Translations under genes and position numbers: made by a program
Notes under the pieces: model-generated
What the model was told of the DNA's origin: nothing
The model's database searches: none
What the model saw: only the letters and a program-made list of their open reading frames with translations
Source: a virus
Taxonomy: Duplodnaviria > Heunggongvirae > Uroviricota > Caudoviricetes
IMG/VR virus record: IMGVR_UViG_3300028485_000059
Coordinates: 1-5,507 of that record
DNA: 5,507 nucleotides
Direction: 5' to 3' (one strand)
Shown here: piece after piece, positions 1 through 5,507 of the stretch
Numbering within the stretch: position 1 is the first letter of the stretch
How the letters are laid out: each line of letters opens with the position of its first letter

Positions 1-103
1 AGAAACCGGAGAATGGCAGTGGACATTTCAGGTCGGGGACCTTGAAAACGTCAATATCACTCACTGGGCAGTAATGCCGAAAGCACCGGAGAATAAGAAA
101 TGA
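1..103 (+). CDS. 3' end of an upstream gene (partial; start lies outside the window)
   Basis: Frame open from base 2 to TGA at 101-103 (…ETGEWQWTFQVGDLENVNITHWAVMPKAPENKK*). The stop overlaps the next ATG (ATGA at 100-103), the same coupling pattern seen through the rest of the operon. No family recognised. Confidence 0.35.
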   Translation, partial: ETGEWQWTFQVGDLENVNITHWAVMPKAPENKK

Positions 104-303
104 GCGTGATAAAAACTCATACAGGAATTGTTATCACCCGAGACGGTCCGCAGGTAAAAAAACTGCACCAGACAAAGCGGATGTGGGTCGTCGGAAAAAA
201 CGAGTTTTACCACAAAGAAACCGGACGCCGCCACTTTGCAGAAAATACGCGCCGCCGACTGCTGATCGACAGCATCAAGCCTATCGAGGTGAAGCATGTT
301 TAA
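100..303 (+). CDS. hypothetical small phage protein (67 aa)
   Basis: ATG at 100 preceded by GGAGAA Shine-Dalgarno; stop TAA 301-303 overlaps the next start (ATGTTTAA). Part of the coupled operon. No motif recognised. Confidence 0.5.
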   Translation: MSVIKTHTGIVITRDGPQVKKLHQTKRMWVVGKNEFYHKETGRRHFAENTRRRLLIDSIKPIEVKHV

Positions 304-535
304 ACAGAACGAAAAATCTATCGCTCAAATTGCTGAGTATATCCCGCGTGCGTGCCGGGGTATGCAGTTGCAGGAAGCCAAAGCGCGCCTGGAGAAAAAA
401 ATTGCGCTCTATATCGATGACGGCTGTGATGCTGCCGTTCTTAACGCAGCGTTCGCGCCAGCTCTTAACAGTCATACGCGGGAGTCTTTTTTTTCGCGCA
501 TCGCAGCGCAGATCCGTAAAGGAGGCAACCAGTGA
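296..535 (+). CDS. hypothetical small phage protein (79 aa)
   Basis: ATG 296 with GAGGTGA Shine-Dalgarno 6 nt upstream; stop TGA 533-535 overlaps the GTG start of the next gene (GTGA). No motif recognised. Confidence 0.5.
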   Translation: MFKQNEKSIAQIAEYIPRACRGMQLQEAKARLEKKIALYIDDGCDAAVLNAAFAPALNSHTRESFFSRIAAQIRKGGNQ

Positions 536-1086
536 GCGAGATTAACTATCAGGCTCTGCGACTGGCGGCAGAAAATGCAACACCAGGCGAATGGTGTGCT
601 GATGACTACCATGGAGTAATTGCCGATGCCGGACTGAACGCCAATTACTACATAGCATCATGCTCAGGACCAGATAATCGCGCCAATAAACGATTCATAG
701 CCGCCGCCAATCCTGCCACCGTCTTGGCGCTGCTAGATGAGCTGGAAGCAGCAGAGAAGCGAAACGCTGAATTACAAAGCGAGAATGCATACATCCGCAA
801 CCGGTACAAAGAACTGGACCTATTAATCGGGAAAAACATTCTGGTCATGCAGGCTGCCATTATCGAATGGCAGGCAACTGGCGACGCTAAGAGCGGACTG
901 GCATGGATTTATAACACACTGTTTGGCCCTGGCGAATTACCGGACGAATCTGAGAAAGATGCTCAGGCCTACTTTAATCGCAAATATGCACCGATTGACG
1001 AAAAGCTCATGGCGCTTCACAAGTGGTTTTGGGAACAAAGTGAAGCCGAGCGCGCCGCCGCCAACATTGGTGTGAAGGGGAAGTGA
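532..1086 (+). CDS. Ead/Ea22-like family phage protein (184 aa)
   Basis: GTG start with strong AAAGGAGG Shine-Dalgarno. N-terminal QALRLAAENATPGEW and internal FIAAANPATVLALLDELEAAEKRNAEL match my recollection of the Ead/Ea22-like family of lambdoid/P22-like prophages. Assignment is from memory, not a search. Confidence 0.7.
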   Translation: MSEINYQALRLAAENATPGEWCADDYHGVIADAGLNANYYIASCSGPDNRANKRFIAAANPATVLALLDELEAAEKRNAELQSENAYIRNRYKELDLLIGKNILVMQAAIIEWQATGDAKSGLAWIYNTLFGPGELPDESEKDAQAYFNRKYAPIDEKLMALHKWFWEQSEAERAAANIGVKGK

Positions 1087-1087
1087 G

Positions 1088-1279
1088 ATGAACGGACAAA
1101 TCTCAATTGTTCGACCGGGAGCATGTGACGATTGCGAGATACGAATGATTATTCGTCTGGCGAGGGGGAAAACAATAACTGCTCTCATTACTCCTGAAAA
1201 TCTCGCATTAGCATTAACCGGAAAGTCAGACCTGCCAGTAGAGCTAAAGCTGCGAAATATTGAGATTAAAGTGAAATAG
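1088..1279 (+). CDS. hypothetical small phage protein (63 aa)
   Basis: ATG 1088 starts 2 nt after the upstream stop; AAGGGGAAG Shine-Dalgarno-like sequence. No motif recognised. Confidence 0.45.
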   Translation: MNGQISIVRPGACDDCEIRMIIRLARGKTITALITPENLALALTGKSDLPVELKLRNIEIKVK

Positions 1280-1281
1280 TT

Positions 1282-2040
1282 ATGAATACTCTTACCAAAG
1301 AATGGTTACAGAACACGATTACCGGAATTGAGTCGATAATAGACGATAAATCGTTTGTATGTAGTGAAATAGAATTCGAAATAGGTCAGGTTAACAACAT
1401 ACTTACCGCATTTAAAATTGCACTGGCATCGCTGGCAGCAGTATCGGATGAACGGGCAGCCTATGAATTATTTATGGAGAAGCGTTTCGGGGAATCTGTA
1501 GATCGCCGCAGGGCAAAAAATGGTGATAGAGAATACATGGCATGGGATATGGCGCTTGGCTGGATTATCTGGTGTCACCGCGCCGCCATGCTTCAGGGAG
1601 GCCAACCTGTAAACCAAACTTACAACTTGCCAGAATTAATCGAAGGCATGGAAGTTTCCATTGATGTTAGCACTTGTGATGCTGATTTAGGTAATCGCTA
1701 TTTCGGCACCGTCACCGAGGCGTTAGAACTTGATACAGCCAAGAATGGTTACATCCTCCTGGTTCAGGACGCAGAGCCTAACTTCGATGTAAATGGCAAC
1801 TCTCCGGGAACTCCGGATAGTTGGATAAGCTGTAGTGATCAAATGCCTGAAAAGGGCCAGAACGTGCTTATTTCGGTGAATTTCGATAGCTCTCTGGTTG
1901 AACCGCTAATATGCTCCGCACGCTATACCGGAAGCACCTTTCGGCGCGGAGATGCAACGATTAAGCCGGGTAATGGTATTGAGCAAGCAACTCACTGGAT
2001 GCCGCTACCGGAACCGCCGCAGGAGGTTAACCGTGGCTAA
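1282..2040 (+). CDS. DUF551 domain phage protein (252 aa; unassigned N-terminal region plus C-terminal DUF551)
   Basis: C-terminus WISCSDQMPEKGQNVLI…ATHWMPLPEPP matches the DUF551 signature as I recall it (W…LPE…THWMPLPEPP). Stop TAA 2038-2040 overlaps the downstream GTG start. Confidence 0.7.
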   Translation: MNTLTKEWLQNTITGIESIIDDKSFVCSEIEFEIGQVNNILTAFKIALASLAAVSDERAAYELFMEKRFGESVDRRRAKNGDREYMAWDMALGWIIWCHRAAMLQGGQPVNQTYNLPELIEGMEVSIDVSTCDADLGNRYFGTVTEALELDTAKNGYILLVQDAEPNFDVNGNSPGTPDSWISCSDQMPEKGQNVLISVNFDSSLVEPLICSARYTGSTFRRGDATIKPGNGIEQATHWMPLPEPPQEVNRG

Positions 2041-2314
2041 CCTGCAACTTGCCGTCAAAGGTGAATACTTCGATGCAATGATTCGCGGAGAGAAAACAGA
2101 AGAGTATCGCCTGTGTAATGACTACTGGAATAAGCGAATTATGTTCCGCGAGTATGACCGCCTGATTATCACAAAGGGATATCCGAAGCGCGACGACTAC
2201 AGCCGCAGAATTGATGTTCCGTATGACGGATATGAAATCAAGACAATCACACATCCACACTTCGGTGATAAACCGGTAAAGGTGTTCGCGATAAAGGTAA
2301 ATATTGATGGCTAA
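2033..2314 (+). CDS. ASCH/DUF3850-like (PUA-fold) domain protein (93 aa)
   Basis: The ORF track begins at 1952, but GTG at 2033 has a perfect AGGAGG Shine-Dalgarno 6 nt upstream and overlaps the previous stop (GTGGCTAA). N-terminal LQLAVKGEYFDAMIRGEKTEEYR resembles the ASCH/DUF3850 pattern (…YF..I..G.KT.E.R). Confidence 0.55.
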   Translation: MANLQLAVKGEYFDAMIRGEKTEEYRLCNDYWNKRIMFREYDRLIITKGYPKRDDYSRRIDVPYDGYEIKTITHPHFGDKPVKVFAIKVNIDG

Positions 2315-2645
2315 ATCAGCAGCAGAGCGCAAATCCGCTCAGAGAGCCAGACAAGCTGAATCCGGTGTACGTAAGCTGGAGATTGTGCTTGATGCTCAGG
2401 AAATTGAAATGCTGGAGCGTAACTGTGCCACGCGTCGCCCCGGGCGTGCGCCTTACGAATTTGGTGAGTATATAGCGTTACTGATCCGCCAGGATGATGT
2501 ACGCGTGCGCGGGCGTATAAAATCGATCAGCAGAAAACGTTGCGGTAAGTGCGGCGAGAGAGTTCCAGTTAATTCATGCCCGTGTAATGGTGACTCGCAA
2601 TGCTGGGTGACTAAAGGCTGGCATGAAACGAAATTAATAGTGTGA
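2307..2645 (+). CDS. hypothetical Cys-rich protein, putative DNA-binding/regulatory (112 aa)
   Basis: ATG 2307 overlaps the upstream stop (ATGGCTAA). C-terminal cysteine cluster CGKCGERVPVNSCPCNGDSQCW (C-x2-C-x9-C-x-C-x5-C) looks like a zinc ribbon. N-terminal RKLEIVLDAQEIEMLERN…YEFGEYIALLIRQ has strand-helix-helix character. Last gene before the terminase leader. Confidence 0.55.
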   Translation: MAKSAAERKSAQRARQAESGVRKLEIVLDAQEIEMLERNCATRRPGRAPYEFGEYIALLIRQDDVRVRGRIKSISRKRCGKCGERVPVNSCPCNGDSQCWVTKGWHETKLIV

Positions 2646-2653
2646 CATGTCAC
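2642..2653. promoter_or_regulatory. 12-bp perfect palindrome GTGACATGTCAC (copy 1), candidate protein-binding site
   Basis: Perfect dyad overlapping the stop codon of the Cys-rich gene. The 14-mer TGTGACATGTCACG recurs exactly at 4905-4918. Confidence 0.5.
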
Positions 2654-2693
2654 GAGTAGATTATGCATGATGAATTTGATGGTTTTGAATACT

Positions 2694-2720
2694 GCCGCCA
2701 ACTATGGCGGCTTTATTTTG
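2694..2720 (+). terminator. rho-independent terminator in the terS leader
   Basis: 7-bp GC-rich stem GCCGCCA / TGGCGGC (2694-2700, 2705-2711) with ACTA loop, followed by TTTATTTT (2712-2719). Confidence 0.65.
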
Positions 2721-2723
2721 CAT

Positions 2724-2754
2724 GGTACTATTACCAAAACGGTAACTATTACCA
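2724..2754. repeat. two tandem dyad-symmetric sites (GGTACTATTACCA / GGTAACTATTACCA) just upstream of terS
   Basis: Exact 10-mer ACTATTACCA at 2727-2736 and 2745-2754 (period 18 bp). Each unit is internally palindromic (GGTA-CTAT-TACC and GGTAA-CTA-TTACC). Confidence 0.5.
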
Positions 2755-2762
2755 CGGTGGTT

Positions 2763-3359
2763 ATGATGCCTGCTGAACCTAAAACCTATAAACGCAAATC
2801 AACGCAATTTAAGCCACTAACAGCAATGCAGGAGGCTTATTGCCAGTCATACATCAAAACGCCTGAAAACCAGACTCAGGCAGCGATTAATGCAGGATTC
2901 TCCCCAAATACAGCGGCAGTTAAAGCCAGTGTAATGATGCGCGATGAACGCATTCAAAAACGGATTGCCGAGTTGATGGAGGAGCGCAACAAACGAATGC
3001 GCGTCAGTGCTGATTACGTTCTCATGCGCCTGGTGGAGATCGACCAGATGGACGTGATCGACATCCTCAGCGACGATGGGAGCCTTAAACCAATCCATGA
3101 GTGGCCGAAAATCTGGCGCACTACGCTTAGCGGCTTTGATCTGTCATCGACCATCATGAACATGAACGAGGATTCGATAGAGACAATCCTCAAAAAAATT
3201 AAATGGCCTGACAAGGTGAAGAACCTCGAACTGATTGGTAAGCACGTCGACGTCAACGCGTTCAAAGAACGCATGGATGTTAATGTGAATGTGACAATCG
3301 CTGATCGCATAGCAGCAGCCAGGAAGCGACTCAAAGAACGTCAGGATGGTAATCAGTGA
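2763..3359 (+). CDS. terS: terminase small subunit (Terminase_2-like)
   Basis: QTQAAINAGFSPNTAAVKASVMMRDERIQKRIAEL matches the helix-turn-helix signature of Terminase_2-type small subunits. Stop overlaps the terL GTG start (GTGA at 3356-3359). Start set at ATG 2763 (ATG 2766 also possible) rather than the track's 2667, because 2667-2762 holds the terminator hairpin and the dyad repeats. Confidence 0.75.
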   Translation: MMPAEPKTYKRKSTQFKPLTAMQEAYCQSYIKTPENQTQAAINAGFSPNTAAVKASVMMRDERIQKRIAELMEERNKRMRVSADYVLMRLVEIDQMDVIDILSDDGSLKPIHEWPKIWRTTLSGFDLSSTIMNMNEDSIETILKKIKWPDKVKNLELIGKHVDVNAFKERMDVNVNVTIADRIAAARKRLKERQDGNQ

Positions 3360-4831
3360 CAGATACAGCGTTATCTCCTGAAGAGCAGTTGATCGAGGAT
3401 ATTGCAGGGTTCACTCACGATCCGCTTGGCTATGCCCTCTATGCGTTCCCGTGGGGGGAAGAGGGGACTGAATTAGCACATGCCACCGGTCCACGTCAGT
3501 GGCAAGCCGATGCGTTCCGAGAGATACGTGATCACCTGCAGAATCCAGAGACGCGCCATCAGCCGCTTATGCTGGCACGCGCTTCGGGGCACGGTATTGG
3601 TAAATCAGCATTCATCTCAATGCTGATCAACTGGGGCATGTCCACTTGCGAGGATTGTAAGGTCGTGGTGACCGCCAACACCGAAAACCAGCTACGAACG
3701 AAGACCTGGCCGGAAATTATCAAGTGGTCGAACCTTGCTATCACGAAAGACTGGTTTACCTGTACCGCTACCGAGATGTACAGCAATGATCCTGGGCACG
3801 ACAAGCGGTGGCGAGCTGACGCAATCCCCTGGTCTGAGCACAACACTGAGGCATTCGCCGGACTACACAACGAGCGTAAACGCATCATCGTGGTATTTGA
3901 TGAAGCGTCGAACATTGCGGATCTGGTGTGGGAAGTTGCCGAGGGTGCGCTAACGGACGAAGACACTGAGATTATCTGGGTGGCGTTCGGAAACCCTACA
4001 CGTAACACCGGGCGTTTTCGCGAATGTTTCCGCAAATATAAACACCGCTGGAAAACTGCGCAGATTGACAGCCGGACGGTGGAAGGCACTAACAAACAGC
4101 AGTTGCAGAAATGGGTTGATGACTACGGGGAAGACAGCGACTTCGTTAAAATCCGTGTGCGCGGCATATTCCCTGATGCATCTGAATTGCAGTTTATCCC
4201 TACCGGACTTACTGACGAGGCAATGAAACGGGTGATAACCGCTGCGCAGGTGGCACATGCTCCGGTGATAATCGGCGTTGACCCGGCATACTCTGGTGTT
4301 GATGACGCTGTGATATACCTGCGGCAGGGGCTGCACAGTAAGGTGCTGTGGACTGGCAACAAGACCACTGACGATCTGATTATGGCGAAGCGTATCGCTG
4401 ACTTTGAAGACCAGTACCAGGCTGACGCAGTGTTCATCGACTTCGGTTACGGAACTGGTCTGAAGTCAATCGGTGACGGCTGGGGGCGTACATGGCAACT
4501 TGTTCCGTTCGGTGGCGCGTCTACTGACCCACAGATGCTCAACAAGCGTGGAGAGATGTTCAACTCATGCAAGACATGGCTGAGGCTGGGCGGCATGCTT
4601 GATGACCAGGAAACAGCGGACGATCTGTCGGCGGCAGAGTACAAAGTTCGAGTGGACGGTAAAATCGTTATCGAACCGAAGGAAGATATCAAAGAACGAC
4701 TTGGGCGTTCTCCTGGTAAAGGCGATGCGCTACTGCTGACGTTTGCGTTCCCTGTGTCGAAGCGTCTGCGAATTCCCGGTCAGCAGAACCAGCAAGGCAA
4801 TGCCATCACAGATTACGATCCCTATGCTTAA
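3356..4831 (+). CDS. terL: terminase large subunit (ATPase plus nuclease), 491 aa
   Basis: Walker A-like ASGHGIGKS, Walker B RIIVVFDEAS, and C-terminal RNase H-like nuclease motif VIIGVDPAYSG…DDAV. Length and position directly after terS fit. GTG start coupled to the terS stop. Confidence 0.9.
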   Translation: MTDTALSPEEQLIEDIAGFTHDPLGYALYAFPWGEEGTELAHATGPRQWQADAFREIRDHLQNPETRHQPLMLARASGHGIGKSAFISMLINWGMSTCEDCKVVVTANTENQLRTKTWPEIIKWSNLAITKDWFTCTATEMYSNDPGHDKRWRADAIPWSEHNTEAFAGLHNERKRIIVVFDEASNIADLVWEVAEGALTDEDTEIIWVAFGNPTRNTGRFRECFRKYKHRWKTAQIDSRTVEGTNKQQLQKWVDDYGEDSDFVKIRVRGIFPDASELQFIPTGLTDEAMKRVITAAQVAHAPVIIGVDPAYSGVDDAVIYLRQGLHSKVLWTGNKTTDDLIMAKRIADFEDQYQADAVFIDFGYGTGLKSIGDGWGRTWQLVPFGGASTDPQMLNKRGEMFNSCKTWLRLGGMLDDQETADDLSAAEYKVRVDGKIVIEPKEDIKERLGRSPGKGDALLLTFAFPVSKRLRIPGQQNQQGNAITDYDPYA

Positions 4832-4870
4832 TCCGCTGGTGGGGATAATGTCGTTGATATCCTCTGGTGA

Positions 4871-4907
4871 GGATAAAACAAAGCCAGCTCATAGGCTGGC
4901 TGTTTGT
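4871..4907. terminator. bidirectional intrinsic terminator between convergent terL and the DUF2829 gene
   Basis: Stem AGCCAGC / GCTGGCT (4882-4888, 4895-4901), loop TCATAG. On the - strand it is followed by UUUGUUUUAU (strong); on the + strand by GUUUGU (weaker). A second hairpin TATCCTC-TGGT-GAGGATA lies at 4858-4875. Confidence 0.6.
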
Positions 4908-4917
4908 GACATGTCAC
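4906..4917. promoter_or_regulatory. 12-bp perfect palindrome GTGACATGTCAC (copy 2)
   Basis: Exact repeat of the 14-mer TGTGACATGTCACG seen at 2641-2654; sits between the bidirectional terminator and the stop of the - strand DUF2829 gene. Confidence 0.5.
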
Positions 4918-4921
4918 GGTG

Positions 4922-5218
4922 TTATTGAATTACAATCCAATCATCAGATAGCAGATCGGTTTGAGATGCCAGCCACGGTACAAAGCAACCGTCAGCAGTT
5001 TTCATCCCAATCCACGGTAGAAGTTTAACGCCAGGTACAAATGTATACTCGTCACCGCATGTAACGTCAAATCGCCAATCGTTCGGAGTGGCCGATTGCG
5101 GTGGCTTAACCAGTTGCAGATACATGCCTTTGCCATTCCATCCGGCACGTGCAATGCGCTTACCATCTTTGAGTGATGACAAAGCAGTGGAGAAAGATAC
5201 TGTTGATGTTTCGCTCAT
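4922..5218 (-). CDS. DUF2829 family protein (Tad2-like; candidate anti-defence protein), 98 aa
   Basis: ATG at 5218 (- strand) with AAGGTGAG Shine-Dalgarno. Motifs ARAGWNGKGMYLQL and KTADGCFVPWLASQTDLLSDDWIVI match the DUF2829 signature as I recall it (GWNGKGM…MKTADG…PWLASQTDMLAEDW). Flanked by intrinsic terminators on both sides and on the opposite strand to the terminase operon. Confidence 0.7.
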   Translation of the reverse strand: MSETSTVSFSTALSSLKDGKRIARAGWNGKGMYLQLVKPPQSATPNDWRFDVTCGDEYTFVPGVKLLPWIGMKTADGCFVPWLASQTDLLSDDWIVIQ

Positions 5219-5229
5219 AATCTCACCTT

Positions 5230-5253
5230 AAAAAAATGCCCGGCGAACCGGGC
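5230..5253 (-). terminator. rho-independent terminator (T2) immediately upstream of the DUF2829 gene
   Basis: On the - strand: GCCCGG-UUCG-CCGGGC (6-bp GC stem, UUCG tetraloop) followed by A + U7, then directly the Shine-Dalgarno of the DUF2829 gene. Confidence 0.7.
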
Positions 5254-5330
5254 GAACTGGAAGCAATGAGTTATGCCTTCCGTTGCTGTACGGGTTTACA
5301 GCATGAAGTCATCGCAATGGCGTCCTGCTG

Positions 5331-5373
5331 TAAAAAGGGCGGTGATAGTCCTTCAAGGGAAACCATCACCGCC
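5331..5373 (-). terminator. rho-independent terminator (T1) downstream of the tRNA gene
   Basis: On the - strand: 9-bp stem GGCGGTGAT / ATCACCGCC (5365-5373 / 5338-5346) around an 18-nt partly paired loop, followed by CUUUUUAC. Lies about 43 nt past the tRNA 3' end. Confidence 0.6.
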
Positions 5374-5416
5374 AAGCACCTGGAACTTCTGGCATCACGG
5401 TCCTTAGGCGTGATTC

Positions 5417-5493
5417 TGGCGTGGCATGCAGGATTCGAACCTGCGACCAACCGCTTAGAAGGCGGTTGCTCTGTCCAGCTGAGCTAATGCCAC
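5417..5493 (-). tRNA. tRNA-Arg (anticodon UCU), 77 nt including encoded CCA
   Basis: Reverse complement folds as a cloverleaf: acceptor GTGGCAT/ATGCCAC (7 bp), D-arm GCTC…GAGC, anticodon stem ACCGC/GCGGT with loop CU-UCU-AA, T-arm GCAGG-TTCGAAT-CCTGC, discriminator G, CCA. T-arm matches enterobacterial argU as recalled, but the acceptor and anticodon stems differ. Confidence 0.85.
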
Positions 5494-5507
5494 AACGCTG
5501 AGAGCAC

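Follow-up and report, generated by a model that had tools for sequence, protein, structure and literature searches.

A 5.5-kb window of viral DNA running from early accessory genes through terS-terL into a cargo slot is very probably an internal segment of a Uetakevirus

Uetakeviruses, among them epsilon15, phiV10, PAS61, and ZX5, are viable temperate podophages, and ZX5 forms plaques, lysogenises, and gives a burst of ~700 (PMC9782041). In every complete relative of the locus described here, replication genes are followed by accessory genes of the Ead/Ea22-DUF551-ASCH type, a gp49-family regulator, terS, and terL, in that order; 3' of terL come a short minus-strand cargo slot with a tRNA-Arg and then the portal, capsid, tail, and tailspike genes. 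More specifically, PAS61, phiV10, epsilon15, and the prophage that strain M21816 carries at guaA have one common gene order, in which a 68-aa ORF and the portal, protease, and major capsid genes lie 3' of the tRNA and lead on to the tailspike. Lysis genes and integrase are found only 3' of the tailspike: holin, endolysin, spanins, and integrase come after it in the complete phage records, and phiV10, epsilon15, and M21816 carry a P4-type integrase gene adjoining attP (guaA), with the lysis cassette after the tailspike. In phiV10 and epsilon15 this cassette is ~20 kb downstream; it never adjoins terS in the genus, and no Q gene occurs in genus Uetakevirus.

We analysed a window of 5,507 nucleotides, positions 1–5,507 of IMG/VR record IMGVR_UViG_3300028485_000059, in which a first-pass annotation had seen an atypical module order, with early genes fused to terminase. 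We find that this supposedly atypical order is the map of the viable phages named above, and that the window is very probably an intact piece from the interior of a Uetakevirus (an epsilon15/phiV10-like temperate podophage of E. coli), carried as a free genome or as a prophage. The identities of its genes, their synteny with viable phages, and the run-on into a portal gene were directly observed. The features are as follows.

1–103, plus strand: 3' end of an accessory ORF entering from upstream (in lambdoid prophage L007 its product has 120 aa; window position 1 is 9470 there, and the gene ends at 9572)
100–303, plus: 67-aa accessory early protein (phrog_1226, 2.2e-42)
296–535, plus: 79-aa accessory early protein (phrog_1344, 2e-52)
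532–1086, plus: Ead/Ea22-like protein, 184 aa (PF13935, 1.6e-19)
1088–1279, plus: 63-aa accessory protein (phrog_1222, 2.6e-40)
1282–2040, plus: DUF551 protein, 252 aa, holding a mosaic joint (PF04448, 4.5e-21)
2033–2314, plus: 93-aa ASCH-like protein, homologue of phiV10 p54 (phrog_625, 1.2e-49; RefSeq names of homologues)
2307–2645, plus: gp49-family putative regulator, 112 aa (epsilon15 gp49, phiV10 p55, N15 gp46; phrog_536 'transcriptional regulator', 1.1e-53)
2642–2653: 12-bp perfect palindrome GTGACATGTCAC, copy 1, including the TGA with which the gp49-family gene ends; kept in epsilon15, phiV10, and PAS61
2694–2720, plus: terminator-like hairpin GCCGCCAACTATGGCGGC with T-run, separating the early operon from terS (the epsilon15 annotation lists the same element, 39646–39672, as a rho-independent terminator)
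2731–2763: two operator-like inverted repeats TTACC-N5-GGTAA (2731–2745 perfect; 2749–2763 with one mismatch)
2766–3359, plus: terS, 197 aa, most likely start ATG 2766 (PF03592, 1.8e-29)
3356–4831, plus: terL, 491 aa, intact (phrog_2, 2.6e-53; phrog_5902, 9.4e-100)
4858–4901: two hairpins between convergent genes, that at 4882–4901 GC-rich and terminator-like (annotated terminator in phiV10, 2238–2257)
4906–4917: exact second copy of palindrome GTGACATGTCAC, 3' of terL, bounding the swappable cargo cassette on the left
4922–5218, minus: Tad2-like (DUF2829) protein, 98 aa (PF11195, 3.2e-24, 85.7 bits against a cut-off of 25, residues 8–97)
5229–5253, minus: hairpin GCCCGGTTCGCCGGGC with T7 run, directly 5' of the Tad2-like ribosome-binding site, at the right edge of the swappable cassette (epsilon15 stem-loop equivalent 2559–2582)
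5338–5373, minus: terminator-like hairpin with 14-bp stem, 3' of the tRNA
5417–5493, minus: tRNA-Arg, anticodon TCT, reading AGA (ARAGORN; Rfam RF00005, 71.7 bits)

These features can be read as four consecutive parts: what would be the distal end of a rightward early operon, in which mosaic Ead/Ea22-DUF551-ASCH-type genes precede a final gp49-family regulator; a putative regulatory gap holding the palindrome, the terminator, and repressor-type operators; the probable terS-terL packaging unit; and what appears to be the genus-typical minus-strand cargo slot, with the Tad2-like gene and the tRNA-Arg(UCU), 5' of a portal/head/tail operon. The earlier assignments of Ead/Ea22, DUF551, terS, and terL hold (PF13935, PF04448, PF03592, and phrog_2, respectively), that of ASCH is weak (E = 0.065 against Pfam ASCH, below the cut-off), and the stated lack of lysis genes is borne out, as no window ORF matches a holin, endolysin, or spanin family.

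At the DNA level, the nearest relatives are Uetakeviruses, namely PAS61, O157 typing phages 9/10, ZX5, TL-2011b, and phiV10 (96–97% identity) and epsilon15 (81%), although no single record among 5426 E. coli genomes and 50,697 phage records covers ≥80% of the window. The plus-strand early operon ends with Ead/Ea22, DUF551, ASCH, and gp49-regulator genes directly 5' of terS, and terS-terL is homologous to epsilon15 gp1/gp2 (81% nucleotide identity over 2720–4822; 97% to phiV10). In phiV10 (NC_007804), PAS61, ZX5, and O157 typing phages 9/10, 96–97% nucleotide identity extends over ~2022–4927 and 5220–5507, and the shared elements (ASCH, p55 regulator, terS, terL, terminator, minus-strand cargo, tRNA region, p06, and portal) occur in that order, with palindrome copies at positions matching those of the window. 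This group differs in having other alleles or cassettes of accessory genes left of ~1416–2030 and, in the slot, an N4 gp49/Sf6 gp66-family protein (phiV10 p03, PF13876) or a 140-aa protein (PAS61) rather than a Tad2-like one. Likewise, the Salmonella phage epsilon15 (NC_004775), type species of the genus, shares gp44–49, gp1 (terS), gp2 (terL), minus-strand p50, gp3, and gp4 (portal), each of the three palindrome copies, and lysis genes placed after the tailspike, and its gp49-terS gap has a terminator and a repressor site annotated; it differs in its identity of only ~80%, in a slot without annotated tRNA, and in carrying other accessory genes together with O-antigen conversion genes. Since the genus has its lysis cassette after the tailspike and lacks Q, the order in the window is canonical and not truncated. 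It seemed odd because it was judged against lambda, whereas the late region is that of a Uetakevirus. The lambdoid late order (Q, lysis, cos/pac, terS) is ruled out, given that no Q or lysis family match occurs in the window and that the relatives' lysis genes are ~20 kb downstream.

The left part of the window has a different history. Window 1–2027 is 99.1–99.2% identical to leftward operons of lambdoid prophages (L007, L010, and L011), indicative of an accessory cassette common to such prophages, in which it adjoins xis/int; the genes described earlier as nin-type are actually of ea type. The C-terminal half of the Ead/Ea22-like protein matches the PADLOC DpdH model (2.8e-37). Because the lambdoid-type identity spans 1–2027 and identity to the Uetakevirus contig L229 spans 1416–5507, the crossover lies within 1416–2027. 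These data could suggest a hybrid or tandem element, in which a Uetakevirus late region has on its left the early region of a lambdoid or some other phage type, in a genome that is not a standard Uetakevirus: window 1–2027 is nearest to lambdoid prophages rather than Uetakeviruses, the exact DUF551 protein was found in lambdoid contexts only, beside xis/int, and in strain APEC17 the orf67-orf79-Ea22 cassette and Uetakevirus late genes both come after genes of another phage type (dnaB, tRNAs, and tail proteins). We nevertheless consider this improbable. Standard Uetakeviruses (M21816, PAS61, and epsilon15 gp44–48) have these gene families in the corresponding position, pieces of window 1–1300 are found in otherwise ordinary Uetakevirus contigs, and the crossover falls inside the shared DUF551 gene, as is typical of routine cassette exchange through homologous recombination.

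A decayed cryptic prophage that has lost its lysis and head genes, as proposed earlier, would fit the lack of lysis, portal, and capsid genes inside these 5.5 kb, yet is very unlikely in light of the flanking sequence. An IMG/VR contig (L024) that is 100% identical to window 1925–5507 runs on through a gp3-like ORF to one for the portal (N-terminus on the contig; PF12236, 3.1e-110), which starts 1310 nt past the terL stop and 635 nt beyond the window end. The apparent truncation of the packaging operon after terL is consequently an artefact of where the window ends. In addition, the 39,621-bp contig L229, 99.976% identical over window 1416–5507, has immunity, replication, and complete head modules; taken together, the two contigs place the portal, the protease, the major capsid, and tail genes directly after the cargo slot, and the genes following terL and slot are portal (Head-tail_con), Bbp19, protease, GP7 capsid, Bbp16, and gp10-like genes (on L229; L024 extends to the portal). 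The window ORFs carry no frameshift or truncation and equal in length those of isolated, plaque-forming phages (e.g., terL, 491 aa; gp49-family protein, 112 aa; ASCH-like protein, 93 aa), and lysis genes do not adjoin terS anywhere in the genus. The result is the one that the first-pass annotation itself had named as refuting its reading: head genes lie nearby and, in the relatives, lysis genes are at their genus-standard site. Judging from those relatives, the element that the window comes from would have its lysis and integrase modules there too. A satellite (PICI or capsid-forming PICI-like) keeping only packaging genes and hijacking a helper phage is barely credible: inside the window, what follows terS and terL is non-structural cargo, but all close relatives are complete 39–40-kb phages that encode replication, head, tail, and lysis functions themselves, and the genes have no neighbouring block of satellite-type integrase, AlpA, or primase; upstream of them, relatives carry DnaT, P, and DUF1064.

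Having assigned the window to an intact Uetakevirus, we consider the junction between early and packaging genes. Early genes had been described as running straight into terS; between them lie the gene for the 112-aa gp49-family regulator (2307–2645), with which the rightward early operon closes, and a 120-nt non-coding region with the palindrome, the terminator-like hairpin, and the two operator-like sites. The uncharacterised gp49-family protein has a conserved Cys cluster and a poor AlphaFold model (pLDDT 61.5), and searches of Pfam, NCBIfam, and PDB yielded no relative. The palindrome GTGAC-NN-GTCAC lies at the stop codon of gp49-family homologues in 25/35 species (within -15 to +60 of the stop), as compared with 0.2 matches expected by chance in 212 kb and 0 matches in 229 kb of control DNA. 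Gene and palindrome are tightly linked over many phage types, divergent homologues included, with the linked palindrome found in the ZF40, Yersinia P2-like, N15, Kpn74, and Vibrio phage lineages. A gp49-family regulator with GTGAC-NN-GTCAC as candidate operator is a grouping that we propose here, not an established family.

The most likely terS start (ATG 2766) is preceded by GGTGG at 2756–2760 and gives the same beginning, MPAEPK, as epsilon15 gp1; longer versions of the ORF (from 2667 or 2685) would take in the terminator and operators. The terL product equals phiV10 p02 and epsilon15 gp2 in length, and its sequence shows GHGIGKS, which resembles Walker A, and the motif IIVVFDEAS. The site in epsilon15 that is homologous to TTACC-N5-GGTAA is annotated as a repressor binding site, and phiV10 has 14 such sites versus 0.64 expected. 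To judge from the sequence, early transcription would end at the 2694–2720 terminator, terS-terL would form a separately controlled unit, and the gp49-family protein together with the TTACC-N5-GGTAA operators would control the switch between them. This arrangement resembles the lambda late switch (Q gene, pR', and tR') in that a small regulator is the last early gene and is followed by a DNA site, a terminator, and late genes, and the ea-type accessory genes are literally common to the window and lambdoid phages. Unlike in lambda, the window has no Q homologue and no lysis cassette between regulator and terS, and its accessory genes are in a rightward, not a leftward, operon. As for lambda-type antitermination, a promoter-like match at 2642–2671 is weak (9/12) and is not kept in ZF40.

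The convergent cargo reported 3' of terL is indeed present, i.e., the DUF2829/Tad2-like gene and the tRNA-Arg(tct), both on the minus strand. Its reading as an inserted cassette stands only in the sense of a normal, variable slot: in 81/81 loci having terL and portal, a gap of 1041–2203 nt separates the two, and these loci show at least six unrelated occupants as well as an empty 1041-nt allele. The terL-portal gap is a conserved, genus-wide variable cargo slot, of which the Tad2-like gene is one alternative occupant. Identity to relatives with other cargo breaks at 4917–4930 and resumes at 5211–5230, and all eight non-redundant prophage loci carrying the exact Tad2-like protein (8/8) have an identical layout. 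Of the operon terminator proposed after terL, the GC-rich hairpin (4882–4901) exists, but its T-run is better on the minus strand, so that it suits the cargo gene no less than terL.

The Tad2-like protein matches seven solved Tad2/AcrIIA7 chains (phmmer 3e-15 to 6e-12), and its alignment to 8kbi shows GWNGKGM and WLASQTD to be identical to HgmTad2, thereby conserving the gcADPR-contact residues W21, N22, G23, W87, S90, T92, and D93 of HgmTad2 (PMC10680739). Compared with the Tad2/DUF2829 sponges SPO1 gp34.65, HgmTad2 (AcrIIA7), SptTad2, and ModTad2, it is a predicted gcADPR sponge (anti-Thoeris) that would sequester the Thoeris signal gcADPR; it differs from HgmTad2 in a shorter beta2-beta5 insertion. 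Binding of CBASS signals is not predicted, because residues of the cyclic-dinucleotide pocket (R31, S47, F70, and N85) are unconserved or unalignable.

The slot resembles the morons and hot spots of temperate phages (e.g., between head and tail genes in HK97 and lambda relatives), in that a single ORF is swapped between conserved flanks, opposes the late operon, has terminator-like hairpins on either side, and is missing from an 'empty' version. A separate promoter was not recognised, no promoter-like site for the minus-strand Tad2-like gene being found in the window, and a strong hairpin with T-run lies ~10 nt 5' of the ribosome-binding site. The tRNA-Arg, which would support the phage's AGA-rich genes, is present in 79/84 Uetakevirus loci.

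At the DNA level the window aligned best with members of Uetakevirus, with matches of 96-97% identity for PAS61, O157 typing phages 9 and 10, ZX5, TL-2011b and phiV10 and of 81% for epsilon15. By comparing the annotated maps of PAS61, phiV10, epsilon15 and the guaA-integrated prophage of strain M21816, we found one shared gene order, namely, a repressor and a cro-like gene; DnaT- and P-type replication genes and DUF1064; accessory genes of Eae/Ead/Ea22, DUF551 and ASCH type; the gp49/p55 regulator; terS and terL followed by a terminator; one or two genes on the minus strand plus tRNA-Arg where annotated (M21816; other relatives); a 68-aa gene and the run from portal, protease and major capsid to the tailspike; genes for O-antigen modification together with holin, endolysin and spanins (in the records reaching past the tailspike, i.e., phiV10 and epsilon15); and attP with integrase. 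ZX5 (96.7% identity over window 1063-5507) is a plaque-forming phage with a burst size of ~700, and it lysogenises at guaA (PMC9782041). Given the shared maps and the plaque-forming ZX5, the order described as atypical in the first-pass annotation is normal for a viable phage genus, and is atypical only relative to lambda, which is the wrong yardstick where ea-type genes adjoin a terminase. The arrangement is already known from the published map of the epsilon15 and phiV10 genomes, so labelling the window a decayed prophage or a satellite is not warranted. Papers on a phiV10 reporter phage and on epsilon15 packaging held nothing on gene order or pac/cos sites.

Ten ORFs lie head to tail on the plus strand from 100 to 4831, and the features of the window include the following.

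Features of the window
100-303, +, small protein with no assigned function
296-535, +, small protein with no assigned function
532-1086, +, Ead/Ea22-like protein (PF13935)
1088-1279, +, 63-aa protein
1282-2040, +, DUF551 protein
2033-2314, +, 93-aa ASCH-like protein (phrog_625; Pfam ASCH match only E=0.065)
2307-2645, +, gp49-family protein, 112 aa (phrog_536, named "transcriptional regulator")
2642-2653, palindrome GTGACATGTCAC (copy 1), containing the gp49-family TGA stop
2694-2720, GC-rich hairpin plus T-run, terminator-like
2731-2745 and 2749-2763, two TTACC-N5-GGTAA inverted repeats, operator-like
2766 (putative ATG start), +, terS (PF03592)
3356-4831, +, terL (phrog_2, 2.6e-53)
4906-4917, palindrome copy 2, just past the terL terminator
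4922-5218, -, Tad2-like/DUF2829 gene, 98 aa (PF11195, 85.7 bits)
5417-5493, -, tRNA-Arg(tct)

ORF and family matches bore out most of the gene inventory drawn up earlier, from which the gp49-family gene had been omitted. Its remark that the window holds no lysis cassette also stands, as no window ORF matched a lysis family. Since terL gave no Pfam match and no PDB sequence match, its identity rests on PHROG matches and synteny. An Rfam search of the window returned the tRNA as its sole match. Antisense to the tRNA-Arg gene runs an 83-aa ORF (5236-5487, +), which is annotated as CDS p04 in phiV10, in a record that does not carry the tRNA; this ORF probably does not represent a real gene. Residues 72-173 of the Ea22 protein (window 745-1050) matched the PADLOC model for DpdH (E=2.8e-37), and no other Dpd components were found near the Ea22 gene.

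Two longer contigs revealed what flanks the window. Over window 1925-5507 the 5099-bp IMG/VR contig L024 is a 100% match, and it reaches 1516 bp beyond the window end; 3' of the tRNA it carries the operator-like TTACCTGAAAGGTAA, then a 68-aa gp3-like ORF, and its last ORF, open to the contig end, encodes the N-terminal 294 residues of the portal protein (PF12236, 3.1e-110). The portal gene starts 1310 nt past the terL stop and 635 nt past the window end, so that, contrary to the earlier suggestion, the packaging operon is not cut off after terL. Likewise, the 39,621-bp metagenomic contig L229, with one base difference in 4092 relative to window 1416-5507, carries recombination, immunity and replication genes upstream and a complete head module downstream. 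With portal and head genes on these contigs, neither a decayed cryptic prophage nor a satellite keeping packaging functions only can be upheld. Head genes after the cargo slot (the terL-portal gap) are the very outcome that the first-pass annotation had named as refuting its interpretation; its observation was real but incomplete, and its interpretation fails on its own criterion, the cargo cassette excepted.

The left third of the window is mosaic. Window 1-2027 shares 99.1-99.2% identity with lambdoid prophages and phage mEp460, in whose genomes the same cassette belongs to the leftward operon and is placed on the cI side; in four of the prophages compared (L003-L005 and L008) this operon continues to xis/int. 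Because the Uetakevirus identity of L229 (99.98%) begins at window 1416, the crossover falls within the shared part of the DUF551 gene (1416-2027). The left third is an ordinary cassette exchange among temperate coliphages, which explains why no single record spans the whole window: none among E. coli complete genomes and phage records covered ≥80% of it, and the near-identical contigs found by exact-protein look-up matched its right 75% only. There is a small probability that the left flank is instead a hybrid one deriving from another phage type, as is known in strain APEC17. There, a locus (NZ_CP178203.1, ~3.474-3.506 Mb) combines Uetakevirus late genes and an ea-type cassette with upstream genes from another kind of phage (dnaB, three tRNAs, tail proteins) and several pseudogenes; it is a tandem or hybrid prophage.

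Contrary to the notion that the early genes are fused to terminase, a palindrome, a terminator-like hairpin and operator-like repeats stand between the gp49-family gene and terS. The epsilon15 homologue of the hairpin is annotated as a rho-independent terminator, and that of the TTACC-N5-GGTAA site as a repressor binding site. This motif occurs at 14 sites in phiV10 versus 0.64 expected, at 16 sites in the M21816 prophage, and at 3892-3906 of L024. It lies upstream of nearly every transcription unit; in phiV10, sites are found on both sides of the repressor gene and before terS, the portal operon, the tailspike, the lysis genes and p45. Public records disagree on the start of terS (197, 224 or 230 aa), and the longer versions (from 2667 or 2685) include the terminator-like hairpin and the operator-like sites. 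Two features favour ATG 2766 as the start, giving a putative product of 197 aa: a GGTGG at 2756-2760 and agreement with the MPAEPK start of epsilon15. With this layout, early transcription would largely stop at 2720, and terS-terL would form a separately controlled unit.

Of the earlier readings, that of an inserted cargo cassette survived in part. It holds as a regular feature of the genus and not as a disruption of the packaging operon: a terL-portal gap of 1041-2203 nt was present in 81/81 Uetakevirus loci with both genes, with varied content. Across the slot survey (L024-L103, L001, L002, L022 and L023), the occupants comprised at least six unrelated alternative small proteins with no assigned function, plus an empty allele. 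More specifically, they included N4 gp49/Sf6 gp66-family proteins (PF13876; ~40 loci), a 139-143-aa protein (phrog_4846; ~19 loci), proteins of 110 and 115 aa, a membrane/coiled-coil protein of 246-281 aa and the Tad2-like gene, with phrog_27507 and phrog_3163 also among the families; in the empty allele, all that is left is the ribosome-binding site plus an 8-codon stub. Where relatives carry other cargo, alignments stop at window 4917-4930 and restart at 5211-5230, and the exchanged part is, to judge by these alignments, the coding sequence only. Both flanks are conserved, the 3' flank as the palindrome plus hairpins and the 5' flank as the ribosome-binding site plus a hairpin at 5238-5253, making the terL-portal gap a clean cargo slot. 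That the Tad2-like occupant has intact gcADPR-binding residues suggests that the other occupants are candidate defence or counter-defence genes. The adjacent tRNA-Arg(tct) was present in 79/84 Uetakevirus loci. AGA codons make up 6-8 per thousand in phiV10 genes, several-fold above the ~2 per thousand of E. coli, which fits a supporting role for this tRNA. Four of the 15 arginine codons in the gp49-family gene are AGA, the codon read by the phage-borne tRNA; terS, terL and the Tad2-like gene contain none.

Only two points may be worth further work, namely, the Tad2-like slot occupant and the gp49-palindrome linkage. The 98-aa Tad2-like protein matched seven chains of solved Tad2/AcrIIA7 structures (E = 3e-15 to 6e-12). 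It shares the motifs GWNGKGM and WLASQTD without change with HgmTad2, and these motifs include W21, N22, S90, T92 and D93 (HgmTad2 numbering), mutation of which abolishes gcADPR binding (PMC10680739). In contrast, the insertion that forms the cyclic-dinucleotide pocket of HgmTad2 is shorter in the window protein, and its key residues are not conserved. From the identical gcADPR motifs, the shorter insertion and the unconserved pocket residues, we predict that the protein is a gcADPR sponge countering type I Thoeris. The exact protein was found in 357 index blocks of assemblies, and in 8/8 non-redundant E. coli prophage loci among the matches listed it occupied the terL-portal slot in the same layout. 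A strong hairpin, GCCCGGTTCGCCGGGC, plus a T7 run (5229-5253, minus strand) lies ~10 nt upstream of its ribosome-binding site, and between this putative terminator and the start codon there is no room for a promoter. The p50 gene of epsilon15 has the same upstream hairpin layout.

The palindrome GTGACATGTCAC occurs twice in the window versus 0.17 expected, even with two mismatches allowed. Uetakevirus genomes have three copies each, in homologous positions, and this extends to epsilon15 despite flanks only ~80% identical. Copy 1 sits on the gp49 stop codon; copy 2 lies just past the terL terminator (phiV10 2262; epsilon15 2142); and copy 3 lies at the end of the long structural operon (phiV10 19493; epsilon15 19517). 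In PAS61 the two further copies lie at 14608 and 32674. Copies 2 and 3 are exact; a terminator hairpin stands directly next to each, and each lies at the edge of a variable minus-strand cargo region. The slot variant that holds a 281-aa ORF lacks copy 2.

The gp49-family protein has homologues in 158 phage records of very different kinds, among them ZF40, P2-like Yersinia phages, N15 (gp46), Kpn74 and phages of Vibrio, Aeromonas and Pseudomonas; the gene always closes the rightward early operon or lies close to its end. In most of them GTGAC-NN-GTCAC lies on or beside the stop codon, even though the proteins share only 32-38% identity and end in different residues; such phages include ZF40, P2-like Yersinia phages, N15, Kpn74 and Vibrio phages (loci with the linkage were drawn from window 2307-2653, L104-L107, L187-L188 and L192-L225). 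Taking one genome per species, the palindrome fell within -15 to +60 of the stop in 25/35 homologues, usually with the TGA inside, whereas only 0.2 matches were expected in all 212 kb scanned and none occurred in 229 kb of control DNA without a gp49-family gene. These data demonstrate a physical linkage of the gp49-family gene and the palindrome.

The family itself yielded little by annotation: it had no Pfam, NCBIfam or PDB relative, PADLOC gave nothing meaningful, and database names of its members are all "hypothetical". The proteins retrieved in a homologue search were all unnamed and ≥75% identical, and an IMG/VR scan with a diverse alignment returned close relatives only. An AlphaFold model built with 36 homologues (pLDDT only 61.5) was too poor for use. 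The palindrome sequence was absent from the literature searched, the original genome papers lying outside that search.

A pac site is unlikely to account for the palindrome, which has three copies per genome and recurs in P2-like and N15-like phages with other packaging systems. A host site of CRP/FNR type was set aside: CRP sites have TGTGA and TCACA half-sites as in the palindrome, but 6 bases apart rather than 4, and the palindrome follows a phage gene and not host promoters. Our tentative proposal, to which we give somewhat less than an even chance, is that the gp49-family protein and the palindrome form an undescribed regulator-operator pair at the early-late boundary. Such a pair would act as the gate between the early operon and terS with the late genes beyond it, in a position and role like those of lambda Q/pR', and the extra copies in Uetakevirus would mark the 3' ends of two late operons, by terminators and cargo slots. 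A promoter for a Q-like model at 2642-2671 was a weak match, not conserved, and is not relied on. The proposed pair may be widespread among temperate phages that infect Enterobacterales, Vibrio and relatives, with podo-, myo-, P2-like and N15-like phages among them. The linkage offers a testable handle on the late-expression switch in Uetakeviruses and many unrelated phages.

Where the palindrome is absent, in three Serratia and Symbiopectobacterium sequences (L205-L207), a LexA-box-like TACTGT-N8-ACAGTA lies just past the gp49-family stop; a P2-like Yersinia phage (L105, ~4440-4480) carries both the palindrome and the LexA-box-like site.

Follow-up and report, generated by a model that had tools for sequence, protein, structure and literature searches.

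Our analysis reveals that the gene for a 112-aa phage protein is accompanied, in phages of several types, by a 12-bp palindrome, GTGAC-N2-GTCAC, placed in most cases at or next to the gene's own stop codon. In particular, the palindrome is present at the stop codon of the family gene in 174 of 180 IMG/VR viral loci, which represent three branches of the family (offset −4 at 170 of these sites and +6 at the other 4). As the simplest reading of these sequences, we strongly infer that the palindrome is the protein's cognate site in duplex DNA. It is highly probable, judging from the same comparisons, that the protein binds this site as a dimer, and gene and candidate operator appear to form a self-contained cassette that is inherited as such and moves between phage types. 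The protein family had previously been catalogued (PHROG 536; RefSeq 'transcriptional regulator'). New are the family-wide gene-site cassette, the matS-type half-sites at 2-bp spacing, and three terminator-adjacent copies of the palindrome in Uetakeviruses.

Gene order in the window

The window, by which we mean the whole 5.5-kb stretch of DNA that was analysed (5,507 nt), comes from an epsilon15/phiV10-type temperate podophage or prophage of the genus Uetakevirus, with best matches, at ~96–97% identity, to vB_EcoP_PAS61, O157 typing phages 9 and 10, ZX5, TL-2011b, and phiV10. The plus strand carries, in order, small 'ea-type' accessory genes, an Ead/Ea22-like gene, a DUF551 gene, an ASCH-like gene, the 112-aa ORF (2307–2645), an intrinsic terminator, terS, and terL; a minus-strand Tad2-like gene and then tRNA-Arg(TCT) follow 3′ of terL. 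Positions 1–2030 match the 'ea' accessory region of lambdoid phage mEp460 at 99.1% identity and phage 1720a-02 at 97.5%, and the remainder of the window, beyond ~2030, is of Uetakevirus type. Since the first 2 kb are 99% identical to lambdoid mEp460, the accessory block is mosaic; sequence comparison places a clear mosaic junction near 2030, where the DUF551 gene ends. The Eae/Ead/DUF551/ASCH/gp49 block is an accessory 'ea-type' module that, in Uetakeviruses, happens to close the early-right operon, and this is how the gene comes to occupy a Q-like slot.

Two hairpins punctuate this arrangement. The intrinsic terminator closing the early-right operon (2694–2720, plus strand) comprises a 7-bp stem with 6 GC pairs, followed by TTTATTTTG; it lies ~40 nt past the first palindrome, and its counterpart in epsilon15 is annotated as a terminator. 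A GC-rich hairpin after terL (4882–4901) is followed by a minus-strand T-run and terminates the Tad2-like gene.

The 112-aa protein has a predicted ribbon-helix-helix fold and a Cys4 knuckle

The gene for the 112-aa protein (2307–2645, plus strand) starts with an ATG that overlaps the stop of the preceding gene (ATGGCTAA) and ends with a TGA at 2643–2645. The protein matches phrog_536 over its full length (E=2.1e-53; residues 1–111 on profile positions 2–114 of 115), a family labelled 'transcriptional regulator' by PHROG and RefSeq alike; the orthologues of the protein are epsilon15 gp49 and phiV10 p55, and the records of these two cite similarity to N15 gp46. All three proteins have the same length, the same Cys pattern, and the stop-codon palindrome, and nothing substantive sets them apart from the protein in the window. 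Identity is 76–97% to Uetakevirus proteins (76% to epsilon15 gp49) and 34% to N15 gp46. Clustered at 90%, the homologues number 545, and an exhaustive search gave 144 representatives at 50% clustering; in the ~400 of 5,426 complete E. coli genomes that bear the segment (~7%), PGAP names the product 'hypothetical protein'. The label 'transcriptional regulator' on gp49, p55, and gp46 is an annotation, not an experimental result: no experimental characterisation of the three proteins, and nothing relevant on the palindrome motif, gp49, or Uetakevirus transcription, was found in the searchable literature. The paper on a ZX5 'regulatory protein' concerns the repressor, the anti-repressor, and the integrase.

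Searches with the protein gave no above-threshold model in Pfam, NCBIfam, or PADLOC, the only hint being the sub-threshold 'LexA regulated protein' YbfE (E=0.065); PADLOC likewise gave no match that would point to a defence or anti-defence role. The AlphaFold2 model of a single chain (mean pLDDT 91.7) consists of a helix (residues 5–19), an extended segment (20–29), a second helix (30–42), a long helix (52–75), a Cys knuckle, and a C-terminal helix (100–108). The model has the N-terminal strand and two helices that define the ribbon-helix-helix (RHH) superfamily and resembles solved RHH proteins, in agreement with the strand-helix-helix N-terminal region predicted in the preliminary description. 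At the level of sequence profiles, an RHH search gave sub-threshold matches only (RHH_5, RepB-RCR_reg, and RHH_1, at E 0.013–0.07, in 1–2 of 53 diverse family members each). A Foldseek search against the PDB returned nothing significant, and a PDB sequence search returned no match.

The predicted DNA-binding module (2319–2531, plus strand) comprises a basic helix, residues 5–19, with the motif RK-x-AQR-x-R, and the RHH core (strand about 20–29, helices 30–42 and 52–75). The Cys-rich knuckle (C79, C82, C91/C93, C99) and the helix 100–108 (2535–2630, plus strand) form a probable structural Zn site, for which no solved analogue was found. The C-terminal half modelled by itself reaches pLDDT 89.5 and has no meaningful structural neighbour. 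In an alignment of the 53 members, M1, R8, C79, and C82 are invariant, and R13, E54, L59, P87, G95, and C99 are conserved in at least 90%; the family consensus reads RK-x-AQR-x-R ... PY...EY...LIR-x-D ... C-x-K-C-G..LP..C.G...GD..CW. Cysteines are present at positions 40, 79, 82, 91, 93, and 99 of the protein, with spacing C-x2-C-x8-C-x7-C. The C-terminal cluster of five cysteines previously described is therefore present (C79, C82, C91, C93, and C99), but the conservation pattern in the alignment indicates that the conserved metal site is Cys4 and not five cysteines. A member of the family is a probable zinc-containing DNA-binding protein and, as it travels with its site through many unrelated phages, very likely a regulator.

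The palindrome accompanies the gene across phage types

The gene-accompanying site is seen in podophages and in lambdoid, N15-like, P2-like, and Mu-like phages, down to ~30% protein identity. Family members at 31–38% identity still have an exact site, against a chance expectation of ~0.006 per 6-kb locus, and the N15-like and P2-like flanks, ~615 kb in total, hold just three other copies. Of five Uetake-like 'exceptions' without an exact site, four have single-base variants and the fifth is a record cut off at the stop codon. The N15 gp46 gene (34% identity) ends in cGTGACTGGTCACg, and a P2-like Yersinia phage has a homologue (42% identity) with tGTGACGCGTCACa at its end. In the 46-kb genome of the lambdoid phage Chlobot, GTGACATGTCAC occurs once, 6 nt 3′ of a homologue with 86% identity that lies between exo/bet and xis/int in the pL accessory region, and a decayed KplE1-like prophage retains the site beside a pseudogene. 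In a seven-context alignment covering four phage types, the ten half-site positions alone are invariant. The half-site pentamers are not enriched genome-wide, and no conserved partner gene was found among the neighbours compared, no neighbour being common to the phage types.

The Chlobot homologue (L011, PP925838.1, 17149–17487) appears to be mis-annotated as two CDSs, a 'UmuD-like protein' (17009–17326) and a short 'transcriptional regulator' (17347–17487); tblastn aligns all 112 residues in a single frame.

Some genomes carry further or displaced sites. N15 (46 kb) and Vibrio phage K233 (36 kb) have three sites each; in N15, Chlobot, and K233, sites end 10–19 nt 5′ of the next start codon, within operons. 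In an Aeromonas phage there are two near-sites of identical sequence, of which one lies 25 nt 5′ of the homologue. Among distant members, one locus (L204) has an exact site on the stop codon, and a Mu-like prophage (L205) has the site inside the last 40 nt of the gene. The three N15 sites (L013; GTGAC-TG/CA-GTCAC at 28550, 33237, and 39269) are located at the gp46 stop codon, in the intergenic region between genes 33 and 32, and inside repA (gene 37), the last being at odds with a gene-boundary rule. In another distant locus (L201), the palindrome lies over the stop of the upstream DUF1441 gene, 3 nt 5′ of the ATG of the family gene and not at its own stop; in both L201 and L203 the family gene is directly 3′ of a DUF1441 (PF07278) gene. 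The site in the L201 branch is upstream of the gene, resembling a classical operator.

Because the motif holds a TGA on either strand, placement at a stop codon is the most economical in a packed genome. A pac or terminase-related site was considered and rejected: the cassette is also present in cos phages with unrelated terminases (N15, lambdoid, and P2-like).

Three copies adjoin terminators in Uetakeviruses

The window contains two exact copies of GTGACATGTCAC. Site 1 (2642–2653), the candidate cognate site, overlaps the TGA stop of the gene, and site 2 (4906–4917) has the post-terL hairpin on one side and the stop (4922) of the minus-strand Tad2-like gene on the other; the chance expectation for a second copy is 0.17 per window even with two mismatches allowed. 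Site 3 falls beyond the window, where the structural operon ends and immediately ahead of that operon's terminator (epsilon15 19517, phiV10 19493, PAS61 32674). Three copies are present at equivalent places in five of five complete Uetakevirus genomes (epsilon15, phiV10, PAS61, Tyrion, and PAT1), a tally that includes one single-base variant each in phiV10 and PAT1. In particular, copy 1 is on the stop codon of the gp49 orthologue, ~40 nt 5′ of the terminator; copy 2 is directly past the post-terL hairpin, 4–6 nt from where the first accessory gene on the minus strand stops; and copy 3 is at the end of the long head/tail operon, 1–3 nt 5′ of its terminator. The DNA of epsilon15 is ~80% identical to that of the E. 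coli phages, yet carries the same three copies. Site 2 is found, and the adjacent hairpin is kept, in 58 of 72 further, related loci; since the sequence beyond differs from phage to phage, site 2 marks the edge of the variable accessory region.

Natural single-base variants of site 1 are GTGACATGTTAC, shared by phiV10 and two IMG/VR contigs, and GTGAAATGTCAC, carried by another two (together loci L005 (phiV10), L072, L074, L045, and L054). The PAT1 variant of site 2 is GTGACAGGTCAC.

Two other readings of the palindrome found little support. A promoter within it, with GTGACA as the −35 element, is weakly plausible at site 1 alone, where a match of 9/12 is present (GTGACA-18-CATGAT; in epsilon15, read by eye, GTGACA-17-TAAATT), and inspection of the flanks showed none at sites 2 and 3. 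An RNA hairpin or anti-terminator pairing is disfavoured by folding: as RNA, the palindrome forms a 4-bp hairpin of −1.2 kcal/mol, no better than shuffled sequence, and the z-score of −2.4 for a 106-nt region is driven by the terminator itself.

Repressor-type sites precede the late operons. ATTACC-N5-GGTAAT sites are annotated as immunity-repressor sites in epsilon15, where they also lie 5′ of the head operon, the tail-fibre gene, the lysis cassette, and the RuvC gene, and flank the repressor gene. Because such sites precede them, the late operons may be directly repressor-controlled, which suggests that they have their own promoters and do not require read-through. In the window, two sites of this type lie between the terminator and terS, ATTACCAAAACGGTAAC at 2730–2746 and ATTACCACGGTGGTTAT at 2748–2764, the second overlapping the ribosome-binding site and start codon of terS.

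The half-sites are those of matS

The half-sites of the palindrome are identical to those of E. coli matS, the site of MatP, which has the 13-bp consensus GTGACRNYGTCAC (PMC6907758, PMC3603311). The phage site differs from matS in spacing, being always N2 (12 bp, in more than 180 loci) where matS is N3 (13 bp), and no matS-spaced N3 site was found at any family gene stop codon among these loci. It differs also in distribution: the phage sites are at gene boundaries on phage DNA, whereas matS is spread over a chromosomal domain. As described in the passage of PMC8669397 that cites Dupaigne 2012, MatP contacts matS through α4, a basic helix preceding the RHH strand, and through β1. The phage protein has a similar layout, with a basic helix just before the RHH strand as the most conserved N-terminal feature of the family, but is without MatP's four-helix bundle and C-terminal coiled coil and has a Cys4 zinc knuckle. 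Strand residues track the central dinucleotide of the site by branch (RKLEIVL with AT, NEIRARL with GC, RRDWVL with TG), a correspondence that spans three or four independent clades only. By analogy, the protein may read DNA as MatP does without belonging to the MatP family. Homology to MatP was rejected, as no sequence homology was detected (hhalign probability 0.5%), and the likeness is kept only for site and layout.

Bobay et al. reported no canonical matS in 500 prophages. The phage site, 1 bp shorter than matS, is plausibly orthogonal to the host system. The identical half-sites raise the question of cross-talk with the host Ter-macrodomain system or deliberate orthogonality to it, a question sharpened by the 1-bp difference in spacing and by the reported avoidance of true matS in prophages.

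Relationship to small RHH regulators and to DksA/TraR

The protein resembles Arc, Mnt, CopG, MetJ, the ParD/TacA antitoxins, and TraM/PcfF in being small, in having a strand-helix-helix layout, and in its expected action as a dimer on a short palindrome. It resembles NikR in that NikR joins an RHH domain to a metal-binding C-terminal domain. In contrast to small RHH regulators, whose operators are normally at the promoter, the phage family typically has its site at the 3′ end of the gene; the basic helix and Cys4 knuckle are foreign to small RHH families, and matches to Pfam RHH models are marginal (2–3 of the 53 members). The comparisons describe a regulator of RHH type that presumably binds a specific DNA site and is unusual both in its zinc module and in where its operator lies.

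Early regions of phage genomes commonly contain TraR-like genes. The protein gives a weak profile match to TraR/YbiI (E about 0.03) over the helix and CxxC...PxG...C region. Membership in the DksA/TraR C4 zinc-finger family was rejected: the fourth Cys of the CxxC-x17-CxxC finger is missing, there is no match to Pfam zf-dskA_traR, and the isolated C-terminal half is without a structural match. The long helix cannot be a secondary-channel probe, because the same helix is the second helix of the RHH core.

The family coexists with Q, Ogr, and Mor

The preliminary description had placed the protein in the slot of the Q antiterminator and proposed an uncharacterised late regulator there. Its description of the locus was correct: a 112-aa ORF at 2307–2645, a stop codon inside a palindrome, and a terminator 3′ of it; a protein about half the size of lambda Q; and a Cys pattern unlike the Ogr/Delta finger. 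The Cys spacing is C-x2-C-x8-C-x7-C, against C-x2-C-x22-C-x4-C in Ogr/Delta. Its placement of the gene last before the terminator and terS holds in all Uetakeviruses examined. The Uetakevirus order of regulator gene, probable binding site, terminator, and late genes parallels Q, QBE/pR′, and tR′ of lambda, and the zinc-binding Cys residues of lambda Q-type and Ogr/Delta proteins have probable counterparts in the phage family. In contrast to the lambda arrangement, no conserved promoter or pause element is apparent at the site (the 9/12 match being at site 1 only), and there is no homology to Q or to Ogr: neither the protein nor any of the 53 family members gave a Pfam match to a Q family (Q-lambda, Q82, or Q21), and a search of PDB sequences gave no match.

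As a property of the family, a late antiterminator in the Q slot does not stand, as members coexist with Q, Ogr, or Mor at unrelated map positions. Specifically, in Chlobot the gene and site coexist with the phage's own N and Q; N15 gp46 is in the mid-early region and coexists with the Q-like late activator gp40; the homologue in the P2-like Yersinia phage follows gpA and coexists with a genuine Ogr; and in the Mu-like prophage the gene is just 5′ of gemA/mor. A DNA-binding regulator remains very probable; the replacement of Q, which had been drawn from map position, is not supported. Of the two roles earlier suggested for the palindrome, operator binding is strongly backed by the co-inheritance of gene and site, and classical autoregulation is unlikely, because in most branches the site is 3′ of the gene and not at its promoter. 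In Uetakeviruses alone, the protein may nevertheless have a special role at the three terminators, antitermination included.

Replacement of Ogr in P2-like phages was also rejected, since a true, unannotated Ogr is present. It is encoded in Yersinia phage vB_YenM_31.17 (L199, OM140653.1) at 32431–32643 (plus strand; 56% identity to P2 Ogr, E=3e-27), where the record instead has a minus-strand 'hypothetical protein' (32350–32628) whose translation looks non-coding. A tblastn search with P2 Ogr found nothing in epsilon15 or PAS61.

A boundary element is the preferred explanation

The explanation we prefer, to which, taken whole, we assign a probability of roughly 0.4, is that the protein acts as a boundary element between transcription units. 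A small RHH dimer, stabilised by its C-terminal Cys4 zinc knuckle, would have the 12-bp GTGAC-N2-GTCAC as its cognate operator; by analogy to MatP and matS, the conserved basic helix would read the invariant GTGAC arms and the β-ribbon the variable central dinucleotide. In Uetakeviruses, the protein would be made last from the early-right operon and would occupy three sites that adjoin intrinsic terminator hairpins and mark the 3′ ends of one transcription unit apiece, namely the early operon, terS-terL, and the head/tail operon. Bound there, it would serve as a roadblock or insulator that reinforces the terminators, so that less transcription would run from one module to the next, or enter or leave the variable accessory genes, while the late operons would be driven by their own repressor-controlled promoters. 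This proposal builds on the fold, the conserved residues, the site conservation, and the site positions described above. A barrier is favoured as the simplest effect of a protein that sits on the DNA ahead of RNA polymerase; the direction and purpose of the effect on transcription are weakly indicated.

The same positions could instead serve a positive late regulator. A DNA-tethered protein that contacts elongating RNAP and suppresses termination at the adjacent hairpins would let early transcription continue into the packaging, head/tail, and tail-spike/lysis genes. The gene's position as last in the early operon, directly 5′ of the terminator and terS in all Uetakeviruses examined, would suit such a role, as would the presence of three sites at three terminators, the failure to detect a Q or Ogr homologue in epsilon15 or PAS61, and the weak resemblance of the helix/Cys region to the RNAP-binding TraR/YbiI zinc finger (E ~0.03, hhalign probability 55%). 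That resemblance, however, is without structural support and misses the fourth Cys of the motif; elsewhere the family coexists with Q, Ogr, or Mor at non-late positions; repressor-type operators and promoter-like sequences are present at the late operons themselves; the site 2 palindrome is downstream of the hairpin on the late strand; and no RHH antiterminator is known. We consider this unlikely, and rather unlikely also the wider proposal of a new late-switch component, DNA-tethered and local at inter-module terminators, that either suppresses or enforces termination. Q and N load once and then travel with the polymerase; a DNA-tethered, local terminator factor would differ from them in this respect.

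Three further explanations dispense with transcriptional control by a DNA-bound protein at these sites. In a bolder variant, the cassette may be a phage-private mark of MatP/matS type, with the protein bridging, condensing, or anchoring phage DNA or repelling host SMC complexes (MukBEF/Wadjet-type). We regard this as improbable: MatP homology, the four-helix bundle, and the coiled-coil tetramerisation tail are missing, the spacing is N2 and not N3, genomes with a single site could not form intramolecular loops, and exact placement at gene boundaries better suits a transcriptional role. The location of all three Uetakevirus sites exactly at junctions between conserved modules and variable accessory genes, with sequence to the right of site 2 that differs from phage to phage, could also mean that the palindrome is a recombination or mosaic-junction signal and that the protein binds elsewhere, for example at host promoters; a gene with a 3′ palindrome recalls integron cassettes, and the block is demonstrably mosaic. 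This is quite improbable, as no recombinase is linked to the sites, each variable region has a site at just one of its edges, other accessory genes lack a site where this gene nearly always has one, and 12 bp is too short for homologous exchange. Least probable is an element acting at the RNA level, in stop-codon context, translational coupling, or 3′-end stability, possibly as protein-bound RNA. The overlap with the stop codon and the GGAGG ribosome-binding site and ATG immediately 3′ in N15 and Chlobot would fit it, but the hairpin is shuffled-like, the arms are invariant rather than covarying, copies are found in both orientations relative to genes, within repA, and 5′ of genes, and RHH domains bind duplex DNA. 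What probability remains belongs to host-directed or other unforeseen roles.

Significance of the gene-site pair

A 'hypothetical protein' becomes a testable pair: a protein of 112 aa and a defined 12-bp site whose three positions are mapped. The phages concerned include O157 typing phages, serotype-converting Salmonella phages, and prophages that leave the segment in ~7% of complete E. coli genomes. Podophages of the epsilon15/phiV10 type appear to have no Q, Ogr, or Mor homologue, and the pair may bear on the timing of their late genes. The same cassette is present in lambdoid, N15-like, P2-like, Mu-like, and Vibrio phages, so that one biochemical finding would carry over to the annotation of a whole family (144 representatives at 50% clustering). 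The natural single-base variants of the site are ready-made cases for binding specificity, and a compact, orthogonal protein/operator pair would serve as a synthetic-biology part.

Accessory genes and terS annotation in the window

The Tad2-like gene (4922–5218, minus strand; 98 aa) encodes a Thoeris anti-defence 2 domain (Pfam PF11195, E=3e-24) and, with tRNA-Arg(TCT) (5417–5493, minus strand), occupies the variable region between terL and the head genes, where other Uetakeviruses have different genes. A Tad2-like gene is also present in the distant locus L204, two genes upstream of the family gene. The Ead/Ea22-like protein (532–1086, plus strand) has an N-terminal Ead_Ea22 domain (Pfam E=1.6e-19), and its residues 72–173 match PADLOC's DpdH model (E=2.8e-37). 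DpdH belongs to Dpd, a defence system based on 7-deazaguanine DNA modification; the match ties a phage accessory protein to a defence-system protein.

The start of terS is annotated inconsistently, as window 2667–3359 or 2763–3359. In phiV10 and PAS61, the start is the equivalent of window position 2686 (TTG), and a 230-aa ORF is open from 2667; both N-terminal extensions take in the terminator hairpin and the two repressor-type sites. The epsilon15 start is the equivalent of 2763, giving a protein of 198 aa, and agrees with the Pfam Terminase_2 match.

Follow-up and report, generated by a model that had tools for sequence, protein, structure and literature searches.

The 5,507-nucleotide stretch of viral DNA analysed here (the window) carries two copies of an exact 14-mer, TGTGACATGTCACG, at positions 2641-2654 (copy A) and 4905-4918 (copy B). 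The core of the repeat, GTGACATGTCAC, is a perfect 12 bp dyad. The two palindromes are interpreted as cognate operators of a Cys-rich protein encoded at 2307-2645, with a probability that can be put at about 0.85 from sequence comparison and structure modelling. Cognate binding is the best supported part of the interpretation because gene and site are co-inherited, the spacing of the half-sites is strict, the centre of the dyad is clade-specific and the protein has a predicted ribbon-helix-helix (RHH) fold. As an explanation of the whole, operators of this kind combined with a protein roadblock at transcription-unit boundaries are favoured with moderate confidence.

The initial annotation put the chance of such a repeat at a few percent. 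This is correct for any repeated 14-mer, which arose in 231 of 5000 shuffles of the window (4.6%), but is far too generous for a palindrome: none of the 5000 shuffles produced a repeated 12 bp perfect palindrome. Copies A and B are the sole perfect palindromes of 12 bp in the window, and in a pattern search the observed count was reached in 0 of 200 dinucleotide shuffles. The palindrome repeat is genuine, is not a product of chance and is strongly selected.

The window is a mosaic segment of a Uetakevirus (epsilon15/phiV10-like) prophage. Over positions 1-2030 it shares 99% identity with the lambdoid phage mEp460, and positions 2030-5507 are 94-97% identical to Uetakeviruses (such as phiV10, PAS61 and O157 typing phages) and ∼80% identical to Salmonella epsilon15. 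A mosaic joint lies at ∼2030, with mEp460-like sequence on its left and Uetakevirus-like sequence on its right. Early-right accessory genes come first, followed by the Cys-rich gene, terS, terL, a minus-strand Tad2-like (DUF2829) moron and tRNA-Arg.

Both palindromes are found at gene ends, as had been noted initially. Copy A (core 2642-2653) holds the TGA stop codon (2643-2645) of the Cys-rich gene within its first half-site. This gene (2307-2645, plus strand) encodes 112 amino acids, the proposed palindrome binder, and is a homologue of epsilon15 gp49, phiV10 p55 and N15 gp46. An intrinsic-terminator-like hairpin with a T-run follows 40 nt downstream of copy A (2694-2719, plus strand) and closes the early-right operon before terS; its equivalent in epsilon15 carries a terminator annotation. 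The terS gene (Terminase_2; 2763-3359, plus strand) is read from the ATG at 2763, which corresponds to the epsilon15 start, and a longer open reading frame from 2667 would take in the terminator. It is followed by terL (3356-4831, plus strand).

Between the early terminator and terS, at 2731-2746, lies TTACCAAAACGGTAAC, which resembles the annotated repressor binding sites of epsilon15 (ATTACC-N4-GGTAAT). The epsilon15 repressor operator was considered as an identity for the palindrome itself and rejected: its sequence is a different one, the window has its own such site in TTACCAAAACGGTAAC, and that site belongs to another protein. The placement of TTACCAAAACGGTAAC suggests, as far as sequence can, that the prophage repressor controls terS directly.

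Copy B (core 4906-4917) has a hairpin (4882-4901) on one side and, on the other, the stop of the DUF2829/Tad2-like moron gene (4922-5218, minus strand), which ends 4 nt from the palindrome. The open reading frame matches the Pfam Tad2-like family (Thoeris anti-defense 2) at 3e-24. The terminator-like hairpin (4901 to 4882) with its T-run (4872-4901 in all) reads well only on the minus strand, where the order is gene stop, palindrome B and terminator. The moron slot beside palindrome B is filled by differing genes in relatives, with the stop always 4-7 nt from B. Upstream on the same strand lies tRNA-Arg(TCT) at 5417-5493, and then a minus-strand terminator-like hairpin at 5238-5253, just upstream of the Tad2-like gene.

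In complete relatives there is a third exact copy (C), 17 kb away, directly after the last gene of the structural operon and adjoining the operon terminator. It is at 19493 in phiV10, 32674 in PAS61, 19517 in epsilon15, 20377 in Tyrion, 19663 in SPN9TCW and 18526 in BUCT711. Among six Uetakeviruses of E. coli, Salmonella, Enterobacter and Klebsiella, the 12 bp core shows 100% identity at all three sites, against 37-77% (without gaps) for the 30 bp flanks. On the transcribed strand, each of the three copies displays the succession gene end, palindrome, intrinsic terminator; the gap between palindrome and terminator is 40 nt at A (plus strand), 4 nt at B (minus strand) and 1-10 nt at C (plus strand).

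A search for the motif at equivalent boundaries of related prophages had been proposed in the initial annotation, and there the motif proves to be positionally conserved. Of 78 close Uetakevirus loci, ∼77 have an exact site A that overlaps or abuts the stop of the homologous gene, and the site is also exact in epsilon15, Tyrion, SPN9TCW and BUCT711. Site B, among loci that share the terL end, is exact in 49, has one mismatch in five and is absent or moved in four. It is exact in phiV10, PAS61, epsilon15, Tyrion and SPN9TCW; BUCT711 is without it and has copies within structural genes.

The initial annotation also saw the two copies as bracketing the terminase module. This bracketing is incidental, since a third copy lies 17 kb off, site B is absent or moved in some relatives, and gene and site are paired well away from the terminase genes in N15-like, P2/186-like, Mu-like, ZF40 and AH07 phages. 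A pac or cos site was rejected on similar grounds: N15, a cos phage, has the pair as well, and so do P2-like and Mu-like phages, at a distance from terminase. The suggestion of a module boundary is upheld by mosaic joints immediately beside the palindromes, directly after copy A and directly after copy B, and is secondary to the linkage with the gene.

Several features of individual Uetakeviruses were noted. The phiV10 record (L001, NC_007804.2) begins inside copy A because it was linearised after the last stop codon, and the copy is split between the record ends with one mismatch (GTGACATGTTAC). In SPN1S-type phages (L147; SPN9TCW 38401-38661) the basic N-terminal helix of the protein is replaced and all three exact sites are kept. 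SPN9TCW has an additional near-site where Rz ends (26725).

Sequence comparison beyond the Uetakeviruses shows that a generalised motif, YGTGAC-N2-GTCACR, travels with the Cys-rich gene. Homologues of this gene are present in very different phages (podo-, sipho- and myoviruses), and in several lineages GTGAC-N2-GTCAC is at the end of the homologous gene, usually with the TGA stop inside the first half-site. The myoviruses ZF40 and Pantoea AH07 have the site at the gene end. In N15, 49 N15-like contigs and three Vibrio contigs, it overlaps or abuts the stop in 52/52, and in 186/P2-like Yersinia-type prophages this is so in 47 of 51, truncated genes making up three of the four exceptions. The site is also at the stop in KpLi5, Vibrio 10N (Vib10N), Pseudomonas PARCL1pr and Aeromonas AhyVDH1, the last two with one mismatch, and in the P0271 and P0313 clades. 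The Mu-like clade P0204 has it 38 nt upstream of the stop, within an extended open reading frame and read as S-V-T-G-H. Stop-codon overlap is retained down to 28-35% protein identity.

The association loosens at the edges of the family. The site is displaced in VibK233 and Aeromonas 14AhydR10PP, and no GTGAC-N2-GTCAC dyad was found near the gene in some distant members (at the stop in P0220 and P0302; P0240). In the distant clade L325 (4630-4706), three GTGAC-N1-GTCAC dyads, with a spacer of 1, surround a TTGACA promoter upstream of the operon that contains the family gene; judged by its sequence, this is a classical operator layout. An Aeromonas query against the collection of related loci returned no viral loci.

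Most 186/P2-like loci have the gene-linked copy alone within 10 kb on either side, so that a gene with a single site in its stop codon makes up the minimal unit. The ancestral unit probably had this same composition, a gene and one site containing its own stop codon. Partial loci scanned with the 14-mer yielded 19 gene-linked copies, five with the gene elsewhere in the locus and 58 without the gene in the retrieved part. Many of these 58 are evidently the third site, at the end of the late operon, with the gene more than 10 kb away.

Additional dyads are present in some lineages. N15-like plasmid prophages (L007; N15 33237 and 28550) have two further conserved dyads, one within repA and one lying downstream of gene 33. 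That of repA is exact in relatives whose family protein has just 76-80% identity to N15 gp46. In a marine phage contig, a second dyad, GTGACCCGTCAC (L330, 2988-2999), is found 28 nt upstream of terS and 2.6 kb from the gene-linked copy.

As a rule, the Cys-rich gene is the last or nearly the last of an early operon, and copies B and C are found where convergent transcription units meet, beside terminators. What lies downstream of the site varies: in the window and in epsilon15 there is a terminator, a repressor-operator-like site and terS, and elsewhere the ribosome-binding site of another gene (N15 gp47, L017) or xis (AH07). In L093, L094 and L148 (BUCT711), LexA-box promoters are located directly downstream of the gene-linked palindrome, 6-7 nt away, and that of BUCT711 drives a UmuD-like gene. 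In L008, a Yersinia phage, a LexA-box promoter ∼75 nt after the site precedes a small gene, gp14, of no known function. The unit with terS, the LexA-box promoters 6-7 nt away and xis are regulated independently of the Cys-rich gene, which fits a boundary role of the site.

The spacing of the half-sites is strict. In 2.73 Mb of related loci there are 274 dyads with a spacer of 2, and none with a spacer of 0, 1, 3 or 4; in the flanks of these dyads, Y is favoured at -1, and at +12 it is R. One to three copies of the dyad are present in complete genomes with the gene, against ∼0.04 expected. The central dinucleotide differs by clade, being AT in Uetakeviruses, TG in N15-like phages, GC in 186-like phages and AG, GG or CC in Vibrio and marine phages; Aeromonas-type clades carry the variant GTGACCGGACAC. 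For searches of phage genomes the dyad takes the form YGTGACNNGTCACR. None of the papers in the library searched gives a 12-mer variant in connection with a phage.

The Cys-rich protein matches PHROG 536, and its gene is labelled as a transcriptional regulator in RefSeq and PHROGs, with nothing more. Searches of Pfam and NCBIfam gave no family match for it, and four homologues from other phages were likewise without a Pfam match above threshold. The family is small, with 197 clusters at 50% identity among 1.84 billion representatives. Two arginines in a basic N-terminal stretch are conserved, as are R43, Y50 and E54. Of the cysteines, C79 and C82 are invariant, C99 is present in at least 90% of sequences, and the fourth is near position 91-93; the second cysteine pair is not CxxC.

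An AlphaFold2 model from a diverse alignment of 61 sequences is confident, with a pLDDT of 91.2; a shallow alignment scored 65.7. From the N-terminus, the model runs through a helix (5-19), an extended segment (20-29), two more helices (30-42 and 52-75), the zinc knuckle and a further helix (100-108). The predicted fold is a dimeric RHH (beta-alpha-alpha) DNA-binding domain with a Cys4 zinc knuckle. The PHROG 536 protein is an uncharacterised phage protein of predicted RHH-zinc type, of a family with 110-130 amino acids. In Foldseek searches of PDB and BFVD, the informative matches were limited to one RHH protein and a fragment from the same family. A lead on expression of N15-type gp46 in lysogens was false, the "gp46" of NAR688 being the cB repressor.

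The initial annotation had named this protein as a possible binder, and the guess is probably right. The protein is by far the best candidate, given the linkage of the site to its stop codon in many lineages and the predicted dimeric RHH fold; binding as such is a prediction. Points against it are the distant members with no such dyad near the gene, the displaced sites of VibK233 and Aeromonas 14AhydR10PP, and the SPN1S-type phages, which keep every site although their protein lacks the basic N-terminal helix. A dimer would bind each 12-14 bp dyad YGTGAC-N2-GTCACR, with the conserved GTGAC half-sites read by the conserved basic residues and the clade-variable central dinucleotide read by a clade-variable beta-ribbon.

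A more tentative proposal, drawn from the positions of the sites and somewhat doubtful when taken by itself, is that the protein, once bound, serves as a roadblock or insulator to transcription from either direction at the ends of transcription units. At copy A, RNA polymerase from the early operon would be halted before the next, separately controlled unit, which in the window consists of the terminator, the repressor-operator-like site and terS. Polymerase would also be stalled there just before the protein's own stop codon, and completion of its own mRNA would be limited. At copies B and C, the protein would keep convergent units apart and reinforce the intrinsic terminators beside them. 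The roadblock proposal is weakened by conserved copies in coding regions (N15 repA, a cII-like gene of ZF40, structural genes of BUCT711) and by the L330 copy 28 nt before terS, and the adjacency of terminators possibly reflects only the intergenic space at gene ends. Furthermore, in N15, L017 and AH07 the next cistron begins ∼10-20 nt past the site, and a tight roadblock would therefore silence it.

The zinc knuckle offers a possible, weakly indicated contact with RNA polymerase. When the family profile was compared with PDB sequences, TraR and YbiI, which have DksA/TraR-type zinc fingers, came out on top, with non-significant E values of 0.01-0.04. The alignment covers the long helix and the zinc knuckle (hhalign probability 48%, P 1.8e-4), and the DksA/TraR zinc-finger family gave no Pfam match even at E values up to 10. 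The common pattern is a long helix, C-x2-C-G-x2-[IL]-P ... G-x3-C and a short helix. The phage protein differs in its second cysteine pair, the acidic tip residues are not evident in it, and TraR and DksA do not bind DNA. A speculative and on balance unlikely reading is a new type of boundary factor in phage transcription: an RHH dimer on a matS-like dyad, at the end of its own gene and at other operon ends, whose TraR/DksA-like zinc module would engage oncoming RNA polymerase at the secondary-channel face, as a protein-based bidirectional terminator or insulator, or alternatively a phage analogue of MatP that organises phage DNA. Such a terminator could act on polymerases that ignore intrinsic terminators.

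The likeness to matS merits comparison in its own right. The published matS sequence is GTGAC[AG]N[TC]GTCAC, with the E. coli consensus GTGACATTGTCAC, and prophages avoid true matS (PMC3603311, PMC8669397 for the sequence; PMC3603311 for avoidance). The phage palindrome equals the E. coli consensus minus one central base and has a spacer of 2, not 3. The 13 bp matS, and any dyad with a spacer of 3, were not found in the 2.73 Mb of phage loci, in agreement with the reported avoidance (PMC3603311). MatP homology is not detectable: hhalign gave a probability of 0.3%, and the family profile did not match MatP. The likeness therefore lies in the working mode, an RHH protein on a GTGAC/GTCAC dyad, and not in the family. 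MatP has a four-helix bundle and a C-terminal coiled coil where the phage protein has a zinc knuckle, and the phage system is phage-borne, has one site tied to the stop codon of the gene and is also found in a Pseudomonas phage.

An organiser that works as MatP does on matS, with DNA bridged or positioned or SMC excluded through a few dispersed sites and with no direct role in transcription, is improbable. The single gene-linked copy of most 186/P2-like loci means that bridging cannot be the universal function, and the missing MatP homology, with a zinc knuckle in place of the coiled coil, speaks against it as well. The layout of regulator gene, own DNA site and terminator upstream of late genes is shared with lambda Q and favours cis action. 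Copy A could be viewed as a site like the Q-binding element inside a late promoter, with GTGACA as the -35 element and the protein as the late antiterminator or activator for terS. The early genes do end with the Cys-rich gene, next to terS, a promoter-like match (GTGACA-18 nt-CATGAT, 2642-2671) is followed by the terminator at 2694, and epsilon15 has GTGACA-17 nt-TAAATT and then a terminator. However, promoter-like matches are no commoner in the window than in shuffles, conservation is missing 3′ of the palindrome and the promoter geometry varies among relatives. Copies B and C are without a -10 element, and extra sites are at operon ends. ZF40, AH07, N15 and KpLi5 have separate Q-like antiterminator genes of their own, with the gene-plus-site pair far from the late genes. 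Since the window protein and the four homologues are without Pfam matches, no Q or antiterminator family is indicated, and a late-promoter element of the Q type is very improbable.

Equally poor odds attach to a pure module-boundary or recombination sequence, in which the palindromes would be kept as short homology anchors and no dedicated protein would be involved. The mosaic joints immediately after A and B are in its favour, together with the varied morons at B whose stops are 4-7 nt off, but such boundary behaviour is expected of any conserved island between variable genes. Short homology anchors leave the strict 2 bp spacing, the perfect dyad, the stop overlap down to 28-35% identity and the clade-specific centres unexplained. 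An RNA-level element is the least credible of the alternatives; here a hairpin in the transcript would influence its termination or processing, or translation of the cistron that follows. The site is transcribed at gene ends, often just before the next ribosome-binding site or a terminator hairpin; yet the hairpin would have a stem of 4 bp, a loop of 4 nt and a stability of -1.2 to -2.8 kcal/mol. What is conserved is a DNA dyad, with exact half-sites on both strands, including coding copies in either orientation, and compensatory changes that preserve pairing at the cost of sequence were not seen.

Among known protein-DNA systems, RHH repressors and antitoxins (Arc, Mnt, CopG, MetJ, ParD, MazE, TacA) share the predicted beta-alpha-alpha fold, and the phage protein would resemble them as a dimeric binder on a short dyad. 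The dyads of the distant clade flank a promoter as classical operators do, whereas in the window and most clades the gene has the site at its 3′ end and not at a promoter. Features that set the phage protein apart are an extra N-terminal helix of basic character and a Cys4 zinc module at the C-terminus. Gene and palindrome probably represent an undescribed instance of an RHH regulator with a dyad operator, one with a stop-codon site, with matS half-sites around a spacer one base shorter, and with a spread over many phage lineages.

Two familiar bacterial sites were also considered for the palindrome and rejected. The CRP consensus is TGTGA-N6-TCACA, and the spacing in the window is TGTGA-N4-TCAC, not N6. 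A LexA site does not agree in spacing or sequence.

The proposed unit, an RHH-zinc protein of 110-130 amino acids and a 12 bp dyad in its own stop codon, is compact, widespread and unstudied. It is common to N15-like plasmid prophages and to 186/P2-like, Mu-like and Uetakevirus phages of enterobacteria, Vibrio and Aeromonas. A gene labelled only as a transcriptional regulator gains a concrete binding hypothesis, and the unit might be a means of insulating transcription units in mosaic phage genomes. In annotation of such phage genomes, the motif can serve as a marker of module joints and of the ends of operons. That the site differs from matS by one base prompts the questions of whether phage sites are kept off MatP on purpose and of how RHH proteins set the spacing of half-sites.

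High-GC phage contigs display dense arrays of GTGAC/GTCAC half-sites in apparent coding sequence (L167, 10760-10860; L215, 1890-1960; L186, 755-800; L196, 3140-3185). These arrays may be origin iterons or sites of a related protein. Just upstream of those in L215 and L186 there is a basic stretch of the ERKR type.

Follow-up and report, generated by a model that had tools for sequence, protein, structure and literature searches.

Late genes in a lambda lysogen are silenced indirectly, since the repressor blocks the early promoters and no late-gene activator is made. The prophage genome of mycobacteriophage L5 is silenced through approximately 30 sites for its repressor gp71, known as stoperators, which are distributed through the early and late operons; these are asymmetric 13-bp sites that are oriented with transcription and act on elongation. 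The closest described system to the locus analysed here is that of Salmonella phage epsilon15 and the epsilon15-like Salmonella phage SPC32H. The SPC32H repressor (Rep) binds DNA as a tetramer, and a single tetramer suffices for repression (review, PMC9638917). In the epsilon15 record (GenBank AY150271.2), a "protein_bind: repressor" feature covers 16 bp at a distance of 20 nt before the terS start codon, just past a hairpin that carries a terminator feature. The record marks one such site at this position and no promoter, and no promoter coordinates are given in the ZX5 paper.

We analysed a stretch of 5,507 nucleotides of viral DNA, referred to here as the window, which Megablast assigns to the temperate podophages of the epsilon15/phiV10 type (genus Uetakevirus), together with many E. 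coli prophages. Its features are summarized in Table 1; the tRNA was the sole match in an Rfam search of the window. Between the stop codon of the upstream open reading frame (2643-2645) and the ATG codons at the start of terS (2763/2766) there is a gap of 117-120 bp, in line with the 117 bp given in the original prediction. That prediction had described the gap as a possible checkpoint ahead of the terminase genes, made up of a palindrome, a terminator and two dyads. All of the listed elements are present, but the register of the dyads had been misread, and the gap does not form a single device. We read it as the boundary between two transcription units, an ordinary operon junction at which three separable modules meet, namely the palindrome of the Cys-rich gene, a gene relic with a terminator, and the control region of terS. 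Position 1 of the phiV10 record corresponds to window position 2646, inside the palindrome; it was considered as a cos or pac end and discarded, since the record had merely been opened after the last stop codon.

Table 1. Features of the window, in order along the sequence; functional assignments of the control elements are predictions.
Feature	Coordinates	Strand	Remarks
Accessory early-right genes (Ead/Ea22, DUF551, ASCH-type ORF)			upstream of the Cys-rich ORF
Cys-rich ORF, 112 aa	2307..2645	+	last gene of the early-right operon
Palindrome GTGACATGTCAC, perfect, 12 bp	2642..2653		overlaps the TGA stop of the Cys-rich gene
Relic, 3' end of a lost accessory gene	2663..2686	+	ATG CAT GAT GAA TTT GAT GG...
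Predicted intrinsic terminator of the early-right operon	2694..2719	+	stem 2694-2700/2705-2711, loop ACTA, T-tract 2712-2719
Candidate extended -10 element TGgTACTAT	2723..2731	+	TG 2723-2724, hexamer TACTAT 2726-2731
Operator O1, TTACCAAAACGGTAA	2731..2745		TTACC-N5-GGTAA, exact; predicted repressor site
Operator O2, TTACCACGGTGGTTA	2749..2763		9/10 half-site bases; predicted repressor site
terS, small terminase subunit (Terminase_2)	2766..3359	+	
terL, large terminase subunit	3356..4831	+	annotated so in phiV10 and epsilon15
Bidirectional terminator hairpin	4882..4901		between terL and the convergent minus-strand gene
Palindrome GTGACATGTCAC, exact second copy	4906..4917		4 nt past the terL terminator hairpin; 4 nt separate it from the stop codon of the convergent minus-strand gene
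Tad2-like gene, convergent	4922-5218	-	
tRNA-Arg(TCT)	5417-5493	-	

For comparison, we gathered 97 terS leaders, corresponding to 31 distinct sequences, from IMG/VR, four phage genomes and the prophages of ten other genera (Pseudocitrobacter, Citrobacter (two species), Klebsiella, 'Ca. Erwinia dacicola', Scandinavium, Superficieibacter, Kluyvera, Pseudescherichia and Buttiauxella), and aligned 15 representatives. The terminator before terS, which had been called a textbook example, is present. Its 7-bp stem contains six G-C pairs and is followed by the tail TTTATTTT, with a T tract of 7/8; the predicted energy is -13.8 kcal/mol (z = -3.8), none of 200 shuffled sequences was as stable, and it ranks first among the plus-strand candidates of the window. 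The hairpin is kept in 12 of the 15 representative leaders, which come from at least 10 genera, with G-U changes only, and the epsilon15 record marks the homologous hairpin as a rho-independent terminator. Structure and conservation thus suggest that transcription of the early-right operon ends at this hairpin and T-tract. The terminator is absent from three leaders (L088, L091 and that of Klebsiella phage BUCT711), in which an inserted LexA-box promoter and a UmuD'-like gene adjoin the operators; the promoter-like element described below and the operators are kept in all three.

The sequence that follows the T-tract contains a promoter-like element. The pattern TG-n-TA-n-TAT is invariant in all 15 aligned leaders (at least 10 genera), including the three that have no terminator and a different abutting gene, and across the 31 leader variants changes are confined to the two degenerate positions of the element. 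The variants found among relatives are TGtTACTAT, TGgTATTAT, TGaTACTAT and TGnTAGTAT, whose hexamers match the consensus at four to five of six positions; the window hexamer TACTAT has four matches and is not accompanied by a -35 element. Positions 2723-2731 have the form of a sigma-70 extended -10 element, with TG, a free base and a hexamer containing A2 and T6. A simple promoter scan of the window did not call TGgTACTAT. The TG-n-TA-n-TAT pattern is not an extension of the operator, because O1 has no mirror image of it at its opposite flank, and its invariance together with this asymmetry is the reason why we read it as a promoter. The observation that no convincing -35/-10 pair is present holds with regard to the -35, but it had passed over this candidate extended -10. 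We also considered a sigma-70 promoter that spans O1 (TTGCAT-17-GGTAAC) and ranked it below the extended -10 element, as its -35 is not kept in the leaders without a terminator.

The two dyads had been described as sharing a sequence, ACTATTACCA, which is indeed present twice, 18 bp apart (2727-2736 and 2745-2754). The dyads as drawn (GGTA-N4-TACC and GGTA-N5-TACC) have unequal spacers, however, and are the junctions between the real sites, O1 and O2. At up to one mismatch, TTACC-N5-GGTAA has two matches in the window against 0.09 expected. The half-sites of O1 are invariant in the 15-leader alignment, whereas at least nine different spacers are found between them (AAAAC, ACAAC, ATAAC, ACAAT, AAAAT, TTCAT, AAATC, ATATT and TAAAA), a pattern characteristic of dyads that are bound by a protein. 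O2 follows O1 at 18 bp and overlaps both the Shine-Dalgarno sequence (GGTGG, 2756-2760) and the A of the ATG at 2763. Most relatives have TTACT-N5-GGTAA as their O2 and the window has TTACC-N5-GGTTA; both match at nine of 10 half-site bases, with the mismatch in opposite halves, and O2 is degenerate in Kluyvera and BUCT711. The O1 site of the window is positioned as in epsilon15, past the terminator and 20 nt before the terS ATG. The window differs from epsilon15 in its O2 variant, which has the mismatch in the right half.

The O1 motif is not restricted to the terS leader. We fetched six complete Uetakevirus genomes (phiV10, PAS61, epsilon15, SPN1S, TL-2011b and Klebsiella phage BUCT711), each of which contains between eight and 11 exact copies of TTACC-N5-GGTAA, against approximately 0.05 expected by chance and at most 0.065 in shuffled sequences. 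The N5 spacing alone is enriched, with other spacers in the range 0-11 giving at most one stray match per genome, and the motif has zero occurrences in the unrelated temperate phages N15 and Yersinia YenM_31.17. Nearly all exact copies lie in intergenic leaders, the few exceptions all being in TL-2011b. The motif precedes terS, the portal/head operon, the tailspike or antirepressor region, the lysis operon and the post-replication operon, and the repressor gene is flanked by two to three copies on either side; the operator sequence is identical in all relatives examined. The repressor of phiV10 (gp40), a close relative of the window, matches SPC32H Rep (PDB 5D50) over its full length (E = 4e-42). 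In dyad form, in clustering at the repressor region (seen in the relatives; the immunity region is located outside the window) and in the presence of a Rep homologue (seen in phiV10), these sites therefore resemble Rep-type operators of Uetakevirus. The earlier suggestion that the dyads are operators gains support from this distribution and from the epsilon15 annotation. We infer repression since the epsilon15 record already marks the site as repressor-binding, and Rep is the predicted binder of O1 and O2. The terS leader of the window is a new E. coli instance of an arrangement that has already been predicted for epsilon15.

The suggestion that the tandem sites could instead be recognized by TerS, as a pac site rather than as transcriptional operators, is much harder to sustain in view of the same distribution. 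Packaging sites are often located in or beside terS, and the two sites are tandem and phased by 18 bp; but a headful packaging series needs a single initiation site, and this motif occurs eight to 11 times per genome, flanking the repressor gene and preceding the portal, tailspike and lysis operons. Because the motif also stands at the head of other operons and in the immunity region, we regard a TerS site as very unlikely.

On the basis of these comparisons, the reading that we consider probable is that the terminator ends the early-right operon and that terS-terL are transcribed from an extended -10 promoter of their own, occluded in the prophage by the repressor at O1 and O2. The control region of the terminase genes would begin directly after the T-tract with a sigma-70 promoter, TGgTACTAT, whose predicted start near 2738 falls inside O1, and O2 would be a weaker operator, 18 bp further on, over the ribosome-binding site. 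In a lysogen, the prophage repressor, a homologue of SPC32H Rep, would occupy both sites and block initiation as well as read-through from upstream, so that terS-terL would be silent; upon induction the repressor would be inactivated and the promoter would fire. The timing of terS-terL expression that we infer follows from this scheme.

The same operators could also act as a roadblock only, with no local promoter, in which case terS-terL would be transcribed by read-through of a leaky terminator and this read-through would be stopped in the lysogen by the bound repressor, much as at the L5 stoperators. The layout of a terminator, approximately 12 nt and an operator recurs at two other rightward-operon junctions in phiV10 and epsilon15, the promoter-like element matches the consensus poorly and escaped the scan, and the LexA-box promoter and UmuD'-like gene of L088, L091 and BUCT711 lead into the operators with no terminator between them. 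We nonetheless think a pure roadblock unlikely: the TG-n-TA-n-TAT pattern is invariant across genera and unmirrored at O1, and a strong hairpin with a 7/8 T tract argues against routine read-through.

The system resembles that of L5 in having one repressor and many sites across the genome, including sites at structural and packaging genes, beyond the immunity region. It differs from L5 in that the Uetakevirus sites are symmetric 15-bp dyads rather than asymmetric, oriented sites, number only eight to 11, and stand at the heads of transcription units, with the terS copy in the window overlapping a promoter-like element; they are thus not stoperators of the L5 type. With epsilon15 and SPC32H, the window shares the motif TTACC-N5-GGTAA and, as judged from its close relatives, the repressor family. 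As in epsilon15, dedicated sites for the prophage repressor seem to stand immediately ahead of the packaging genes and of the other late operons. Late regulation in this phage is more complex than simple repression, because the other late operons carry an additional motif, CATATGTGGTTT, downstream of their operators, which is absent from the terS leader. If confirmed, this arrangement would mean that these common prophages of E. coli, Salmonella and Klebsiella have each of their operons shut down separately, which would be relevant to the engineering of phiV10- and SPC32H-type reporter phages and to the prediction of leaky prophage gene expression.

The gene upstream of the gap encodes a 112-aa Cys-rich protein that is homologous to epsilon15 gp49, phiV10 gp55 and N15 gp46 and falls in PHROG 536 ("transcriptional regulator"). 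It had no match in Pfam or NCBIfam, Q-antiterminator families included, and no sequence match in the PDB. By tblastn, the family is present in 158 phage records, mostly from phages of Enterobacterales, Vibrio and Aeromonas, and the gene was found in all ten other-genus loci examined. Its secondary structure prediction would fit a ribbon-helix-helix fold followed by a C-terminal CxxC...CxC motif, but the AF2 model has low confidence (pLDDT 62).

The palindrome at the end of this gene belongs with the gene and not with the terminase leader, to which it had originally been assigned. Two copies of GTGACATGTCAC stand on either side of terS-terL, and at up to two mismatches these are the only matches in the window, compared with 0.17 expected; one of 200 shuffles reached two. 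Among IMG/VR loci, GTGAC-N2-GTCAC lies over the stop codon of the Cys-rich gene in 75 of 78 epsilon15-like, 49 of 49 N15-like and 47 of 50 Yersinia P2-like loci, with no occurrences elsewhere in the 393 kb of flanking sequence of these loci. A palindrome of the same type overlaps the stop codon of the homologous gene in N15 (gp46; 34% protein identity; GTGACTGGTCAC), Klebsiella Kpn74 (38%; GTGACTGGTCAC), Yersinia P2-like YenM_31.17 (42%; TGTGACGCGTCACA) and Vibrio phage 10N.237.312.C11 (35%; GTGACAGGTCAC), and is located 2 nt after the stop in Pectobacterium ZF40 (65%; TGTGACATGTCACA). In the other-genus loci, it lies over the TGA stop of the Cys-rich gene in eight of the ten. Five of these ten loci have a gene inserted between the Cys-rich gene and terS; the palindrome remains with the Cys-rich gene in four of the five, the fifth has a copy with one mismatch 3' of the inserted gene, and the operators remain with terS in all five.

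Additional copies of the palindrome are found at other operon ends. Four of the six fetched Uetakevirus genomes, as well as N15, contain three copies each, always with a centre of 2 nt, and in Uetakevirus the other two copies are each located 1-5 nt from a terminator, one closing the terminase operon and the other the long structural operon. In SPN1S, the last lysis gene has its stop codon covered by a copy matching at 10 of 12 positions. A literature search returned no paper containing the palindrome sequence. Since it tracks a gene rather than the terminase leader, the palindrome most likely serves the Cys-rich protein family as its cognate DNA site. The module of gene and site spans podo-, sipho- and myovirus lineages at protein identities of just 34-42%.

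The half-sites GTGAC and GTCAC are identical to those of matS, the site of the E. coli protein MatP, for which the consensus is GTGACRNYGTCAC (PMC6907758, Table 2). matS is a 13-bp site with a 3-bp centre, whereas the phage palindrome is 12 bp long with a 2-bp centre in every copy seen, and a 13-bp version with an N3 centre was found in none of eight phage genomes; we therefore do not class the phage palindrome as a matS site. The Cys-rich protein also has no detectable similarity to MatP. We considered it as a MatP-like ribbon-helix-helix protein and set this aside: the AF2 monomer model had the low pLDDT given above, a Foldseek search of the PDB with this model returned nothing below E = 4, a PDB profile search with the protein gave no match, and hhalign against MatP gave a probability of 0.1%.

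Our tentative proposal, which we hold with less confidence than the promoter-occlusion reading of the terS leader, is that the Cys-rich gene and GTGAC-N2-GTCAC form a conserved module in which the protein may be an undescribed site-specific DNA binder that marks or insulates operon ends or regulates its own expression. In the autoregulatory variant, the protein would halt the polymerase where its own gene ends. This module is more novel than the terS leader arrangement, and it opens a widespread but uncharacterised family of phage proteins to testing.

The position of the Cys-rich gene bears on a further possibility raised by the original prediction, a checkpoint of the lambda pR'-tR' type at which this protein, or another factor, permits read-through into the terminase genes. 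There is a likeness to the lambda Q/pR'/qut/tR' arrangement in that a regulator-like gene occupies the lambdoid Q position, last before the late genes, with a DNA site directly 3' of it and a terminator between it and terS. The resemblance does not extend to the components, however. The Cys-rich protein has no match to Q or to any other antiterminator family; the stretch from the palindrome to the terminator (2642-2694) contains promoter matches at chance level only, so that the constitutive promoter with a regulator site that precedes the terminator in lambda is missing, and it is only past the terminator that a conserved promoter-like element is found. Neither the distance nor the sequence between the palindrome and the terminator is conserved, the interval being occupied by approximately 40 nt of gene relic in the window, by 22 unrelated nt in epsilon15 and by whole genes in other genera. 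The terminator itself is dispensable in some relatives, being absent from three of the five inserted-gene leaders (L088, L091 and BUCT711) in which the operators are kept, and the other copies of the palindrome are found at the ends of operons, not at their starts. A lambda-type antitermination checkpoint is accordingly very unlikely at this locus.

The stretch between the palindrome and the terminator is best explained as a remnant of genome mosaicism. In phiV10 it reads as a mini-ORF of eight codons, MHDEFDGF*, and in approximately 25 IMG/VR relatives a 70-aa ORF ending in ...FYDEFDGL* terminates at exactly the same position; because these relatives carry a whole gene there, we regard the stretch as a relic left by a mosaic joint. 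A 1-nt deletion in the window shifts the frame and creates a spurious 37-aa ORF (2663-2776). The mini-ORF shows synonymous third-position changes in four genera and ends 5 nt ahead of the terminator, and we considered it as a leader peptide for ribosome-mediated attenuation. This idea was largely rejected in view of the 70-aa gene in the relatives, the frameshifts, which are found in the window and in six of approximately 80 close relatives, and the absence of the mini-ORF from epsilon15 and SPN1S.

The leader alignment also bears on the start of terS. Insertions and deletions of 1-2 nt are found among relatives between O1 and the terS ATG, so this stretch is non-coding, and terS therefore starts at the conserved ATG of MPAEP and not within a longer ORF from 2667. 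In the phiV10, PAS61 and SPN1S records, the terS ORF has been extended through the terminator and the operators, and the start-site annotation of terS is hereby corrected for these three records.

The arrangement of the terS leader, in which an intrinsic terminator is followed after 11-13 nt by a repressor operator, is also found at two other rightward early operon junctions, and this recurrence suggests that the terminator-then-operator layout is a general operon-boundary design in the epsilon15/phiV10-like phages. A second conserved motif, CATATGTGGTTT and its variants, lies approximately 40-45 nt 3' of repressor operators in phiV10 and epsilon15. Motifs of this type occur in the portal, tailspike, lysis and post-replication operon leaders, and none is present ahead of terS. 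The copy before the lysis operon is positioned between a -35-like TTAACC and the -10 TATAAT; the motif could serve as a target for a late-gene regulator.

Coordinates of the recurrent elements and accessory genes
Feature	Sequence	Position (nt)	Strand
Terminator-11-13 nt-operator layout	phiV10	33078-33126; 35038-35084	
Terminator-11-13 nt-operator layout	epsilon15	35880-35921	
CATATGTGGTTT-type motif	phiV10	3300-3320; 20922; 24740; 35115	
CATATGTGGTTT-type motif	epsilon15	24752; 35954	
LexA-box sigma-70 promoter region	BUCT711 (L099)	37938-37990	reverse complement
LexA-box sigma-70 promoter region	L088	3044-3100	
LexA-box sigma-70 promoter region	YenM_31.17 (L101)	2960-3000	
GTGAC-N2-GTCAC	window	2642-2653; 4906-4917	
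GTGAC-N2-GTCAC	phiV10	19493	
GTGAC-N2-GTCAC	epsilon15	19517	
GTGAC-N2-GTCAC	N15	28550; 33237; 39269	
Tad2-like gene (PF11195, E = 3e-24)	window	4922-5218	minus
Strong terminator	window	5253-5238	minus
tRNA-Arg(TCT)	window	5417-5493	minus

The GTGAC-N2-GTCAC palindrome overlaps the stop codon of the Cys-rich PHROG 536 gene in epsilon15-like, N15-like and P2-like phages, where site and protein family appear to form a gene-plus-site module. Additional copies adjoin terminators at operon ends in Uetakeviruses. Its half-sites are those of matS, whose centre is 3 nt rather than 2 nt. Directly after the palindrome, some relatives carry a LexA box (CTGT-N8-ACAG) together with a strong sigma-70 promoter, TTGACT-17-TATACT, which is predicted to drive a UmuD'-like gene in two relatives' loci (L088 and L091) and a small gene in Yersinia phage YenM_31.17. 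In Uetakeviruses with this promoter, no terminator is present between the SOS-controlled gene and the terS operators.

Relative to phiV10, the window has a 1-nt deletion at ~2684 (GGG to GG), so that the stop of the relic mini-ORF is lost and a spurious 37-aa ORF (2663-2776) is created. The longest terS ORF (2667-3359) passes through the terminator and operators, and extended terS starts of this kind are annotated in the phiV10, PAS61 and SPN1S records; such a start was ruled out by the indel pattern, which shows that the upstream stretch is non-coding.

The region from terL to the portal operon contains a convergent accessory unit made up of a Tad2-like gene (Thoeris anti-defence 2) and a tRNA-Arg(TCT) gene, with a strong terminator separating the tRNA from the start codon of the Tad2-like gene.

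Follow-up and report, generated by a model that had tools for sequence, protein, structure and literature searches.

A Tad2-family gene, a likely immune-signal sponge, as exchangeable cargo between the terminase and tRNA-Arg genes of a phiV10-like Escherichia coli prophage

The locus and its Tad2-family gene

The stretch of DNA analysed here, called the window throughout, is 5,507 nucleotides long and derives from a phiV10/epsilon15-like (Uetakevirus) prophage of Escherichia coli, in which the small and large terminase genes are followed by a reverse-oriented cargo gene, a tRNA-Arg gene, a small open reading frame and the portal gene (Table 1). In the ORF list, the cargo gene starts with ATG and encodes a protein of 98 amino acids, MSETSTVSFSTALSSLKDGKRIARAGWNGKGMYLQLVKPPQSATPNDWRFDVTCGDEYTFVPGVKLLPWIGMKTADGCFVPWLASQTDLLSDDWIVIQ. 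As the original prediction had stated, this gene runs on the strand opposite to the packaging operon and has a tRNA as its neighbor. The tRNA was considered as a prophage attachment site, a role that we rejected because it lies inside the phage, flanked by the genes for the large terminase and the portal, a position that it also occupies in free phage genomes (phiV10 typing phages and SPN1S). The idea that the tRNA serves rare codons of the cargo was likewise discarded, the Tad2 gene being free of AGA and AGG codons. In the region from the gene to the tRNA, Rfam recognized the tRNA alone; RyhB (19.5 bits against a gathering threshold of 55) and Plastid-ycf2, antisense to the tRNA, were dismissed as chance matches.

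Table 1. Features of the slot and its surroundings, in window coordinates
Feature	Position	Strand	Reading	Evidence
Small terminase	2667-3359	+		Pfam Terminase_2
Large terminase subunit	3356..4831	+	Left anchor of the slot, not cargo	PHROG phrog_2, E 2.6e-53; terminase annotation in relatives
Hairpin AGCCAGC-TCATAG-GCTGGCT	4872..4901 (scan 4901->4882)	.	Where the large terminase and cargo genes converge; - strand terminator with tail UUGUUUUAUC	
Variable slot segment	4920..5221	.	Everything outside it conserved among the Tad2, Acb4-like, phrog_4846-remnant and empty variants	Alignments of these variants
Tad2-family (PF11195/DUF2829) CDS	4922..5218	-	Swappable cargo; stop codon 4922-4924	ORF list, Pfam, PDB phmmer, AlphaFold2/Foldseek, pN/pS
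Shine-Dalgarno AAGGTGAG	5222..5229	-	3 nt before the ATG; conserved scaffold	Direct reading
Terminator-like hairpin GCCCGG-UUCG-CCGGGC, then A + U7	5230..5253 (scan 5253->5238)	-	Co-directional with the gene; ends 8 nt before the Shine-Dalgarno	
14-bp hairpin with CUUUUU tail	5328..5373 (scan 5373->5338)	-	Likely terminator of the tRNA transcript	
tRNA-Arg (anticodon UCU; TCT), phage-borne	5417..5493	-	Upstream of the cargo	ARAGORN; Rfam tRNA, 71.7 bits

The original prediction had also recognized hallmarks of DUF2829 in the protein and had proposed checking them against the Pfam model of the family, against Tad2 structures and at the residues of the ligand pocket; all three comparisons came out in its favor, the latter two as described in the next section. 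Both of the motifs that it quoted, GWNGKGM and MKTADG...PWLASQTDLLSDDW, are present, and the Pfam profile PF11195, named “Tad2-like,” aligned to the protein over positions 2-73 of 73 with an E-value of 3.2e-24 and 85.7 bits, against a gathering cut-off of 25 bits, a sequence match that is far above chance. In a phmmer search of the PDB, all seven matches were Tad2/AcrIIA7 proteins, with E-values ranging from 3e-15 to 6e-12, including HgmTad2/AcrIIA7 (3e-15), ModTad2 (2.5e-14), SptTad2 (3.7e-13) and SPO1 Tad2 (4.8e-12), such that every solved Tad2 protein is matched at the sequence level. The Pfam search found no PF13876 (Acb4) match in the protein, and the NCBIfam and PADLOC libraries, both of which lack a model for the Tad2 family, returned no match. 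In keeping with the family, the protein is short and prophage-encoded, at 98 residues and between the terminase and portal genes.

RefSeq already labels this protein “DUF2829 domain-containing protein,” and the gene is a rare new enterobacterial member of a family that is itself well studied. It was found in only 3 of 5426 complete E. coli genomes, a count that did not rise in a word-11 blastn search. Comparison with the 94%-identical allele of the relative L014 gave a pN/pS of 0.06 at a pS of 0.45, which indicates strong purifying selection on the gene.

Fold and canonical ligand pocket

An AlphaFold2 model built with 81 homologues (pLDDT 82.5, pTM 0.72) presents the elements of the Tad2 fold, namely an N-terminal helix (residues 9-17), an antiparallel beta sheet (strands 21-24, 33-37, 69-73, 79-81 and 94-97) and a short C-terminal helix (86-90). 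The only uncertain part of the model is the variable insertion, at residues 41-60; over the insertion as delimited at residues 39-68, the pLDDT falls to 58-60. When the model was compared with the PDB by Foldseek, ranks 1 to 24 were all occupied by Tad2/AcrIIA7 chains, with a probability of 1.00 and TM-scores of 0.6-0.84, and the next match had an E-value above 1.

The Tad2 protein of phage SPO1 grips 1''-3' gcADPR through W25, N26, W73 and D79, together with T78, I63 and T65, while waters in the pocket are held by D67, H71 and S76 (bioRxiv 10.1101/2023.05.01.538930). We mapped these residues onto the window protein from the SPO1 sequence and an alignment, which placed W25 at W27, N26 at N28, I63 at M72, T65 at T74, D67 at D76, H71 at V80, W73 at W82, S76 at S85, T78 at T87 and D79 at D88. 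Eight of the ten contacts are thus identical, and the remaining two, M72 and V80, are the residues found in HgmTad2 (M76 and V84). Additionally, the residues of HgmTad2 that were mutated to disable its gcADPR pocket, W21/N22/G23 and S90/T92/D93 (PMC10680739), correspond to W27/N28/G29 and S85/T87/D88 and are all conserved. Among the 81 homologues, W27, N28, T74, W82, S85 and D88 are invariant, while M72, D76, V80 and T87 are conserved in at least 90%.

The best sequence match in the PDB is the metagenomic AcrIIA7/HgmTad2, and we weighed an anti-CRISPR role of the AcrIIA7 type, in which a head-less DUF2829 tetramer would bind tracrRNA and block Cas9. Head-less AcrIIA7 does bind tracrRNA (PMC13133391), and the homologues of phages Huey and Louie are annotated as “anti-CRISPR protein,” labels that probably stem from family annotation. 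RNA binding by the AcrIIA7 of Phocaeicola dorei, however, needs the basic-groove residues K58, K66 and K71 (PMC13133391). These map to K17, A25 and K30 of the window protein, in which the essential K66 (K19 in HgmTad2) is lost, and K93, another residue needed for binding RNA, falls in a deleted stretch of the insertion. To our knowledge, E. coli has neither a type II CRISPR-Cas9 system nor tracrRNA. With alanine (Ala25) in place of K66, K93 deleted and a host without Cas9, we rejected the tracrRNA-binding role, which is barely credible for this protein.

A one-gene slot with alternative alleles

The slot locus is present in about 515 of the 5426 complete E. coli genomes. We surveyed 49 records, chosen at even spacing among those with matches to both flanks, inspecting one record per size class and assigning the others to alleles from span length and annotation. 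A 123-aa “Gp49 family protein” fills the slot in 27 of these records, followed by phrog_4846 (139-140 aa; 13 records, one copy being truncated) and phrog_4780 (272-282 aa; five records), while phrog_3163 (115 aa) and the Tad2 gene of the window occur once each and two slots are empty. The Gp49 family protein belongs to Pfam PF13876 (119.5 bits), the Acb4 family of anti-CBASS sponges (10.1101/2024.12.30.630793; 10.1101/2025.07.12.664507), and it also has a weak direct match to the solved Acb4 structure PDB 9E4W. In a Klebsiella relative, the slot holds a Tad2-like gene of 173 aa, and in a metagenomic relative it holds a 94%-identical Tad2 allele, with one extra open reading frame and no tRNA in the scanned region. 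The GC3 of the cargo gene is 0.39 compared with 0.585 in the large terminase gene, which fits horizontal acquisition. The proposal that the gene is cargo is well supported, as the one-gene slot is polymorphic and most often filled by an Acb4-family allele, and as the GC3 deviates.

Alignments of the Tad2, Acb4-like, phrog_4846-remnant and empty variants (the phrog_4780 and phrog_3163 alleles being left out) delimit the exchanged segment. These variants have their left flank in common as far as ...GACATGTCACGG at position 4919 and their right flank from CTCACCTT at position 5222 onward, and the allele swap is ORF-precise. From these boundaries it follows that the ribosome-binding site, the upstream hairpin and the downstream convergent terminator belong to the phage scaffold and not to the cargo. 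The Shine-Dalgarno sequence is identical before the Acb4-like allele and in the empty slot, and reads TTCACCTT before the phrog_4846 remnant and AAGGTGAA in L014.

A terminator scan of the - strand found three hairpins where 0.8 were expected. The hairpin downstream of the cargo is conserved in all aligned slot variants, bears a rho-independent terminator annotation in phiV10 and possibly also acts as a terminator on the + strand. Upstream, the hairpin proximal to the gene is kept in E. coli, Klebsiella and L014, and in Salmonella phage SPN1S its stem has changed in a compensatory manner to GCCCAC...GTGGGC, while the distal one is conserved in Klebsiella and Salmonella relatives. The spacer between the tRNA and the gene is strongly structured (folding z = -3.67). 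In Klebsiella phage BUCT711, a further open reading frame directly follows the distal hairpin, and terminator, ribosome-binding site and ATG are arranged there in the same way.

These observations bear on the moron-like context that the original prediction had described, with a terminator on each side of the gene. Both hairpins are where it placed them, but both belong to the scaffold, and the upstream one points in the direction of the gene. Together with the distal hairpin, two co-directional terminators precede the Tad2 gene. The downstream terminator (4901->4882), the atypical composition and the alternation of other alleles with an empty site among relatives are moron-like; however, a self-contained unit of promoter, gene and terminator was rejected, as we found no promoter next to the gene and a co-directional terminator abuts its ribosome-binding site. 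A promoter scan detected no sigma-70-like promoter in positions 4700-5507, and the sole candidate, a weak one, lies ~340 nt upstream of the tRNA in the near-identical ECSC054 (L001), beyond the end of the window. Transcription of the cargo would probably start at a promoter that lies beyond the window, upstream of the tRNA, and read through into the gene; we hold this tRNA-promoter route with low confidence.

The gene might instead be a passenger with no part in counter-defence, either a recombination relic in a hypervariable slot or a modulator of nucleotide signaling in the lysogen. The contents of the slot lend this some color, since it also houses proteins that do not look like sponges (the 272-aa and the repetitive 115-aa alleles) or stays empty, and the missing adjacent promoter and the rarity of the Tad2 allele agree with it. 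A functionless passenger is unlikely because the gene is under purifying selection and its pocket is intact, with all ligand-pocket residues conserved; the ribosome-binding site is intact as well. Taken as a whole, we consider the passenger reading very improbable.

The second commonest allele provides a link to the Tad2 family. In E. coli PF9285, the slot encodes a 168-aa in-frame chimera of phrog_4846 (residues 1-72) and Tad2. The chimera shares 89% identity with the phrog_4846 allele over residues 1-74, and over residues 72-168 it agrees with the Tad2 protein of the window at 96 of 97 positions. Earlier work has taken fusion to known sponges as a cue for discovery (10.1101/2025.07.12.664507). 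phrog_4846 comprises hypothetical proteins restricted to Enterobacteriaceae, and its fusion to Tad2 in PF9285 makes it a reasonable candidate for a counter-defence module. Its predicted structure is poor (pLDDT 64, pTM 0.36), and searches of the PDB, Pfam and PADLOC with the other uncharacterized slot alleles returned nothing significant. The 272/282-aa phrog_4780 proteins gave weak matches that we read as of coiled-coil type, the 272-aa allele having what we read as a hydrophobic N-terminal stretch, and the repetitive 115-aa allele gave a weak bactofilin match and no other.

Could the site between the terminase and tRNA-Arg genes of phiV10-like prophages be a socket dedicated to counter-defence? 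We offer this as a tentative idea that leans toward the doubtful. Were it true, phrog_4846, phrog_4780 and phrog_3163 would be new families of anti-defence proteins, the PF9285 chimera would be a two-module inhibitor, and the turnover of alleles would track the signaling defences of the hosts or decoy systems that detect sponges.

Proposed mechanism and comparison with known systems

The best explanation of the locus, and a probable one, is that the cargo gene encodes a tetrameric Tad2 sponge for an ADPR-derived signal made by TIR enzymes, that is, an anti-Thoeris protein carried as exchangeable content of the socket. By analogy with the solved Tad2 proteins, four protomers would form a tetramer, in which two inter-protomer pockets would enclose an ADP-ribose-derived alarm molecule produced by bacterial TIR enzymes such as the Thoeris protein ThsB. 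In such pockets, W27 and W82 would pack against the ligand, while N28, S85, T87 and D88 would contact its phosphates and hydroxyls. With the signal sequestered, the ThsA effector would stay off and the phage could replicate. We are fairly confident that the product acts as a sponge for a signal and counters host defence.

The likeliest ligand would be 3'cADPR (1''-3' gcADPR), the signal of type I Thoeris, a system inhibited by most of the Tad2 homologues tested. We favor this molecule somewhat more than we doubt it. Confidence in it is lower because the signals bound vary widely among Tad2 homologues (PMC12393519), with 3'cADPR, His-ADPR, N7-cADPR, cUMP/cCMP and cyclic dinucleotides represented among them and phylogeny being a poor predictor. 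The nearest tested homologue that we identified is the Tad2 part of the Pm86 Acb4-Tad2 fusion, which is 46-48% identical to the window protein; this fusion blocks both type I Thoeris and CBASS (10.1101/2025.07.12.664507).

The same fold and sponge mechanism could serve another ligand in E. coli, the candidates being His-ADPR (type II Thoeris), N7-cADPR (type IV Thoeris), cUMP/cCMP (Pycsar) and a CBASS cyclic dinucleotide held in a second pocket built by the insertion. Among Tad2 homologues there are inhibitors of CBASS, of Pycsar and of three Thoeris types, many of them acting on more than one system, and the normal occupant of the slot is an anti-CBASS sponge. The insertion region builds a second pocket in other Tad2 proteins, and in HgmTad2, R31, S47, F70 and N85 on a 41-aa insertion bind cGG and 3'3'-cGAMP (PMC10680739). 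Between beta2 and beta5, the window protein has an insertion of 30 aa, poorly modeled and intermediate between those of SPO1 (24 aa) and HgmTad2 (41 aa). In the cyclic-dinucleotide-binding Tad2 proteins known to date, however, the insertion measures 35-41 aa (PMC10680739), and in our alignment R31 and F70 of HgmTad2 correspond to K38 and L66, whereas S47 and N85 fall in gaps; with a shorter insertion and pocket residues that are not conserved, we did not place the window protein in the HgmTad2/SptTad2-type cyclic-dinucleotide subclass. Moreover, its canonical pocket carries the motif SQTD, shared with SPO1 and HgmTad2, which both bind gcADPR, whereas the His-ADPR binder ModTad2 has SVSD. A ligand other than 3'cADPR is unlikely in our estimation, and the anti-Thoeris sponge for a TIR-made signal is the reading that we carry forward.

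The interest lies mainly in the allelic socket and less in the Tad2 gene itself, whose family and DUF2829 label were already known. Our literature search found no paper joining Uetakevirus/phiV10 with the Tad2 or Acb4 sponge families. A fixed socket that holds Acb4, Tad2, three uncharacterized proteins or nothing, in a widespread lineage of E. coli prophages, amounts to a natural swap experiment, and comparing the defence repertoires of hosts for each allele could reveal what selects each sponge. The uncharacterized alleles, above all the Tad2-fused phrog_4846, are cheap and well-motivated candidates for counter-defence proteins. Besides, the design of the socket, in which a terminator, a ribosome-binding site and an ATG follow one another, raises the question of how the cargo gets expressed.

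Among known systems, SPO1 Tad2 (gp34.65; PDB 8SME/8SMF/8SMG) is the founding anti-Thoeris sponge and shares its Pfam family with the window protein. The two are alike in fold (TM up to 0.84 on target), in size (89 and 98 aa) and in the contacts to gcADPR, including W25/N26, W73 and S76/T78/D79 of SPO1. They differ in overall sequence (~35-39% identity), in the residues I63/H71, which are M/V in the window protein, and in the insertion, which differs in sequence as well as in length. SPO1 is a Bacillus phage, whereas the window gene resides in a temperate podovirus prophage of E. coli.

HgmTad2, the metagenomic AcrIIA7 (PDB 8KBI-8KBM, 8WJC), is the closest of the solved proteins by sequence, and its W21/N22/G23, M76, V84 and S90/T92/D93 are all conserved in the window protein. 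In contrast, its second pocket for cGG and 3'3'-cGAMP is not conserved, and its tracrRNA-binding K19 is replaced by alanine.

Long Tad2-like proteins of the Kapi1_043 and IME10/Huey type are likewise found in temperate podoviruses of E. coli (Lederbergvirus). The Tad2 domain of IME10/P0005 is ~76% identical to the window protein and has the same insertion sequence, while Kapi1_043 is ~46-48% identical. At 166-173 aa, these proteins possess an extra N-terminal domain of ~74 aa with no Pfam match, unlike the 98-aa window protein, and their genes are flanked by lysis and terminase genes that run in the same direction, whereas the window gene occupies the reverse-oriented slot between terminase and tRNA.

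Acb4 (PF13876; SPO1 Acb4, PDB 9E4W; PhiV10p03, “Gp49 family protein”) is the usual occupant of the same socket. Proteins of this family form tetramers that sequester nucleotide immune signals (10.1101/2024.12.30.630793; 10.1101/2025.07.12.664507), and fusions that join an Acb4 to a Tad2 domain are frequent (10.1101/2025.07.12.664507). The Acb4 allele of the slot resembles the Tad2 allele in being a short phage protein served by the same ribosome-binding site and terminators, but it belongs to an unrelated family, which targets the cyclic dinucleotides of CBASS and not TIR-made ADPR derivatives.

Alleles of the one-gene slot

The single-gene slot between the large terminase and the tRNA-Arg gene is polymorphic across the loci compared, being occupied most commonly by an Acb4-like PF13876 gene and elsewhere by Tad2, by phrog_4846 (139-140 aa), by phrog_4780 (272-282 aa, with weak coiled-coil-type matches and a hydrophobic-looking N-terminus), by phrog_3163 (115 aa, repetitive, with a weak bactofilin match), or by no gene at all. 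None of the three phrog alleles has a significant match in Pfam, PDB or PADLOC. In L014, a metagenomic relative (Logan DRR178415), an extra 87-aa ORF lies downstream of the Tad2 gene, and no tRNA was found in the region scanned.

Coordinates of the slot and associated features
Feature	Locus	Position	Strand
Cys-rich 113-aa protein	Window	2304-2645	+
Large terminase	Window	3356-4831	+
Polymorphic slot	Window	4920-5221	
Polymorphic slot	L003, L007-L013		
tRNA-to-gene spacer	Window	5219-5416	-
tRNA-to-gene spacer	L006	3575-3784	
tRNA-to-gene spacer	L016		
tRNA-to-gene spacer	L017		
83-aa antisense ORF	Window	5236-5487	+
phrog_4846-Tad2 chimera	L019 (E. coli PF9285)	323-829	-
Long Tad2-like protein (Kapi1_043)	L004	3785-4306	
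Long Tad2-like protein	L006	3785-4306	
Extra 87-aa ORF	L014	5434-5697	+
Region with promoter-like site	L001	6795-7160	-

Fused and extended Tad2 proteins

In E. coli PF9285, the slot holds an in-frame chimera (WP_250205060.1), whose N-terminal 72-74 aa derive from the phrog_4846 allele (89% identical) and whose remainder is a window-type Tad2 copy (96/97 identical); it may represent a two-module inhibitor or an accident of recombination. Long Tad2-like proteins of 166-173 aa also occur in E. coli and Klebsiella phages, among them the IME10-type protein P0005, and share a conserved N-terminal domain of ~74 aa (MTQHIGVKLINAFPM...SWSPKEVFEKAYRP) that has no Pfam match even at E<=10. Further close homologues carry tandem DUF2829 domains or a Cys-rich N-terminus.

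Terminase and its upstream neighbor

The large terminase matches the PHROG "terminase large subunit" (E 2.6e-53), has no match in Pfam or NCBIfam, and is labeled "hypothetical protein" by RefSeq in many genomes. Immediately upstream of the small terminase, the Cys-rich protein (CGKCGERVPVNSCPCNGDSQC) belongs to phrog_536, "transcriptional regulator", and is possibly a late-gene regulator in this phage group.

Promoter candidate, antisense ORF and tRNA-to-gene spacer

Just past the window's right end, as seen in the near-identical relative L001 (ECSC054), lies the sole promoter-like minus-strand site, TAGACA-18-AATTAT, which overlaps a perfect TTGACA. This site precedes the tRNA by ~340 nt, and no Rfam family was matched by the GC-rich leader that separates the two. 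Opposite the tRNA and spacer, on the other strand, runs an 83-aa ORF that very probably is not a real gene; its phiV10 counterpart, PhiV10p04, is annotated as a hypothetical protein in a stretch of the record where no tRNA feature is listed.

Between the tRNA and the Tad2 gene, the spacer (folding z = -3.67) contains two terminator-like hairpins, both co-directional, and a conserved 9-bp stem, UUUACAGCA/UGCUGUAAA, overlapping the U-tract of the first terminator. The proximal hairpin stem carries a compensatory change in the Salmonella phage SPN1S, and the layout of terminator, ribosome-binding site and ATG occurs a second time in the Klebsiella phage BUCT711.

Follow-up and report, generated by a model that had tools for sequence, protein, structure and literature searches.

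A tRNA-Arg(UCU) gene and two tandem terminators form the tail of a conserved, structured leader RNA that precedes a swappable anti-defence gene in phiV10-like prophages

The window, by which we mean the whole stretch of 5,507 nucleotides that was analysed, is part of a phiV10/epsilon15-like (Uetakevirus) prophage, and an E. coli prophage matches it at 99% identity. The genes are ordered terS-terL, then, on the opposite strand, a cassette gene, terminator T2, hairpin H2, terminator T1, a tRNA gene and a leader, and finally gp3 and the portal gene, an order that is identical in the free phage phiV10. We found the region in 514 of 5426 E. coli genomes, just three of which carry the Tad2-like gene that occupies the cassette position here. 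The first-pass annotation missed a larger leader because it lies outside the window: tRNA-Arg and the two terminators are merely the tail of a conserved, structured, untranslated leader RNA of ~0.5-0.6 kb, which is common to phage P1 and N-less lambda-like phages and precedes a swappable anti-defence gene. The analysis established the features of the locus, their conservation and covariation, their genomic context and the exchange of the cassette.

The tRNA-Arg(UCU) gene, with an encoded CCA, lies on the minus strand at 5417-5493. It was called by ARAGORN as tRNA-Arg(tct) (anticodon tct, position 35) and by the Rfam tRNA covariance model RF00005, which scored it at 71.7 bits (E=9e-15; gathering threshold 29 bits) with the anticodon UCU at 34-36, confirming the tRNA that had been read from the sequence. 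Pairwise alignment with K-12 argU gave identity at 63 of 77 positions (82%), so that the gene is not identical to this host tRNA-Arg. As had been proposed, the T-arm is identical to that of argU, as are the D-stem and the anticodon loop, and the changes fall in the acceptor and anticodon stems, together with four loop bases. Every stem difference is compensatory (acceptor-stem pairs 2:71, 4:69 and 6:67; anticodon-stem pairs 29:41 and 30:40). A20, C35, U36 and the discriminator G73, which we take to be the identity set of E. coli ArgRS, are all as in K-12 argU, as is the encoded CCA. The ARAGORN call, the Rfam score and the comparison with argU support a tRNA that is likely functional. Judged by this divergence and by its position between terL and the portal gene, which it also holds in free phage genomes, the tRNA is a phage-borne copy diverged from argU, in agreement with the earlier suggestion; with terL on one side of the cassette and the portal gene on the other, it is not an attachment site. 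AGA and AGG are used in phiV10 at 6.8 and 4.4 codons per 1000, respectively, and the tail fibre gene has 10 AGA codons. The Tad2-like gene contains neither codon, indicating that the tRNA does not serve the gene next to it, and we counted this against the model proposed below.

The 198-nt stretch that follows the tRNA has a folding z of -4.2 relative to shuffles, and the terminator scan found three terminator-like sites on the minus strand of 4700-5507, compared with 0.8±0.9 in shuffled sequences. First comes hairpin H1 (AUCACG-CCUAAGGAC-CGUGAU; 5394-5414, minus strand; -4.8 kcal/mol), which was recognized in the alignment and is almost invariant among Uetakevirus leaders (97.5% paired, without covariation). 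Intrinsic terminator T1 (5332-5373, minus strand; -22.8 kcal/mol, z=-5.8) consists of a 14-bp stem at 5338-5373, followed by CUUUUU, with the U-tract at 5332-5336; it is 100% paired in 34 relatives, with compensatory changes in two pairs. Hairpin H2 (UUUACAGCA...UGCUGUAAA; 5295-5334, minus strand), predicted by RNAalifold, shares three U with the T1 U-tract and is restricted to Uetakevirus-type phages (36 records). Its 14-nt apical loop GCCAUUGCGAUGAC (5308-5321) is invariant in the 34 relatives, and its stem varies by paired changes, pair 121:140 being GC in 19 sequences and AU in 14, and pair 122:139 being AU, GC or GU. Intrinsic terminator T2 (GCCCGG-UUCG-CCGGGC, then A and U7; 5230-5253, minus strand; -12.9 kcal/mol) has its stem at 5253-5238, where GG/CC is replaced by AC/GU in 11 of 34 relatives, all 34 remaining fully paired. 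Together, H1, T1, H2 and T2 are 96.7% paired across the 34 relatives, with 54 double-change cells against 15.7±3.2 in shuffles, and slid controls for the same alignment gave 31-44% pairing; T1, T2 and H2 are conserved with compensatory changes over ~80 related loci. These comparisons show that T1 and T2 are genuine conserved hairpins, and the two tandem terminators of the first-pass annotation thus stand. The spacer from the T1 U-tract to the T2 stem measures 78 nt, where 77 had been given. It had also been described as structured, which holds in that it contains the conserved hairpin H2, although the particular UGCUGUA/UACAGCA fold that had been proposed is not conserved. The third hairpin, T3 (4882-4901, no strand assigned; stem 4901-4882; -11.6 kcal/mol), was found by the terminator scan and is annotated as a terminator in phiV10. 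It separates the cassette gene from terL, which converge on it, and forms the right boundary of the cassette. T1, T2 and T3 each show the defining pattern of an intrinsic terminator, in which a U-tract comes immediately after a GC-rich hairpin in the transcribed strand.

The U-tract of T2 (5236-5230) directly abuts the Shine-Dalgarno sequence AAGGUGAG (5222-5229), which together with the ATG at 5216-5218 (5216-5229 in all, minus strand) marks where the swappable cassette begins on its left side in terms of homology; homology to phiV10-type phages restarts exactly at 5230. The direct contact between T2 and the ribosome-binding site that had been noticed earlier is confirmed. The gene that follows (4922-5218, minus strand) encodes a 98-aa Tad2-like (DUF2829) protein, matching Pfam PF11195 at 85.7 bits (curated cut-off 25) over profile positions 2-73 of 73. 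Among PDB sequences it matches Tad2, ModTad2, SptTad2 and AcrIIA7 with E values of 3e-15 to 6e-12. The cassette protein matches both the Pfam family and the solved Tad2 and AcrIIA7 chains over its whole length, and by this sequence membership the gene is classed as an anti-defence cassette. The position after T2 is a swap slot that holds Tad2-like genes, genes for the Acb2/Tad1 hairpin domain, members of the Gp49/Sf6 gp66 family (Pfam assignments) or further clusters to which no family was assigned; its occupants other than the Tad2-like gene include those encoding proteins of 123, 143 and 292 aa. An identical T2-Shine-Dalgarno junction precedes all cassette families, and the arrangement AAGGUGA-N4-6-AUG is kept upstream of unrelated cassette genes. 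A scan of both strands of 4700-5507 found no sigma-70-like promoter. Because there is no promoter-like site between the tRNA and the gene, and because genes unrelated to each other retain the T2/Shine-Dalgarno junction ahead of them, the Tad2-like gene would have to be reached by transcription that passes T1 and T2, as had been argued from the sequence before.

The window stops inside the leader, and the core, the promoter and the operator lie beyond 5507. Its last nucleotides (5494-5507, minus strand) are the 3' strand, GUGCUCUCAGCGUU, of the leader's long closing helix as drawn from alignments and RNAalifold; in L001 this strand pairs with CAACGAUGAGAGCAUU ~60 nt upstream, and compensatory changes maintain the helix in L012 (GUAGCUCAC/GUGAGCUAC) and L056 (GAGCGCA/UGCGCUC). 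The motif UGCUCUYNNCGUU before the tRNA, which we had considered as a boxA/nut element, is the 3' strand of this covarying helix, and that idea was dropped. About 330 nt past the window end lies a putative promoter (TTGACA-17-TACCTT) overlapped by an operator palindrome (TTACC-N5-GGTAA). The same palindrome recurs elsewhere in the prophage, both at further promoter regions and in the interval that separates the repressor and cro-like genes, and the annotation of epsilon15 identifies it as a repressor site; both the promoter and its repression are predicted from these motifs. The 5' domain of the leader is 97.5% paired, with 35 double-change cells against 12.5±3.2. The core, ~180 nt long and pseudoknotted, is 96.3% paired in 28 diverse sequences, with ten covarying pairs and 52 double-change cells against 12.9±4.3; the pseudoknot pair is CG in 25 sequences and AU in three, with no exceptions, the pseudoknot strands being CACC and GGUG. 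Between core and T1 lies the slot helix (GUUGUGG...CCAC(AAC)), which holds tRNA-Arg in the window and tRNA-like RNAs in relatives. In relatives that lack the tRNA, the slot invariably begins with GUUGUGG and ends with CCAC. ARAGORN called these tRNA-like slot RNAs neither tRNA nor tmRNA. Their variable centres gave no blastn-short match above chance in the flanks, and a P4-CI-like model, with the slot RNA centre pairing in cis, was rejected on this result. A permissive search of Rfam (15) at E<=1 with Uetakevirus, P1 and lambdoid copies found no match over the core, the slot RNAs, H1 or H2; matches were limited to the tRNA and the unrelated neighbours C4, isrK and int-alpA.

Copies of the core were also found in other temperate phages. 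The lambdoid phages cdtI, 2H10 and Stx2a_WGPS2 share the order cI, cI terminator, PL (TTGACA-16-CATAAT), core, slot, T1-like terminator and first ORF. An N gene is absent between PL and the first ORF in these three phages, and the first ORFs of the lambdoid carriers show neither an N-family Pfam match nor an arginine-rich motif. A T1-type terminator is thus also found behind core and slot in the PL leaders of lambdoid phages; terminators behind the core were counted with a T1-specific pattern, and a script based on stem and U-run was discarded as overly strict where hairpins were bulged or had long loops. The P1 copy of the core belongs to the ban operon, which is under C1 control; it comes immediately after trnI and before ban, shows ~80% identity over 160 nt, and is unannotated in the P1 record. 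The P1 ban operon leader (Pban/Op72, dicF-like region, trnA, trnT, tciABC, trnI, ban) resembles the Uetakevirus leader in being repressor-controlled, in having a long stretch with many genes for non-coding RNAs, tRNAs among them, and in carrying the identical type of core RNA; it differs in that the tRNA is upstream of the core and not in a slot downstream of it.

Taken together, we somewhat favour the interpretation that the locus is the 3' part of a minus-strand early transcription unit of the Uetakevirus prophage, apparently controlled by the phage repressor. The operator-overlapped putative promoter would drive the untranslated leader, in which the ~180-nt pseudoknotted core is followed by the long helix and the variable slot helix. 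In this phage the slot holds the likely functional tRNA-Arg(UCU), and the base of the slot helix is formed by the first and last four base pairs of the tRNA acceptor stem (GUGG/CCAC). Host tRNA-processing enzymes would presumably excise the tRNA, which after charging could supply AGA decoding for the phage. The majority of transcripts would stop at T1, and those that pass T1 would fold H2 and then meet T2, such that only polymerase reading through both terminators would reach the ribosome-binding site fused to T2. From read-through RNA, probably the route of cassette expression, the exchangeable gene would then be expressed; in this phage it would provide a Tad2-like sponge that counters Thoeris-type immunity. 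That an early leader transcript both yields the tRNA and, by terminator read-through, expresses the cassette is, in our judgement, slightly better than an even proposition.

The most speculative step, which we put forward only tentatively, is an action of the leader core in cis: like the HK022 put RNA, it would render RNA polymerase resistant to terminators. Like HK022 putL and putR and the HK639 putL-like RNA, the core is a structured RNA encoded just past an early promoter under repressor control, its carriers being temperate phages of enterobacteria without N, and intrinsic terminators follow that must be crossed to reach the genes. This placement is seen both in Uetakeviruses (operator-overlapped putative promoter, core, tRNA, T1, T2) and in lambdoids (PL, core, slot, T1, first ORF, no N). 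In put-type antitermination, read-through depends on the RNA and on the beta' zinc-binding domain of RNA polymerase, and rpoC mutations in this domain, such as Y75N, block put. The put RNAs act from an equivalent position, in cis and untethered (PMC9378689), and excision of a downstream tRNA would therefore be tolerated. The put RNA is ~70 nt long with two stem-loops, whereas the core is ~180 nt long, has a pseudoknot and is accompanied by the long helix and the slot. When searched by nhmmer with the core profile, neither the immunity region of HK022 nor the complete HK639 genome, with its annotated putL-like RNA, gave a match at E<=10, and a sequence relationship between the core and these put RNAs was rejected. 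It is conceivable, though we consider it rather doubtful, that the ~180-nt core represents a third class of cis-acting RNA antiterminator, without put sequence kinship, shared by Uetakeviruses, N-less lambdoids and P1, in which one helix is a docking slot for a tRNA or for hypervariable tRNA-shaped RNAs, and which in Uetakeviruses licenses read-through of T1 and T2 for early expression of the anti-defence cassette.

Comparison with two further phage systems places this leader more precisely. In lambda (PL-nutL-N-tL1), an early leader RNA element likewise precedes the early-left terminators, and the lambdoid core sits exactly at the nutL/N position. However, the core carriers have no N gene, the boxA-like UGCUCU is here a strand of a covarying helix, and the terminator precedes any ORF, so that a downstream-encoded factor could not act there first; a lambda-type nut site with boxA, boxB and an arginine-rich N protein was not found. 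Lambdoid and Stx phages (ileZ-argN-argO) and large lytic phages carry tRNA genes. The tRNA described here, like these, reads rare AGA codons that are used more by the phage than by the host, but it stands alone, as a graft on one helix of a larger conserved RNA, and sister phages swap it for tRNA-shaped RNAs that are not tRNAs.

Some observations count against the read-through model. The -10 hexamer of the putative promoter (TACCTT) is weak, and the consensus scan chose a neighbouring, poorer hexamer pair. The core is present in one copy per phage, and in Uetakeviruses it lies outside the main early operons, though those also hold annotated terminators. In P1 the core is followed by ban, without a slot, T1-like terminator, H2 or T2. 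Finally, epsilon15 is viable even though it has only half of T1, neither slot nor H1, and little of the core.

T1 might instead be the plain terminator of a stand-alone ncRNA/tRNA gene, with T2 a safety stop for convergent terL. Stated in full, this alternative holds that the leader (core, helix and slot) and T1 make up a self-contained gene for a trans-acting stable ncRNA that is co-transcribed with tRNAs, as in GOLLD and ROOL, that T2 is a fail-safe shielding terL, that the cassette is expressed by leak only, and that the core is unrelated to termination. GOLLD and ROOL are large, ornate, conserved prophage RNAs that are associated with tRNA genes and have variable peripheral domains. The leader is also a large, conserved, tRNA-associated prophage RNA, and the alternative would account for T1 behind core and slot in Uetakevirus and lambdoid settings alike, for the core adjoining tRNAs in P1 and L148, for its single copy per genome, for an architecture in which hypervariable peripheral domains surround a core that is complex and conserved, and for a P1 copy with no terminator behind it. 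It is less easily reconciled with the N-less lambdoids, where the module lies between PL and all early-left genes and a purely terminating T1 would silence the operon, or with the T2-fused ribosome-binding site, whose retention before many different cassettes is hard to square with accidental expression. The leader further differs from GOLLD and ROOL in having no Rfam match to either, in being smaller and enterobacterial, and in lying behind repressor-controlled early promoters. We regard this stand-alone gene as a possible explanation, short of a probable one.

To our knowledge, the short list of phage elements with RNA-only processive antitermination so far comprises HK022 put and the HK639 putL-like RNA. 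A widespread RNA supported by covariation, at an equivalent position in P1, N-less lambdoids (including Stx-converting phages) and Uetakeviruses, would represent either a new class of antiterminator or a new family of phage ncRNA. The slot shows that a phage tRNA gene can ride as an insert in the helix of a larger RNA, exchangeable with tRNA-shaped RNAs that are not tRNAs. The compact, conserved junction of terminator and ribosome-binding site marks a hot spot for the swapping of anti-defence genes (Tad2-like, Acb2/Tad1-like and others), and could be used to mine for new counter-defence genes.

A further reading, compatible with the read-through model and not exclusive of it, is that read-through transcripts are processed to release H2-T2 (5230-5334), of ~105 nt, as a small RNA of the Hfq type, with the invariant H2 loop as a seed against host or phage mRNA. 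The loop is displayed on a covarying stem and is a conserved single-stranded segment in the 34 relatives, the GC-rich T2 hairpin with its U7 has the form of a typical Hfq-binding 3' end (at least six U), and the H2-T2 module is kept in epsilon15 despite the loss of the upstream part. However, the scan of 4700-5507 revealed no promoter of its own, and complementarity to the loop in the phiV10 genome amounts to no more than 9 nt, with only chance 8-9-mers as candidate targets; we consider a small RNA unlikely. The octamer GCCAUUGC was set aside as a recurring loop motif, as its three extra occurrences, against ~0.9 expected, include two in related sequences.

An attenuator, in which UGCUGUA (5303-5297) pairs exclusively with either an upstream ACAGCA or the downstream UACAGCA (5290-5284) to regulate termination at T2, is very improbable. 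Within the window either pairing is possible, and the downstream hairpin folds at -7.6 kcal/mol with z=-4.5, but the complete seven base pairs occur solely in the window variant. Over the 34 relatives the pairing is kept at 63.6%, no better than in shuffles and without covariation, UACAGCA is absent from the Klebsiella, Salmonella and Enterobacter copies, and neither pairing touches the T2 stem. The alternative hairpin of the first-pass annotation, largely refuted by this comparison, was dropped.

We also rejected the explanation that the plus-strand ORF at 5236-5487 (83 aa; PhiV10p04 in phiV10) is a real gene whose coding constraint accounts for the conservation, which we hold to be barely tenable. 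Most relatives do have open antisense frames of 34-69 aa, and the ORF is annotated in several GenBank records, but different records place different ORFs on different strands, and this ORF overlaps the tRNA in antisense, has no Pfam match and lacks a Shine-Dalgarno sequence. Clades differ in the region by 1-nt and 4-nt indels and hence share no frame, and the substitutions are paired stem changes and not third-position changes. Least credible of all, and refuted by position, is that the tRNA marks a host integration site (an attB/attP remnant) and is no phage gene, as had been raised earlier: tRNA genes are integration targets of many phages and K-12 argU is the attachment site of DLP12, but this tRNA is just 82% identical to argU, lies mid-prophage with neither an adjacent integrase nor a repeat of its 3' end at the prophage borders, and in phiV10 is ~24 kb from the integrase at 26.9 kb; in the relative ZX5 attP adjoins the integrase and attB is the 3' end of guaA.

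Near the end of the window, a tRNA-Arg(UCU) on the minus strand (5417-5493) is the sole tRNA called by ARAGORN, and covariance scoring with the Rfam tRNA model, as the first-pass annotation had suggested, gave 71.7 bits (E=9e-15). It matches K-12 argU at 63 of 77 positions, sharing the D-stem, T-arm, anticodon loop, discriminator G73 and CCA. Of the 14 differences, ten make up five compensatory pair exchanges, in the acceptor stem (2:71, 4:69, 6:67) and the anticodon stem (29:41, 30:40), and four fall in the D-loop and variable loop, in agreement with the earlier description of divergent stems beside an identical T-arm. The arginine identity set for E. coli ArgRS (A20, C35, U36, G73) is retained at 4/4 positions. 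Over its last 708 bases the window shares 99.2% identity with the E. coli ECSC054 prophage, and parts of this stretch share 96-99% with phiV10, O157 typing phages 9 and 10, ZX5, TL-2011b and other members of Uetakevirus. In gene order, terS-terL is followed by leader-tRNA-T1-H2-T2-cassette gene-T3 on the opposite strand (T for terminator, H for hairpin), and this by the gp3, portal and capsid genes. The tRNA therefore sits amid the virion genes of prophage and free phage genomes alike, which bears out its proposed phage-borne status, and several records already annotate it. The region is present in 514 of 5426 complete E. coli genomes, always in a Uetakevirus-type prophage context, and only 3 of the 514 carry the version with a Tad2-like gene. 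Codon usage in phiV10 (AGA 6.8 and AGG 4.4 per 1000) exceeds that of E. coli K-12 about threefold, and the tail-fibre gene contains 10 AGA codons. Because the Tad2-like gene next to the tRNA contains neither AGA nor AGG, the tRNA is not serving its neighbour, and its role is most simply read as codon supply to the phage as a whole. Since its anticodon loop is the same as that of host argU, the tRNA gives no hint of anticodon-nuclease escape.

Two intrinsic terminators follow the tRNA, as had been claimed. A scan of 4700-5507 found three minus-strand sites, compared with 0.8+-0.9 in shuffled controls: T1 (stem 5373-5338; 14 bp, then CUUUUU; predicted -22.8 kcal/mol), T2 (stem 5253-5238; GCCCGG-UUCG-CCGGGC, then A-U7; predicted -12.9 kcal/mol) and T3 (4901-4882; predicted -11.6 kcal/mol). 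By blastn, Uetakeviruses of Salmonella, Klebsiella and Enterobacter keep the post-tRNA stretch of approximately 190 nt at 74-86%; several of them, such as epsilon15, Tyrion, PAT1, Kp4865-1 and BUCT554, are without the tRNA. A 15-mer scan for the spacer over viral contigs yielded 120 loci, about 85 of them true homologues. In alignment A2, comprising 34 non-redundant copies of the stretch between the tRNA and the cassette gene, RNAalifold predicted T1, T2 and, between them on the minus strand, the spacer hairpin H2 (UUUACAGCA...UGCUGUAAA), which shares three U with the T1 U-tract. An invariant minus-strand hairpin, H1 (AUCACG-CCUNAGGAC-CGUGAU), lies between the tRNA and T1. Across A2 the four elements are 96.7% paired, with 54 double-change cells versus 15.7+-3.2 in column shuffles, and sliding the partners by 1-3 columns lowers pairing to 31-44%. 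Compensation occurs in both terminator stems, at two pairs of T1 (GC to AU or CG) and in T2 (GG/CC to AC/GU in 11 sequences), and in H2 (GC to AU in 14 sequences), whose 14-nt apical loop GCCAUUGCGAUGAC (5321-5308) is invariant. H2-T2, confined to Uetakevirus-type phages (36 records), may additionally be a small RNA with this loop as seed; no target of the loop was found in the phage genome. The octamer GCCAUUGC from the same loop (5308-5321, minus strand) also turns up in the loops of hairpins from three further leader inserts (L011, L075, L116) versus about 0.9 expected, an enrichment too weak for interpretation. Two loci (L009, L035) carry an extra gene between T1 and H2, so the unit has a second insertion point besides that after T2.

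Within the window, just 14 nt (5494-5507) precede the tRNA; they are one strand of a long helix of the leader, the untranslated RNA in which the tRNA lies. The interval from gp3 to the cassette (0.5-1.1 kb) is entirely non-coding, with conservation on the strand of the tRNA, in 11 phage genomes as well as the ECSC054 prophage. It starts with a putative promoter, TTGACA-17-TACCTT, overlapped by the palindrome TTACC-N5-GGTAA; a promoter consensus scan reports only a weaker hexamer pair nearby. The predicted helices of the roughly 330 nt of leader that follow show 97.5% pairing over 20 sequences and 35 double-change cells, versus 12.5+-3.2. The palindrome, annotated as a repressor-binding site in the epsilon15 record, also occurs in two copies between the repressor and cro-like genes, in two more just past the repressor gene's 3' end, a position like that of OL, and at three other prophage sites. 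Copies are found at the leader promoter, in the immunity region, beyond the replication genes and where terS begins (in compared locus L001 at 3539, 3601, 4313, 4361, 4699, 6644, 6706, 9930 and 13015; the terS copy in the window, TACC-N5-GGTA, at 2732-2746). This distribution of motifs fits a single repressor directly controlling many promoters of the phage.

The cassette, the swappable gene after T2, is here a Tad2-like gene (4922-5218, minus strand; Pfam PF11195, formerly DUF2829; 85.7 bits), which matches solved Tad2, ModTad2, SptTad2 and AcrIIA7 chains (E 3e-15 to 6e-12). T2 does abut its Shine-Dalgarno, as the first-pass annotation had noted: the U-tract continues directly into AAGGUGAG, followed by the ATG at 5218-5216. 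A scan found no sigma-70-like promoter on either strand of 4700-5507. The proposed dependence of the gene on read-through agrees with this lack of a promoter-like site of its own and with the fusion of its ribosome-binding site to T2; read-through itself we infer. Homology between the window and phiV10-type phages ends exactly at 5230, the junction of U-tract and Shine-Dalgarno, and returns near 4920, where the stop codon and T3 lie. At 72 of 86 loci an ORF behind AAGGUGA begins 8-15 nt past the T2 U-tract. These ORFs represent at least 8 unrelated families, including Gp49/Sf6 gp66 (PF13876; 34 loci), families of 123, 292 and 143 aa with no function assigned (14, 7 and 6 loci), Tad2-like proteins of 98 aa or, with an extra N-terminal domain, 173 aa (6 loci), and an Acb2/Tad1 hairpin-domain protein (PF24729; one locus, L087). 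Judging from domain matches, two of the Pfam-identified families would be cyclic-nucleotide sponges against Thoeris or CBASS, which would make the after-T2 site an anti-defence slot. The other 14 loci have no such ORF after T2, and most have an operator-like palindrome there, full or a near match. In ten loci (L059, L060, L066, L082, L086, L102, L025, L073, L109, L133), TTACC-N5-GGTAA or TTACC-N5-GGTA replaces AAGGUGA-ATG; it is possibly part of a promoter, and the cassette in these variants is presumably controlled separately, by the same repressor. In PHROG 872, the N-terminal half is matched by an 88-aa cassette protein (L078) and the C-terminal half by the Tad2-like domain; the 173-aa Klebsiella cassette (L008/L123) looks like a fusion of the two domains.

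Between the long helix and H1, every copy has a variable segment, here called the slot, that begins GUUGUGG and ends CCACAAC(CC) or CCAC(G/A)CCAGA. It holds tRNA-Arg(UCU) in about two-thirds of unique sequences and otherwise many unrelated RNAs of 75-410 nt. The tRNA acceptor stem, whose divergence the first-pass annotation had pointed out, starts GUGG and ends CCAC, the same as the base of the slot helix in tRNA-less relatives, and the tRNA looks grafted onto this helix. The non-tRNA RNAs are predicted to fold as multi-branched structures in which the GUUGUGG/CCACAAC helix closes the junction and the first hairpin adjoins its 5' strand; the last hairpin stacks on the 3' strand in two of five folded (L012, L116). 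ARAGORN called no tRNA among the tRNA-like slot RNAs. The commonest non-tRNA type has near-identical, tRNA-like ends (5' GUGGUGAAUGCGCAGGCUGAUGCGC, 3' GCCGGAGAUCAGCACCGGCCACCAC) and wholly different centres of 50-250 nt (L011, L012, L035, L039, L042, L044, L055, L088, L093, L108, L123). A D-like loop, GCUGAU, is complementary to a T-like loop, AUCAGC, suggesting a possible kissing interaction. In another type the D and T arms look genuine, with T stems that covary (CCGG/CCGG, CAUG/CAUG, CUGG/CCAG) around a UUCGAUU loop. One locus (L075) has two slots in tandem, a duplication that the leader tolerates.

The leader also contains a pseudoknotted part of about 180 nt, the core, with a wider distribution. 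A genome scan with a leader 19-mer gave 24 loci; the real ones are all in Enterobacteriaceae, and many are without H1, H2 and T2. By blastn the core is present in 92 phage records, including P1, P7, D6, SJ46 and RCS47 and the lambdoid phages cdtI, 2H10, Stx2c-converting phages, Stx2a_WGPS2 and mEp390. A model of five helices plus a pseudoknot, in which loop CACC pairs with downstream GGUG, is 96.3% paired in 28 diverse sequences (alignment A4), with compensatory change at 10 pairs and 52 double-change cells versus 12.9+-4.3; slid controls gave 26-48% pairing. Two pairs alternate without exceptions: one in core helix P2 (CG in 18 sequences, UA in 10) and one in the pseudoknot (CG in 25, AU in 3). 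Uetakevirus, P1 and lambdoid copies had no match in Rfam 15 at E<=1. The phage P1 copy (L159, NC_005856.1 71023-71191), not annotated in the record, lies between trnI (tRNA-Ile), which it follows directly, and ban in the C1-repressor-controlled ban operon, alongside trnA, trnT and a dicF-like region. In cdtI (L160, 2421-2915), 2H10 (L165) and Stx2a_WGPS2 (L164), the order is cI, cI terminator, PL (TTGACA-16-CATAAT), core, long helix, GUUGUGG...CCACAAC slot and a T1-type terminator (GGCGGUACCAG...CUGGUACCGCUCUUUUU), followed by about 130-450 nt of non-coding sequence and the first ORF. Between PL and the first ORF, lambdoid core carriers showed neither an N-like gene nor an arginine-rich motif; in these N-less phages the core-slot-T1 module stands between PL and all early-left genes.

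Conservation and covariation are seen in the tRNA, the hairpins and the leader structures, and a putative promoter overlapped by an operator precedes the unit. We propose that leader transcription would start when repressor is absent, that tRNA-Arg would be cut out of the transcript and charged, and that T1 or T2 would stop most transcripts, with read-through expressing the cassette. Most speculatively, the core may act as an antiterminator that makes RNA polymerase terminator-resistant in cis. The put RNAs of HK022 do so at intrinsic and Rho-dependent terminators, from the same position as the core, and need no tether (PMC9378689), so downstream excision of the tRNA would not matter. The main rival is that core-slot-T1 is a stand-alone gene for a trans-acting non-coding RNA and that the cassette lives on leak. 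Several observations argue against antitermination by the core: its profile has no hit in HK022 or HK639, each phage has one copy, the Uetakevirus core serves only this small leader-cassette unit, and no terminator follows the P1 copy. Furthermore, a deletion between direct repeats TTCCCTTGATGCT has removed the 3' portion of the core, together with the slot, H1 and T1's 5' half, from epsilon15 (L004, 1470-1530), and likewise from SPNIS2 and one viral contig (L013, L067); the resulting hybrid sequence no longer folds into T1.

Other readings of the region fared less well. The plus-strand ORF antisense to the tRNA and terminators (5236-5487; 83 aa; PhiV10p04 in phiV10) is probably an annotation artefact: it has no domain match, 1- and 4-nt indels between clades break any shared frame, and records disagree on the ORFs and strands annotated there. 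A motif just before the tRNA could be read as boxA; it is the 3' strand of the long helix, with several fully compensated variants. The first-pass annotation was correct about a phage-borne tRNA with two terminators, and its attenuator and integration-site ideas lack support. The alternative pairing of UGCUGUA with UACAGCA, on which the attenuator depended, has all 7 bp in the window variant only, and across A2 is 63.6% paired, with no covariation and no better than shuffles; the pairing is not conserved. The tRNA as host integration target is excluded by its place amid virion genes, by the distant integrase (at 26.9 kb in phiV10) and by ZX5, whose attP lies beside the integrase and which integrates at the guaA 3' end (PMC9782041).

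In Rfam and the searchable literature, which covers older work incompletely, the leader RNA family, the tRNA/tRNA-like slot and the T1-H2-T2-Shine-Dalgarno module before an anti-defence swap site all appear to be undescribed. Known RNAs also occur nearby: C4 antisense RNA and isrK lie on the PR side of core-carrying lambdoid phages (L152, 1630-1815; L160, 277-465; L165, 775-963), and int-alpA RNA lies in the cassette region of Tyrion (L005, 2066-2130).
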